Assembly (NCBI GenBank): GCA_965112155.1
Contig: OZ218101.1
Source: Podarcis liolepis
Lineage: Eukaryota
Length of the DNA: 64,000 nt
Strand: one strand, 5' to 3'
Positions within the stretch are counted from its first letter, which is position 1; each line of letters starts with the position of its first letter. Positions 1 through 64,000 of this stretch are shown here, one piece after another. The notes below the pieces were generated by a model, which had not been told where the DNA came from, made no database searches, and saw only the letters and a program-made list of their open reading frames with translations. A program made the position numbers and the translations under genes.

Positions 1-335
1 AATTCTCCAAAGATGAGGATGAATGGGTTGCCACAACCTTTACTCTGAAGGTTGTGATCTGCTTTGTGCCTACAAATTTTGAAGTCACTTATTTATTATC
101 AAAATGTATTGGAAGTCTTGCAGCCCACAAAACCTGACAAAGAAGAGCAAAGAAAATAGTAGAAGGAAGCCGTACTGGCATTGTGTGTGTGTGTGTGTGA
201 GGGTCAAGCAGTGTCAGTTTTTTATGCTTATATTAATTGTCCATATGAGGGCAAAAAATAGCCTTCATTCACTGATGTTCCTCCAGTGATTACATGCTGC
301 CTCTGATCCTGAGCCATGAAGCTCTTTAGAAGATG

Positions 336-393
336 TAAGAATAAGAATAAGAATAAGAATAAGAATAAGAATAAGAATAAGAATAAGAAGAAT
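336..393. repeat. (AAGAAT)n microsatellite, the tail of the adjacent Rex1-like 3' end
   Basis: About 9 near-perfect TAAGAA units; explains the spurious KNKNKN/LFLFLF/ILILIL ORFs. Confidence 0.95.
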
Positions 394-439
394 ATCTTTA
401 TTGTCATTGCCCCCTTCGGGGACAACGAAATTACGAGTG
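394..439 (-). mobile_element. Extremely 5'-truncated Rex1/Babar-like LINE 3' end
   Basis: Minus strand reads AATTTCGTTGT-hairpin-CAATGACAATAAAG followed by a microsatellite, the same terminal pattern as the Rex1 copy at 60415-60480 (TTTCGTTGT...CAATGACAATAAA + (CTAT)n). Confidence 0.6.
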
Positions 440-1337
440 GGCAAGAGCAATTTCTTCCAAAATATTTTTGTATATATCATATACTCATGATGCAAATGAA
501 ATAGCACTTGCTGGTGATTGGTTTCAAAATCTTTCAGACGTTCATGAGGAAACATGAGTTATATCATTTATTCTTATAATCTTTTTTTTTGGGGGGGGGA
601 TGTTTTGCTGGGTAAAATAGCAATATTTATGTAGTGATGTGATTCTCCTTTTCCAAAGCCCCAAACTCTGACTTCAGACCAGCTATAGAGAATGGCTCCT
701 TAAACTATAAGAGACTAATATGCTTGTATTTTGGCTCATAAATGTGATACTTGCTATCATCATCTTAGATACAAATAAACAAAGAAGATTTACTCTTAAA
801 GATGAGAATCATTTCTTCTAAACTGTAGAGGTTACATTTACCTGCTATTGAAAATGAATGTGGAATTATCTAACATGGAGAACCTGGTACATTAGTGGAA
901 GTAATATTCCATTTCTCACATCCTGTTCATTCATGTAATGGGTACAATGGAGATATAATGGCCTCTAATAGCTTGAAGGGCTTTTCATGGTTTAATTATC
1001 TTGATGATATCATGCTATGGATTTCAGCATAAGTATTATAAAACGACATGGGAGATTATGACTTTGTCTATTAGGAGGTGCATTACATACCACACCATGC
1101 TTTTTGGCGTATAGTTTTGAGTCTATTTTTGCCTCTTCAATATAATATACAAGTAAATAGTTGGAACCAAGGCAGACAAAACCTAAAGTTCCAACTCTTA
1201 GCTGCTGCCCTTGGGCTTTTAGTAGCAGGTCCCTGGTGTTTCTGTGAGGGAACAATTCATTTCTTTATGCTACTGTTGCAAGGTTCCAATCCTTGCCAAA
1301 GGTGCCACACCAACAATCTTTCCTGTGTGGCAGATCT

Positions 1338-2063
1338 TTGCGTGTTCAGACCCAGAAACCTCCCCCTTAAATAAATTCACACAAGACTCAAATTTTGGTT
1401 TTGGTTTTTGGCAGAATTTAGGCCACAACTTTATTGATTACAGAAAAGTGAGTGGTTGCATAGGCTCTGGTTCAACTAGCTCCCTGCCATGCAGGTAGCG
1501 CTGACCCAGGGTTCCAGCATAGGTCAGCCAAGGGTGAACACCCGGATAAGCGGAAAGCTGGGAACGGGCTAACTCCGCCACCCAAATGGCCCCCTGGACT
1601 CAGGCACGGGCACAACCCCCTCTCAGCGGTTGACCAAACCATTGAGTCCCTGGATTCCTTTAACGGAATATCCTTCACATAGAGATGGTGAGAGCGTTCT
1701 CCCATCCCTATCACCTGAACCAGAGCCTGTCTGCAACCTTACAAGTTGTGACGATTTGCTACGCGGCAGGCGAAACCCAAATGGCACCAGCCAATCAGCC
1801 AAGTGGGGAAAATTCCGGCCGTGCCCCTGTCCCAACGACAGATGACACATGGCGGCATAGCAAGTTCAAGTGCAAAGCCCTAAAAGTAGGGAGAGGTGGG
1901 CGGGTGTTCCGAATGCATGCGCCGAAAGAGGAAGCTCTGGGTCAGACTGTGTCCCATTGGCCAGATTGCACCCAGCTTTGAGGGACCTACCAATCAGGTG
2001 TTGTGACTGACCAATCGTACCCACCCACAACACAGGGTGTCGGTTGTCCAGGTCTCACTGCAA
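1338..2063 (-). mobile_element. LTR-like repeat unit, copy 1 (solo LTR or DIRS/Ngaro-type terminal repeat; class unresolved)
   Basis: Shares ends (TTGCGTGTT...TGCAA) and identical internal islands (21 nt at 1649-1669, 34 nt at 1731-1764) with 60735-61438. AATAAA on minus strand at 1430-1435, CCAAT motifs near the other end, no clean TSD. Confidence 0.7.
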
Positions 2064-2560
2064 TACTTGCCCTCTTTAAGGAATGACCCAATTTGCCAAG
2101 TAAAGTGCTTTACACAGGGCTTAAAAAATATGGTTGGGAGGAGTTTGAAGCCGTAAGCAATAGGCTCTGTTCCATTGTAGTGCTGCTCCTTTGTGAGCTG
2201 CTTCCCGTCATGTAAGCGAAGCAAGCTGCTCATGAAGAAGCAATGACTGGCACCCTCCAGCTAGTGAGTGGTAAGATCATATCCTGTGCAGCACCTGCAA
2301 CCCACAGGATCGATGAGCTGATTCTGTGGGGTAGAGCATCAGGCAGGACGGAGAACCATGGCATTGGGTCTCTCTGCTCCTGGAAGCCATAGCCGCCATT
2401 CAGGTAGGTCTCAAACCATTCACATGGTTTTTCCACCCTGGTTCATTCAACCCAACTGTCTATGCCTGACTAGTCTTTCTGACTATGCCCAGTTTGGCTT
2501 AGTACTTGGCTGAATGTGGTGCACACCCTAATAAAAATACTAATGTCATAGGTTTGTAGG

Positions 2561-3132
2561 TGTTAGAATGTAATTAAGGCTCAGGCGTTAAAGCTGCGTA
2601 TCAAGCCCTCAAGAGTTGGAATATAATCAGATCCATGTGTGCATTTGATCTGCTTCTAATCCTTTAATTAGCATGTGTGAAAGCTAGGCAATTTAGCTAG
2701 GCAAACTTCCTAAATTGTGTATTGGACACCTCACTAATCCTTTGGAATCTACATGTGTTAGAAACTAATTAACTTAAATAATTTCCTTTTAGGTGTTAGC
2801 TTGGGATAATGGGTCATTAACACAACAAGAGGATCAAAGGGAATGGGGCCTCTGCCAGTGTTTCAAAAGGCCAGGGATTAGGCTAGAGAGAGAAAAGAAA
2901 CTGGGATGTAACTTGGAACAAGGCAAGGTTCAGGACATAGACACTCTCTTGGAATGCTGATGCTCTGAACCCCTCCACAGCAGGCTCAGGTTGTATAGAT
3001 GTGTAAATAAGCCATACATCATAAAGACACCTCAGTCTCCAATGTGCCACATTTCCAAAAGGAAACACAGACCTGGGGTAAAATGTACCTGGAATCTTGC
3101 ACTGCTCTGCATATTAGGGATGGCATGTAACA
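2561..3132 (+). mobile_element. Solo LTR, same family as the 51220-52300 host LTR
   Basis: TGTTA...TAACA ends; 2945-3130 aligns by eye with 51497-51590 plus 52179-52300; no clean TSD. Confidence 0.6.
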
Positions 3133-3809
3133 ATATTTAAATTATCCTGCAAAAATATACTACCACATGGGACTTGACTATTTATTTATTTATTTTTTGG
3201 TAATATAATCATTTTTGCATATATAATTTTACATGTAAATAATAATAAAACACCCATGAATCTGACAATGCATAGGTAGCTCAGACTTTAAAAAGAGCTT
3301 CATGCAAGAGCTTAAAGCAGATTCTTCCATCCCTACAACTTTGTTTCCTTCTAGAAGGGCTTTAAAGGCAACAAGTAGGGCAGAAAACATTTGCCTGAAA
3401 AGTGATGTGGCTTTAGATTTTAGCAATATATATAAACTAGGCGGTGATTTCTTTTTCCCAAGAACATGATTAGCCATAATTTGCCTGTTTGTACTATGAA
3501 ATTCTAGATGCTGAACTATTTCCTCTGGAGTCTAACAGCAAAATATTCCAAGTCAACCAGTGCTAATTATTCCATGATTAGTCTTCCAGTGTGACTTCTC
3601 AGCAATGTGACAGGACTGACAAGAGGAATTACACTACAGTATTGTTAAATATAAGGTTTCACTAGGAGCAAGACATTCAAAGTATATTTTGTCATAGGAG
3701 ATGGATGGATATTGTCACACAGCACGGGGTGAAATGCATGGCAAGATTTTGAAAGGCCTCAAGGTATTCTACTATACACCACTTACAGAGCTGAAAACTA
3801 CAAAGTGGG

Positions 3810-3835
3810 GTGTGTGTGTGTGTGTGTGTGTGTGT
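3810..3835. repeat. (GT)n microsatellite
   Basis: Direct reading. Confidence 0.9.
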
Positions 3836-4723
3836 ATGTATAATTATTTTCACTTTTGTCAATCTTGTATAAATATGTGAAATTAATAATATCTAAATTG
3901 TTGTGATTATTATAAAATAATTAAATAAGCTGTGATTATTATGTTGCAAATACATTTCAAAACCAAAGCATTCAGTGGATAAATAACACATAACAAGTTG
4001 AAACAGAATACTTTTATAAAGTACACATTCGGCTACAGGTTGTTCTTCATTTTACAAGCCCTATAAAACAGCAGCACTGTGGCCCATTCATGACAGTCTC
4101 AGAGGGCAGAATATGAAATAATTGTAGGACAGATACCAAGAATATGTTATTCCGTTGCTGCACAGATATGGCACACCAACAATATTATGAAAATGCTGAT
4201 AATGAGCAACTAGTCAAAACACTACCCAAGTCTAGTTGCCTTATATTTCAGATGATGAAAATTACCATCAACCATCAATGATATGGAGCTTAGTGGAAGA
4301 TGTATGTATACATTCATGTGGGGCAGGATAGCTTTCTTACTGTAACTGAGAAGGTCAGCTGTATTCTGGAGGTTACTGCAGATTAATGCTGAAGTAATCT
4401 GCAGAGGAAAGATGAAAGGGGTTGTACTACCATCTACATAAAAGAAGTTAAACTTTTAGAAGATCCAGTATAATGGGATCACTATTGAGCAATTCCTAGC
4501 TGTGCACTGAAAACACAGAAAACTCAAGCTTCAGAAGTACTGAAGAAGCGAGACCAGTTACTGTTTTCACTGTCAGAAAAAGGATCCTAGACTAGATGGG
4601 TCATGAAAAAAAGACTTCTAAAAAAATAACTATATTCTGAAAGGTTTGTCCCTAAATACAAGTGTGAAAATGAAAGAGAGAGAAAAATAAATAAAAAGTC
4701 CCTTTTGTGCAAAATCTTAAGTA

Positions 4724-5149
4724 CCGTATATACTCGAGTATAAGCCGACTTTTTCAGCACATTTTTTATGCTGAAAAAGCCCCCCTCAGCTTATACTTGA
4801 GTGAGGCAGGCAGCGGCGGCGGAGGGATGAAAGGCCCGAAAGGAGCCATTTCTCACCGCTGGTCCCACCACTGCCCGCCTCTCGCAAGGCCAGGAACAGG
4901 AGCTCTGTGCCTCTCCCAACCATGGCTCCTATGCCTACTCTTACGAGCGGCAGAAGCGCGGTGGAGGGATGAGCGGCCCAAAATGAGCCCTTTTGGGCTG
5001 CTTGCTCTTCCTCCGCCACTGCCACCACCACCAGGTTTGTGGTGTGGTGAACTGGCTTATACTCAAGTCAAGAAGTTTTCCCAGTTTTGGGTGCTAAAAT
5101 TAGGTGCCTCGGCTCATATCCGGGTCAACTTATTCTCGAGTATATACGG
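4724..5149. mobile_element. Tc1/mariner-superfamily (Tc2/pogo-like) MITE
   Basis: TIR CCGTATATACTCGAGTATAAG / CTTATTCTCGAGTATATACGG, flanked by TA at 4722-4723 and 5150-5151. Confidence 0.85.
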
Positions 5150-6319
5150 TAGAATTCTTTATTAGTATTTTTTTCACTTTTCACAAATGTGGTTTGAAAT
5201 TTAGGAGACAACTGTGCCTCACATTCCAAGAAGCAGAAGACTATTTAAGAAAATGACTGCCAACAGGATCCAATATTAGACATTTGTCCATCAGATCTGT
5301 GTAGAGAGGTTCTTTGGGCATCCGGTGAATGTGCCTTTTGAGGGTGTGGCATTATTACAGTTCTCCTCCTGAGTTACACACCAGCACTGGAATATCTGTA
5401 GAGAATTTCCATTAATACCAGCGTACATGTGTAGAGTGTTCTCTATAGACATTCTAGTGATTGTGTGTAGGTTAGAGTGGAGGCTGCTGCCACAATTCAG
5501 CAATCCACTCACAACCCACTAGTCCAAACACAGTCTCTATGTGGGAAACAACTTTTCAAAACACTTCAGAAACTTCCACTACTACAAAATGTGGTTGTTT
5601 GAAATAAAATAAAAAATAGACCATTCTGAAGCATCTGCACTGACTTACTTTTTCTGGGTCAGTTCAAAATGCTTTTGAAATAAACTGTTATGCAATTTTT
5701 CACAGATGACTGTGTATATGGATGAAGACATTTTCCTATTATTTCTCTGTAGATGTAATGTGTGAAGTTTCCCTCAGCCACGGTGACCCCTGAAGACATG
5801 TCTCTGAATGTGCAAAGTTCAGTTCCATCATGCTCACAGCACACTTTGCAGCAGCTGATCTCTCAGAGATTACACATTATTTCTTTGAATATTAATGAGC
5901 AAAGAAACACAATAAACTAGATTTCATTTCACAAGTCACTGGAAAGTTTATTTCAAGAGTCATCATTATTTTTTCTCAGTTTTGCTTAAGTCTTTGCTTT
6001 CAAAAGTGAATAATGGCTGAAATGGGTAAGTTATTGTTTTAAAAACATAATCTTGAGAGCTAAGGCATGAATATGCAGTAGATGATGTAGAAGCAAAACA
6101 ATAAAATTAAAACAAGCTGTCCGTGATTTTTCCATTGGCAATCTTCATAAAATGCCCATATGAAATAAATGATGCTGTCTTTTAGTTTGGAAAAATATAT
6201 ATGAAAATTCAACTCACTAACCTCTCCTTGGTCTTACATGTCACAAGCCCAGTTGTCCTTATACCCTAGGCAAGCTTTATTGATTCATCTCATTGCTTCT
6301 CAGTCAGCTGCTTCGATAT

Positions 6320-6545
6320 CCTCTGTTGCCCATAGTACTAGAACTTCAGGACATTCAATGAAACTGAATGTTGGAAGATTCTGGATAGACAAAAGGACTT
6401 CTTCACACAGCACATAATCAAACTATGGAATTCCCGCCCCCCAAGAAACAGTGATGGCCACTAACTTTGATACATAAGGCTATCAGTGGCTGCTAGCCAT
6501 AGTTACTATGTTGTGCTTCCACTGCTGGAGATAGTTTGCCTCTGA
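6320..6545 (+). mobile_element. Degenerate CR1 LINE 3' fragment
   Basis: GGACATTCAATGAAACTGAATGTTGGAAGATT...CTTCTTCACACAGCACATA...AAACTATGGAATT...GTGATGGCCAC matches the squamate CR1 ORF2 end/3'UTR pattern. Confidence 0.7.
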
Positions 6546-7139
6546 CTGCATTGCTACCTAGGACTGTGCTTACTCCCTGGCCATGAAGTTTTCCCATGAG
6601 CATTTCAGAAAGCACACTGCCTACTAAGATGCTGGTCAGTATTACATTTTTTAAAAAAACCAGTTTGTCCACTTCATAACAAGATTAAGAAAAGCCACCC
6701 CCCCACACACAATATTTTAATCAAAATTGTCCTATCTTGAAAGTCACACAAAAATGTCTGCTTTTTTCATTGTGTGTATGTGGAGCACTGTGTTAATACT
6801 GACGATGAATGGCCTCCACAGCCTATGACCATCAGCCTAGGATGCTGTTGTCTATTCTTCTCCACTTCACCACACCAGCCTCTACTGTTCATACTTTCTT
6901 CTGGCTAGTGCTTGGGAGGCTGAGAGACAGGGAAATTATATTTTAACTGATAATTTTCTCTCCTACTACAAGTGCTAAGGTGGCTGAGATGGCTACATAA
7001 TCATCAAAGAGTGGGCAGTGTTCTTCTTTTGGATACTGTCGGACTTTAATCAATTTGCCACAAGCTACCTTTGCATTTCAGGACATTTGACACCACTGTT
7101 TACTTCCCTCTCTCTTTGTCCACATCTGAAACTAACGCT

Positions 7140-7502
7140 CCATGAATCTGATGAAGCGAACTTTGGTTTACGAAAGCTTATACAGTGGTACCTCGGGTTA
7201 AAGTACTTAATTCGTTCCGGAGGTCCGTACTTAACCTGAAACTGTTCTTAACCTGAAGCACCACTTTAGCTAATGGGCCTCCTACTGCTGCCGTGCCGCG
7301 GGAGCCCAATTTCTGTTTTCATCCTGAAGCAAAGTTCTTAACTTGAAGCACTATTTCTGGGTTAGCGGAGTCTGTAACCTGAAGCATATGTAACCTGAAG
7401 CGTATGTAACCTGAGGTACCACTGTACTATGATAAATTAGTTAGCCTTTAAATTGCTATGAGACTCCTGCTTTTTTCTTTTTCTTTGCTGAAACAGATTA
7501 AC
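7140..7502 (+). mobile_element. Penelope-like element terminal fragment with hammerhead-like core, split by a MITE
   Basis: CTGATGAAG...ACGAAAGCTTA[MITE]...TAAATTAGTTAGCCTTTAAATTGC; related copy on the minus strand at 14548-14655. Confidence 0.65.
7183..7424 (+). mobile_element. Tigger/pogo-like MITE
   Basis: TIR CAGTGGTACCTC.GGTTA / TAACC.GAGGTACCACTG with TA on both sides; same family as 32366-32574 and 36677-36907. Confidence 0.9.
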
Positions 7503-8645
7503 ATAGTTTTTCCCCCTGACTATGTGATGGATATGACCAAAGCAATCTAAAGACATTAGAGAGAGAAAAACTGGCTGCAAATATCCACTTATTTATTTAA
7601 CTATTACATATCAATAAATATCAATAAATATTCCTTGGATGCTTACAACAGAGCAACATTATAAATGTGATACATCATACTTAAAATTAACAAGAAGTTG
7701 TGTGTGTTGCCAAAATTTACATGCAGTGGAGTCAAATATGCTGCTTTGGTTGCATCTTGTTACACCCGCACCACCCACCCACAGCCTTGCAAGGCCATAT
7801 TGTTAGAGCCTTGTGCATCTTTAGAACCTTTTCAACATTCAAGTCTTCTATTTCTTTGAAGAGGAGCTGTGCTGCAAAATCCTTGGCTAGCACAGTCAAA
7901 CTTTCTCTCATAAGAAGCTTATTCAAACAGAAGAGCCTATGTGCAAAACAAAACGTTATGCTGATGTTGTGGGCTTTATCAAAGTGTTGATAACATAGCA
8001 CTGTGCATTGGAAAACAAATGCATCTTTGAAACAGGATGGATTTCAGAACGTGAGCCCTTTTTTAAACACTGATTTGACAAAACAATGTAGGCACAAACA
8101 ATGTGCAGTGTGCAGCTGGTACAGCTGCCAGGGAAAAACAGGAAAGGCTGAACACTGGAGATCATGAATATTTAGCATTGTACAATTTGATGTTTATTAT
8201 ATTCCAAAATCACAAGCTTGTTGTTTGCTTTCTTTCCAGCTATTATTTCTTATGGAGGCAATGTAGCTTTCAGCATAAAATGTAATGCTAGCCAACTACT
8301 CACAAGAGGTTGTGCCAGTTTCTGTCTTTGAAGCAAACCTATGCACATGTATTTGAGAGAGAGTCCCTCTGGACCTAGTAGGATGTCGTTCTGTGACATG
8401 TTGACACAAGAAGTACAACAGGGGTGGGAAACTTCAGAGTCAGAACACCTCCCAGGCCTTGTCCCTCCTCAGTTCACAGTTCCTATCTCCAGGCTAGGCC
8501 TCTGAACAGTCCTCTGTGCCTCCCTTGAATGCTTTTGCCTGGCTGGGATGTGTCCGTTGAAAGAGAACTGAAATCCAGCGGTGATCTTCTGTTATCTCTT
8601 GTGCTTAGTCTATTTTATACAATGTATTTTACTAGCTCTCATACA

Positions 8646-8770
8646 AGGCTAGCCAATGTGGAGCCCTCATTTTTGAATTCCAACTGCCACCATGCCTGAC
8701 CATACAGACTGGGGCTGGTGGGAGCTGGAGCCCAATTACATATGGAGGTCACACATTGGCTACCTCTGCT
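8646..8770. mobile_element. Small hairpin-type MITE, degenerate; relatives at ~26060-26152, 31124-31285, 35520-35628, 36940-37092, 63808-63915
   Basis: Shared AGCCAA(C/T)...CAACTCCCATCAT.CC...GG.TG.TGGGAG.TG.AG...CATCTGGAGG...GTTGGCTACC pattern in several places. Confidence 0.5.
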
Positions 8771-9099
8771 TGGGTACAATAGTTTGCAGAAGGATACCAT
8801 GCAGAAGGATATCTGCTAATGGGTTCAAAAAATGCTGAGAGGTCTCACGAAACCAACAGGGACACACTTTTCTCCTCATGTTCCTGTCATAGATTCATAG
8901 AAGTGAATTATGCTGTCTCTGTCCAATAATGGAAACTAAAATCAGATTGAAATGGATCTATATAATCCATGTCAACTAGAAAAAGTTGGAAATGCGATGT
9001 TAATATGCATTCAGACATCTTGCCTGAAAGTGAATATCAGAGACTGGTCAGAAATGTTCAGTAAGATTCAGTGAGGGTTTTTAAAAAGCAAACAGAGGC

Positions 9100-9902
9100 T
9101 GTCATGGGCTCAGGGGCTGAGCCACAGGGGAAGGAGGAGATGGAGAGCGAAGGGGAACAATCTGAGGGGAGTTCAGGAGGGTATGCCAGTGATCAGAGAG
9201 ATTCCATGAGTCTCTCCAGTGAATCAGAGGATTCCCAGAAGGGGGCCCCCAAAGGCAGGGCAAGGGGGGCCAGTGGGGAGTCTCCAAGCGGCAGCTGGAA
9301 ATCAGGGATAGCTTCCCAACCAGAGCGTAGGGGGGGGGGAAAGAATCCCAAGGGTTAAAACAAGAGCCTCCTGCAGGAGGAGAGAGAGAGGCTGGACTGA
9401 CCACGCCTCCGTCAGAGAGTGGAGGGGCGGAGGGAAGAGCAGGTCCGGCCAGCCTCCCTGAAGGAGAAAGCAGTGGGGGGAGCAGTGTAGCCGTTAGGAG
9501 GAAAGTAGGCGGCTGGGCGCGTGCGCCAAGTTCAAATGTGGAGGCGCGCGGGCCAGCAGAAAACCAGGATTGGGAGCCAGGTCCTAAAGCCCGCCGGAAG
9601 GGTGGGGAGGAGTCAGAAGAATCCGCCTCCGAAGAGAGTAGGAAGGAGGTAACCCCAGAGGGCAGGAGGACCCGGAGGAGAAAGGAGCAGAAGGATAAGA
9701 GGAAAAGGTGGAGCAAAGCTCGGGTCTTGAACTGGTGTATGGGCGGGGAGGAGTCAGACGGAGCTTCGCCGGTCTAAGGACTCAGACGTAGCGCTGCGCG
9801 CCACGGATGTCAAACCAACAATGAACCACAATAAAGACTTTTGTTTATAAAGAGCATCTGGCGTTGGTCCTCTGTGAGCTAGGACCTGAGGCAGCGCTGA
9901 CA
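9100..9902 (+). mobile_element. Gypsy-type solo LTR, young (GC/CpG-rich)
   Basis: TGTCA...TGACA ends; 5-bp TSD GAGGC/GACGC (4/5); AATAAA at 9830-9835. Confidence 0.8.
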
Positions 9903-11064
9903 GACGCCTAAAACTCTCCCTAAAGATTAAACATCTCCATCTCACAAAAGGCATCAATCACTTTCCCCTGTCCACACAGCCAGTCTCCCTCTAGCAGGTT
10001 TTATGTGAGGAAGGACAGTGTCAAGCATCGTAGGTCCCAGTTCTCCAAGATTTCCATCCAATGAAAAGGTGGATTCTTAGGCCTGACAGACTGAATAAGT
10101 AGGCAGTGAATCTACAAACAATGAATCTGCAGTAATCATAGCATCCAAATCAGAATGGATATGAGTGATTTTTAAAGAGGTGGGGCAAGGAGTACCACTA
10201 CTGCCAGCTCTGACCTACAGTGTTGCATTATCATTATATTTAAGACATTACCATGTAAATTGGGTCTTAGTGAGATGCCTCTAACTTTCATAATTCACTT
10301 ATGATATAGAAATACTTATGATTAAGTGATATATAAATGCCTCTTAGATAACTCATTGGTGCAGAATATTAATCTCAGTGACTTGTTAAGAATTCCTCAA
10401 ATAAAAAGGTGAACTTTATGTCTGCTTCCCTCCAACTGATGCAGCAACCTGGTCATCTTCAGCTCAGGTTTTAATCTGAGCTAGAGGAGGACACTATTCC
10501 TCCATACCACCCAACCACACTTGCCTCCAATCCTTCCCTCCTATCAACTCCTTTACCTTGTGCCTGCAGTTGTTCCTCCAACTCTAGTAGTGGAAGGGAA
10601 GGGGTACCACTTTTCTCTCACTCTCCTCATCCCCTGGCGCCTGATTGGTGCCAGTGCTGCTACAGCAACAGGTAGTGTGTCAGAACTGCCTCAAAATGTA
10701 GCTTTGTAAGCATCCTGATATTGGTTACCTTTGGGGAAATTTCTTTCTTTTGACATCTGGCATATCACCATATTACCAATAGGCAGTGGGCATGAGAAGA
10801 GACTTCTTTCCCCTTTTCTGCCAAGCAGGTGGTTGGATGTGTAGATGCTGGAGGACACACGGCTGGGTAAGAAGGCAAGCTTACAGGCAAGGGGATTGGG
10901 AAGTTTTAAGGTAGCTAGGAAGGGGTCAAGCCCTATTGTGATACCAATTGGCAGTGGGATGGAGTTTGTTTTATGACAGATTGACTCAGAATAAGAAGAG
11001 GTGATTTGTAATTTTGTTCAGGAAATTCCTCAGATTATTACTCATCAGTTAAAAGATAACTCAA

Positions 11065-11241
11065 CACCCTGCTTTAAGTGGGACATCTTGGAATTACAGA
11101 AGCCATTCTGGCTTCTGATTGGATCCTGGAATGTCCCATTTTTTTGTCCGGTACTCTGGCATGAGTCAGCTGACTCCCATGAGAGCTCGGGACCAAAAAA
11201 CGAGTGTCCTGATTATGATTAGTGGGGTGTTGGAAGGTATG
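11065..11241. mobile_element. DNA-transposon MITE fragment related to 29455-29800 and 37890-37972
   Basis: Shared GGAATTAC.GAAGCCA...TCTGATT.GATCC.GGAATGTC core and TGTTGGA.GGTATG end. Confidence 0.55.
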
Positions 11242-14200
11242 TAATTGGGATGGGGTAGGTTACCCATCATATCTATTTAAATTTAACTGGTTTAGTTCCA
11301 ACACAGGCCTTCCTTTTGTTGTGGCATTTTGTATTTAAAAGCTTCTACTTCCACTTAGAATTAAGTTTTCACACCTGTATTTTAAAAAATGTACTACCTT
11401 GCTGGATATATGGAATACAAGCAAGGCACCTCACTAAGGAAGATCTAGACGTGGTTTTCCATTAACTGCAAGCCTGAATTAAGCATAACAGCTGAATGGA
11501 AGGGTAATTAACTTTGAATTTTTAAGCAGTCTTATATAGACTTGTTTGACAAAGTCTAAGTCTCTGGTGAGCTGATTGCCATGGCTCTACTCACAACATA
11601 TATATTCAGGTTTATATAACACTATGATAGAATTAATGTCTTTAAAATGACTGCTTGCTTGATCTAATTATTTTGATTGCTCATTTCACATTAAATTATA
11701 ACGCTACCTAACTTTGCCTCCTACAGTATTCTGATGTGGCTTTAGAGACTTGACAAATACTATTATCAGTGCACAATTTAACACAATTTATGTGATTTTT
11801 ACTTTAGTGCCAGATATTTTTTTATCCATTGGTATTTAAATATCATGGATAGAAAGGGTAATTGGGAATGTCTGTGTCTTGGTCACTGAACTCCCTCGAC
11901 CTTCCTCGGATCATGAATAAATGAATTGTTCAAAGTTGCCAAAAGGCAGAAAAGTCATTGTACCTTGTCTAGAAAATCTGTGGCATTGAAGTCCAGGCAC
12001 CAGTGGTACTCCTTTCACCTACTTGTCTTAAAGTTGAAGTGGCTTGATGGAAGAGTAACTCACTTCAGCTTCTGACCAACCATGAACTAAGAGGGACAAC
12101 AGTTCTGAATCTACATTCTGCACAACATAGATGGCTACTGGTGGGGCTGGGTATTGTGTGGTCTTTCCTCCTCAACTAGTAATCATTCAGTACATACAGA
12201 CAATGTTATATTCTGTTCTTGCTACAAAAACCAAGAAAGCTGAAATGTTTCCTGCTATTAAGATTTTGTCTATAATTGTAACTCTAAAATTCAAAGAGAT
12301 CAATTCTATGGATTTGTTTAAGTTATTCTGATGTAATTTTCAGTTTTGAGCTGCACCTGCTGCAGAGAATAACTTTGCAAGACCAGGAGAGGGGGGAACA
12401 CTTCAGAATAGAGGCAAACTTTACAAGTTCATCCTTTGCTTAGATTGTTTCCTGCACTGCAGAAGTGTTTCTGAGCACAGTGATGGCTCCATGTACATCT
12501 GGAGGGTATCTACTGAAGGCAGGATGGCCCAGACCTTTCCAGAAAACATCCTACCTTCCTGTTCATAATACAGGCATAATACAGTTGGTTCCCAACACTC
12601 ACACCCAAGCGGCAGCAGCAAAGTCTCATCCTTTGCTATTTCTACAACCACCAATGCAGAGTTGTGTTCATCAGGATGTGTAGAGTAGGAGGCACGGAGG
12701 CCAACAGTATGTGGAGCCATAGCAAATGACTGGTGGAGACAGACACAATATTAGGCAGAACTAAATAATTCTGGTTTTGTTCCCATCCTCCTCAGTTCGA
12801 CAAACGGTAAGAAGGAGTAGGCTGACCATCAGTCACCTTCCCTCCAAATCACCAGAGTTTCTTGTCTATGCAGATTCTAGTTGTCTAGATTGACCCCCTC
12901 AGAAGATCCCTGCTTATAATTAAGGATATTGGCTTTTAGCCCCTTAGGCATTAATCCTATGCATATTAGGATATGAGTAGGCCCCACTGCACACAGGGAG
13001 ACGTAGGCCTGCTTTTGCATAAACATGCATAGCCTTGTGCTACACATGACCTATACTAATACAATGTGGTGTGGCAAACGTACAGGTCAACACCAATTCA
13101 AAAATGTTCCTAAGAACCTGCAATACATTTTCCAATCCTAAAAAACACACCCTAGATTAGCAACATTCATTCACAACTAGCAAGCAATAACACCCACAGC
13201 CTGTACAACTTGTGACCCACAACCAATGCAGCTGATCAGTCACTGTACCTGATATTGCTGCACTTCATAAATCAGAGGGGGTATCAATTTCCTGGCAGAC
13301 TGAAGGGTTATATTCACAGTGATGGGTCAAAGTAGCACAACCCAGGCCTAATGAAATTTAATCTGCCTTCTCTTCTGATCCAACACTTATGCCTGGCCAT
13401 GGAAAGAAACTGGTTTCATGATGGAGTACGAAAGGGAAAATTCTTGTTTTGACTGCTACATATGAATGGCCCATCACAAAATTACAGACCACATGGAAAA
13501 TAACATCCTCTTCCTTAATGCTACCTACTGAGAAAATAGGCAGAGACAAATGTGTCAGAATTACAGAGCCACAGATTCCAACTGTTGGCTCAAGCGGATG
13601 CCCCTTGAGATTTTTGTTCAGGTTGATAATGGAATATGGCATCAAGAGTAAAGGCGTGTTTTCCAAATTGGGCACATTCTGTTTTCAGTACTTTGCTTGA
13701 TTTGAAAATGAAAGGTATGGTTTGTCTGATCTTTGGGGTTGGTGTGGATCCTGTGTTAATGACAATAGTTTCACAGCTGGTGGGTTGTTGTTTTTCCCCA
13801 TAGAAGACAGACCCCAATTTTGGTTGTTGTTTGTTTGGAGCAGACATCTGCCAATGAAGAAAACAAGGATTGTGTCCGATGAACACTTTGAGGATTAAGT
13901 CAAAACTTAAAAATCAAAGTGTACCTCTGGGGTGCTAAAGCATTATCTGTTTTAAGATAAGGTCATAAAAGCAAGAAAAAATGCTGACAAATTCCATAAT
14001 CAGATTTGTACGTTGAAAATGACGTCCGGGCAGATTTCTAAAACCTAGGCACATGGCAGCCCATATTGGAAGTGTTAATTTATTTTTGGTGAATTTTCTA
14101 AAAATTAGCTTTAAAACATATTTTGGGGGGTGATTTTGTAGAAAAAGCTCAACAACATTTGTGTCCAGATTTTCACTTTATGAAATATGGCAACCCTAAG

Positions 14201-14547
14201 TACCTGTGGCTAATTTCACTGTGCATACTTCAAGGTTTCCAATCACCTTGGAGTTCAGAAGCCTATGATAGAAAAAGCAATAATTCTCATCCCTTTTAAT
14301 GAAAAAGGGAGAGAGAAAATGTGATCTAGAGTTACTAGACAACAGATGTGAGGGACAATTCATTAGACAGAATTGCAAAAACCATAGTAGTAATGAGCCG
14401 GCTTTTATAGACAGAGAGTTGCTTGCTTCAGACATTCTCTTAAAGCAGTGGCTAAATAGCAAGACCGGTAAACATTAGTTTCTTTGCTAGGAAGACCATG
14501 TCAAAAGTGAGGAGGTATATACACTCAGATTCCTGAGAGGTAACCCT

Positions 14548-14655
14548 GTAAACCCATTGCAGCAAAAGCAACAGAAAATATTGTGGCACCTTAAAGACTA
14601 ACTAATTTTATTATGGCATATACTTTTGCAGACTAGAATCCACATCATGGGTCAT
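14548..14655 (-). mobile_element. Penelope-like terminal fragment with decayed hammerhead core
   Basis: Minus strand: GTGGATTCTAGTCTGCAAAAGTATATGCCATAATAAAATTAGTTAGTCTTTAAGGTGCCACAA, same family as 7140-7502. Confidence 0.6.
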
Positions 14656-15518
14656 TAAATACAATTGTCTGTTTACAGATATATTATATATGCACCTAAT
14701 TGTAAAGAGGGAGTTGTAAGCAATCATATTATTTGGTTCTAGATACACACCCCGAATTTCTGATGTCAGAGTTGTCTCCATGTATTATTTTAGCATCCCT
14801 TTTTCTGAGCTTTCATTTCAGAATTAATTTTGGACATTCTTAGTTAAAACTGAAATTCAGTAGAAGTGGAATGATGGGCAGAGTAAACCACGGGGAAAAC
14901 AAATTAATGGATAAGGGAAATGCTCTCTTCCACACCAATAGGAGTTGGGATAAAGTCACAGAGAAAAAAGCAAAATCCCACAAAATGACCTTTCAAGGAA
15001 AACATGCAAAAATCTCACTTGCTAATTTATGAACTGCAGTACCAATGAAAATATCCATAGTTTGGTGCAGGCAGGATTTTTAAAGGGCGGGTAAATTAAT
15101 GGAAGGAAGGAAGGTGGTCCTGCAAATATCCATTCATCTAGTTAAAACATTTCTACCCCCCTTGTCTTTAAGGGATATTTCCCCTCACAAGATAGCTTAC
15201 AAAGAGATTTTAAAACTTATTAAACATCAAACTACAATAATGACATAAAATGCAGTATCAGATTACAACCATCAGGAGTTAAACATTTCCCCAGCATGGC
15301 AACGAATTAAGCACAGAGCAGAATAATATATAATAAGATATAATTCATTTTTTAATCAAAAAAATAACTAGGGGCCAGATTCAACTGAATAGTGGTGCTA
15401 GCAAGACCTAGCAGAATCAGTCCTGCTTTTGCAATGGATCTTTCCCACCTCTCCTCCACCAACCCAAATTGGCTTGGGAAGGGGTCAGGAACCCCAGAAC
15501 AGTGGGCAGGGGAACAAG

Positions 15519-15954
15519 AAGTGGTGGAGGAATGGGGGTGCGATGGGTGTGGGCTACCCCAGGTGTCAACACTGAGGAGGGTGACAAAATGACAAAAATA
15601 TGAGTTTAATTTAAAAAAAAATGGGTTTACAAAACTTTTTTGTTCAGTCAACAAATGCACTGGGCGCCACACCACGGGACCAGCACTCACCATAGGGCCT
15701 GCAGCATGCCAGAGCCACGCATCTCTCCTGGGAGTGACATGGTGGCTTGAGTGCCTGCAGGCTCGGTGCTGCCTGAAATGGCAGCGTGGAGCTTGCATGT
15801 GCCCACTGCCTCTCCCTCAGCTACCCTACAGCTGAGGGGGAGGCTGCAGAGAGGCTCCACACAGTGTGCCCCACCCCTATGGGCAGCTCGCCCCGCCCCT
15901 GGCTGCAGGACATGCGTGCCGCACCAGGCACCCGAGCGGCTAACTACGCCACTG
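15519..15954. mobile_element. Older hAT MITE (CAGTGGCGTAG-type TIR)
   Basis: Right TIR CTACGCCACTG, degenerate left TIR AAGTGGTGGAG, 8-bp flanks GGAACAAG/GGAATGAG. Confidence 0.65.
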
Positions 15955-16784
15955 GGAATGAGTAGGGAGATCTTTCCATCAGGCAAACAGAAATGCTTGT
16001 GCTGGTGGAGTGTCCTCATTAGTGCTACATTGAATGTCACCTAGGGTGGTATTCGGCTAAGCTTTACTCAGAATTGACCTGCTGAAATTAATGAGCCTAA
16101 CACAGCACATCCCCTGGGACTTGCATCCTCTAAAAGTATTCTGGAGGGGTTTTTTTTTTTGGGGGGGGGGCAGAATCCAGAATTAAGAGATACCTTAGGT
16201 GGGTGTGGAGGAATCTCATTATGTGAGTAGACCTTGGTCTCTGCTCACATACCCCACCTAGCACTTCATTGAGTCCCACCTTTAGCTATGTTCACTAAAT
16301 TTGGTGAGTCCACTCTGAATAAAAATTAGTTGAATACCACTGGAATAATTTAGTCTTTCAGCAAATTTGAGGATTTCTGTAACCTTTGTTTAGAAAAGGG
16401 AGCAAAGCCAAGCCAGTCCCTATAGTCCCAATGTTGAACAACAACCCCCTATGTCTACCCATTAAGGATGGATATTTGAAGAGAAACTCATATGTGTAAG
16501 CAATGTCATGACACTGAAGTCACCTCAACAGAGCCACAGAGCCTAAGGAGCCAGTGATACTAACAGAGGAGGCACTAGGCCCCAGCTCGACCACTGAGCC
16601 AGAGACACACCACAAACACTAAACCCCTGAATACTGCATCCCTTGCATTCTACGGAGCTGGTATGCCAATGCAGACAGTGTGCCCAGCATAAGCTCATTG
16701 GGGAATGAGAACTTTACACCTTCTTGATCCACACACATTACCCGGATTTATGTATTTTACTTGTATTCATGTAACCTGCTTGCT

Positions 16785-17205
16785 AGAGATAGGCAAATCT
16801 GTCCATTTTTGTTTCATCCAGTTTCTCATTTTTTCAGTTTTAAGTTCAGTTCTCTACATTTCTCCATCTATTTGCAGTTGCTGGTGTGTTTTTTTTTTTA
16901 AAAAGTCCTCATCAGCATTTTAGTGTGAGTTTCTTCTAATAGACACATTTTTGTATGCAGTTTTGCCTCTTATACACATTTTTGCAAACCAGGTTTTCCC
17001 AACACAATGCATTTTTGTATGTTACTTTTACTAATATATGCATTTTGCACACTACCACAGTAAATACATTGTTCACATTACTTGACTGGAGACCTGCATT
17101 GCAAAATCCAGAGAAGTGTGTGTTTCAGCTTCTACATTGTTTCAGAAAGTGTAAATTGTGTAGCATTGCCTTTAACTGAGGACTGAACAAAATTTATCCC
17201 CTTTC
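16785..17205 (+). repeat. Unclassified interspersed repeat; relatives at ~14080-14195, 23535-23670, 33250-33702 (-), 62655-62945
   Basis: Recurrent TTCAGTTCTC.ACATTTC...CAGCATTTTAGTG...TCTAATA.ACACATTTTTG.ATGCAGTTT pattern. Confidence 0.55.
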
Positions 17206-20200
17206 TCTTGTGATTGCACATGCATATGAGCAGCTGCTCATATAAAGCATCTCATCTTCAGACATCCTCAAAATAGTCACATCCATTCTTTACCTTTGAA
17301 GTGCATTTAACTCACATTTAAAGCACATGCTTCACCTTCCAATGGATCTATGGAACTGTATTTTATCTCTCAGAGAGCTACAATCACTAGCACATTTAAC
17401 GACTGTTCCTAAGATTCTTTTGGAGAAGTGGTATGCTTGAAATGTGGGTTACATGTGCTTGAAATGTATAGTGTAGATGTGACCTATGTAGCCTCACATG
17501 GTGTTTGATGATATCACTAAGGACAAATGAAGAACTCTCTTTATCGTATTGCTCTCAATGTGAATAGGTGAACACTTTCCCCTCCTTTTCTAACTCATTA
17601 GACATGGGAGGGGGTGCTTTTCACTACTGAATGTTTAATAGAAAGTGCTCCCCCTTTGCGTCAATCCTAGAAAGTGGCTCATTAATTTGCTTCCCAACAG
17701 GTATAAGTGATTTTGTAAGGGGGGAAATCAGTTATTCTGTGTTTCTGTACTGATTTCCACTAACACTTTAAAAAAAATAAAAAAATAGTTGTCTTGGAAA
17801 CAAGACTACCAAAAAGGCATAGAATAAAACTTTCTTACCTTTTGTTACCTGTAATACTTCATGTTGTGTCTTTTAGGAAATTCTGTTTTGCATAATGTGG
17901 CTATCATTTCCCTCATTTTCTCTACATTGGGTTTGGTAGGCTTGTGGGGGGGGATATCTGTGCAAAACACAGCTTAGGAAGATTACACTCAAAACAACAA
18001 ATAAAGCAGAGTTTGGTTGCTTGTTCTAAAGGACAAAGAAAGGGTGAACTACAATAACAGAAGGAGCAGACTTTGTCATTGCTCTACAGCTCAGTTTCAT
18101 TGCTCCATTACGGCAATTGAAGAAATGTAGCATTTATTTTAATTTAGTGGTGCACTGTGTTGAATCTGTTATCACCATGGGCAATGGCAATGGCATTTGT
18201 CAAGTTAACCTACGCAAAATCTTCTGTGGGGAAGAATAATTGTATTCCAATATGCTCATCTTCTGATCTCTTTCCCTTTTTTTGCTACAGAGTATCTGTA
18301 GTAAATTGACACAGACTGGTTCTCAGCCATTTTACCCAGTTGTTTTAATTTAGCTATATATTCAGGCTAGGAATGGTGGGCTTTCTTTTGCAGAAGTCAG
18401 CTGATACACCACACAGGATAGAGCCACCATTTTGTTGTCTCCAGGAAGTCCTGTTATGTGGTGATTCACTTTCGAATTTTGGAAACTCAAAATGTTGTGT
18501 GCCTTAATAATGTTCTGATCTAGAAAGGCAAACTCAAACTTTAAACTCTGAATATTGTAAATTCTACAAAGTGAATTCTACAAAGTTCACCTTCTGAGAA
18601 TTCACCAGACACTTACATTTCAAGGTAATATTTGAAATCTTATGAGCTGGAAATGCCTTTTTGAAGAAAGAAATTTGAAGTTATCAGTAATATTCCATCT
18701 CAACATCAAATGCAGCAACTTTTCTTTAACTCAGAATATACAGAGACCTGTAACAAATAACACCAGGAACTTTTAAAAGGTGATGTTTTTATACTTCACA
18801 AATTAGTCAATTGTTGAGGTCAGAGATCTCAAATCATGAAAGATAAAACACAGAATTTGGTAGAGGCAAGAATACTTTCCATAAAGCTGTGTGTAGACTT
18901 AGAATGAGTGATGGTTCTTAAAAACAACCACCACCCTAGTCAAACTTCAACATTTTTCCTAATAGTAGATTATGCTTTCTTGGAGGAGTATTGCTTATCT
19001 TACTTAGCAATTAAAATTAATGGGATCATTTAAATAGACTCATACTAATTATTATGCAACAAAAGCTCCAATCTACCTTCATGCTTCAAAGTGAAGAAAA
19101 ATACAACCGTGTGATGCAGTGAGATAGGAAACCCGTACATCATCCAGCATGCATGCCAGCTATGCTTCAGCTGCAGGTAAGCTTCCTTCATGGCAGGCCT
19201 ATCGCTTCAAAAGTATAAGCATTTTGCAGAATATTATCAAACCAAGTGTGGACCATGATTTGAAAATTGCAACTTTTTCTTAAGTTGAAAAATGTATTTT
19301 TTATATATAGTAATTGTCCCTGGGTGATAACTGGCAATAGCTATTCTCTGTCCCTAGACATGTTTCTTCTTTGTTTTAGGCATCAGAGTTAAAAGTTACA
19401 GCAATTTTGATATATTATGTAGGCTTTCACCCAGATTCATTGTCCTGTGGCAGTGAGGAAAGCCATAATGGAAAGCCATGAACTTGGAAGGATTTGGTGC
19501 TATCTATTTGAATTCTGCTCCTAATGCAAGGTCCTCCTATCCAGTTTACCCCAATTATCCTTCTCACTGCAGCCAACATACACCACATCCCTGTTAAGTA
19601 TAATTGTTTAACTGACACTGAAATAGGAATGCCTATATACTGGTAGCATTTGGGAGTTTCCAGCATACTGGGAGACCTCTAAGCCTGCAGCTGGGTTGAT
19701 AATTAACTGTTGATGTTCTCTGCTCTGTCACATACCTGACTTAGATCACATGAAAGAGATAGGATTGTACTCTATGCATGTGTTAATCTGTGGGTCTCCA
19801 TTTTGTGTGAGTTAAGTCTTTGTTCTCATGCTCTGTGGCAGAAGGATGTGTAAATGACCCTTACTCTAAGGAGCTCAACAGCCTTGGGCTGGAATGCAGG
19901 CTATTGGAGCCTGAAAATGAGGGGGGGGGAGCCTTGTTTGTCAGCTCTGATTATAAGTTATTTTATTTCTAAGAAGATGAACCTATGTCTTGGAAAGACA
20001 TGTGTTATGGAATTATTTAGCTATATCTTTGGGTTTTTCTTATGTTTTGAAGAAAGTTCTGCAAGTAAAGTTTTGAACAATACTTATGGGTCTGGACAAT
20101 GTTTTATTCCAAAAGGAGTAAGTTTTTATGCATCTAGTTGTTCCAAGCTATGCAATATTTATATCTGCAATAATCCCATGCAGAGGGTTAATGAATCCTG

Positions 20201-21806
20201 TGGAGCAACATTTCAGTGGACACAAGGGAGGAGAGGGGGCGAAAGTCCCAATGCATGGGCAGAGTTCAACTGGCATAACTTTGGATCCAAGACTATAGTT
20301 GATAACATTATTTAAGGAAAAGCCATATCAGGAAAAGTGTGTATTTTTAATCACCAAGTTTTCCTATCTCCAAAGAGAACTCCTTAAGGAAGTAACCCCC
20401 CCGCCCCCTTCTGCTGAAACGAGAAGAAAAATGCAGTCATTAAATTTACCATGTATTATCAAACAGTTTCTGTCAAGCTACCCTTTCTTAATGTTTTTTC
20501 ATTCTGTTCTTAAAGCGCAAGTATGAAGGTGGATATAATTAAGCAAGACAGAAACTCAGCACGTTTTAGCAATCTCATTTGAGATTAAAGAGAAGACGGC
20601 AAACACATATGAGCTTATTTGCTGCTGCTAATAAAAGAGAAGACCATCTAATCCCTAACTCTTCACAACCCTAGCACAAAGCTTTTGATTATAATCAGAC
20701 AATGTAACAGCAAGTAATAAAATGGGAGAAAGTAATAGGAAAACAAGAAATAAAAATTCTATTTTATCAGGAGATATTTGGCTGTCTTGATAGTGTAGAG
20801 TGCACACTGCCTGTGTTGTATCAATAAGATAAGGTCACTTTTGGAAACCACATTTGCCGCTATATCATATCATATAGATGTACGGTGAACCATTATCTGA
20901 TGACACTTTTTTTTAGAGGGGAAAAATGAAGAACTTATTCCTATTAGGAGTAACTCAATGCTTTACAACAGTAGCCCTGCAGAAAGCCAAGTAATTGCTA
21001 CCACTTCTCTTCATTGCTTTAACTGATTCTCTTGATATGAATCAAAACCCTTCACTGTTCCTTGCACTTCTTATGCTGGAAGAACTGAAGTCCCGCCTTC
21101 CCCCCTACCCAGAATAGATTCCTTTTCATCAATTGAACTCTTGTGTGTCTTAAAACCGTATGTGGTGTGCATCTTGGGACCCCTAGTCAAATAAATTGGC
21201 TGAAGGAGCAAAGGTACAAGTAGCTATTGCAATTGTTCCAAGACTTTCTGCCCTACATTGAAGGAAATCTCTAATGACTTCATCCTGTGCTTGAATTACA
21301 GAGACCCAAGAGGCATTCTGCTCTAAGAGGCTATGCCCTAAGCTACCATTTTTTATAGAAGATTCTGGGGTATAAGATGACTAAATTTCAGTGGGGGAAT
21401 CAAGGAATGGAACTTCGGGGGTTCATGAACATCACTCCCCTTTCCCCCACAATTCAAGCACTGCTCAGTTAATGTTAATTTTGATGGACTGACCTAGTTG
21501 TGTAGCAGTTTCTGTGGCTCCTGTGGTTTTCAAATTGCCTTCAGATCGCCATGTAACAGGTGCTCCCTCTCAAGCACTTTCCATTCATACGAGGGCAGTA
21601 CAATGAACTGTATATGAGCTGGTAATAGTGCCCTGGTTAACACAACAACGCAAGGACCTCTGATGTGTGTACATACAAAGAGGTTTTGCTTGGCGAGAAA
21701 AGGGGGTTGCAATAGCATTCCCCTGCCAGTGACCTGCATGCAGTTATTTGAATCCTCAGACAGAACCTAAACACATAAACTGTATGCAAAGCAGGGATCT
21801 TTTCCC

Positions 21807-21981
21807 ATAAGAAGCTGCTGGATCAGATCAATGACCCTTCTAGTCCAACATCCCGTTCTCCCAGTGGCCTACCAGATGTCTGTGGGAAGTCCAGAAACAT
21901 GACCAGACCCAAAAGCATTTTCCTCTCCAGCAGCTGGTATTCAGAAGCATACTGACTCCGACTATGGTGGCAGAGCATAGC
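21807..21981 (-). mobile_element. CR1 3' end fragment
   Basis: AAGAAG..TGCTGGATCAG..CAATG.CCC.TCTAGTCCA.CATCC.GTTCTC.CAGTGGCC...CTGGTATTCAGAAGCATACTG is the reverse complement of the squamate CR1 3'UTR pattern. Confidence 0.7.
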
Positions 21982-24900
21982 ACACTTTCAAAGGCATGCA
22001 TGTAGGTCAGCAGCTCTTGCAAGAAGAGCTCCTAGGCTGGGTTGGAAGAGCCAGAATTCAAGTGTCAATCAGAACTTTCAATTCCAGTGGCAGCTCACGA
22101 TATAATCACTTTTATCCAGATCATGGTAGGAAAAGAAAACTTACACTTCCCTTGAGCTGCTTCAGTTTTCCGTTTACTGCTATTTACCTTAAACAAGTGT
22201 GCATGTTAATTGCATTGATTGAATTAATGACATGTCTAGTTTGGCCTTTAAAGGCATATTGCATCTGCTGAAGCTTCCAATTAGCTACCATGGCTAAAAA
22301 GTCATTGATAAAGAGTCACAGAAAAGTCATTGATAGACTACATTCTTTTCTAAAAGCCACCTAAGTTGTTGATGTGGACTTCAGCACATCTTGTAGCAGC
22401 AAATTCCACACATACATTACTTTGTCCTGGGTGTATTGCAAATCAATTTAATTTGATGACTCTACACGTGACCTCAGGATGTTGTGTCAGGCCCCCTCAA
22501 TCATCTTTAGAAGATGTCACCTCTGGCTAGGGCAATGTGTGGATGAGTATCTCTTAAACATAGCATTATATGGAATTCTGCAAAAACACAAAAAACACTA
22601 TTTTCCGTGAAGCAGTGGGATTTAAACAGCTTAGAAAACAAATGACCTTTTTTTTTGGTCCTATTTAAAATTAGGAAAGTAATTATCTGTGGAGCATTAC
22701 AGCTCTTTCTGAGACCGCTTGCCAATATGCAAATATGGAAACTGATGGACAGAGATTGTTCTGTGCATATCAACTTTTGAACCTCTGACCTTTGATTTCC
22801 ATTCTTTCAGTTCTTTATAACAGGGACAATGGTTAGAAACCGTAATAATCAGTGCATGGAGTAAGGCAATCTCATCAAGGCATTTTATGAAGCGCAGGAT
22901 TATGTAACATCCAAGCATCATTAGATGCAGCTTGGAGTCATAGACATCAAAATGATCACTTGGAGAAAGAAAGCTTTAATTTAGTCCCACCAGATATAAA
23001 CATTAACTCTGTGGTTAAACAAAGAAGATGATCCAAAGTAAAAGACTAAGGAAATCTGTAGGTGAAATGACAACATGTGAAGGTGGCTATGGATTTTAAC
23101 ACAAGTGTTGTACAAATAATTAGATGGTTCTTGCTATGTTCTTAAAGTCTTGGACAAAAGAATCCCTGTTGTCATAGCTCTGAAATAGCGATGTGAAATT
23201 GGAAAGAAATGGTTAGGCCTTAGTATCACTCAATAATTGCACCCCCCACTCAAACATCTTCAAGCTTAAAACACAAAATCTTCCTGTTATGGATCATTAT
23301 GAGATAATCCCCCCCTTGCATTTCTCCTTGAAGAAGGCTTTCAAAAATAAAACAAAAGAGAATAAATTTTGCAATGTGGTCTATGTGAGGCTCTGTGAGA
23401 CAGTATGGAAATTGCAGCTTGTGCAGAACACAATATCCTGGGCTGTGAGCACTATTGCTGTTCAGAACCACAATAAACTCCACTCTTGTGTGAACTGCAG
23501 TGTATGTAGTCAAGATTAACACAGGTTCCAAGTTAGGGGAAATCTGACCATGTTAGTTTCTGTTTCTAATTTTTCCAATCTTAGATTCAGTTCTCCACCA
23601 TTTCCACATCAGTTTGTGATTTAAAAAAACTAATGAAAATTCAACAGCAAATTTCTCCCAATATATACAAGGGTCCCAAGTGATGTCTGTGGAGCACCAG
23701 TAGTTCATGAACTTTATTCAAGTGGTCCACTGGGGTGATTCTGCAAAGTGGCATAGCTGTGTGTGTGTTGTGTGAACAACAACAGGTGCAGCAACTGGTC
23801 TGTTTGAACTCAGCAGTCCACCTGAAAGGTGAGTGAGATGGTACATAAATGATGAGGAGAGAAGGCCCTGATATCACCAGAAGAATGAAGCCTGGGTTGG
23901 TAGTATGAGATGGGTGTTCTCAAACATCCGAATGAAAGTTTGAAGGGAAAAACAGATCCATGCCAAAATGTCATGCCAACCTTGCTTATCTTGTAATCCA
24001 TAAAATTGTGACCTACTTTCACTCACACTTGTATTTTGGTCTTATTCAACCTCATCTCTGGAGCCTAATGGCTGCCCCTCAAATGGGAGACAATCATCCA
24101 TTTAGACAAAGGAGTTGCAATAAATTGTGTGTAAATATCCAGAAAGAATTCTTTTTTCTCAAAATTGGTACCATTAACTTGGGGTGTTCATATTTGCTTG
24201 AGTGGTAAAAGTTTAAAGGCCAGGACAGAATGTTCCTTTGCCACAGAATGCAACACTAAGAGCTCATAACCCCATTTCTAATGCTAATCTTGTGTTCGTA
24301 GTTCAGAAGAATCACTGTGTCTTTGCAGTTCAGAGCAAATTGCAACTGCAAACTATTCTTTGGATTACATACTTTGCTTCTACAATTGGTAAGGTATCAT
24401 TTACATTTCCTATTATCTTAAAACTTCATGAACTCCATACTTTGAGGAGATGGGGAGCAACACCGCCACCCCATACTTGCATTGATCAGTCACCGACAAG
24501 AAATTTAGAACATTGATGAGTGCAGAATTGAACTTACTTTATCTTTGTAAGGTGGATATGGGTGTTTTTATTTGCATTAAACATTTATTGGGCATTCTGC
24601 AACCTCTCCACTGCTTCTGTTTTCTGAAAGCCTCCTGGGTGGAGTTACTTCATGACATATTCTCCTGAAGCACAGTTAAGATGAGGATGCAATTGCCTAC
24701 TGAATACATGAGATCAGGGCACTACCTTACTTTCTTTTTAAGGGAAATCCTTGCTTTTACCTTTAAAGAGAAATATTAGAAACTGTTGTTTTTTAAGAGT
24801 AAGAAGACCTCACTTTCTTAAACTGTCAAACAACTTCTAGGCAGTCAGTAGGCAGCCTCTCCACATTCTTGTGTTTACAAGAAAACCCAGCTGAGGACAC

Positions 24901-27900
24901 ACTAGCAGTCAACAAGGTGGGCTGGCTCTGCTCACCTGGCTCGGCCAACATAGTGCTCCTGCTTATATGTTAGCACCATGCTGACCTCACCATTCCTTCT
25001 CTTCTCCCCCACTCCATCCCTGGATGCAGCAGTGACCTGGGCAGATGAGCACACCTGCCCCACACCATTGCCTGCAGATGCAAGGGTATCATGGGATTTC
25101 CAGAAATAAGGGCATATTCAGAAGGTTGCAATATACAGACCACCATAAACATGATTTGTAGAATGAAAGAATGATGCTCTTGATTCAAATACCCATTGGT
25201 CACCTTGGATAGCCTGAAACTGACCCAAATGGAATGGGATTACAGCCAGTTTATGTACTTTTTAGCCACTTAAACTGTCTAGCGTGTTTCATTTCACTGA
25301 GTTCTCTAAATTCCTGGCATATTTCTGCATCTTGCTAAACATTTTCTCTGTTGGCACAGAGGTTCAGATGACAGCTGATATATAAAGAGTGGGAAACTAC
25401 TGAACCTTTTGTTTTCCTCTTTTTATTACCATATAAAACATAGCAAGTATGTGGACAGATTTGAACAACTATTCCTAATGTATGAGCTGATTGATTTTCC
25501 TTACAAGCCTCACTGGGCAGTGTTGCACACAAACTATTTTACCTGAAATATTTCTACTTCTTTGCTTTACAAATATATGCCCTAGGTGTTCAACAGAATA
25601 TTTGGGGGTTAGTCACACATTCTCAGTAAAATAAACAACACTATGCGACATTCACACAATGCAGCAAGTAATATAAGAGAACTCAGGATACCTGACATTT
25701 CCCCCCAAACCAGTAGAAGAAAATCTTACCACAGCAACGAGGATAAAATATTGTTTGTATTGGAAGTGTGGTTTAATCTCATGTGCTTTGAAGAATATCA
25801 TACATTATAAACTATGTCATATTGCCTATTTCTACATGCATCTAAAAGAAAACAAAAAAAAATATATTAATTCAAAATGCATTCCTCTTTAGTGGAGGTT
25901 CTTAGATTTTCAGATAACGTGGATCAAACTATTTTCAGTTCTAAATGTAATGTTACATGGGCTTGGTTTGAAGGTCATAATTCCAGCTGCAAAACAATTT
26001 GCTTTGTTTCCCTGTTTATGCTTTCACATTGATATGTATGTAAATTACCATCTGGCTAAGGTGTAAATCACTCCCAGCCAGTATGGATAACGGTCAGGGA
26101 TGATGAGAGTTGTAATCCATAACATCTGGGGGATACCACGTTGGCTACCCATGGTCTACATAGCTTAACTGGAAGTCTGGCATTGGTTTAACTGTAGTTA
26201 ATGCTAAAACCAAGAACACCTGATAGCCTAGAAACAGCATCATTTTTTAAAAACACACACACACACACACTAAAAACAAAGACAAACCCTGCAATGATTA
26301 CAAATGGAGCATGGAGCTGGACTAGGCCCAGTTTTACCAGCTTCTTATTGTGGTGCTTGGAGTGGAGCTCTGCACCTTCTTCCCTACAATGCGAGCCAAG
26401 CTAGGGATGCCACCATTCCCACTGCTCATGCTGCCTCTGCCTCCACCACTGTGGAGCTCTTAGGAGCAGCAGCTGCAGCAAGCACAGTTCAAGTGGCCAA
26501 CCCTCCTGTGTCCACGGAGCCCTGCTGCAGAACTCCCTTGAGTGTCATCTCAGTTCCCTGGAAGCCATTTGTCAAAATGACAAATTCCTCCCTTCCCTTC
26601 AAATATCAAGAATACAGTTTGTGTGTTTTCTATAGATTAGTTTCCACAGTCATCACAGTGTTGCCCCAACTGGGGCTTTGCTGACTACGTTGCCATCTTT
26701 GACTTTCTGAGGAGATATCAGATATGACGCAAGATTGGCTCAACAACAAACCAGAAGGCTCCACTTTGGGATAAATAATGCCCATTACTATCAATGGTTG
26801 CCTACTTTTTACCTTTACCTTACTTTTTATGGTCACAGTTACAACTGTAGTGATGTGTGCTTAATCATCAGCCAGATAGAACAATAACAACGGACAACAA
26901 GAAAAAATATATTTCTGCTCTTTTAGTTACTAGGTCGAGGTCTCTCACTTAATAGAATCTGAACTAATGAAAAGCTTACTGTGTGAGCAACTGAAGCAAT
27001 GTGTGTCAACAAGACAGAATTTCCTGATAGTGTTGTAAGGACATGTGCAAAACTTATTGCTTGGGTCATGGAGTTAATGAAGGGCTAGAGCCTTAATAGG
27101 TAAAGAAATGATGAATAATCACTGTCGGAAGCACAAGTGAGCCAGCAAATGGAGTAGAGCAAATGTGGAATGCCGTATTTATCCTCAAGTTCTCTTTCCC
27201 CCTGCCACTGAGTTCCTTATGCTTTTGAGATGCTGAGTGATGCACTTTGTTTGCTAATCTTTTCTTCTCATTTCTGTTTAATCACTCTTAATTGGTAAAT
27301 GTTAGATTTGACAGAACAAGGCTTTCATCAGCACAGAAGAAAGCTGTGGGGATTAGTATAGGGAATAAATACACATCTCTGCTCTTCATGCTGCAAAGAA
27401 CAGTCATAGAAAGCTTTGTTGACTTGCTTCCAAACTAGGTTGTAGGTTATTTATTTTTAACTATTTATAGCAATAGCAATCATGTTAGCCTGCTTTTCAA
27501 CATATGAGCCCAGAGTGGAGTAAGCTACAAATCAAAACACTGAAAGCAACTCACATACCATTTATACAGTACAGGCTTTAATTCCTGCAAGATCTGCTCC
27601 CTGCTTTCCTTGTGTTTTTCCACCTGGCCAGGGAGGATGAGATCCTGACTGGATGCAAGCTACACAAGCTGAGGCTGCTGAACAGACCCTTGGGCTGGGG
27701 TATTGTTTAGGGGTTTTTGCTGCTGCTGTTCCTGTTATTGAGATTATTTTTTGTATCTTTATTTTTTATATTTTAGGATTTATATAAATTATTTCAATTT
27801 TGTTGTGTACTCTTTGTTGTGCTTTCTTTATTGTTTATGACTACTTTTCTAATTATTCAAATCTTTTGCATGTTGCAAAGCTGCCTTGAGCATGGCTTTG

Positions 27901-28429
27901 ACTGTTGAAAGCAGAATACAAATAAAATGAGGAAGAGGAGGAAAATATTAGTCTACTTTAAAAAACACACAAAAAAACCCCACAAACTGCAGAATGAGCT
28001 CCTTACTTTGCAGCCACAGAACTAATATTAATATCCTACCACTGCTGGTGGTACATCAAGACCTCCTGCCCAGTCTGATATCTGAGGATATTGACAGACC
28101 AAAACATCAAGGATTTTTTTTCTGTTATGTGCATCCCAGATTAGGAAGAACAAATTGAATCCAGTTGGTGCTTCCTGTGTATTGATCAGGTGGCTGGTAC
28201 TACTCTTATCCCCTATAATTCAACTAACACAATATAAAAATATACAGATGGATGGGAATTATTTTAGTTACATCTCATACAGGATATGTATTCTTAGATC
28301 CCCCAGTGTTGTGGTGGTTGCTTTAAAGCTATTCTAGCAGCACTGGGGATGGGCACAATCCATTTCCCTGTGGAATTTTCCAGAGAAGATGCTGCTTATT
28401 CTATAGTAGTTCTGGTCATAGTAGTTGTT

Positions 28430-28465
28430 AAATAATAACAATAACAACAACAACAACAACAACAA

Positions 28466-28499
<34 letters not shown>
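28430..28499. repeat. Compound (AAT/AAC)n(AGT)n microsatellite at an L2 tail
   Basis: Direct reading; abuts the L2 3' end. Confidence 0.9.
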
Positions 28500-28822
28500 T
28501 ATTTATTTATTTATACCCCGCCCATCTGGTTGAGTTTCCCAGGCACTTTGGGTGGCTCCCAATCAAGTGTTAAAAACAATAAAGCATTAAATCTTAAAAA
28601 CTTCCCTAAACAGGGCTGCCTTCAGATGTTTTTTAAAGATAAGATAGCTGCTTATTTCCTTGACATCTGATGGGAGGGCATTCCACAGGGCGGGCGCCAC
28701 TACCAAGAAGGCCCTCTGTCTGGTTCACTGTAACCTCACTTCTTGCAATGAGGGAACCACTAGAAGGCCCTTGGAGCTGGATATCAGTGTCCGGGCAGAA
28801 CGATGGGGTGGAGATGCTTCTT
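28500..28822 (-). mobile_element. L2 LINE 3' end, 5'-truncated
   Basis: TTTATACCCCGCCCATCTGG...AAAACTTCCCTAAACAGGGCTGCCTTCAG...GGGAGGGCATTCCACAGG...GGCGCCACTACC.AGAAGGCCCT is the reverse of the lizard L2 ORF2 end/3'UTR pattern. Confidence 0.8.
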
Positions 28823-29454
28823 CAAGTATTATCATTATTTTGCCTTCAGAGAAAATAGGAGCTTCAGACAGAGACCAACATTTCACAGGTGGTGTGGAAT
28901 GAAGGAAAGAGAGTGGGGGAGAGGGAGATGATGCATATGCAGGGGACAGCAGTATTGGGACCATGGCATGTAAAAAGATAATATAACTTGCCTACACACA
29001 GAGAGAGAATGACCACCCCCTCACCCACTTAAAGCTACATTTTGCTATGAGTGAGGAGCTCTTACAAGTGCCAAAGACATCTTCTCTCCTGAAGCAAATA
29101 TCAGTTGAGGAAGGTGTGGAGGGGAAGGGGTAAAGTTTGTGCAGTGTCCCACACACTGTAGTTCTGGTCCTAATGTTTCTTGTAGCTAGTTCTGCCTGAT
29201 GAACAGTGCATTCCAAACCATGCCAACTCAGAAGTCCTTTTGAGTTCATTGGGTCTTACACACAAGTGGGGTTAGGAATACAATCTTAGACTGGAAAACA
29301 GTACAGCCACAAAGGGTTAATGAGTCCTCCACTCACCTACCTTGCAGACGGCTTCTTTAAAGTTAAAACCAAAACCTCAGGATCTTCCATGGATCTCCCA
29401 TGGATCTCCCACGTACCACCTAATTTGGCCCTTAGGTGTGGAGAATCACTAATG

Positions 29455-29800
29455 CAGACCCTCCAAGTGTCCCTGTTTTCCAGGGATGTCCCTCATTAAA
29501 AGAAGCCATCCCAGTTTCTGATTTGATCCTGGAATGTTCCACTTTTCCTTAGGATGTCCCTATTTTCATTGGAGAAACGTTGGAGGGTATGGAGTTATCT
29601 GACCCCTGTGCTGTCTGAAGGCAATCCTGTATAGGGAAGTTTTTCAAAAAATGTGTAATGCTTTATTATGTTTTTATATATGTTCGAAGCTGCCTAGAGT
29701 GACTGGGGCAACCCAGTAAAATGTGTGGGGTATAAATAGTAAAATTATCATTATGGAATGGGACATCCCTATTTTCATCGGAGAAATGTTGGAGGGTATG
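29455..29800. mobile_element. Composite MITE with a duplicated right end enclosing an L2 3' tail
   Basis: Left TIR CAGACCCTCCAA; right TIR TTGGAGGGTATG present twice (ending 29591 and 29800); L2-like tail at ~29613-29750. Confidence 0.75.
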
Positions 29801-30786
29801 CAAATGGTGTTCAATTGTATCAGATCCATGTATATGCATTGAGCTATTTATTGTGGGTGGTTATCTTTGCTTCATCCATTAGAAATGCGAGAGGAAAAAT
29901 GCATTAATTCCGTTGCAACATACCACTAGATTCATATTAATTTCTAATAACAAATAAAAATGAAAACTCTATTATTTATTTGTATTGATTTCTATTCAGG
30001 CTGATTACTTACTAGATCTAGTTGAATTTCTACAGTATTTATTAGGTGGTTTATGTGATTAGTTTTGTTCTCATTTCATTAAATAATTCATTTGTACTAG
30101 TCAGCTATAACTTGGGGAAAAGTTGCCAAAAATATTAATCAGAAACCATTATTTGATGAAAACAATCACACCCTGGGCTGAAACTGTGGAATAAACAGTT
30201 CTGAGGCCATATATTCCAGCATTTATTAGTTGCATTCATATTTTCATTACACCAAGCAGTAATATTAATTTCGATAGTCTTCCTCAAAGTGGTAAAATAA
30301 ATCTTATGCAGAAGTATTTGCAAGCTTAGGGACTTCATCAAGCCCTTTTTCTTCCAAGATTTGGCTTTAAAATAAACTAGCTCTGTACTTTTATCACTAA
30401 ACTAATTAGCTGTGGTGCTTGGGAATATACAGAAAATGGAAGGAAAATTAATTCGGCAAATAAAAATATAAGTATATATTCTTGCTCATTTTTTATTTAA
30501 ACCACTCTCCACAACTATTATTTTTAAAATCATATGGTCCTTGGGGGGGGGGGGGGAGCAGATCTTCCTATCCATGGTCCTTTACTTTAGAGAAGGAAAT
30601 CTGATGTCAGATACCCGCTTCTCAATACTAAAGCAATATCAGAGTTCTTATGCCAGTAAGGTCTAAAGTGGGCTTCCCAGACTGAATAGGGAAAAGGCAC
30701 AGATCTGAAGAGTTTTACGTCTTTCTGCTCCCTCAACATGTTCCTAGGCTCAATATAAATCAGTTCCTATGATTTTGCTCTCATTG

Positions 30787-30790
<4 letters not shown>

Positions 30791-30848
<58 letters not shown>
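30791..30848. repeat. (GT)n(GA)n microsatellite
   Basis: Direct reading. Confidence 0.95.
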
Positions 30849-30854
<6 letters not shown>

Positions 30855-32365
30855 TAAAAGGGATTGACAAGTGGTTACTCAGTGAATCCATGTAGAGCTT
30901 GCTCATTGGCACATCTGCAACATGCCTAAGTGTGTATGCTTGTGTGTGCATCTATTCTTCCTCATCAATAGTATATTCAGGAGGAGGAGCCTGAATGTCC
31001 AAAAGAGGGTTTCTATATGTACCTGCAGCTGTTTTACCATGGATAATTTTAAATACCAATGCAGGGTTTTTTGGATGATCTTAAAGATCTTGGCAAGACA
31101 CAGTGGAACAGAAAGCCTCTATGTTAGGGGTTGGGACTTGTGGCCCTCCAGTTGTTGTGAGACCACAACTCTATAAGAATGTAAGAAGAGTCTGCTGGAA
31201 TAGGCCAATGTCCATCTGTAACCTGGGAATGATGAAAGTTGGACTCCAACATTTCTAAAACCACAGATGTTCCTCACCCCTGATCTATGGTATGTAAATC
31301 CCAAAACCTTTGGAGTTCTGTAGGCCAAAGCATGGGTTTTCAAGTGTGCCTGGAAGACAATAGAGAACTCGTTATTTCATAGGGTTTTGCTGAATTTTCA
31401 CGAGATTCTTTTTTCATCACGAAAGCTTACATTTTGGGTATGTGCATGCAAAGTTTTCTTCAAAGATAAAACCCCCGGGAGGGAGGGCAAAAATGCCTTT
31501 TGCTACAAAACTGTGTTTTGTTCTCCTTTGCCAAAGAAACAGTAATTTTAAAGGAGGCAGTTGGCCACATTATGCACAGCATAATTTTTGCTGCCTCATT
31601 TGCCTAGATAGAGGAGAAATCGCACTGCACAGAATGCAGTAATTTTGTCCTTTAAAGTGGCTGATTTTGAAAGAACAGAACATTGTTGCCACAAAGGAAG
31701 GAAACATTGTGTGCTCCTGAAGGGTCACCAGAATGGATGCCTCTTTTTCAGGGCAAAGCTGTTTTGTGAAAAGTTTTGTCAAAAGCTCAGCCCTCATATT
31801 TGGCTACTATGTCTGCTGTTGTGCCCAACTCCATCTGCCCTCATTCATGTGATCCTTCTCTCTGCCTGTCTCTCTCCCTACCCCTCGCTCTCCTTTTGTT
31901 GATTTTGAATTTGACTGTATCAAAAAGTAATTGAGTACAGGCAAGACCATTTTCCATCTGGTTAGTGTTTGAGAGGGTATATTGAGTATGTTTTATGCCA
32001 TCATTCCCTATTTCACCATGAGCGGCATGTATTGTTATGGATGCTGGCCTAACTTGCCAGCCTGACCATACCTTCTGTCAGGCAAATTGGTTGGCTAATG
32101 GCCCAGAAGGGTTGGTCAGTGTTTTCCCAGTAGTCATGAAATAGCTGGGTCTTCCTTGGCTGTTCTAAGGATTCAGGCAGACTTGATGTATGTTCCAATT
32201 CAGCATTAATGAGCAGATTTTCCCAAGGAAAGCAGCAGGGGGGGGCAGAAATATGCTCAAGCAAAGAACTTTAAACCTCTGGTGTGTTCCTAGAAAGTGC
32301 AGGGCAAAAGGTAAGTGTGGCTGAACCCTTATGGGAAGAACTCAAAAGAGCTAGGGACATTTGTA

Positions 32366-32574
32366 CAGTAGTACCTCAGGTTACAGACGCTGCAGGTTAC
32401 AGACTCAACTAACCCAGAAATAGCACCTCGGATTAAGAATTTTGCTTCAGGATGAGAACAGAAATTGTGCTCTGGTGGCGTGGCGGCAGCAGGAGGCCCC
32501 ATTAGCTAAAGTGGTACCTCAGGTTAAGAACAGACCTCCAGAATGAATTAAATTTTTAACCCGAGGTACCACTG
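32366..32574 (-). mobile_element. Tigger/pogo-like MITE
   Basis: CAGTAGTACCTCAGGTTA...TAACCCGAGGTACCACTG with TA flanks; reverse orientation relative to 7183-7424. Confidence 0.85.
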
Positions 32575-33062
32575 TATAACCTATTCCACGCTAGCTAGGA
32601 GCAATGTAATTCAGGTCTCTCCTCATGTAAAAAAATTAAGAATTTTGAGTTACAGAAGGCAATTTTAATGTGTTTTGCTTAGCCTTTCTTGGAAATATGA
32701 TGCGGAGCAGTAGATATGCTCCTTTTAGTAGTGCTTTGGCTTCATCTGTGGTCAGTTTATACCAGTAGCTGCTGGTGAGGCAATTGTAGTGGTGGGTTCT
32801 GCTTCTCTCCTGGCTTCCCAGCACATCAGGCCACTGGTGCTTAGCAAGGGGGACAGGGGCAAGGCAGCAGGAGTTTTGTGGTTGCTCCGGCAGGGCCAAT
32901 CCAATACACCTGACACAGTGTCCCCACTGTGCATGCACAATTCTAAGCACCTGCTGCCTTGCCACCCCTTCACTCTTGGTAAGCACCATTGACCCACTGT
33001 GTTGGGAAGCTGGAGGAGCAACAAAGCCCCATCCACACTGTCTCACTAGCCACTACTGGCTT

Positions 33063-33193
33063 TGTTGTTGTTTATTTGTTTATTCGTGTCCGACTCTTCG
33101 TGACCCCATGGACCAGAGCACGCCAGGCACTCCTGTCTTCCACTGCCTCCTGCAGTTTGGTCAAACTCATGCTGGTATCTGCGAGAACACTGT
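33063..33193 (-). mobile_element. BovB (RTE clade) LINE 3' end, 5'-truncated
   Basis: CGTGTCCGACTCTTCGTGACCCCATGGACCAGAGCACGCCAGGCACTCCTGTCTTCCACTGCCTCC, (CAA)n tail, perfect 13-bp TSD CCACTACTGGCTT (33050-33062 / 33194-33206). Confidence 0.88.
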
Positions 33194-33799
33194 CCACTAC
33201 TGGCTTATACAGTTATAAATAAACCCCAATACTGTTTTACATAAGCAAAGCACAATGTTTCCAGGAATGGCGGAGTTATTCAATTCCATTAGCATTCAAA
33301 GTCAAACCTAATTCACACTTTCTAAAACAATACATGAACTGAAACACAGGCAACCTTCAAAATGTGCACTTAACTATATTTTACAAGGCGGTTATACAGC
33401 CAAGTAATGTATACCAAAAAAAAAAAGGCATTCTAGGGTATGGTGTGCATATATATGCATATATTACTGAAAATAGCAGTAGGGGAAACTATGCAAAAAA
33501 ATTGTATATTTGGCAAAATTCCAGGCAAAAAAATCTGTATATTAGGAGAATTTTGCACTAAAATACTGATGGAGTTTTATGACAGCTTCTTTTTTAAAAA
33601 AATAAAAATCATGAACTGATGTAGAAATTTGAATAACTATACTAAGACTGGTAAGATAAGAAACTGAGAGAGACCAACATTGACTGATTCACTCCTCTCT
33701 AGTTTTCAGAGATGAGTTCTTCCCAAGATAAACAAGTGCTAGAACTTCTCATTCCTTAGATAATTAAGGAACATACATAGCAATGTCTGGACAACAGAC

Positions 33800-34285
33800 G
33801 GATTTTGTGCCAATCACCTAAAAGACCTACTACTTCCTTTCCAACGAAGAGCTTTTATGCTAGCAAGACTAAATGCTTTCCCCTTTGCAGTGACCACAGG
33901 TAGATACTTGCAAATTCCTTATCAATCTCACCTGTTTGCCTGTAATCAGGGAGTACCAGATTCACTGGACCATATTCTTTTGGACTACCCTTTGCACAGC
34001 AGACTCCGCAAACAGATGCTGCGCAAGATGTTGGACCTGCGCCCCATGGCTCCAAGAGAAAGCCAAATGAGGTTCCTCCTAGTGGATAGGGACAAGGACG
34101 TTACTGCCCCAGTGGCGTCCTTTTTAATCTCCATCTTACCCAAAAGGGTTCTTAATTATTCATCCCTCTAGGGAACAGACAAGATGAAGCAGAACAATCA
34201 AGTACCTTGTGATCCTCAACAGCCTAACTCCTGTCCCTTTTAAATTTATCCTAGTGTTTTGATATGCTTTAACTCATAATGCTAA
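33800..34285 (+). mobile_element. Degenerate non-LTR retrotransposon ORF2 C-terminus and 3' end (RTE-X-like; clade uncertain)
   Basis: RRAFMLARLNAFP.AV..GRY..IPY..HL..C...PDSL.HILL..P.H..LR resembles a decayed C-terminal zinc-knuckle region; followed by AATAAAGG and a short TATTTG repeat. Confidence 0.5.
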
Positions 34286-35279
34286 TAAAGGTATTTGTAT
34301 TTGTTTGTACATCTCACTCTGATAGTTTGAATCCAGTTTAACTGGAGATAGCCAGTTATAGCACACATTTACTCTAATGTGCTCTGCTTTTGTGCATTAC
34401 TTATTTTTCACAAGCAATATTTAGAGGCAATCCCTTTCTGTTGGGCTTCTCTTCCTTTCAAACAAACTATGGCTCTGGTGGAGATGGATGTCAAAGACAT
34501 GTTACTGCCCTTAACTTTTCTCAAATGTTGAGAAAATGAGAGCTAGCAGATAATGATGGGAGGAAAGGGGAAGAGATTTAACCATCTGCCTCCTCTTCTG
34601 ACATAATGTTGTTGAAGAATGGAGGTGCCTGGTGGAGTGAAAAATAGGCCTATTGTGCCCATCCTACATCTTTAGGATTATCCCAAACCTCTGGCTTTTG
34701 GAAACTAGATAAACACTAGGATTTTTAGAACAGCTATTCAATAAAATAAAATGCATTATGCTGTATTCTCAGAACTTATTTTTGAAAAAGAAAAGAAAAG
34801 AAAAACTATACATGAGGGAGTGAACAATCTTCAGACTACGTATTAGAGAATACTGGATGGAGGCTATAATATACTGTAGTATAAGAGAAAGAACCCCCTT
34901 AGATAAAGCTGAAAAGGGGGGAAATCGTTTTAGGATATTCATGTCCCCCAGGGAGCAGAAACCATTGACCAATTCTTTTCCAGAGACTTTTTTTATTTCA
35001 GTAATATTTGAAAGACCTTCTGAACTTGGAATAACCCAGAGGGTATTCTTCTCTGCTACACTTTTAAAACACAATCCACAGGCTTTGGTTATTAAAGCAC
35101 TAAGATTCCCCCATGTAGAACAAATAATAAAAGCTGTCAGAGAAATACCTTGGCAGTATTATAGAAATGTGACATTTCCCCCCATGAAACACACTTGACC
35201 AAGAATGAAAGAAATAAACACAAAACTGATCCTAGTGGAAAAATACTAATAGATACAGCAAGAAGGATTTAATATAATA

Positions 35280-35492
35280 CAGTGGACGCTCAGGTTGTGA
35301 ACGTTATCCGTGCGGGAAGCACATTCGCAACGCACAGGGTTCGCAACCCACAGCGCCGCATGTGCACACGTGTGGGTCGCGATTCGGTGCGTCTGCGCAT
35401 GCATAAGCGCCAAAACCTAGAAGCAACCCGTTCCAGTACTTCCGGGTTTGGCGCAGTGTGCAACCTGAAATCGTGCAACCCAAAGTATCTGT
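35280..35492. mobile_element. Tigger/pogo-like MITE, different subfamily
   Basis: TA-CAGTGGACGCTCAGGTTG start, GCAACC subterminal repeats, decayed right end. Confidence 0.6.
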
Positions 35493-36477
35493 TTTAACAA
35501 GCTTTATTTCTTAGTTATGGCAATGGTGGCCAATGTGGTGCCCCTTAGATGTTGATGGATTTCAACTCCTGTCATTATGCCATTTTCAGTCCAGTATCAT
35601 CTGAAGGTCAACATGTTGGCTACCCGCAATTTGAAACATAGGAATTCTGCATCAGAAAGTAGGGCTGTGCACTGGCTCTGGCAAAATGCCAGCTCCTGGA
35701 CCACATCAGGATTTCACTAGGGTGGATTGAGATAGCCCCAGATAGCTCTGGGTCTGGATTCAGTTTGGGCCACCTGGAATAATCTGGGACAGTTGAAAGG
35801 AGTAGAGAAATTGGATGGCCCTTCTCTGCAGCAGCAGAATGGGTGGAGGGGGAAATGATTTTGCACCCAGCCTTCTGCAGAGAGAAGGCAGCAGGTTTCT
35901 GCCTTGCTCATAAAAGTGAGCAAAAGGCAAGACAGCAGCACATACTTTCATGAACTAACCAGTTGGAAGCATCATTTTCTTATTTCCATTTAGCATACTT
36001 TACAGTAAAAACCTGACATTTGGCAAATGTTGACCTTTACTGGTAATTTTAAGCAACCAGGATGAAATGCCTTTTATTGGTAAATAAAGGAAATGTGAAT
36101 AACAATTAGACATTTATCAGATTTACGTACTCAATTAGCCTTGCAATTTTGAATTAAATGCCAGTTATAATTGTGCCACACAGCTTGTTTGGGATATTTA
36201 TAGCCAAGTCAGAGTAAATGATAGAAATACTGTAGACTGGTCATTTTTCCAGAAACACTCATTTATTCCTGAAATTTATCAGTCAGTGGTCCTGTGTATA
36301 CTAACAAGCAACATGGAACTCCTATCTTTGACATTGCACCCATTACTCCAGCAATCTTTTTCTAGAAATCTGTCTGTTCTAGAAATCTTGCACGGTAATC
36401 CTTTGCATGTTTACTCAGAATTAAATCCCCTTGAATTCTATGTAGTTTACTCCCAGGTTAATGTGTACATGATTACG

Positions 36478-36643
36478 CAGTAGCGTAGCATGGGGGGGTG
36501 CAGGGGGGGGGCCGGCCGCACCGGGCGCAACATCTGGGGGTTAGGGGGTGCAAATCCACGGGTTAGGGGGTGCAAATCCACAGGTTAGGGGGCACAAATT
36601 ACTTGCCTTGCCCCGGGTGCTGACAACCCACGCTACGCCACTG
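36478..36643. mobile_element. hAT MITE, young
   Basis: TIR CAGTAGCGTAGC / GCTACGCCACTG; perfect 8-bp TSD TGATTACG (36470-36477 / 36644-36651). Confidence 0.92.
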
Positions 36644-36676
36644 TGATTACGGCCCCAATTATCTTTCTAGGTTGTG

Positions 36677-36907
36677 CAGTGGTACCTCTGGTTATGAACT
36701 TCATTTGTTCCGGAGGTCCGTTCTTAACCTGAAAATGTTCTTAACCTGAGGTACCTTTTTAGCTAATGGGGCCTCCTGCTGCCACCACGCAATTTCTGTT
36801 TTCATCCTGAGGTAAAGTTCTTAACCCGAGGTACTACTTCCGGGTTAGCGGAGTCTGTAACCCGAAGTGTTTGTAATCCAAGGTGTTTGTAACCCGAGGT
36901 ACCACTG
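36677..36907 (+). mobile_element. Tigger/pogo-like MITE
   Basis: CAGTGGTACCTC...GAGGTACCACTG; right TA intact, left TG. Confidence 0.85.
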
Positions 36908-37469
36908 TATTTTTAAAAATGGAACCTTCATTATTATAAAGTGGGGTAGAGAAACTGTGGCCCAACAGATATTGCTGAACTGCAACTTCCATCAGCCCCA
37001 GCAAGCATGGTCAATGGCAATAATAATGATGATGGGATGCAAGGATGATAGGAGTTGTAGTTTAGGAACATTTGGAACATTACACACCTCTGTTATAAAG
37101 GATGCAGCTATCCACTGAGCCTTTCACCTGCCTATGCAGGACCAACCCACCTATGAGGCAAGGCAAGGTGACTGTCTCAGATGGCAGGATCCACAGGGGC
37201 AGCAAGAATCAAAATGTCTTTGTATATATGGGACTTTTTCATGTGCTCCAGCAGTCTCTCTTTTTCCTGCTTCCAGTGTGTGTCCAGAAGATGCATAAAT
37301 TTAGCTGGCACGTAGGTCAGAATCTAGTCATCTTTTTTAGTGTTAGAGCATCATTTTATAAATCTATAAAACACACACACTCAGTGGTTTCCTAAGCAAT
37401 GCAATAAATGGTTTGTGGTCTGATTCCAAAGCCAGTTTCTGGCCATAAATGTATTGATTAAATCATTCA

Positions 37470-37760
37470 TGCTCAGGTAATATTTCCAACATCTCCTTCT
37501 CAATTTGTGCATATCTGGTTTCTGCATCTGACAGTGATTTGGATTCAAGTGCTATTGGCTGCCAACAGTCATAATATTTCTGTAAAATCACTCTACCTAG
37601 CTCAAATAGTGTTGAAATTTTATAGACCTTTCCGGAGTATATAGTCATTTAATATTGGGTCCCATATCCCATTTTCTTCCCTGAGGTTGTCCATCATTGC
37701 TTCCATTCTGCATCCCAGCTCATTCTTTCATGCTCAGAAACTGTCCACAGAGGAAATGGA
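37470..37760 (-). pseudogene. Degenerate Ty3/Gypsy pol fragment (RT-RNase H)
   Basis: LGRVILQ....WQPIALESKSLSDAETRYAQIEKEML matches the Gypsy RNase H motif LGAVL.Q...PVAYASR.L..AE.RY..IEKE.L. Confidence 0.75.
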
Positions 37761-38201
37761 GAAAATACATTTTCCATAATAACCCACCCTTACTCTGAAA
37801 TCTACCTTTAACTAGTCATGTGCCAATATTGCCATTTAGCCGGTATTCTTATAGCCATGTCCCTGAAAGTAAGCCCTGCTGAGTAGATAGTTGTCCCAAT
37901 TTTCCAGGGACAGTCCTGGAATTACGAAAGCCACCCTGGCTTTTGATTTGATCCCAGAATGTCGCTATTTCCCCTGCCAGTGCTGCCACCATTGAGCTTG
38001 GGGTGGAGGATGAGGTATCACTTGTACCAAGTGGGGGCAGCGGTGAGGGAGCATCCCATGGCCTCTGTATGGCCTCTCCATGGCTGCTGCTGCCAGCTTC
38101 CCCCCTTGGGCAGCTCATAGCTGTTGCTGGACAGTAGAGGGGAGGCTTCCCACATCAAGGCCCAGCTCCACATGACACCAGCTCTGAGAGGCAGGCAGAA
38201 G

Positions 38202-38725
38202 CAGCGGCGTAGCGTGGGTTGTCAGCACCCGGGGCAAGGCAAGTAATTTGCGCCCCCTAACCTGGGGCAAGGTAAGTAATTTGCGCCCCCTAACCCGGGG
38301 CAAGGCAAGTAATTTGCGCCCCCTAACCTGGGGCAAGGCAAGTAATTTGCGCCCCCTAACCCGGGGCAAGGCAAGTAATTTGCGCCCCCTAAACCCTAAC
38401 CTGCCGCCGCTGCCAGCTTCTTCTTGCTGCTGCCTGGACTGGTCTGGTGTGGTTCTCTCCCGCGATCAGCGCTGCGCTGGGCAGCCGCTGCACTGTCCCT
38501 CCCCCAGCCAGTCCCTCTCTCTCTCTCCGCACCGCACGCCTGGCACCCACCCCCTCCACAGTGGGCGGCGACCCAGCGGCTCGGATCGGATTCGCACAGC
38601 CAGCACTGCAGTGAGAGAGAGTGAGTGAGCCAGGTAGGGGCAGAGAGCTGCGAGTGCGAGCGCGCCCCCCGATGTTGCGCCCGGTGCGGCCGGCCCCCTC
38701 CCGCACCCCCCATGCTACGCCACTG
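38202..38725. mobile_element. hAT MITE, same family as 36478-36643, opposite orientation
   Basis: TIR CAGCGGCGTAGC / GCTACGCCACTG; perfect 8-bp TSD GGCAGAAG (38194-38201 / 38726-38733). Confidence 0.92.
38228..38392. repeat. 33-bp minisatellite x5 inside the hAT MITE
   Basis: CC(C/T)GGGGCAAGG(C/T)AAGTAATTTGCGCCCCCTAA repeated five times. Confidence 0.95.
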
Positions 38726-38818
38726 GGCAGAAGGCAGGGCTGCCCTGGGAGCGAAGGAAGGGGGAGCACAGCAGAGTGCAATGAGTCTTCATGCATCTGC
38801 ACCTCATCTTGCCCCTTT

Positions 38819-38872
38819 TAAAAATTTATTTATTGCTAAAAATTTATTTATTGCTAAAAATTTATTTCTTGC
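38819..38872. repeat. 18-bp tandem repeat x3
   Basis: TAAAAATTTATTTATTGC three times, one mismatch in the last unit. Confidence 0.9.
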
Positions 38873-38962
38873 TTTTGTAAATCTATCAAAGAATAAAATA
38901 AAGATGAGATCAAGGGGTTTTCTCAGAATGGTGGAAGGTGTGTGTGCTGTGTCCTGTTGGTG

Positions 38963-39190
38963 TAAGGTAAAGGTAAAGGTAAAGGTAAATGACCCCTGGA
39001 TGGTTAAGTCCAGTGAAAGACGACTATGGGGTGTGGTGCTCATCTCGCTTCAGGCCGAGGGAGCCGGCGTTTGTCCACAGACAGGATTCTGAGTCGTGTC
39101 CACGACTCGCTTCTGCTGTAATGGGAAACCATGATATGTGCCAGAGTGCACAGAGATGCCATCTACTTTTCCACCACAGCGGTACCTCTT
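38963..39190 (-). mobile_element. Partial, diverged Sauria SINE
   Basis: (GGTAAA)n tail, GACCCCTG...CTCATCTCGCTT...GGCCGAGGGAGCCGGCGT, reverse of the SINE at 40697-41051. Confidence 0.8.
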
Positions 39191-40696
39191 TATGTACTTT
39201 CTCTGGTGGTGGTACCTGCCTTTCTTTTGATAGGAAATGCTCTGTGGGTGGAGGGACAAAATGGGTGTGTGTGTCGAGGAGGGTCAGTTGGGGTGAGTCA
39301 GAAATGTTCCTATTTTCACCTGAGGAATGCTGAAGGGCATGGATACATACAGGATCACATGGTAAAATATCTCCCTTAGTACAGTTAACCTCATATTTAT
39401 TCATGCCACCAACAATTTGGGATACAATTCTAGTTAGCTGCAGCAGCATTTAAGGCTTGCCAAATCTTGTGATCATATTTATTTGGGGTTGAGTTCCACA
39501 TTATGTCTAAACTGACTGCACATCTCATGTGATGTTGTGGTTACATTTTTAGTAATAAGATTATGCCAAGGATTAGACAATCTCTACTGTACAAACAGAG
39601 CCTTAGCTGCATTTTTAAAAATGTTGTTCTGGGCATCTGCCTTAAAATCCCCTTTGCCTCTTTTTTTCAGGATGCTGCTCTGGAGCAATTCATTAATGAA
39701 TGACACCATGTATAGCAACTATTTAAAATGTGCTCTGTATGCATGTGCAGTATTTGTGCAGGCTGATCATGTTTATTCAGAAGTGTGTTCCACTGATTGG
39801 AGTGGGATTTATTCTCACTCAGTAAGTAAGTGTGCATGAGAATGCAATAAGATGCATTAGTATAGGATAAAAATCCTTAGGATTGGTAAGTTCTGGGAGT
39901 CAGGGGCATGGAAACCAGCTAAGACACGGAACACTGAGTTAGACAAACCTCTAATACCCATATACCAAATTAAATTATACATTCCTTTTCTCTGTCTTGT
40001 GAGAAGCCCTAGACAAATGGTTAATCAGTCAAAAGAAGAGAATGAACAGTGTTATGTTCAAGGAGAGAAATAAAAAGCAAGCAATAGTGGTTGTATCCTA
40101 CAGATAACCACTCACTAAGTCTCCAAGTTTCAATCCCAAAATGGCACAACAACTTTAGCAGAAGAACCAAAAAGTTTAGTAGGGGAACCCACTAAGGTGA
40201 ATAACCTAAAGCTGAGCATACTTTGTGCTCTCCTGAATGACGATGGAGTGCTGGAAAAAAACTGGGGGGGGGGGGAGCCTTGTGGAAAGGATGGAATAGA
40301 ATATCCTGGGAAGGGTCCTGGTTGGCTGGCTGACATGTTGAATAGGTGCACTCCAGGCACCACTTGTACTCAAAAAATTTCCACAACTGTTCACCTGTTA
40401 GATTTAGTTCTTGTGAAGTGTGCAAAACATTTACAAATTAAGGACGGCATCTTGAAATCAGTCGTGCACAAAAAATGCCCTTAAATAGAGTTGATCTGTG
40501 TGTACTTTGCTTCAGGATTGCAATCCCAATGTTGCGCCTGCCGAGCCCAACTAATTGGGATAGGACTTCAGCACTCAGCAGGTACCTGTGGCAAAAAAGC
40601 ACATAGTTGCTTGCATCATTGTTACAGGTGAGCAATTCCCCCCTCCCAAAAAAGCTCAATAAAAATTAATTTGGGGGTGGCTAAACTAAATTTATA

Positions 40697-41051
40697 GGGA
40701 CACGGGTGGCGCTGTGGGTTAAACCACAGAGCCTAGGACTTGCCGATCAGAAGGTCGGCGGTTCGAAACCCCACAATGGGGTGAGATCCCATTGCTTGGT
40801 CCCTGCTCCTGCCAACCTAGCAGTTCGAAAGCATGTCAAAGTGCAAGTAGATAAGTAGGTACCGCTCTGGCGGGAAGGTAAACGGCATTTCCGTGCGCTG
40901 CTCTGGTTCGCCAGAAGTGGCTTAGTCATGCTGGCTACATGACCCGGAAGCTGTACACCGGCTCCCTCGGCCAATAAAGCGAGATGAGCGCCGCAACCCC
41001 AGAGTCGGTCACGATTGGACCTAATGGTCAGGGGTCCCTTTACCTTTACCT
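40697..41051 (+). mobile_element. Full-length Sauria SINE (tRNA-derived head)
   Basis: A box GGTGGCGCTGTGGG, B box GGTTCGAAACC, (ACCTTT)n tail, 12-bp TSD TAAACTAAATTT (40682-40693 / 41052-41063). Confidence 0.93.
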
Positions 41052-41227
41052 TAAACTAAATTTGGGGACACTGAGAGGATGTTTGCTCCCTGGCACTGCA
41101 TATGCTAAAGATGGCCCTGCTCAGCCTTGCTGACATGGTCAAAAGGAAAGGAGAGCAATGCATTTGGCAGCGCCACAAATCCAACTCAATGGTGTAATGT
41201 TGGAAAATGTTGATCACTTCTCTACCT

Positions 41228-42018
41228 AGGCAGTTATCTTTCCACAAGGACCAACATTGATGTCGAAATCCAGCATCGCCTGAGCTCTGCGAGTGCGGCT
41301 TTCTCCCGATTGAAGTGCAGAGTGTTTGAGGACTGGGACATTCACAGGGAAACCAACATGCTTGTTTACAAAGCTATTGTACTACCAACCTTACTATATG
41401 CTTGTGAAACATGGTTCACTTATAAACGCCACCTCCAACTCCTTGAAAGATTCCATCAACGGTGTTTCCGAAAAAACACATCACTTGGAAAGACAGGCGA
41501 ACTAATATCAGTGTACTGGAAGAAGCAAAGATCACCAGTGTTGAAGCAATGATTCTTCAACATCAACTTCGTGGACTGGTCGTGTTGTGTGGATGCCTGA
41601 TTATCATCTTCCAAAGCAACTACTTTATTCCAAACTTAAAAATGGAAAGCATAATGCTGGTGGTCAACAAAAGAGGTTTAAAGACTGTCTCAAGGCAAAT
41701 CTAAAAAAAATGTGGTATAAACACTGACAACTGGGAAACACTGGCCTGTGAGGGCTCCAGTTGGAGAACAGCCTTTACCAAAGGTGTCATGGGCTTTGAA
41801 GATGCTTGAACTCAGGACAAAAGGGAGAAACGTATTAAGAGGAAGGCACACTTGGCAAACCTTCACAGTGATCAACTCCTGCCTGGAAACCTATGTCTCC
41901 ACTGTGGAAGGACATGTGGATCCAGAATTGGCCTCCACAGTCACTTAAGACTCACTGTTAAGACAGTGTTCATGGAAGACAATCTTACTTGGCTACGAGT
42001 GATCGCCAAAGAAGAAGA
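41228..42018 (+). mobile_element. RTE-clade LINE, 5'-truncated and frameshifted
   Basis: IDVEIQHRLSSASAAFSRL...VYKAIVLPTLLYACETW...LERFHQRC...ITWKDRRTNISVL...GGQQKRFKDCLK, C-terminal C2H2-like CLHCGRTCGSRIGLHSH, (GAA)n tail. Confidence 0.88.
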
Positions 42019-42158
42019 CGACTCCTTAGCAGTGGTTATGGATTTTTTCTTGGGGGTTTAGTCTGAAAGCCTTTCTCAAGTACTATTTATGGTGTTAAAT
42101 ATGTGCTTGTATCATATGGAAACATTCACTATTGAGTTTTACCATACTTGTATATTGT

Positions 42159-42303
42159 CAGTGCTTTCTTTCTAAAAAATGTCTAGGGGTTCTCTCATTT
42201 TCCTGCTCATATTTAAATACTACCCCTCCAATGAGGCAAAACTTAGATTCACAAAATGTTTAGGGGGTATGCATACCCTGCGTACCCCCAGAAAAAAGCA
42301 CTG
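42159..42303. mobile_element. Small hAT MITE
   Basis: TIR CAGTGCTTTCTTTCT / AGAAAAAAGCACTG; 8-bp TSD TATATTGT/TATATTAT. Confidence 0.8.
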
Positions 42304-42508
42304 TATATTATACATCAAAATTGATATTCTTGTATTCTAGAACAATATTATTTAACATAAAAGTGATATAGAAATGGCATAAATACATAATACAGAAAGT
42401 TAGTCATTTGTTTGTGAATTAGTTTTGTGTGCAAAACAGCCAATAAACAGCCAATGAGAGTTTTGGGAGCTATCAGCCTTCATTTTATTATTTTATCCTC
42501 ACCTTGGG

Positions 42509-42512
<4 letters not shown>

Positions 42513-42548
<36 letters not shown>

Positions 42549-42566
42549 ACACACACATGCGTGCGC

Positions 42567-42597
<31 letters not shown>
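42513..42597. repeat. (GT)n/(AC)n/(AG)n compound microsatellite
   Basis: Direct reading. Confidence 0.9.
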
Positions 42598-42599
<2 letters not shown>

Positions 42600-44624
42600 C
42601 TTTGCTTTAGGCCAAAAAGGGAATAGGGGCATTAAATGCAGTCAGATTAGTGTGATGAGACAATCTACTAACCTGGATCTTAATATTTGGTGTGTGGTGG
42701 CAATAAAATACTCATGGAATTAGATCACAGTAAAATCAGAAAGTGGGGAGAATTTTGGACGTGGGAACTCTGTAAGCATCATTATTGTGGATCCATGACA
42801 TATATGTTTATCTGACAAACTATCTCATGCTGTATATTTTGGATTTAATAGCTCACGGTCTGTTCAAGTTGCTAACTTTTAATGTCAAAATGCTACTTGC
42901 TACAATCATTATGAGTGCAACATGGCATATTAGGTTATAAAATTCAAGCTGCATGAAGAATAGGCACATATAACACAAGCATATAAAAACCAGCTCTTTA
43001 GGTTGGATTTTGTTTCTGCCTTCTGCGGAGCTTGATTGCAGATAGAGAGAAGCTCTCTTCCTGTTTTAGTCACATCAAGTGAAAAAGTGGGGAGAGTGGA
43101 TAGACTATAGAGCTATCCCATGCCCCACGTCTGAAATCCATGTGTTAGTTTGCCTATGCAAGGTGAGGTCTTTGAATGCTTACCTCTTCATCTAGAAGCA
43201 TCCCCAATTCCTAGAAACCTGACTATACAGAATTCCAAAACTCAGCAAAGCCTCTGCATTAGGTGGCCGTTGGATGGCAGGTGCAGGATTTGGGTGTGGG
43301 GTCTCACGCCAAATGCATAGTCCTGAGACCTTTTTCTACTTGCTTTCCCTCTTCACATGAGCTCTCGTGCACTAGAATGCACTTTGTGTGTTGCAAATCT
43401 ACTCTGAGAATTACTCAGTGGAACCCATAACAATAAAATGAAAGTACCATAGAAACTAGATTAAAAACAATAAATTGCAGGGCGGGGGGATGACACCGAG
43501 ACAGCAACCGACTACTAAAAGGTGCATAGCTCAAACTCTGCCAGCCCACGAACTCTCACACAGAGAATTATTCAGTTTATGGTGAAAAATATACAAAGGG
43601 TAGGATAAACCATAGGCATTCAAACTGATTTTTTTTGGGGGGGTCTATTCCCCCCCACCCCAAACTGAAATATGAAATCCACCAAAAGGATCCAGGTGCA
43701 AACAGCAACATTTCATATGTACATTCACCAGGTAAGAATCACCTTTCCATTCTAGAGCTGAGCTCAGAGACTTTTAATATAAAAATATATATTATTTAAT
43801 ATAAAATTTTCTCGCATCCCAAGCTTTGTTTCAGCAGTGTAAGGCAGGGAGAGTGAAAGAATTTTTTTGGGAGCTATAAACCCTTCTGGGTTTGATTGGA
43901 AATCACTGAGAAGTAACAAAAGATCCAAATGTACTGCCTGCCCACCTGAGCAAAGCTCTATCTGGGTGCCACTTGAACCCTAACAAATCTCACAGCAGAA
44001 AAACAGGGATATGAGCCAGGCCTTGGGTGGTGATCTTAATAGTCCCTGAGGCACAGTTAAGAGAAGGTGTTCCTATGTAGGACACAGACTACTGTGGCTT
44101 TAAATTGATAGTTCTTTAAAAAGAAACATTTTTAAAAGACAAGCCCAGAGTTTGATGTTATTCTTTTAGGAGAGGAAGTTTTGATATTGATTTAAATGCA
44201 GACACTTCTGAGCCCTTAGGAAGCCAATAATGCTATGAAGTAGACATAAAAGAGATGAAAACAAAAGCATTTTGACCACAATATACTCCCTGAAATAGGC
44301 TGTAAAAAAGGTCTAAAAGCTCATAAGGAGTTGTGCATTCTCTTAAATAAAATATACTGTGGCCTGATAATCTCCAAACTATTCCCTATTTAGAAGAAAA
44401 TGGGCTTAATAATAGTTTTTGTTTATATTACCCCTGTATATTTATGAACAGCTAAGTGCTGAAATAACAACATAAAATCAATAGACTAGCTAAGTGTTGA
44501 TGCCCAAAGACATGGACTGTGCGTTGGGCTTCCACATATTAAGAGGACGCAGAAGTATTAAACAACCATCACACCGTTGCAAGGTACTTGGAAAAGGTGG
44601 TGATAGGTTTGGAGGAAATGATGA

Positions 44625-45012
44625 TATGGATCCATTTCAGCCTTGTTTCAGATCTATTCATGGCACTGAAACTCTCTTGGTGAACCTAGTTGATGACATT
44701 TGTGAGAAGACTGATCCTGGTCATTCTCCTTAATCTCTTGGCATATTTTGATACCATTGATCATGGCATACTTCTGGAGTGGCTCACAGTGGTGGGGATT
44801 TGGGGCACTGTACTTCACCAGTACTACTCCTACATCCATAGCCATTCCATAAAATAGGTAGAGGAGCATTGTTTAACACCATGGGGGTTAACCTCTAGTG
44901 TCCCACGTGGTTCCATATTGTTTGTCTGGGCTATTTAACATTTATCTGAAACTGCTGGGAGCTGGCATCAGGCAAGTTGGAGTCAAGTATGCAGATAGCA
45001 CTCAGCTCTGTC
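44625..45012 (+). pseudogene. Degenerate L2/CR1-clade reverse transcriptase fragment
   Basis: DPFQ..FR..HGTET.LV.LVDD, FDTIDHGILL, VP.GS, LFNIY, YADSTQL motifs across frameshifts. Confidence 0.75.
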
Positions 45013-47572
45013 TCTTTAGTGCATGGCATGACACTCAGTTTTACACATTGCTCCTTTCCTTTCTTTCTGCAATGGAGCCACAAGTGTCTGCTTCCTGGTT
45101 TTTACAAAAAAGGTGGTCTATCATTACATCTGAAAAGAACAAACTAGTTAGTTTAAACCAATGTTTATTGAAATAAGTCAGGATCAAATACTGGTTAATA
45201 GGCTTGACTACTTAATTTAGTTTAGCCAACCACGGTTTATCCTTTTTGAATGTAACAATTAACTGTGAATTGTGAAAAACAGGAAGCAGGTTTCTTCCAT
45301 CTTTTCCTTGTGGCTGGATCAAGACAAGAAAGGGGAGCGGGAGTATGTGAGCTTGAGCATTCATGCAACAGTAAATCTTTGTTTATCATTTTATTGGGAA
45401 TAGGTCGATAAAAGGCTATCTTAGCATCTGGACAACGAAGTGATTTAATGGAATGGTGCAGCTAACATCACATTCACAGTCCCAGTGCTTATACCAGTCA
45501 GATTGGCACAGCCCAGAGGCCTGGATTGGCCCCACTGCTGCCAGGCTGGCACAGCAAAGAGACCCAGATTTGACCTGTTGCTGTCACATGACAGCTGCAG
45601 GGTCCATGCAGAATCCAGCAGATCTTGTGCCTGCCCACCCCATTCTGATCCCTCAAACATCTTGTTTAATAGAGTTTCTGTCAGCTATTGTCAATGAAGT
45701 TACTGCCAAGCCTTGCCCATGTGCCATGTGGGTGAACATATTAGGGTGCTTCCTGCCAATAAAGCTTTCTTACCAAGGGCAGAGCAGGACAGGGCTGCAC
45801 AGAAGGAGGCTCCCACTCCTCCTAAGCTCAAGTGCCACAGATCAGGAGTTTCAAGTGATCTTCCCATCAGTCAAAATAACGTCTGCAAAATGAACATATA
45901 TAGGTAAGAAAAACAGGTCCTCTTATACTTCATTTACGAGCAGCCATTGCTGCCTTTATTATAATAGTTGTTGGAATACAATAATTAAAACAACGATTTC
46001 TTTAATATTCTAACTGCATATTCAATACAATTCTGTCCATATATTAAGCCCAAATATTAAGCTGGCATTGCCTATTTGAGAAATCATTGTACAAAAATGA
46101 ATTTCATTTATGTTAAAGTAACAAACTCATCTCATTAAGGGAAGCTCTGAATCTGAAATCCTTAAGAAGGCCAAAAAGAAAGTTCAAATTAGACACAATA
46201 AAGAAGGATTAGAGAACAAAGGTTTGAGGATTATCTCATGGAGAAGATCATAAACAGGAATGCAAAATACAACATGAATACAAAATTTTCAAAACCATGA
46301 ATACAAGTTTTGAGAACACACTTCAGTTTATCTTTGAAACATTATAAGCAGCTCTTGTCTTTGAATTGTATGCTTGCAAATATGAATAAACATGGCTACT
46401 TTGTTTAACAAGAAATATTCTTTATTATATAACCTTGTTTCCTATGCCCAGCTCCGTCCTTGAATATTAAAAACGTTTTGGATCAATGACCAAATCGTTG
46501 CTTCTAAAACAACTTTCCCCTGCTTGCTAAATGTATAAATGTTAGCTATGGGTGTCAAATATTTGGGCAACAGATGAAGCCATGTCTCTTGAAACATTTT
46601 CTTTCTGCTCCAGATTGTTCTCAAAGAAAAATCCTAGAGAAGCATGAAATATTATTTTGAAACAAAAACTACATTCCATATTATTGTGTTGTGAGAACAG
46701 CAGAGCACCCTGAGACATTCCTGTGATGGAACAGGAACAATTTCATTTTGCCACAGATCTATCTGGAAGGATCCAGGGCAAAACTAAAGCTTATACTGGA
46801 GTTGTTCTGTCTCATACTGTCACTGTGCCTAGCACAGACTACATTTGGAGAAGGCAGCTGAGGGTCCATTGGCTGCTGTAGAGCTTCCTCTCTGGAACAG
46901 AGAGGAAGGTCTGTGGATATAGCCCCCCAGCACACTGACAGAAATTTCTGCCACTCTTTCTGCACCATTGTCAGTACTCTGTGGTACACAAAAATGGGTA
47001 CGACATAGACCAAGAAACTCTGCCATCTCTGGAATTGGTGGGTCATTTTATCTTCCACTCAGGTCAATGGGAGGGTTAAAATTAAAGAATGAAGAGGAGA
47101 CACTACTATTCAGCTTCTGTCTTAACCAGAGCAAGGCAGCAGGGCTTAGTAAGTGGCAGCTCTCCCCCACCCCATCTTCCTCTTCCACTAGTAACAAGTC
47201 CCATATTGTGAGCGTGAAGTTATTATGCCGTGCACATTTGTATGCAATTTTACTTATCACAAAGCTTTGGTGACATGCAAAGGGAGGGCCGGGTGGCTTT
47301 GGTGAGTAATAAATGGAGGGGAGGGGGTGGATTTGGTGAGAGGTGGGTTGATGGGGAGGCAGACAGGCAAATGTAGTGAGCAAGGCCACAGCTCCTGGTG
47401 TGTTAATACACACAAAATCCAAGAGTTACTAAACGATGACTTTGTGAAATTCTGGCATCAAATGGAACACAAAGGCAGTAAGATGCACCCACAGAAATAT
47501 TGCTATGGTTGTTGTTCCATGTATGCAGTCAGACAACAGGAGCAACTACTTCTAACAACCAAGCAGAACCAT

Positions 47573-48041
47573 TGTCAGGTTTAGCACTTCTCCCACACAA
47601 GACATGAAACGCTGGCAGTTTTACTAGTTGAGGTTTATTTATCAACAACAGGCATTCAGAAATCTCAGCTTCATACAACTCATTCCTCACTGTCGGAGTC
47701 AGTTGACTCGACTGGCTTCTGGCCCCTTCCAAGGCTAGATATATGCCCAGCTCTCCCCCACTTCCTGCTGGTCCTCCTTTGTTCTCATCACTTGCTCCAC
47801 CTCCTGATTCTTGGAGACTCAGGTGCAGCCAATTCCTACCCCTCTGGAGTTGAATCCAACCCCCCTCCTACCACCTCCATCCTGCTCCTTCATCTTTGTG
47901 CTGCTGCATAAACTTACAGGCAGCAATCCAGGGCGAGAAGGGCTTATCTCACTTTTGTTGTGAAAAAGAATTAAGTTCCTGTTTTCCTGTGCCTCTTCCT
48001 CCCCCTCTGCAGATTCCTCTCTTCTGGCCATGTCTCTGACA
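47573..48041 (-). mobile_element. Gypsy-type solo LTR, older
   Basis: TGTCAG...CTGACA ends; on the minus strand a purine-rich U3, TATA-like ATATAT near 47740 and AATAAA near 47635; flanks ACCAT/GTCAT. Confidence 0.6.
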
Positions 48042-48615
48042 GTCATGCAAAGTGTACTGAGAAGAAAGAAAGGGTATTGCCCCCAGATAGCTAGAATGAA
48101 GACTCATGACTCATAATGTAAAGGGCATAGTTTTTGCTAACAGGAGCTTAAAGGTCTGCAGCAAGGCATATCAAATAGCAGCAGACTTGGAAATTGCTCT
48201 GAGGAATAAAGAGCAGGCCAATCTTAGGTTCTGGGCATCACCACCACAGCTCAAACCTACTCACCCAATTTAAACTAAGGTTAGGTTCTCATTCTCCACT
48301 CATCATAAAAATGAGCTGAGAGTGGGCTGTTTCTCCACCCTGTCCCTACAGTCCAACATTTACCAGTAACTGGACAGCTCCTTCAGGTCCAAGAACAGCA
48401 GACCAAGCAGCCCTTAAGCTGGACAACAATGTGGGGTGGTTGGCCAGAGACCCTTTTCCTGAGGGTGCCTGATGGTGCTCACCTTATGCCCACGTTTGTT
48501 CCCTTCCCAGCCAAAACGCGACACTAATGTAACCCACTAAGTGGGTCACTGCAATGAAGCAAAAGAGCAGGCCTCGAGGGTGGTTCTCCCTTACAATGGA
48601 GCAGCTGACCTCACT

Positions 48616-49078
48616 TTGTTACAATCTACAAAAATGCAAACGCAACACGCTGGAATACTGATCAGTAGCTACATTATCCAGTGAGCACTGATCTACTAGT
48701 ATGATCTTCACTAGTATGTATATTTCATTGATAATTATTCTCTGATGAAGACTTTATTTCGAAACAGTTGAACTATTCCGGATGCATTGTCCTTTTGAGA
48801 CTTCGGAGAAACGTCTTCCTTTTAGAATTGTGTGAGATGTCTTCCTTTGAGAGACGGTTTGGCGTTCCTCGCTATTCGTTGGTTGTTTGAACCTTTGTTT
48901 GACTCTGATATACATAACAATTTGCAGTCACTTGTATATTTTGTGAGATGTGTTGTATGTTATATATATTATTTTGAAGTGGCTTATTCGTATATTTTGA
49001 ATGACATCATACCGATTATATATTTACTAATAGTTATTAGCCAGCGTGTTGCGTTTGCATTTTTGTAGATTGTCACAA
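48616..49078 (+). mobile_element. Element with 33-bp perfect inverted ends and an internal hammerhead-like core; Penelope-like
   Basis: 48621-48653 is the exact reverse complement of 49041-49073; CTGATGAAG...TCGAAACAGTT at 48742-48769. Confidence 0.6.
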
Positions 49079-49973
49079 CACAGGGGTTTGTGTTTGTTCA
49101 GCCTTCACTTTGTTGGCCAATGGAGTGGCTTGACTCCACCCACCAGGAAGAAGCCCAATGAGGTTTTCTCGATTCAAAGGACTGGGGGCAAATCACCCTC
49201 ATGCCAATCAATGGTGAAGCTGCAATCTTATTAGATTTAATTTTGGGATTTTAATCCATTGGTGCTGAAACCATTTTAGTTGTTTCTTCCATTCTTAGAT
49301 TCCTTAACTATTTTTGTTCATAGCACAAATGGTAAATAAAAAAGAAGCATCAAGTGTTACTAGGTAACCTTACACCATGCTCTTTCATCTGTTTAAAAAA
49401 ACTGAAAAGAAGAGGAAGATTAAAAATAAAAGGGCACTACAATCTGGCAAACTCTAATTTGGGGGGGAAATGTGTGCTGTATCTCTGTCAGTAGTAATTT
49501 CCTATTATATTAATCAAATTCAAAATATTCTACATGCACAATTACAGCAATTTAAACATAAGTCTCTTATTCTGAATAATGAGGAAATTACTGAGTACTG
49601 ATAAAAATTAATAAAATAAAAAAATCTAAAAAGCAATTGGTTTTACAATTGAATGAATAAAGAAGCTCTGAAACACTCCTCTACCTGAGGGAAGGAATGG
49701 TATCTGAACACTTGAAATATAGAACTGAAAAGGAGTGTGACCTGGTCTGCACATAGAGGAAAATAAGGTAATAGAATCCTAAGGTGGCAGGTGGATTGTT
49801 CCACTTTAGACTGCAAATGGAAAACACCATTCCTGAATGCTCCCCCACATATAAAAATCTCCTTGCAAAGAGAAAAACAGAGAGCAAGAGAAACTAGCAA
49901 ATCCATGACAAAGAGTCTAAATACATTTTAAATTGCCTGCTCTTTCTCTGCTCCAAATCTCTTTCTCTCTCTC

Positions 49974-49977
<4 letters not shown>

Positions 49978-50004
<27 letters not shown>
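49978..50004. repeat. (CA)n microsatellite
   Basis: Direct reading. Confidence 0.9.
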
Positions 50005-50005
<1 letters not shown>

Positions 50006-51219
50006 CCCTCTGTATTGAATTCAAAATGGGTTTTTCATCTTGTATTTTCTATCCTTTTGTGGGCAGTTTGGGGAGGTAAGCAGAACTTGAGTAAATGTAT
50101 TGTTAAGCGTCCCCAATTGTTCTCTCGTGTACAGGCACACACACAAACACACAGAATGTCTTCCCATTTCATTTTTGGTAAAGATTTTTCTTTTTACTTC
50201 TGCAAAACTTGGGGTTCACCTAAGCCTCCTGATGCCTCATTCTTTGGCCATATAAAGGGTACACTATTTCTGATTAGTACATAACACACTATGGGAATAG
50301 AAGCTGCTGCAGAGTTTTAGGAACTTCTGATCTGCTGTAATACTTATTCTGGGGTCGAGGAGAAGACTTATCCAGTTTTTGGTTTTGAAATGGAGTTCTC
50401 TACAAAGGAGATCCTGCTTTCTCTATTTTGATTCACCTTATGTTCTGTGGACCTTGAATGCTTGCTTTACTTCCATATCCTTACACTTCTTTTTAAATAA
50501 AGAAAATAAAAATTAACTTCAGACACTAACATAAATGAGAATTCCAACTAGCTTTGAGTAAAGGGAATACTCTGGCGATATGTATTGCCTGCAGCACTAC
50601 CAGCACAAACTCTGATCTTGACAGATCTCCCGAGCCATGCAGGGGCACGCCTGGTCAGTGCATGGAGAGAAAGTTGCAAAAGGAAACCCTAGCAACAAGC
50701 AGACAACCCTCCTAAGTGATGCTTTGGAAAGTGCCTTTTACTGATTCAGTTGCAGTCTGGGAATTAAGATAAATTATAAATTGGTTTTAGACTTCAGAAA
50801 CCTTTGCCATAACCTTCTGTCAGAAGCTGCCAAAGGCAGGAGCAAGTTCTAGCTCAAAACAGCGATTTGGAGAGAGATTTCAAAATGGCATGCACTTGGT
50901 TCATTAGCAGGATAATAATCATGTTAGGCTAATAATCAGCATAGCCTCAAAGGGGGGGAAAATAACATTTTAAGTTAAATGTGAACATTAAATATAAGCA
51001 GGCAAAACTAATCTATTTAGGATGCTAATTAAAATAAGCATTAATACAAAACATATGGCTTTTAAATATCAGTATAACTCCTGATGGCTTTAATATTGTG
51101 ATTTAATCAACAGGATAGGCAGTGGAATGTCTGAAGGAAGCAGTTCAAGGAACAAATGTGAGGGATTTTTGTTTTCTTTTTATATCCCATGGAACATGGA
51201 CAACTGAAACACACTATAG

Positions 51220-52300
51220 TGTTGTGGGGCTTGGGGAATTCATTGTTGAAGCAGACAGGCCAGTTTGTTGGTAATGGCCCCGAGTGCAGGTGGTTAGTAT
51301 AAGAAAGTAAGTTGCTTTGTGCTGGGTGGCAAATGGGTGGGACCCCCTCCCTCAACTGGCTGGTAGAGGAAAGAACAATAGCCAGAATGGAGTGTGAGAG
51401 AGAGCTGAGATAGAAGCAGGCAGAAACCAGAGATTGAGAGTCATGCTTGATTTCTGCTTGAATCTAAGGCTATAGCTATGGGAGAAGCAAGACCGCCTTG
51501 GGATGTTAATGCTGTGAGCCCCTCCATCATAAGCTCATGTCGTCTATATGTGTAAATAAACCACGTATCATAAGGACATCACAGTCTCCATGTGGAGTGT
51601 GAAACACAGAGCAGTCAAATACAACATTCCTAGAGTGGACATGTTTAGACATGAAGAGGGATGTTTGTCCAACCAGTAGATAAGCTTCCTCTACATGTGA
51701 CCAGATGTGGACATGACCTCACCTGTGCAGGTAACAAAAGCACAGGGCTGGCCACCACATCTCTCTCTTCTCCATTTTGCTTTCATCGAAGAAGCATCAG
51801 CCTGTGATGCTCTCTTGGCTTCTAGAGAAGAGAGGACAAAGAAACAATCTCCTTATGGGATAGATTCCAGGTGTATATATTTTGTAACTTATGTATGCCT
51901 TCTGGGATCCATCTGTGAACAGAATGTGTGAGTAAACTATTTTATACTTTTATACAAGACTGTGTCATGTCTATTCTTTTTAAGAGGGAATATAAGGGGA
52001 ATTATCAGGAAACTTATTTTAGAGGCTTATGCAAGTCTGGCAAACCTACCAGCTGTGTAAGTTTAAAAAGGGGGGAATGTTACTCTGCTAAATCATAGAA
52101 CTTGTTAACGCAAGTTGGAAAGGATATTATTAAACAATATATCCTCTCCTGCCTCCCTGAACATTCCCACACTCCACAGTCTCTCATTCCAAGGAAAATG
52201 AACCCTGGGTAAGCATCTGGAACTCCTGGAATCTCACACAATTCAGAGATGGGGATCCCTGGAATTTTACACCACTCGGATATTTGGGTGGCATGCAACA
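51220..52300 (+). mobile_element. Solo LTR interrupted by a second LTR-like element
   Basis: TGTTG...CAACA ends; the halves on either side of 51591-52178 join to match 2945-3132. Confidence 0.65.
51591..52178 (+). mobile_element. Nested LTR-like element (588 bp)
   Basis: Perfect 11-bp terminal inverted repeat TGTGGAGTGTG / CACACTCCACA with TG...CA ends. Confidence 0.65.
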
Positions 52301-54693
52301 AGATTTAATGCAATCTTCCCTTTTTATAAGACAAATATGAATCTAGCTGACTCAGAATCTAAATTCCAAAATCACCAGTCTTCTCAGAGCTGATACCTTA
52401 CTTCCTTCATGAAGGAATATATGGAATATTATTGGCTGTTGGCTTTTTGGATCAATATATTGCCATGTTGCACTAAATTAAAAATGTTGGGAAAGAACTA
52501 TATGCTAGGATATAGCATAGGATTTCACCATTTCGATGGAAAACACCTGTGATTTTCCATGTTAACCAGATTGTTTCTAGAACAAATTCCACCTACCATT
52601 TCCCCAGAAATGAGTGCTAAATTTCTACTAGATTTAAGTAGATTCCCAGAAGTGACTTTTATGTGAAATTGGCTTGCTGTGTGAAAGGTCACAGAAAATA
52701 CAGAAATCATCAGGTAAGGAAATGTCAGGAAAATGAAATAAAGTGCTGTGTAAATGCACCCTTACAAAAATGATCAAGTTCAGCACCAAATGATTAAGTA
52801 AATCCAAGAAAGCTGATGTGGGACAAGGACTATTGATATGAGTCAAATGTTTCTTCCGGTCAAAGGCAAACTGAAAAGTCAAAAGAAGTAAAAGAAAAGT
52901 TACAGTGCTATGTGTTTATGACACCGTGTATAACGATAACTGATTTTAACAAAGCCAAGGTACAATGATTTCCAATGCTGTATTAGTGAGAGAGAAATAA
53001 TGATAAAAAATGCTGCCGGATTTGCAGAATTGATTCCTGTTTTCTAATCAGCCTTGGAAGGAGAGTCCCATTGCCTCTCATAGAAAGGAAACCATAGAGA
53101 GTGGCGAATTTCTATATTTATTACCCAGTTAAAGCATTTATAAACGGCTTAATTTCTTTTTAAGAAAATGCAACATAAAACAGTAAAACAGTAGTACAAA
53201 AGCATATAAAGGTATATAATCCAAATAAAATGAGAAATTCGGGGAATCCGTACAGACAAAAAGAAAACAAACTTATGGGTCAGCAAAAGACTAGGCAAAA
53301 AAATGTGTTTCTTTACAAGATACCTGAAACCGCAGGTTGAAGGGGACTTGAGGAATATCAAATAATATTGTTTTCCTGGGAGACATAACTGCTAAAGGGC
53401 CTTATTTTGCTATTGTAATCAAGATGCTATTTTAGATGAATGAATACAGTTTGAAACATTCATAACTTTTACGAACTTGCTGTCGATAGCGTATAAAGCT
53501 ACTTCCATCTCCTTGTCTCCAGAGGGGAAATTAGCTTCTTTTGAGTATTTGTTTGAGTTATATAACTACTTTGAAAAGTTTATTGAGATGTATAACTGAC
53601 TGATATGCTGACCCCTGCAGTTAAATAGAATTAATACATTGAACTGCCTTTCACATTTCCTCATGCCTCATGATACTGACTATTTGCACTCTGCTGGAGC
53701 TCTGGGTGGTGAAAATGAAACTAGCTCAAAAAGCCATTAAACCATTGTGTTAATTTAATTATATTTTAATTAATTCTTTGAAAACATCCATACTGAAAGG
53801 GTGTGTGTGTGTGTTGTGTTTCTGGGTGAATTTAGAGGGAAATGAAGTACACAGTGAATAGAGAGAGTTAAATACCTGAAGGAAAAAAACAGTGCCCAAT
53901 TTATAAATTAATATATTTAATAAATTTCTTTTCTTTTCAGGGAGTTGGGGATTAAACATTTAAATAGGTAACAAATCAGAGGTGGGCCAAAAGAAGGCTT
54001 CCCCTATTTTCCTCCACAGTCACATTTTGGTTCTATTTCAGGGGACTTGGTCCAATTAGTTCCTGAAATGGTTTTAGAGGACAGCGGAGGGAACACTGGC
54101 ATCATTTCCAGAGACACTCTGGAAAGGAAGCCTAGTGCTAATAGTGACCAGAGCTTTTCTGGTAATGTTGCTCTGCCAACAACACTGCAAAGCATGTGGC
54201 TTAAAAAAAAAAGTTTAAAGATAAGGTGTAAATATAAAAAAGCAAGATGAAACATACACCTGCAAATTGCAATCCCTCCCACTTCACTGTTAAATCATCC
54301 CAGTCCCTGTGTTTCATCAGGTATGTGGCCAAAATCCATACACACACCCATGGGGGGGGGGGTTACGTGCACATTTAATTAATTACAAGTAATTACATGC
54401 ACATTTTCAGTATATATCTTGAGAAGCCTTTTTTATTTTAAAAAAGTAGATTAATGAAGAAATGGAAGAGAGTAGAATTATGGGAGAAAAGCATGCAAAT
54501 GTGAAATGGCTCAGAAATACGTACCTTAGCCCATCCTTAATGTAAAATGGTCCTTTCTTCACTATGTATGTTCACACAGGTTATTGCATGAAGACCACTC
54601 AAGTATTTCCTTTTTGTAGACATGTGCTGTTTCTAATGCTCTCAAAGGGAAAACAGGAAGTTAAAGTAAGTACACACTTCGTCTTGGCAATTT

Positions 54694-56711
54694 TTTTTTT
54701 CTTTTTTTTTTCATGCATAATTTTTATTAAGTTTTCAAAAGTCAAAATACATAACAAACTTAATCAGAACTCATAACTGTTCACTTAAAGAAAAAGAAGT
54801 TGACTTCCTTCAGTCATTCCACGAGTCGTCCAAAATAACATTAAACAATGATTCCGCATTTCCTTGTTTGTAAAGCCATAAGCCACTCTTATCCATCCAT
54901 TTCCTTTTAGCTTTACCCTTTACCTTTTACAGAGCTTCTTGAAAACCTACTAGTGTTATCTGTTCATCAATTAAGCTTTTCAGATATTTCGTAAAACTTT
55001 CCCAATTTTCAACAAACCTCTGATCTTTTGTATATCTAATTTTACATGTCATCCTGTCCATCTCCACGTATTCCAATAATTTACCTCTCCATTCCTCCAT
55101 TGTTGGAATATTCTCCTGCTTCCAATTTTTTGCTATTAAGACCCTTGCTGCCGTTGTTGCGTATTGGAACAATTTGTAATCTTTCTTCTTAATTTCCTTT
55201 CCTACCAAACCTAGCAAGAACGCCTCTGGTCTTTTGTTAAAGGTATATCTTAGCATTTTTTTCATTTCGTCATATATGCTCTCCCAGAACCCTGTAATCT
55301 TTGGACATTCCCACCACATATGGTAGAAGGTACCTTCCCTTATCTTGCACTTCCAGCATTTATTGCAGGATCCATACATTTTAGCTAACTTAACCGGAGT
55401 GAGGTACCAGCGATAAAACATTTTCATTAGGTTCTCCTTCAGTGACACACAGGCCGTAAATTTTAAGTGTTGTTTCCAAAGTTTTTCCCACTCTTCGTAA
55501 TAAATATTACGGCCCAGGTCTCTAGCCCAATGAGTCATTACCCCCTTAACCTCTTCATCGGCTAAGTTCCAATCTAGTAAGTGCCTGTACAATTTAGATA
55601 GTATTTTGGTGTTACTCCTCAAAATTTCAGTTTGGAATATGGAGTTTTTGTCGGCATAGCCTTTGTCTTTTACGTCTTTCCTGAACATATCATTTATTTG
55701 GTGGTAGTGTAGCCAATCATATACTTGAGATTTGACCTGATCATACGGCCTCATTTTCCATTTTCCTTCCTCCTTCATAAGTAATTGTTCGTAAGTTGCC
55801 CATTTAGTTCCCATATTAACCTTTTTGATGGCCATTACCTCTAGTGGAGATAGCCATTGGGGTGTTCTTGGTTCTAACATCTCCTTATATCTCTCCCAAA
55901 CCTCCAACAAGGGGCCCCTAAATATGTGGTTCACAAATCCTTTGTGGCCCTTCTTCCGTCCATGCCACAGGTAAGCATGCCACCCGTATCGGTTATCGTG
56001 ACCCTCCAAGTCTAGCACTTCCTCTTCTTCTAGTTTTATCCATGTCTTTATCCAGCATAAGCTGGATGCCTCATAGTATATCTTCAGATCGGGAAGGGCG
56101 AAGCCTCCTCTTTCTTTCGTATCCGTTAAAATTTTAAACTTTACTCTCGGCTTCTTCCCCTGCCAGATGAATCTAGAAATATCTTTGTGCCAGACTTTGA
56201 ATATCTTAGTACCCTTAATAATCGGGATGTTTTGAAAGAGGAATAAAACTCTTGGGAATACCGACATTTTAATTGTGGCTATTCTACCCCAAAATGACAG
56301 TTTTAACCGACCCCATGATTCTATGTCCTTCTTAACTCCTTTCCATACCGTTTCGTAATTGTTTTTGAAGAGATCTATATTTTTAGGCGTTACCCATATC
56401 CCTAAGTATTTCACTTTCTTAGTTACCTCTATTCCTGTTGCTCTTTGTAGTTCCTCAGTTTCGGCTACCTGCATGTTTTTAGCTATTATTTTTGTTTTCC
56501 TTTTATTTAATTTGAAGCCTGCGACCTCCCCGAATTGATCAAATTCTCTGAGTACCTTTTTTGTTGAGTCTAATGGTTCTTCCAATGTTACAACCAGGTC
56601 GTCTGCAAAAGCTTTGGTTTTATGCTCATGTTGGCCTATCCTGATTCCTTTGATTTCCTTATTTTCTCTTATAGTTTTTAGTAAGACTTCTAATATCATT
56701 ATAAATAACAA
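54694..56711 (-). mobile_element. L1 LINE, 5'-truncated, young
   Basis: Poly(A) tail (T-run 54691-54711), AATAAA, perfect 10-bp TSD TTGGCAATTT (54684-54693 / 56712-56721). Confidence 0.95.
54927..56711 (-). CDS. L1 ORF2 C-terminal part (RT C-terminal half with FADD and KYLG, zinc knuckle CWKC...HMWWEC); no true start
   Basis: 594 uninterrupted codons with L1 ORF2 motifs (GGFALPDLKIYY, WYLTP); begins at the truncation point, so not a functional gene. Confidence 0.9.
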   Translation of the reverse strand: MLFIMILEVLLKTIRENKEIKGIRIGQHEHKTKAFADDLVVTLEEPLDSTKKVLREFDQFGEVAGFKLNKRKTKIIAKNMQVAETEELQRATGIEVTKKVKYLGIWVTPKNIDLFKNNYETVWKGVKKDIESWGRLKLSFWGRIATIKMSVFPRVLFLFQNIPIIKGTKIFKVWHKDISRFIWQGKKPRVKFKILTDTKERGGFALPDLKIYYEASSLCWIKTWIKLEEEEVLDLEGHDNRYGWHAYLWHGRKKGHKGFVNHIFRGPLLEVWERYKEMLEPRTPQWLSPLEVMAIKKVNMGTKWATYEQLLMKEEGKWKMRPYDQVKSQVYDWLHYHQINDMFRKDVKDKGYADKNSIFQTEILRSNTKILSKLYRHLLDWNLADEEVKGVMTHWARDLGRNIYYEEWEKLWKQHLKFTACVSLKENLMKMFYRWYLTPVKLAKMYGSCNKCWKCKIREGTFYHMWWECPKITGFWESIYDEMKKMLRYTFNKRPEAFLLGLVGKEIKKKDYKLFQYATTAARVLIAKNWKQENIPTMEEWRGKLLEYVEMDRMTCKIRYTKDQRFVENWESFTKYLKSLIDEQITLVGFQEAL

Positions 56712-59456
56712 TTGGCAATTTGGTGGTGTTGGGAACCATTAATTTTCCCCACAGGAAGATAAGAGTCCCAGAAACCACCCAAACACCCTATAAGGAAGAA
56801 ACGTGAACTGTTCAACAAATTAAACAGAAGCACAGTTTTTACATCTGATGCTTATTTGGCTTTGGCCAACAGAAAACTGCCTTCTTCTTTGGATTATGGT
56901 GGGGCTATTAATTGGTGCACAAACTTGTCTGTTCGGTCCTTATATGCTTACAGATTTTATGAATGTAGATTTGAATGAGTGATTGGATACCATGCTTTTT
57001 TCATAGGGACTCCAGCTTTCTATGACTGTCCACTCTATATGCTTATAACATTTCCACAGAGCTATTTTGTGCAGCCACGCTGTGCATCACAATGACAACC
57101 ATGAAGTTTTCAAAGGATGTCACAACATTGCCCACTAATCTCATTTTAACCAAGCAATAGTAGAATACTGAGGGGCTGCTTTAAAAATAGAAGCACAGGG
57201 TTGAGGAGCATATTTGTGAAGTACCATAATCTATGACATCTCACTGCAATAGCAATTCTCTCTAAAATGTAAGCTATGGGCACTTTTTTGTGTGGGTGGG
57301 AGAGATCTCCCCTCCAGCTAAGTACAATGAAATTATATACAATTGGTGATGACAGAGAGGTGAAGGGGCTTAATATTCTGCTGTACTTTGGGTGCATATG
57401 ATAAATTAGTCTGTCAGCTTTCATAATAGGTGATCTCCTTTAGGATTACAGCTGTTTTATTTGAACTTCAAGTACCCTCAAAGATTAGAGAACCTTGCTG
57501 TACAGAATCAGGGAAGATTGCATAACAAATTAACACACCTAAACCTTCTGGGCATGATTTTTGTCTCACAGGGCTCTGATGCTCATGCAAGATTTGACCT
57601 CATTTCTTTCAGTGCAATGTTTGTGACTGTTTATTTTTGCGCCTAAGAGCATGAAACCTTCACAGTAGAGGATAATTCCTGTATTCATGTATCCAGGTTC
57701 ACAATGTAGTCCATATATACTTAACCCAATTCCTATAGTTTGCAGACCTCCCAATGTCAAAGTTTGTCATGCAAAATATTTATTTTATAAGGTAACACTT
57801 GAATCTGTGCACAGCTATCGGACTGGTTGCCAGAAGAAAGCAAATTAGAAAATGCAATAGCTCATATCTAGTTTATTTAGGGTATGTCACACAGGGGGCC
57901 ACATATCACAAAATGGATGTAACATCAGAATTTCAGCAGTGCTATGTCTGGGATCAGATATGGATATGTTATACAGATTGTTTTCAGTGGCTGCCTCTTC
58001 TGCAAGCATAATGGTGCCTTGAGTGCTTGCAAGATCTGTGGAATATAATAAGACAGCTGCTGCAGCACAGCATGTGAGGCAATTGTGTGTTAACTGGGGG
58101 AGGGAGTGTCATGCTACTTATCCATTGCAAACAAATGCTAACAGCATCCAGAGGTGGAATCGCCAAAAGTCTTGTATCACCTTAAACAAATTTCAAAGGG
58201 CTTAAGCTTTTAGGTACTAGAGTCTACCAGTTCCTACTGCCACTAACTATAATAGAAATTGCACTCAGGCATGCCTATGATACTTTTCAAACCCTACTTA
58301 GGTTTGCGCACACCGTATGACGTGCTGACTTGTGTGCGCCATGCGACTTGCATGTGTGACACAAACATGTCATGTGGCATGCGCACATCACCATGGAATA
58401 TTAAGGGAGCTTGTTCACCTCTTTGAGAATTTTGGGGGGCCCTCAATGGCACCCCTGCCCATCACACTTATGTCAAATCCATAGACATTGGGTATTACCC
58501 CACTCTCTCCTCATGTTCATGAACATGTGAACAGAGCAATGTGACATCCCCATTGTGATCTTCTTTTGCACTGTGTGGTACAAAGGTGTTATTGCCTGTT
58601 TTGAGCTGAATCCTAACTCCATTCATTGCATATTTCTTGGTGTTCTAAGCTGATGATAATGTTCAGAATTCTACTACACTACATGTGCAATATATTCAAC
58701 ATGAGTCAAAATGAATTTTAAAAAAGTATAAAAGTCACAGAAATAATCCAAAGACGATGCAAACAGTTACTTATTCCATGGGTGAAACCTTTCAAGATTA
58801 ATTAATTAAATCCCTTGTTAATGGCATTGGTCACTGAATGTAACACCTGTCTCTTATTGCAGAGAAAAGAAGAAGAAAAAATGCATCTGAAACCTCACAC
58901 TTCGGAGCTGTGGCAAATCAAATGGCTCCCATCATAATTATATACTAACAACACATTTATGCTAATATCTAATTTTTACATGCATAATTTGATTTGCAGG
59001 TGTTGGTTTAATTCAGTTTCCTTTTGACATTGTACAAAATCAAATATAATGCATTATTTGGCCTCTGTGATCTTATTGCTTTTAATCACAGTTGGTTTTT
59101 ATTGTTTCTGATTTCAGTTCTTAAAGAGACAATTATACCAAAGAAGCATTAAATCCATGACTCAAATGTTATTAATGTTTGCATAATTTGATATAATGGA
59201 GATTTTTTCCCCCGATCTCTGTATCTCTAAAAGCAGTTTTCTGAAAGTAATGGCCCACAGAAAAAAAATAGGATATTCATATTCATGAGAGAACTGTATA
59301 CCAGAGTGTTGCCGGTTTTTGTTCATGCCAAACAAACAAGAAATATTTTTTAAAGTTATTTTCCTAATAAAACTGCTACAGCAAGACAAAGATGAGGTTC
59401 TGATTGTGGATAAAGTTCTATTTTGAGTGCACAGAGCCTTTCCTTAGATCCCAAAC

Positions 59457-60480
59457 TCAGGGATGTGTGCTAAGTCCCTTTCTCTATTCCCTGTACACAT
59501 TTGATTGCACCCCACTGTATAAGTCCAACACAATCATCAAATTTGCGGATGATACAACAGTGGTGGGGCTCATCAGTGAGAACGATGAGACTGCTTATAG
59601 GAAAGAAGTACAGGGGTTAATTCAATGGTGTAAAGAAAATAATCTTATGCTTAACACCAAAAAAACCAAAGAACTCATAATTGACTTTAGGAGAAAGAAA
59701 AGTGTATTTTTACCATTGCACATAAATGGCGAGGAAGTGGAGAGGGTTGGTAGTTTTAAATACCTGGGCATTTATATCTCGGAGGACCTCTCATAGACTG
59801 CAAATATTAATATGGTTGTGAGGAAGGTGCAGGGGAGGTTGTATTTCCTGAGAATGCTCAGGGGACTGAATCTATCCCAGCACCTACTTCTGTCCTATTA
59901 TCATAGTACCATCGAGAGTGTCTTAACCTATAGTATATTATCGTGGTATGGGAGCAGCTCTGAAACGGATAAAAAAGCTTTACAGAGAACAATTAAAATT
60001 GCCCAGAATGTTATTGGGCTCCGACTACCAACCCTGGATGAGATCTTCACGTCTCGCATCTTGAAGAAGTCACATAATATTCTGAGAGATCCCACCCACC
60101 CTGCTCACAACTTCTTTGAACTATTGCCTTCGGGCAGAAGATATAGGACAATGAAAACACGAACCACACGCCTTCTGAATAGTTTCTATCCAAGAGCTCT
60201 GATTGCACTAAATAATGATCTCAGGGCCAGTTGCAAGGTTTAGTAAGCAGGGAGTAGAAGGAATGAGATAGGTTTTAGGTTATGTTATGCCTTTAATAGG
60301 TCATGCTATATTCTGGATTATGTTATGTTTTATAGATTATGTCTAAATAGGATGAGAGTGTCGGAGATACGTGCAAATGTATATGTGAACCCGGTCTTTG
60401 GGTGGGTGTTTGATTTTCGTTGTTGTGTATACTGTGTATATACGGACAATGACAATAAATTTATCTATCTATCTATCTAT
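59457..60480 (+). mobile_element. Rex1/Babar LINE, 5'-truncated
   Basis: QGCVLSPFLYSLYT, KFADDTTVVGLI, FKYLG, RLYFLR, IESVLTY, DPTHPAH..FELLPSGRRYR, NSFYP motifs; single in-frame TAG at 59794-59796; (CTAT)n tail; imperfect TSD ATCCCAAAC/ATCCCACAC. Confidence 0.92.
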
Positions 60481-60734
60481 CGAATCCCACACAAGGGAAT
60501 TCTTCTGAGTACTATTACATTCTCAGGCTTGAAATCCATCACTGTGATTAAGAGGTCTGCATGCATTTCTGTAACATCTCTGTGCACACATCCTCAAACT
60601 TTCTGGAGAGTGTGTTGTTTATCAGCTGCATGCATGTGTCTGGATTCTGTTTAGAAATAGCATGCCAGCTGCACTGGGTGGCTCAGAAACAGTCGAAGGC
60701 TAAATGGCTAGAGCATGAGTCATCCACCTGCCTA

Positions 60735-61438
60735 TTGCGTGTTGAGGTCCCCAAGCCACCCCTAAAATAACTTACAACACACACATAATTTTTGTTTAAG
60801 GTTTTTGGCATAATTTTAGCCACAACTTTATTGAAATACATAAATGTGAGTGGTTGCTTAGGCAGTGGTTAAGGCTATCTCCCCCCCCCCCCCGCCTGGG
60901 GACAGAACTGACTTCCAGACACCAACAAAAGTCAGTAAGGGAAAACAATATTGGGGAGAAATGGAGCTGAGCTACAGGCCCTCACCTCTCCCTGCATGCT
61001 CTCCAGGACTTGCTGGCCCTAGCCCCATTCCAGGGATTCGGACGAAAAATTGGCAAGCGCCTGGATTCCTTTAACGGAATTCCCTTTCCGCAACAACCTT
61101 GGAGGGGCAGGCCCAGCCCATCCTAACCCCTCCTCCAACCAATTGATAACCAATGCCTAACTGCAACCTTACAAGTTGTGACGATTTGCTACGCAGTAGG
61201 CAAAAACCAAATGGCCCCAGCCAATCGGCCAGATGGACAAAATTCCTACCAGGCCCCTGCCCCAATGGCAGACGACCCCATGACAGGCAAAGGAAGGTCA
61301 ACGCAAAACCCATAAAATTAGGGCATGTGGGCGGGTGATCTGATGCACGCAGTAAAGAGAAAGCACCAAGCAGCGTGCACAGGATTTAAAACAACTAATC
61401 CCACCCACCAAATTGCAACATCGAATTTACCCCTGCAA
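60735..61438 (-). mobile_element. LTR-like repeat unit, copy 2 (same family as 1338-2063)
   Basis: Same ends and conserved islands as copy 1; AATAAA (minus) at 60827-60832; TTTAAA TATA-like at 61385-61390. Confidence 0.7.
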
Positions 61439-64000
61439 CCCGTTTGGGGCTTTAAATGACTTTAAAAGTTGCTCAGTGCAAGGGATCAGTGGAAAAGCTG
61501 AAGGTTACATGCTGTATGGTTCAGTGCACCATGAGGAGCTTGCATAGTTAGAGAGCTATTTAGGATCTCCTACTGACATTTCACATTGGATCTATTTAGG
61601 ATATCCTACAAACAGTTCAACTTGATGAATCACTGACAGGAGTCACCTTCATCTTCTCATCTTGTGCCAGTAGAATCTGTTTTAGTGGAAGGGATGTTTT
61701 GGTATGGGATAATCTTGGTTTCAGTTTGTATAATTCTGTATGCAGAAACCATCCTGCATTGCATTAATCAGTCTTTAGATTGAGGTGCTGAACATTTTTT
61801 TTATCTGGAGGCACATTTGGAAGTCTGAGGAACTGTCATGGGCACCACAAAATACTCACCACAGAAGAAAAACTGGCAATCATTAGACATTCCTGCAAAC
61901 AATGGTCAAACTTACCCCCCCCCCCAATGAAAATGCAGGGAAAAAACAAGAAAACATCACCCCGCAATAGGCAGACCTCAACAACTAAAACACATATACA
62001 CACCTCTTTTAAAAATAATAAGAGGAGCAAGGGGGCTTGACAGGCACCATGGAATTTCTCTTAGGAATATGTAAAGATCTACACAAAAATCTCTCATACC
62101 AGCTTTGAAGGTGGCCGATTTATTATATTAATGATTGCAGAGCCATGGTCCTGTTGTGTTTAGACAGAGCAAATGATTCTGTACTTACTGTCATTATTTG
62201 GTCCACATAAACATTAGCAAGGTGAATTTAAACTCAGGAGACCTTTGGTATTTCAATGCTGGCCCTGTCTTGATTAGAAATTGCTAGTTGCAAGGTGTTT
62301 TTGTAGAGCATACAAACATTCATGATTAAAGCTTCATTTTCATCAGCAGTGTCACGGTTTCTAAATGTTTTAAATAAAATACCAGGGGGTTATGCTGAAT
62401 ACTAAAATGAATGGCTTTTTTTTTTGTCTGCTTCGCCTGTTCCAAGTTTTCATTCTAAAATCACCAAGGTATTACACTTTAAGAAATGGAGCAGGGCAAT
62501 TTTTTTCCTTACTCAAAGCTAGAAGCTCTGCTATCGAAGAGGATTGAAACTTTGCGATAAAGAAAAAGAAACTTCAGGAAATGTTATTCCATTAGACCTA
62601 AAATGACAAGGTGTGGTTGGCCATCACATACTCTTCATAGTTGGCAACTCCTCATAGGGTTGGGGGCATCTGTCAATTTTGGTTTCAATTTCTTATTCTC
62701 TCCCCCCCCCCAAATCTAAATTCAGTTCCCCACATTTCCCCTAATGTAATGCAGCTCTGTTTGTTATTTCTCTAAGATGCATGCACTTTTATGTTCTCTG
62801 TCCCCTGATATACACATTCAGGGGTTGGAAAACTGAATTGCAAAATTCTGAAAAGTGTGAAGTTTGAAGGACAGCTGCATTCAATGCATATATTGTTTTG
62901 GGAAATGCAAATTAGGTACCAAACTCAATTTCTCGCCCACCCCTCCTTCGCAAAGCCTTCTTCAAATACTATTTTTGCTAGAGAAACTTTGCCAATAGTT
63001 TCCTCATAAGTTGTCTTAGGGAACCTAAGGCATGTGGCAGAGGTTTCCCGCCCCCCGTTCAGAACACCCAAGCCTGATCAAGAGTGTAAAGCACAAAACC
63101 TCACTTTCTGTATTTTAGAATCAAGCTGGTTAAAAAAGAGAGGCTTCATCACTCTTGCTGTAGGTTTCCTGTCCTGTTGAACCAATGTGATGAGTAACAC
63201 TGATTTACAATTTTAGTATCTCATATCTCAAGTGTCAGGATTCAGAGAAAAAGACCATTCCATCTGACTAGGATGTAAAAATTGAGAGGTTTATTCATGC
63301 ACTAATAAAAATGTTTTAATGCTGATTTTTGTATCTTTCATCTTTGAACCAATAATATATGACATTTTCACATGTCCTTTCAAGTTCCTGGGCTGACACT
63401 TCCAGATGCGATGTGCCACATAGATTTGCTTCATTCTCATTGCAAAGATCAGAGCTGACTTAGTGTGATAGGTTGCAATGGTTAAGAATCAGATGTGATA
63501 TTTCATTATATCAATCGTCAGCATACTGAATTTGATGAGACAGTTATCCTTACATATCACAAGTTATTGCTGCCTTTCCTTAGAAGTGTTCCATGCTTAT
63601 TAGAGGAACTTCAGGACCAACAGCTCCCTCCTCACATGGAATTACACAACTATTTTCTGAGCAGATCCCAAAATGTGTTATTTTCTTTATTTAAAAAAAT
63701 GTAATTGCAGGATCATATTATGTTGCATATTTTTCCAAAGCTAGCTGAATTTGGGAAGTTTTGATTAACTTTCCTTTCTTTAATATAAATCAGGTGTGTG
63801 GGATATTTGGCGCTCCAGATGGTGCCCTACATCTCCCATCAGCCCTAGTAAACATGGCCGATGGCCTGGGAAGTGTAGTTGAGCATCATCTGGAGGGCAA
63901 AAGGTTTCCCACATGTGATGTAAATGATAGTCACATTTTTCACTTGTCACTTGACTAAATGTCTAATAGCTTATTAAAATGAATGAAAAGGTTAAAGTCT

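Follow-up and report, generated by a model that had tools for sequence, protein, structure and literature searches.

ENEs are U-rich internal loops set between short helices and next to G-C pairs; by forming U-A-U triples with poly(A) they slow RNA decay, and about 200 of them were attributed to transposable elements by Tycowski et al. in 2016 (both as given in excerpts of PMC7583470 and PMC13541005). In the retrotransposon Evade, an ENE in the spacer increases RNA stability and insertions, and it needs the G-C pairs that flank its U loop (sections of PMC12501189). MALAT1-like triplex loci are known in anole lizards (excerpts of PMC10869381). Ngaro elements of the hydrolase-bearing type, of which DIRS-53_XT from Xenopus is an example, are arranged A1-ORFs-B1-A2-B2 and encode a reverse transcriptase (RT), a tyrosine recombinase and an SGNH-like ORF (excerpts of PMC9210276).

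Here we describe an ENE-like hairpin within a stretch of 64,000 nucleotides (the window), in a remnant of a Ngaro-type element. Like the single-domain ENE of KSHV PAN RNA, it is a stem-loop with a two-sided U-rich loop, adjoining G-C pairs and a poly(A) signal downstream, and the commonest Ngaro form (5 U and 4 to 6 U) is PAN-like as well; unlike that ENE, the Ngaro loop includes an additional A-R / Y-G segment, only 3 U are present in some subfamilies, and the hairpin is a predicted arm of a junction, with long-range helices that are modeled as docking the poly(A) site (for PAN, excerpts of PMC7583470 and PMC13541005). As in Evade/Copia93 and the transposable-element ENEs of Tycowski et al., the hairpin occupies a noncoding retrotransposon spacer that would lie close to the RNA's 3′ end, where protection from deadenylation has been proposed (sections of PMC12501189), but it is single-domain, belongs to a tyrosine-recombinase element and lies between two identical poly(A) signals. 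With MALAT1/NEAT1 and the anole loci it shares a U-rich, triplex-type element in a lizard-type genome (excerpts of PMC10869381); unlike the MALAT1/NEAT1 type, it matches none of the Rfam models for those families (window 1200-2600) and is followed by a conventional AAUAAA. The host family resembles DIRS-53_XT in its split direct repeats, RT, tyrosine recombinase and SGNH-like ORF and differs from it in a conserved, structured spacer between A2 and B2; the words "spacer" and "solo" do not occur in PMC9210276. In the literature covered, we found no description of an ENE or triple helix in Ngaro, DIRS-order or tyrosine-recombinase elements; the tables of the 2016 survey lay outside its scope and might list one.

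The host is a solo remnant of a Ngaro-type retrotransposon

Read directly, the minus strand at 1820-1765 is GGCCGG-AAUUUUC-CCCA...UGGG-UUUCG-CCUGCC, and AATAAA follows 330 nt 3′ of this hairpin on the same strand (Table 1). An earlier note on this DNA had given the same letters and had placed the hexamer about 330 nt downstream, and both statements were confirmed. It had also called the host LTR-like, which we revise: copy 1 is what remains, as a solo A-spacer-B unit, of a split-direct-repeat element, a tyrosine-recombinase retrotransposon of Ngaro type (DIRS order). Two genome searches returned 2,646 and 2,907 first-look candidates, and 40 of each were scored. The 30 closest copies had common limits and no similarity beyond them. 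A solo LTR of an LTR retrotransposon or ERV was rejected on 25 copies inspected by eye, which end in CACGCAA-like words, start after a short A run and show neither TG..CA termini nor a target duplication.

Searching the genome for tyrosine recombinases gave 29 matches, and the 3′ regions of these loci match the window copies. The arrangement A1-ORFs-B1-A2-spacer-B2, with repeat pairs 98 to 100% identical, was seen in 17 of the 29 (10-kb stretches); one other locus was a tandem unit, and the rest were truncated or rearranged, several of them stopping after B1. The two window copies, which are 70% identical to each other, correspond to the A2-spacer-B2 part of full elements and contain no ORFs. 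With a junction pattern for the copy-1 subfamily giving 0 matches and no full-length parent identified, the layout is taken from related families.

All three relative elements that were scanned against Pfam contained RVT_1 and Phage_integrase. Split repeats are common to PAT elements too, and a hydrolase ORF favors Ngaro over PAT (excerpts of PMC9210276). Judged by protein similarity, an SGNH-like hydrolase ORF follows the recombinase in the relatives: the ORF of locus L084 is 26% identical (E 1e-19) to that of the metagenome locus L157, which matches Lipase_GDSL_2 above the cut-off. The corresponding frame of L087 had no SGNH hydrolase match when compared with Pfam directly, and neither RNase H nor methyltransferase was matched in Pfam at E ≤0.01. 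L157 came from a cross-species search that yielded seven viral-contig and two metagenome loci; it is Ngaro-like, and its contig ends ahead of any second repeat. RT matches were weak in L158 and absent from the seven viral-contig loci. At L157:4900-4960, this distant Ngaro-like element keeps a TTTGGCGG-hairpin-GGTTGGC signal after the SGNH ORF.

TABLE 1 Features of the two window copies and predicted helices of copy 1
Feature	Positions	Strand	Remarks
Solo A-spacer-B remnant, copy 1	1338..2093	-	~760 bp; no TG..CA ends; no target-site duplication seen
Repeat A, promoter-like (A1 and A2 in full elements)	1905..2093	-	Inner edge placed by eye from full elements
Single-copy spacer C	1736..1904	-	Present between A2 and B2 only
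Repeat B (B1 and B2 in full elements)	1338..1735	-	Terminates in CACGCAA
P0 closing helix, 5′ strand	1855..1863	-	Partner 1764-1756; 91.5% of cells paired, no two-sided change (24 copies)
Junction arm 1, variable hairpin adjoining the U-loop arm	1821..1848	-	94.7% paired (24 copies)
ENE-like arm	1765..1820	-	Covarying lower stem, A-R-U(3-5) / U(3-6)-Y-G internal loop, upper stem, variable apical hairpin
Near-invariant box GUCACAACU	1744..1752	-	Complementary to the 9 nt after the poly(A) hexamer
P2 and P3 long-range helices, 5′ strands	1716..1738	-	P2 1738-1731, P3 1728-1716; at the start of B
P3 and P2, 3′ strands	1454..1474	-	P3 1474-1462, P2 1460-1454
AAUAAA and box partner AGUUGUGGC	1422..1435	-	Hexamer 1435-1430; near-invariant partner 1430-1422
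Copy 2, other subfamily	60735..61440	-	Hairpin about 61250-61195; AATAAA 60832-60827; homology to relatives stops near 61440

Several further observations concern the family and the window. A nearly full-length Ngaro copy, L096 (G000:C4:58610916-58620915), lies about 93 kb from the window. Coding copies that terminate after a single B (L078, L086, L090, L091, L101 and many of L189-L228) fit an expected B1/B2 recombination that deletes A2 and the spacer. L099, L085 and L081 are inserted in satellite arrays of ~185 bp, and L099 has a tandem B-A-spacer-B-A-spacer-B end carrying two motifs. In all families repeat A opens with a short hairpin, which adjoins the B-A junction (window 2093-2065, minus strand) and is possibly part of the recombinase site. 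The window also holds a two-copy repeat assigned to no family (2948-3046 and 51497-51594, 78% identical), a 33-bp tandem array (38194-38395) that recurs in inverted orientation ~1.6 kb away (36578-36643), and a further interspersed repeat in three diverged copies (7205-7437, 32373-32583 and 36668-36920).

The hairpin is confined to the spacer between A2 and B2

In 15 full elements, the sequence past B1 matches A1 for just its first 215 to 270 nt, and the next 163 to 182 nt are single-copy and bear the motif. The hairpin is found neither after A1 nor before B1. A covariance model gave 20 strong matches in 19 of the 29 elements, one per A2-spacer-B2 unit, and matched both window copies too; no significant second site appeared in the 29 elements, with two weak matches elsewhere (E 0.26 and 0.78). 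Because many of the searched sequences had built the model, the informative part of this result is the absence of a second site. An additional sample consisted of 40 of 118 further loci, picked by their recombinase protein alone. Both B repeats were retained in 17, all of which had the motif before B2; another 20 were without a repeat and 3 had unrelated repeats. A TATA-like word lies 53 to 59 nt before the end of A in 15/15 elements (the motif list was drawn up after viewing them), and the spacer is therefore probably downstream of the start site.

The lower stem and U tracts are conserved across the family

Folded alone, the copy-1 hairpin does not stand out: its minimum free energy (MFE) of -26.6 nearly equals the average of 200 shuffles (-26.56; z -0.01), 97 of which fold as well, the internal loop is partly closed in the MFE fold by possible pairing of A-A on its 5′ side with U-U on its 3′ side, and 52 of 1598 80-nt tiles of the window fit a loose ENE descriptor. 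Rfam gave only weak, unrelated matches in window 1200-2600, and its MALAT1/mascRNA-type models had no match at E ≤10 in that interval or in 6 other copies, in a search run without a positive control. The significance of the hairpin thus derives from family conservation and not from single-copy fold energy.

Comparison of copies indicates that the hairpin is a real RNA fold, conserved across the family. Two alignments made from sequence only, of 22 and 24 copies from 13 clusters, were scored; all covariation comes from one genome. The lower stem was paired in 95.5 to 99.3% of cells across both alignments (99.3% in the 24 copies), with two-sided change at 4 of its 6 pairs in the larger one, including U-A, A-U and C-G at one position, and RNAalifold found it unaided. 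The counted upper-stem pairs were conserved and showed no covariation; the shortest family has a different upper stem, of 5 bp. Both U tracts were kept across the 24 diverged copies, and the pairs that adjoin the loop were G-C in 23/24 copies each, the GG/CC lying two nucleotides away from the U runs. The whole-structure covariation score exceeded 500 of 500 shuffles and every slid control, a comparison in which related sequences can surpass the shuffles without structure; pair types mark separate clades on the tree, so that the actual events amount to a handful. The earlier note had named conserved U tracts and stem covariation among the tests of its proposal, which survives both: the tracts are kept and the lower stem covaries.

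That note had also suspected decay of copy 1, citing a C-U mismatch in the lower stem and short U tracts of 4 and 3. The mismatch is private to copy 1, since all 29 other closest copies have A at that position, and is the only copy-specific decay. Tracts of 4 and 3 U are usual in the window's subfamily (other subfamilies have mostly 5 U and 4 to 6 U) and therefore do not represent decay.

A further set of loci was drawn from the downstream box, whose pattern had 6,761 matches in the genome and 10 in the control. Fifty box loci were taken blind to upstream sequence (the first 30 listed and 20 with unusual box spacers). The ENE descriptor was found upstream of the box in 36 of these 50 loci (3 in a shifted register), compared to 16 of 500 shuffles (~3% in controls), and the most frequent loops were 5 U and 4 to 6 U. 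A low rate of motif change within families was set aside because the loci had been selected by similarity to that region.

The hairpin is predicted to be one arm of a three-way junction

In folding models, the hairpin forms one of the arms of a three-way junction (Table 1). Positions 1900-1400 of copy 1, comprising the spacer and B, fold at z -4.8, and 0 of 100 shuffles were as good. The predicted fold consists of P0, arm 1 and the U-loop arm, followed by nested helices; B is folded out, and the box pairs with the 9 to 10 nt after AAUAAA. Pairing of UAGCA near the poly(A) site, a candidate from folds that started at the hairpin, was discarded when P0 replaced it once upstream sequence was added. 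Two-sided change was seen at 3 pairs of P3; P2, which indels misalign, was omitted from this count. The box helix was 99.1% paired, with 7 of 9 pairs invariant and no covariation, and had a probability of >0.7 in 14 of 24 folds. It is broken without compensation in one subfamily, and RNAalifold gives the GUC of the box a competing local partner. Given this invariance, the uncompensated break and the competing partner, docking at the poly(A) site is predicted but not proven.

B1 and B2 are predicted by the same modeling to fold differently. In L076-L103, two TGGCGG-like words just before B1 flank a short hairpin, and an alternative pairing of ~12 bp links this sequence to the stretch preceding AAUAAA; the two strands of this alternative helix change together from one family to the next.

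An ENE-like function is favored among several readings

The comparisons establish the hairpin's position and strand, its U tracts, the G-C pairs that flank them, and covariation in the lower stem and P3. A U-rich internal loop is present on both strands between two helices, as in the ENE layout, with G-C pairs beside it (the A-minor stem), and the motif is on the coding strand ahead of AAUAAA. The loop has an extra A-R / Y-G segment between the stem and the U tracts, which counts against an ENE, and in the window's subfamily and the L082 family, with 3 to 4 U per side, at most 3 triples could form. On balance, and with limited confidence, we favor the reading that the hairpin acts in an ENE-like manner, gripping the poly(A) tail of transcripts that terminate in B2. 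The earlier note's proposal of an ENE therefore stands as regards the preserved U tracts, the covarying lower stem and the location, which is 5′ of a poly(A) signal in the coding orientation, and is amended in that the hairpin is predicted to be only part of a larger junction.

As we envisage this ENE-like function, U-A-U triples would form between the U-rich loop and the poly(A) tail of the same RNA, slowing deadenylation. The modeled nested helices would fold out ~300 nt of B and let the sequence after AAUAAA pair with the box just past the junction, and this pairing would bring the beginning of the tail close to the foot of the hairpin. RNAs ending at B1 would lack the element and those ending at B2 would carry it; the latter would comprise the read-through genomic template and possibly a short RNA driven by A2. 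By analogy with the model for DIRS-1 (excerpts of PMC7192593), B2-ending RNAs alone would hold the B-A junction needed to rebuild the ends. If only these RNAs carry the element, it would selectively stabilize the RNA destined for reverse transcription. Three raw RNA runs and one contig set compared with L084, for which the species match to the window is uncertain, gave 124, 74 and 122 reads and 38 contigs, mostly partial, from both strands and with no pile-ups at starts or ends.

The restriction of the element to RNAs with both repeats is also what would be needed of a packaging or priming signal. The junction, U loop and box might accordingly be a cis signal for proteins that the element itself encodes, serving either Gag in packaging or RT in loading and priming; after cleavage, the box, held by pairing just past AAUAAA, might even prime synthesis itself. 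We consider this the main rival, possible but less likely. The box and its partner are 96 to 99% conserved in sequence, beyond what pairing requires, and no primer is known for DIRS-order elements (excerpts of PMC7192593). The U runs, however, vary from 3 to 8 on both sides while staying U between fixed G-C pairs, which is the layout of an ENE and not of a fixed protein site.

It is improbable, in our estimate, that the fold chiefly sets the choice of poly(A) site, with B1 read through, B2 used as the end and the U loop serving as a flexible hinge. The differing predicted folds of B1 and B2 are its starting point: upstream of B1 a different helix of ~12 bp forms with the region before AAUAAA, with changes between families that match by eye. 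Predicted access to the hexamer nevertheless showed no consistent gain at B2, the hexamer of B1 being more open in 11 of 15 elements, and the two-sided U loop is left unexplained. Site choice and the ENE-like function are compatible.

DIRS-1 makes a linear single-stranded cDNA (excerpts of PMC7192593), and Watson-Crick covariation would suit either strand, which allows a structure acting on the cDNA intermediate rather than on RNA. We rate this as very improbable: among 139 non-independent units, the lower-stem cells held 45 G-U and 3 A-C on the sense strand, and these G-U pairs would be mismatches in cDNA. The excess favors the sense RNA strand, although CpG decay could inflate G-U.

Finally, a DNA-level promoter segment with a reverse CCAAT box and an NF-κB-like site, the hairpin being incidental, is scarcely credible and was rejected: ATTGG occurs in the apical part of 17/24 copies, but the full ATTGGYY is present in 6/24 and the NF-κB-like site in 4/24, the spacer lies downstream of A's TATA-like box and is absent after A1, and DNA sites are not expected to show compensatory changes.

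Solo copies exceed full elements in a young family

In the young L082 family (L105-L124; 97 to 99% identical), solos made up 16 of the 20 best loci. An exact 24-mer from the spacer of L082 occurred 467 times, compared to 10 for one just before B1 (~47 to 1), with the caveat that sister subfamilies may share the spacer word and not the pre-B1 word. One rather doubtful explanation is that A2, and with it every solo, drives a polyadenylated noncoding RNA of ~500 nt, PAN-like in having its own tail folded into the ENE, which the element proteins would copy and insert in trans. Such mobilization would account for the excess of the spacer word in L082; as A1/A2 recombination also yields solos, and as the spacer word may be shared with sister subfamilies, direct mobilization of a short RNA is no more than possible. 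Pairing of the box behind AAUAAA might, in addition, provide the primer for reverse transcription in the DIRS order.

Implications

If the ENE-like function holds, ENEs would extend to a new order of retrotransposons and to a lizard-like tetrapod genome, in a design absent from the literature examined, in which long-range helices bring the poly(A) tail to the triplex. An ENE placed between two identical poly(A) signals would protect the replication template only. The 170-nt region is a conserved and mutable target for asking how split-direct-repeat elements prime reverse transcription and select genomic RNA, and the U tracts of thousands of natural variants, 3 to 6 nt long, would provide material for tests of triplex length.

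Follow-up and report, generated by a model that had tools for sequence, protein, structure and literature searches.

A predicted RNA junction with an ENE-like arm, conserved and covarying, in the spacer of Ngaro retrotransposons of Podarcis liolepis

Retrotransposons carry RNA signals that shape the fate of their transcripts. We describe a hairpin with a U-rich internal loop on the minus strand of a 64,000-nucleotide stretch of Podarcis liolepis DNA (assembly GCA_965112155.1, contig OZ218101.1; hereafter, the window). Its host is an Ngaro tyrosine-recombinase retrotransposon: the hairpin sits on the coding strand, in a spacer that we call M, and the 2 copies in the window are both solo A-M-B remnants of such elements. 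Comparison of related sequences shows conservation and covariation in a larger RNA fold of the spacer between repeats A2 and B2, a three- to four-way junction to which the hairpin contributes one arm. Both the junction and the host go beyond the first-pass annotation, which had recognized an ENE-like module in 2 copies. An RNA junction of this kind, ENE-like in one arm and carried by a known type of transposon, looks previously undescribed: the literature on ENEs and triple helices in transposons and lizards, Ngaro, and DIRS yielded no report in the portions of the sources covered. The primary ENE surveys include slime-mould and stickleback elements, according to the accessible part of one account (PMC7583470), and their supplements could list a tyrosine-recombinase (YR) element.

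The hairpin occupies positions 61250-61195 of the minus strand, where its letters agree with those first annotated. Folded alone, it forms a lower stem, an internal loop rich in U, and an upper stem. The facing U4 and U5 tracts are present in this isolated fold, as is the lower stem, whose description as fully paired holds if one G-U pair is counted. Stability is modest: -19.7 kcal/mol (z -1.97), with 9 of 200 shuffles equally good. An ENE-like descriptor (a 6-bp lower stem ending in GG/CC, at least 4 U per side, and an upper stem starting with CC) matched the window once, at this hairpin, and matched none of 60 dinucleotide-resampled windows; across 567 kb of retrieved loci, it gave no convincing match outside Ngaro. 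The poly(A) hexamer that had been placed about 360 nt downstream lies at 60832-60827, 363 nt from the hairpin. The A-tract CCAAAAACC, said to be common to both copies, is indeed present in copy 1 and at 60800..60808 (minus strand) in copy 2, at the likely cleavage position. Conservation of the hairpin and its U-rich loop, with a hexamer downstream, supports the ENE-like shape and position ascribed to the module.

The module matches a dispersed repeat of about 810 bp with fixed ends in the 1.57-Gb genome. A search pattern for the end-to-start junction of this repeat matched a single genomic place, which holds a complete element of 7,253 bp in the order A1 (1-219), four reading frames, B1 (6025-6443), A2 (6444-6662), M (172 nt), and B2 (6835-7253). 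The repeat pairs of this copy are identical (A, 219/219; B, 419/419), and each complete element has a single M, flanked by A2 and B2. One frame encodes a reverse transcriptase (RT; RVT_1, E 1.5e-12); another, for a tyrosine recombinase, matches Phage_integrase weakly (E 1.3e-4), below Pfam's cut-off. The frame that follows the recombinase resembles an SGNH hydrolase: 5/5 such frames gave GDSL-like matches, with E values from 1.3e-5 to 0.057, none of which reaches the curated cut-off. The RT, YR, and GDSL/SGNH-like frames share their strand with the module. Identities as an LTR element, a MITE, or a LINE were abandoned because this complete A1-ORFs-B1-A2-M-B2 element was found. The element (G000:C137:430318-437570; loci L062 and L063) sits within a tandem array of units of about 185 bp, and its recombinase frame is 272 aa long, against about 330 aa in most relatives.

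Aligned to this reference, copy 2 of the window is a solo A-M-B remnant (60735..61441, minus strand, as are all its features) that is missing the first ~110 nt of A and is 86-89% identical to its nearest retrieved relatives. The 3' part of repeat A spans 61336..61441, its boundary taken from the alignment to the complete element, and contains a TATA-like TTTAAAT (61390-61384) that may serve as a promoter. Spacer M (61165..61335; 172 nt in the complete copy) contains the junction core (61186..61295), composed of helices P1, P2a (61287-61278), P2b (61277-61252), and P3; the covariance model matches 61303-61171 with 132.7 bits. Arm P3 (61194..61251) is the ENE-like hairpin: a 7-bp lower stem, then AA-U4 (61242-61239) opposite U5-G (61206-61202), then an upper stem with tandem pyrimidine mismatches and a variable apical loop. 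The M tail GUCACAACUU (61173..61182) is complementary to a stretch of B at, and just beyond, the poly(A) hexamer. Repeat B (60735..61164) is predicted to pair its 2 ends and loop out its middle; within it, AATAAA and GTTGTGGC, the partner of the M tail, occupy 60819..60832, and the hexamer would, from its sequence, act as the poly(A) signal. Copy 2 also has 2 private changes that disrupt pairs of the closing stem P1. Since it is a decayed, 5'-truncated solo with a damaged P1, other copies would be better suited to bench work, the use for which it had been put forward.

Copy 1 (1338..2094, minus strand) is a solo A-M-B of another Ngaro family, with its arm at 1820-1765 and a model match at 1871-1741 (114.3 bits); its U-runs are only U4/U3. 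The first-pass annotation had seen a compensatory change between the 2 copies at the third pair of the lower stem, U-A in copy 2 and C-G in copy 1. The change is real and recurs in other copies: the pair is U-A in 30/30 copy-2-type solos and C-G in 28/29 scored copy-1-type solos (30 examined, 1 unparsed, 1 with U-G), both samples being best matches per query and thus biased to similarity. It amounts to a single event: a tree of the A and B repeats, made without the module, needs just one step for it. The pair next to it carries a private C.U mismatch in copy 1.

Conservation was assessed by a search with the hydrolase frame, which gave 150 scored relatives (46-100% identity), from which 70 loci were retrieved. 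The order B1-A2-M-B2 is present in 45/70 of these hydrolase-bearing loci; the other 25 end earlier, without M. The 45 M-bearing elements fall into group 1 (37 elements) and group 2 (8 elements), between which identity is 0.52 for A, 0.60 for B, and 0.69 for the M core, against a shuffled baseline of about 0.50 computed on 26 of the 45. The A repeats no longer align between the groups, yet the fold of M is kept, and M is the best-conserved non-coding part of the element. All of this evidence comes from one genome, because scans of metagenomes and viruses gave chance matches or none: a pattern scan of metagenome contigs returned 8 matches, all of them chance by the covariance model (best, 15 bits), and viral contigs gave none by pattern and none by RT.

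Copies are numerous and diverse. A first look gave about 2,900 candidates genome-wide over all families, and contig C20 (40 Mb) carries a large share of the group-2 Ngaro matches; a repeat-rich sex chromosome would be expected to show this, and that C20 is one is a guess. In the subfamily of copy 2, exact matches to the M|B junction outnumber those to the ORF|B junction by 58 to 1. The sole ORF-bearing copy found there (L175, G000:C4:3327849-3330883) is 97% identical in B and stands beside the 58 exact solo-type junctions. Two short copies, L139:870-2100 and L148:912-2100 (element strand), have no ORFs, retain A1-(end of B1)-A2-M-B2 with differing break points, and are possibly non-autonomous. 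A tandem chimera (L145, G000:C14:38971773-38975022) has a first unit that joins the end of P1 straight to the hexamer, with the looped-out part of B deleted; this junction occurs once in the genome.

The fold was evaluated on 46 M sequences: 41 distinct sequences from elements (4 duplicates dropped) and 5 solos of about 60 retrieved. From a plain MAFFT alignment, RNAalifold predicted P1 and P2a and, within the arm, its 7-bp lower stem and its apical stem. We placed P2b, P0, and the upper stem by eye, built a model, and realigned the sequences to it. Across the whole fold, 95.6% of 1,632 pair cells are paired and 8/36 pairs show double changes, counts that lean toward the proposed structure because the alignment was fitted to it. 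None of 500 shuffles did as well, a control that related sequences without structure can still beat, and slid controls gave 38-49%. For the arm alone, on the same fitted alignment, the corresponding values are 95.3% of 644 cells, double changes in 4/14 pairs, 0/500 shuffles, and 34-56% for slid controls. On the A+B tree, pair 28-53 changed on both sides 4 times, and pair 55-113 passed through 3 pair types over 9 steps without ever being mispaired. Together, these data support the module as a genuine RNA structure far more strongly than one covarying pair in 2 copies had done.

The loops of group 2 are UUCG on P2a and GCAA on P2b; together with the many G-U pairs, they point to a fold that acts as sense-strand RNA. 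The helices abut without unpaired bases, which suggests a four-way junction in group 2; P2a has a probability of mostly 0.03-0.13 in group 1, where the junction would therefore be three-way. The lower stem of the arm is predicted at 0.72-1.00 in the context of M plus B2 in 12/12 elements folded. Rfam gave no match anywhere in the window at gathering score, and lax scans returned chance matches only, with no ENE among them. Hammerhead and hairpin ribozyme cores are absent.

The U-rich internal loop has an invariant core. All 46 sequences keep the 2 G-C pairs below the loop, its first A, the G after the 3' U-run, and the C-G pair above; the second A of the AA is kept in 45/46. Each side has at least 3 U in 46/46, and only 3 per side are invariant. 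U-run lengths rise together, from U3/U3 (7/46) to U5/U5-6 (7/46), with U4/U5 in copy 2 of the window and just 3 U on the 5' side in 13/46. The 2 flanking G-C pairs, present in 46/46 and of the kind that an ENE uses for A-minor contacts, are set 2 nt from the U-run: AA and YG stand between the U-runs and these pairs, unlike the layout of a simple single-domain ENE. The upper-stem mismatch consists of only 1-2 pyrimidine pairs, which leaves a single main U loop rather than the two loops of a double ENE. These mismatches (61236-61207 in the window, and homologues) are kept, and their position slides between families.

The hexamer lies 300-370 nt downstream of the arm in 45/45 elements, and its surroundings offer 2 candidate long-range contacts. 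One joins the M tail to the strand after the hexamer, each identical in 43/45 elements. This duplex is worth -13.7 kcal/mol, against -3.7 +/- 1.9 when shuffled. The helix has 9-10 bp, is near-invariant, and shows no covariation; it is predicted at 0.69-0.97 in 4/4 group-2 elements and at <=0.20 in 7/8 group-1 elements, competes with P0, and would overlap 2 bases of the hexamer. Modeled in this way, it could place the poly(A) site of B2 beside the arm. The other contact lies upstream of B1, where another strand is predicted to pair immediately ahead of the hexamer (8-22 expected pairs in 12/12 elements). Pairing within a group (-19.0/-19.5 kcal/mol) is stronger than across groups (-15.7/-16.6 kcal/mol), and the shuffled control, a weak one, already reaches -14.2 +/- 3.3. 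All complete elements (for example, L067 and L105) carry a small conserved hairpin upstream of B1 as well as the strand that pairs before the hexamer, with sequence specific to the group on both sides. By eye, the apical loop in group 1 seemed to kiss the loop that follows AATAAA; this contact was dropped, as it did not appear in group 2.

Our leading explanation, held tentatively and at slightly under an even chance, is by analogy with known ENEs: the arm would be a poly(A) clamp on read-through genomic RNA, where a short triple helix protects the full-length transcript. Genomic RNA would read through the hexamer of B1 and end at the identical hexamer of B2, since no other RNA would carry the B|A junction from which the ends can be rebuilt. 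Given this layout, M would be restricted to the read-through RNA and a short transcript started at the A2 promoter. Repeat B would fold out, the M-tail helix would set the cleavage site and the start of the poly(A) tail next to the arm, and the tail would enter the loop to form 3-5 U.A-U triples by the 2 invariant G-C pairs. The triples would then slow deadenylation of the genomic RNA, as the ENE of Evade is reported to do in the accessible part of PMC12501189. The clamp is favored by the invariant loop core, the G-C pairs, the joint lengthening of the U-runs, and the complementarity of the M tail; the ENE hallmarks (PMC7583470, PMC8704770, PMC13541005) and the Evade precedent (PMC12501189) are taken from the portions of these papers available to us. 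Against it stand the short runs (3 U on the 5' side in 13/46, U3/U3 in 7/46), compared with 5 triples in PAN RNA in the part of PMC7583470 consulted; so do the invariant AA and YG in the loop, a junction whose remainder is as conserved as the arm and is dispensable for an ENE, the weak prediction of the M-tail helix in group 1 and its lack of covariation, and the absence of an ENE match in Rfam. In a wider version, Ngaro would use M as a platform for replication at the 3' end: the long-range helix would feed the tail to the arm, RT would bind the junction, and cDNA would start at the clamped end. We consider it distinctly improbable. If true, it would provide the priming step so far missing from accounts of tyrosine-recombinase retrotransposons, and solo A-M-B copies could be made directly from the short A2 transcript, with a template switch onto full-length RNA.

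That conservation of the entire multi-arm fold and of non-U loop bases also suits a different role, in which the junction would be a recognition signal by which RT or Gag selects replication-competent RNA for packaging or cDNA start, with the U loop as a widened, protein-binding groove. M would be present only in RNA with the B|A junction, the internally deleted L139 and L148 retain A1, the end of B1, and A2-M-B2, and DIRS-1 has no known primer, as far as the accessible text of PMC7192593 goes. The 58-to-1 ratio of exact M|B to ORF|B matches in the copy-2 subfamily fits as well, but the excess of solos may stem from A1 x A2 recombination and loss of long copies, and such recombination has been proposed for the solos of Cafeteria Ngaro (PMC8547959, in the part accessible). 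Facing U-runs that lengthen together between G-C pairs are the ENE signature, and M has no conserved TGG-started 18-nt block, the mark of a tRNA primer site, judged from sequence alone. We regard recognition by RT or Gag as rather unlikely, and as the main rival of the clamp. The long-range contacts invite a further proposal, to which we give a small chance: M would take part in a switch of RNA folds through which B1 and B2 come to differ in the behavior of their identical poly(A) signals, and the arm would be its scaffold. At B1, a helix of group-specific sequence, stronger within its own group, precedes the hexamer, and at B2 the M tail pairs after it instead; yet shuffled sequences already give the B1 helix substantial stability, predicted hexamer accessibility shows no consistent difference between B1 and B2, and the invariant U-rich loop is left unexplained. 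Such a switch can coexist with either the clamp or the RT/Gag signal.

Two further readings are unlikely because GATTGG and CCAAAAACC are unconserved and no tRNA-like element is called. The first-pass annotation had offered a genome-encoded A-tract as the third strand, which would make the module a blunt, MALAT1-type triplex. CCAAAAACC is present in both window copies and in 33/37 group-1 elements but in 0/8 of group 2, whose U-runs are the longest; every element of both groups keeps the arm. The tract also lies after a canonical hexamer and ahead of a GU-rich stretch, and the search for a downstream tRNA-like element gave no gene in 4/4 loci by ARAGORN, which may miss mascRNA-like folds, and none by Rfam. 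This option is already largely refuted, and we give it next to no weight. The apical loop of both window copies contains GATTGG, which we take to be an inverted CCAAT box, and the module might then be a DNA element, its symmetry incidental or acting in single-stranded DNA. GATTGG is found in only 19/37 group-1 and 0/8 group-2 cores, however, and its position is downstream of the TATA-like box; the abundance of G-U pairs and the UUCG loop suit sense-strand RNA instead. A role as DNA is accordingly very doubtful.

Plant and fungal double ENEs such as TWIFB1 were reportedly described by Tycowski (2016) and Torabi (2021). The host of the present arm, by contrast with these and with Evade, is a vertebrate YR element, and there is one main U loop (comparison with the accessible parts of the sources). 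In Arabidopsis Evade/Copia93, too, a unique spacer that immediately precedes the retroelement's last terminal repeat holds a U-rich fold (PMC12501189, in part). The single-domain ENE of KSHV PAN RNA, as far as available text describes it (PMC7583470, PMC8704770, PMC13541005), compares with 3-6 U per side here, 3 of them invariant; unlike that ENE, the arm has extra AA/YG in its loop, is built into a junction, and lies 300-370 nt from the hexamer, and an ENE function is proposed for it by analogy. The triple helix of MALAT1/NEAT1 and the anole lizard loci that are MALAT1-like resemble our case in a U-rich internal loop, a vertebrate genome, and many copies, and differ in that the Ngaro module has a canonical AATAAA in place of a conserved genomic A-tract or tRNA-like element (PMC10869381, in the portion seen). 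As for the host, the hydrolase-bearing Ngaro type represented by Xenopus DIRS-53_XT has the same A1-gag-RT/RH-YR-hydrolase-B1-A2-B2 layout with identical split repeats (PMC9210276); Cafeteria Ngaro leaves solo AB repeats (PMC8547959), as do the solo A-B remnants here; and SIRE of VIPER has an exclusive stretch of about 30 bp between A and B (PMC6681497), where the spacer here has about 170 nt. The accessible parts of these 3 accounts describe no structured spacer or RNA element, unlike what we find (PMC9210276, PMC8547959, PMC6681497).

The selection and priming of RNA by tyrosine-recombinase retrotransposons is a standing question, and transposon ENEs have been described mainly from plants and fungi. 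A covarying element of 130 nt, probably confined to replication-competent RNA, provides a small, defined target for both questions. If the arm clamps with as few as 3 triples, it would broaden the known design of ENEs. Moreover, since there are many genomic copies, host transcripts with 3' ends in solo copies might be affected too, should the clamp work.

Four raw RNA runs contained 73-151 reads each, on both strands and mostly from other families; among the loose ends listed for these reads there was no poly(A) end, and no 3' end was obtained. Elsewhere in the window, a common short interspersed repeat at 40730-41050, similar in look to the Sauria SINE, gives a weak chance match to the ENE descriptor. 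Finally, five 33-bp tandem units lie at 38194-38395, with an inverted partner at 36578-36643.
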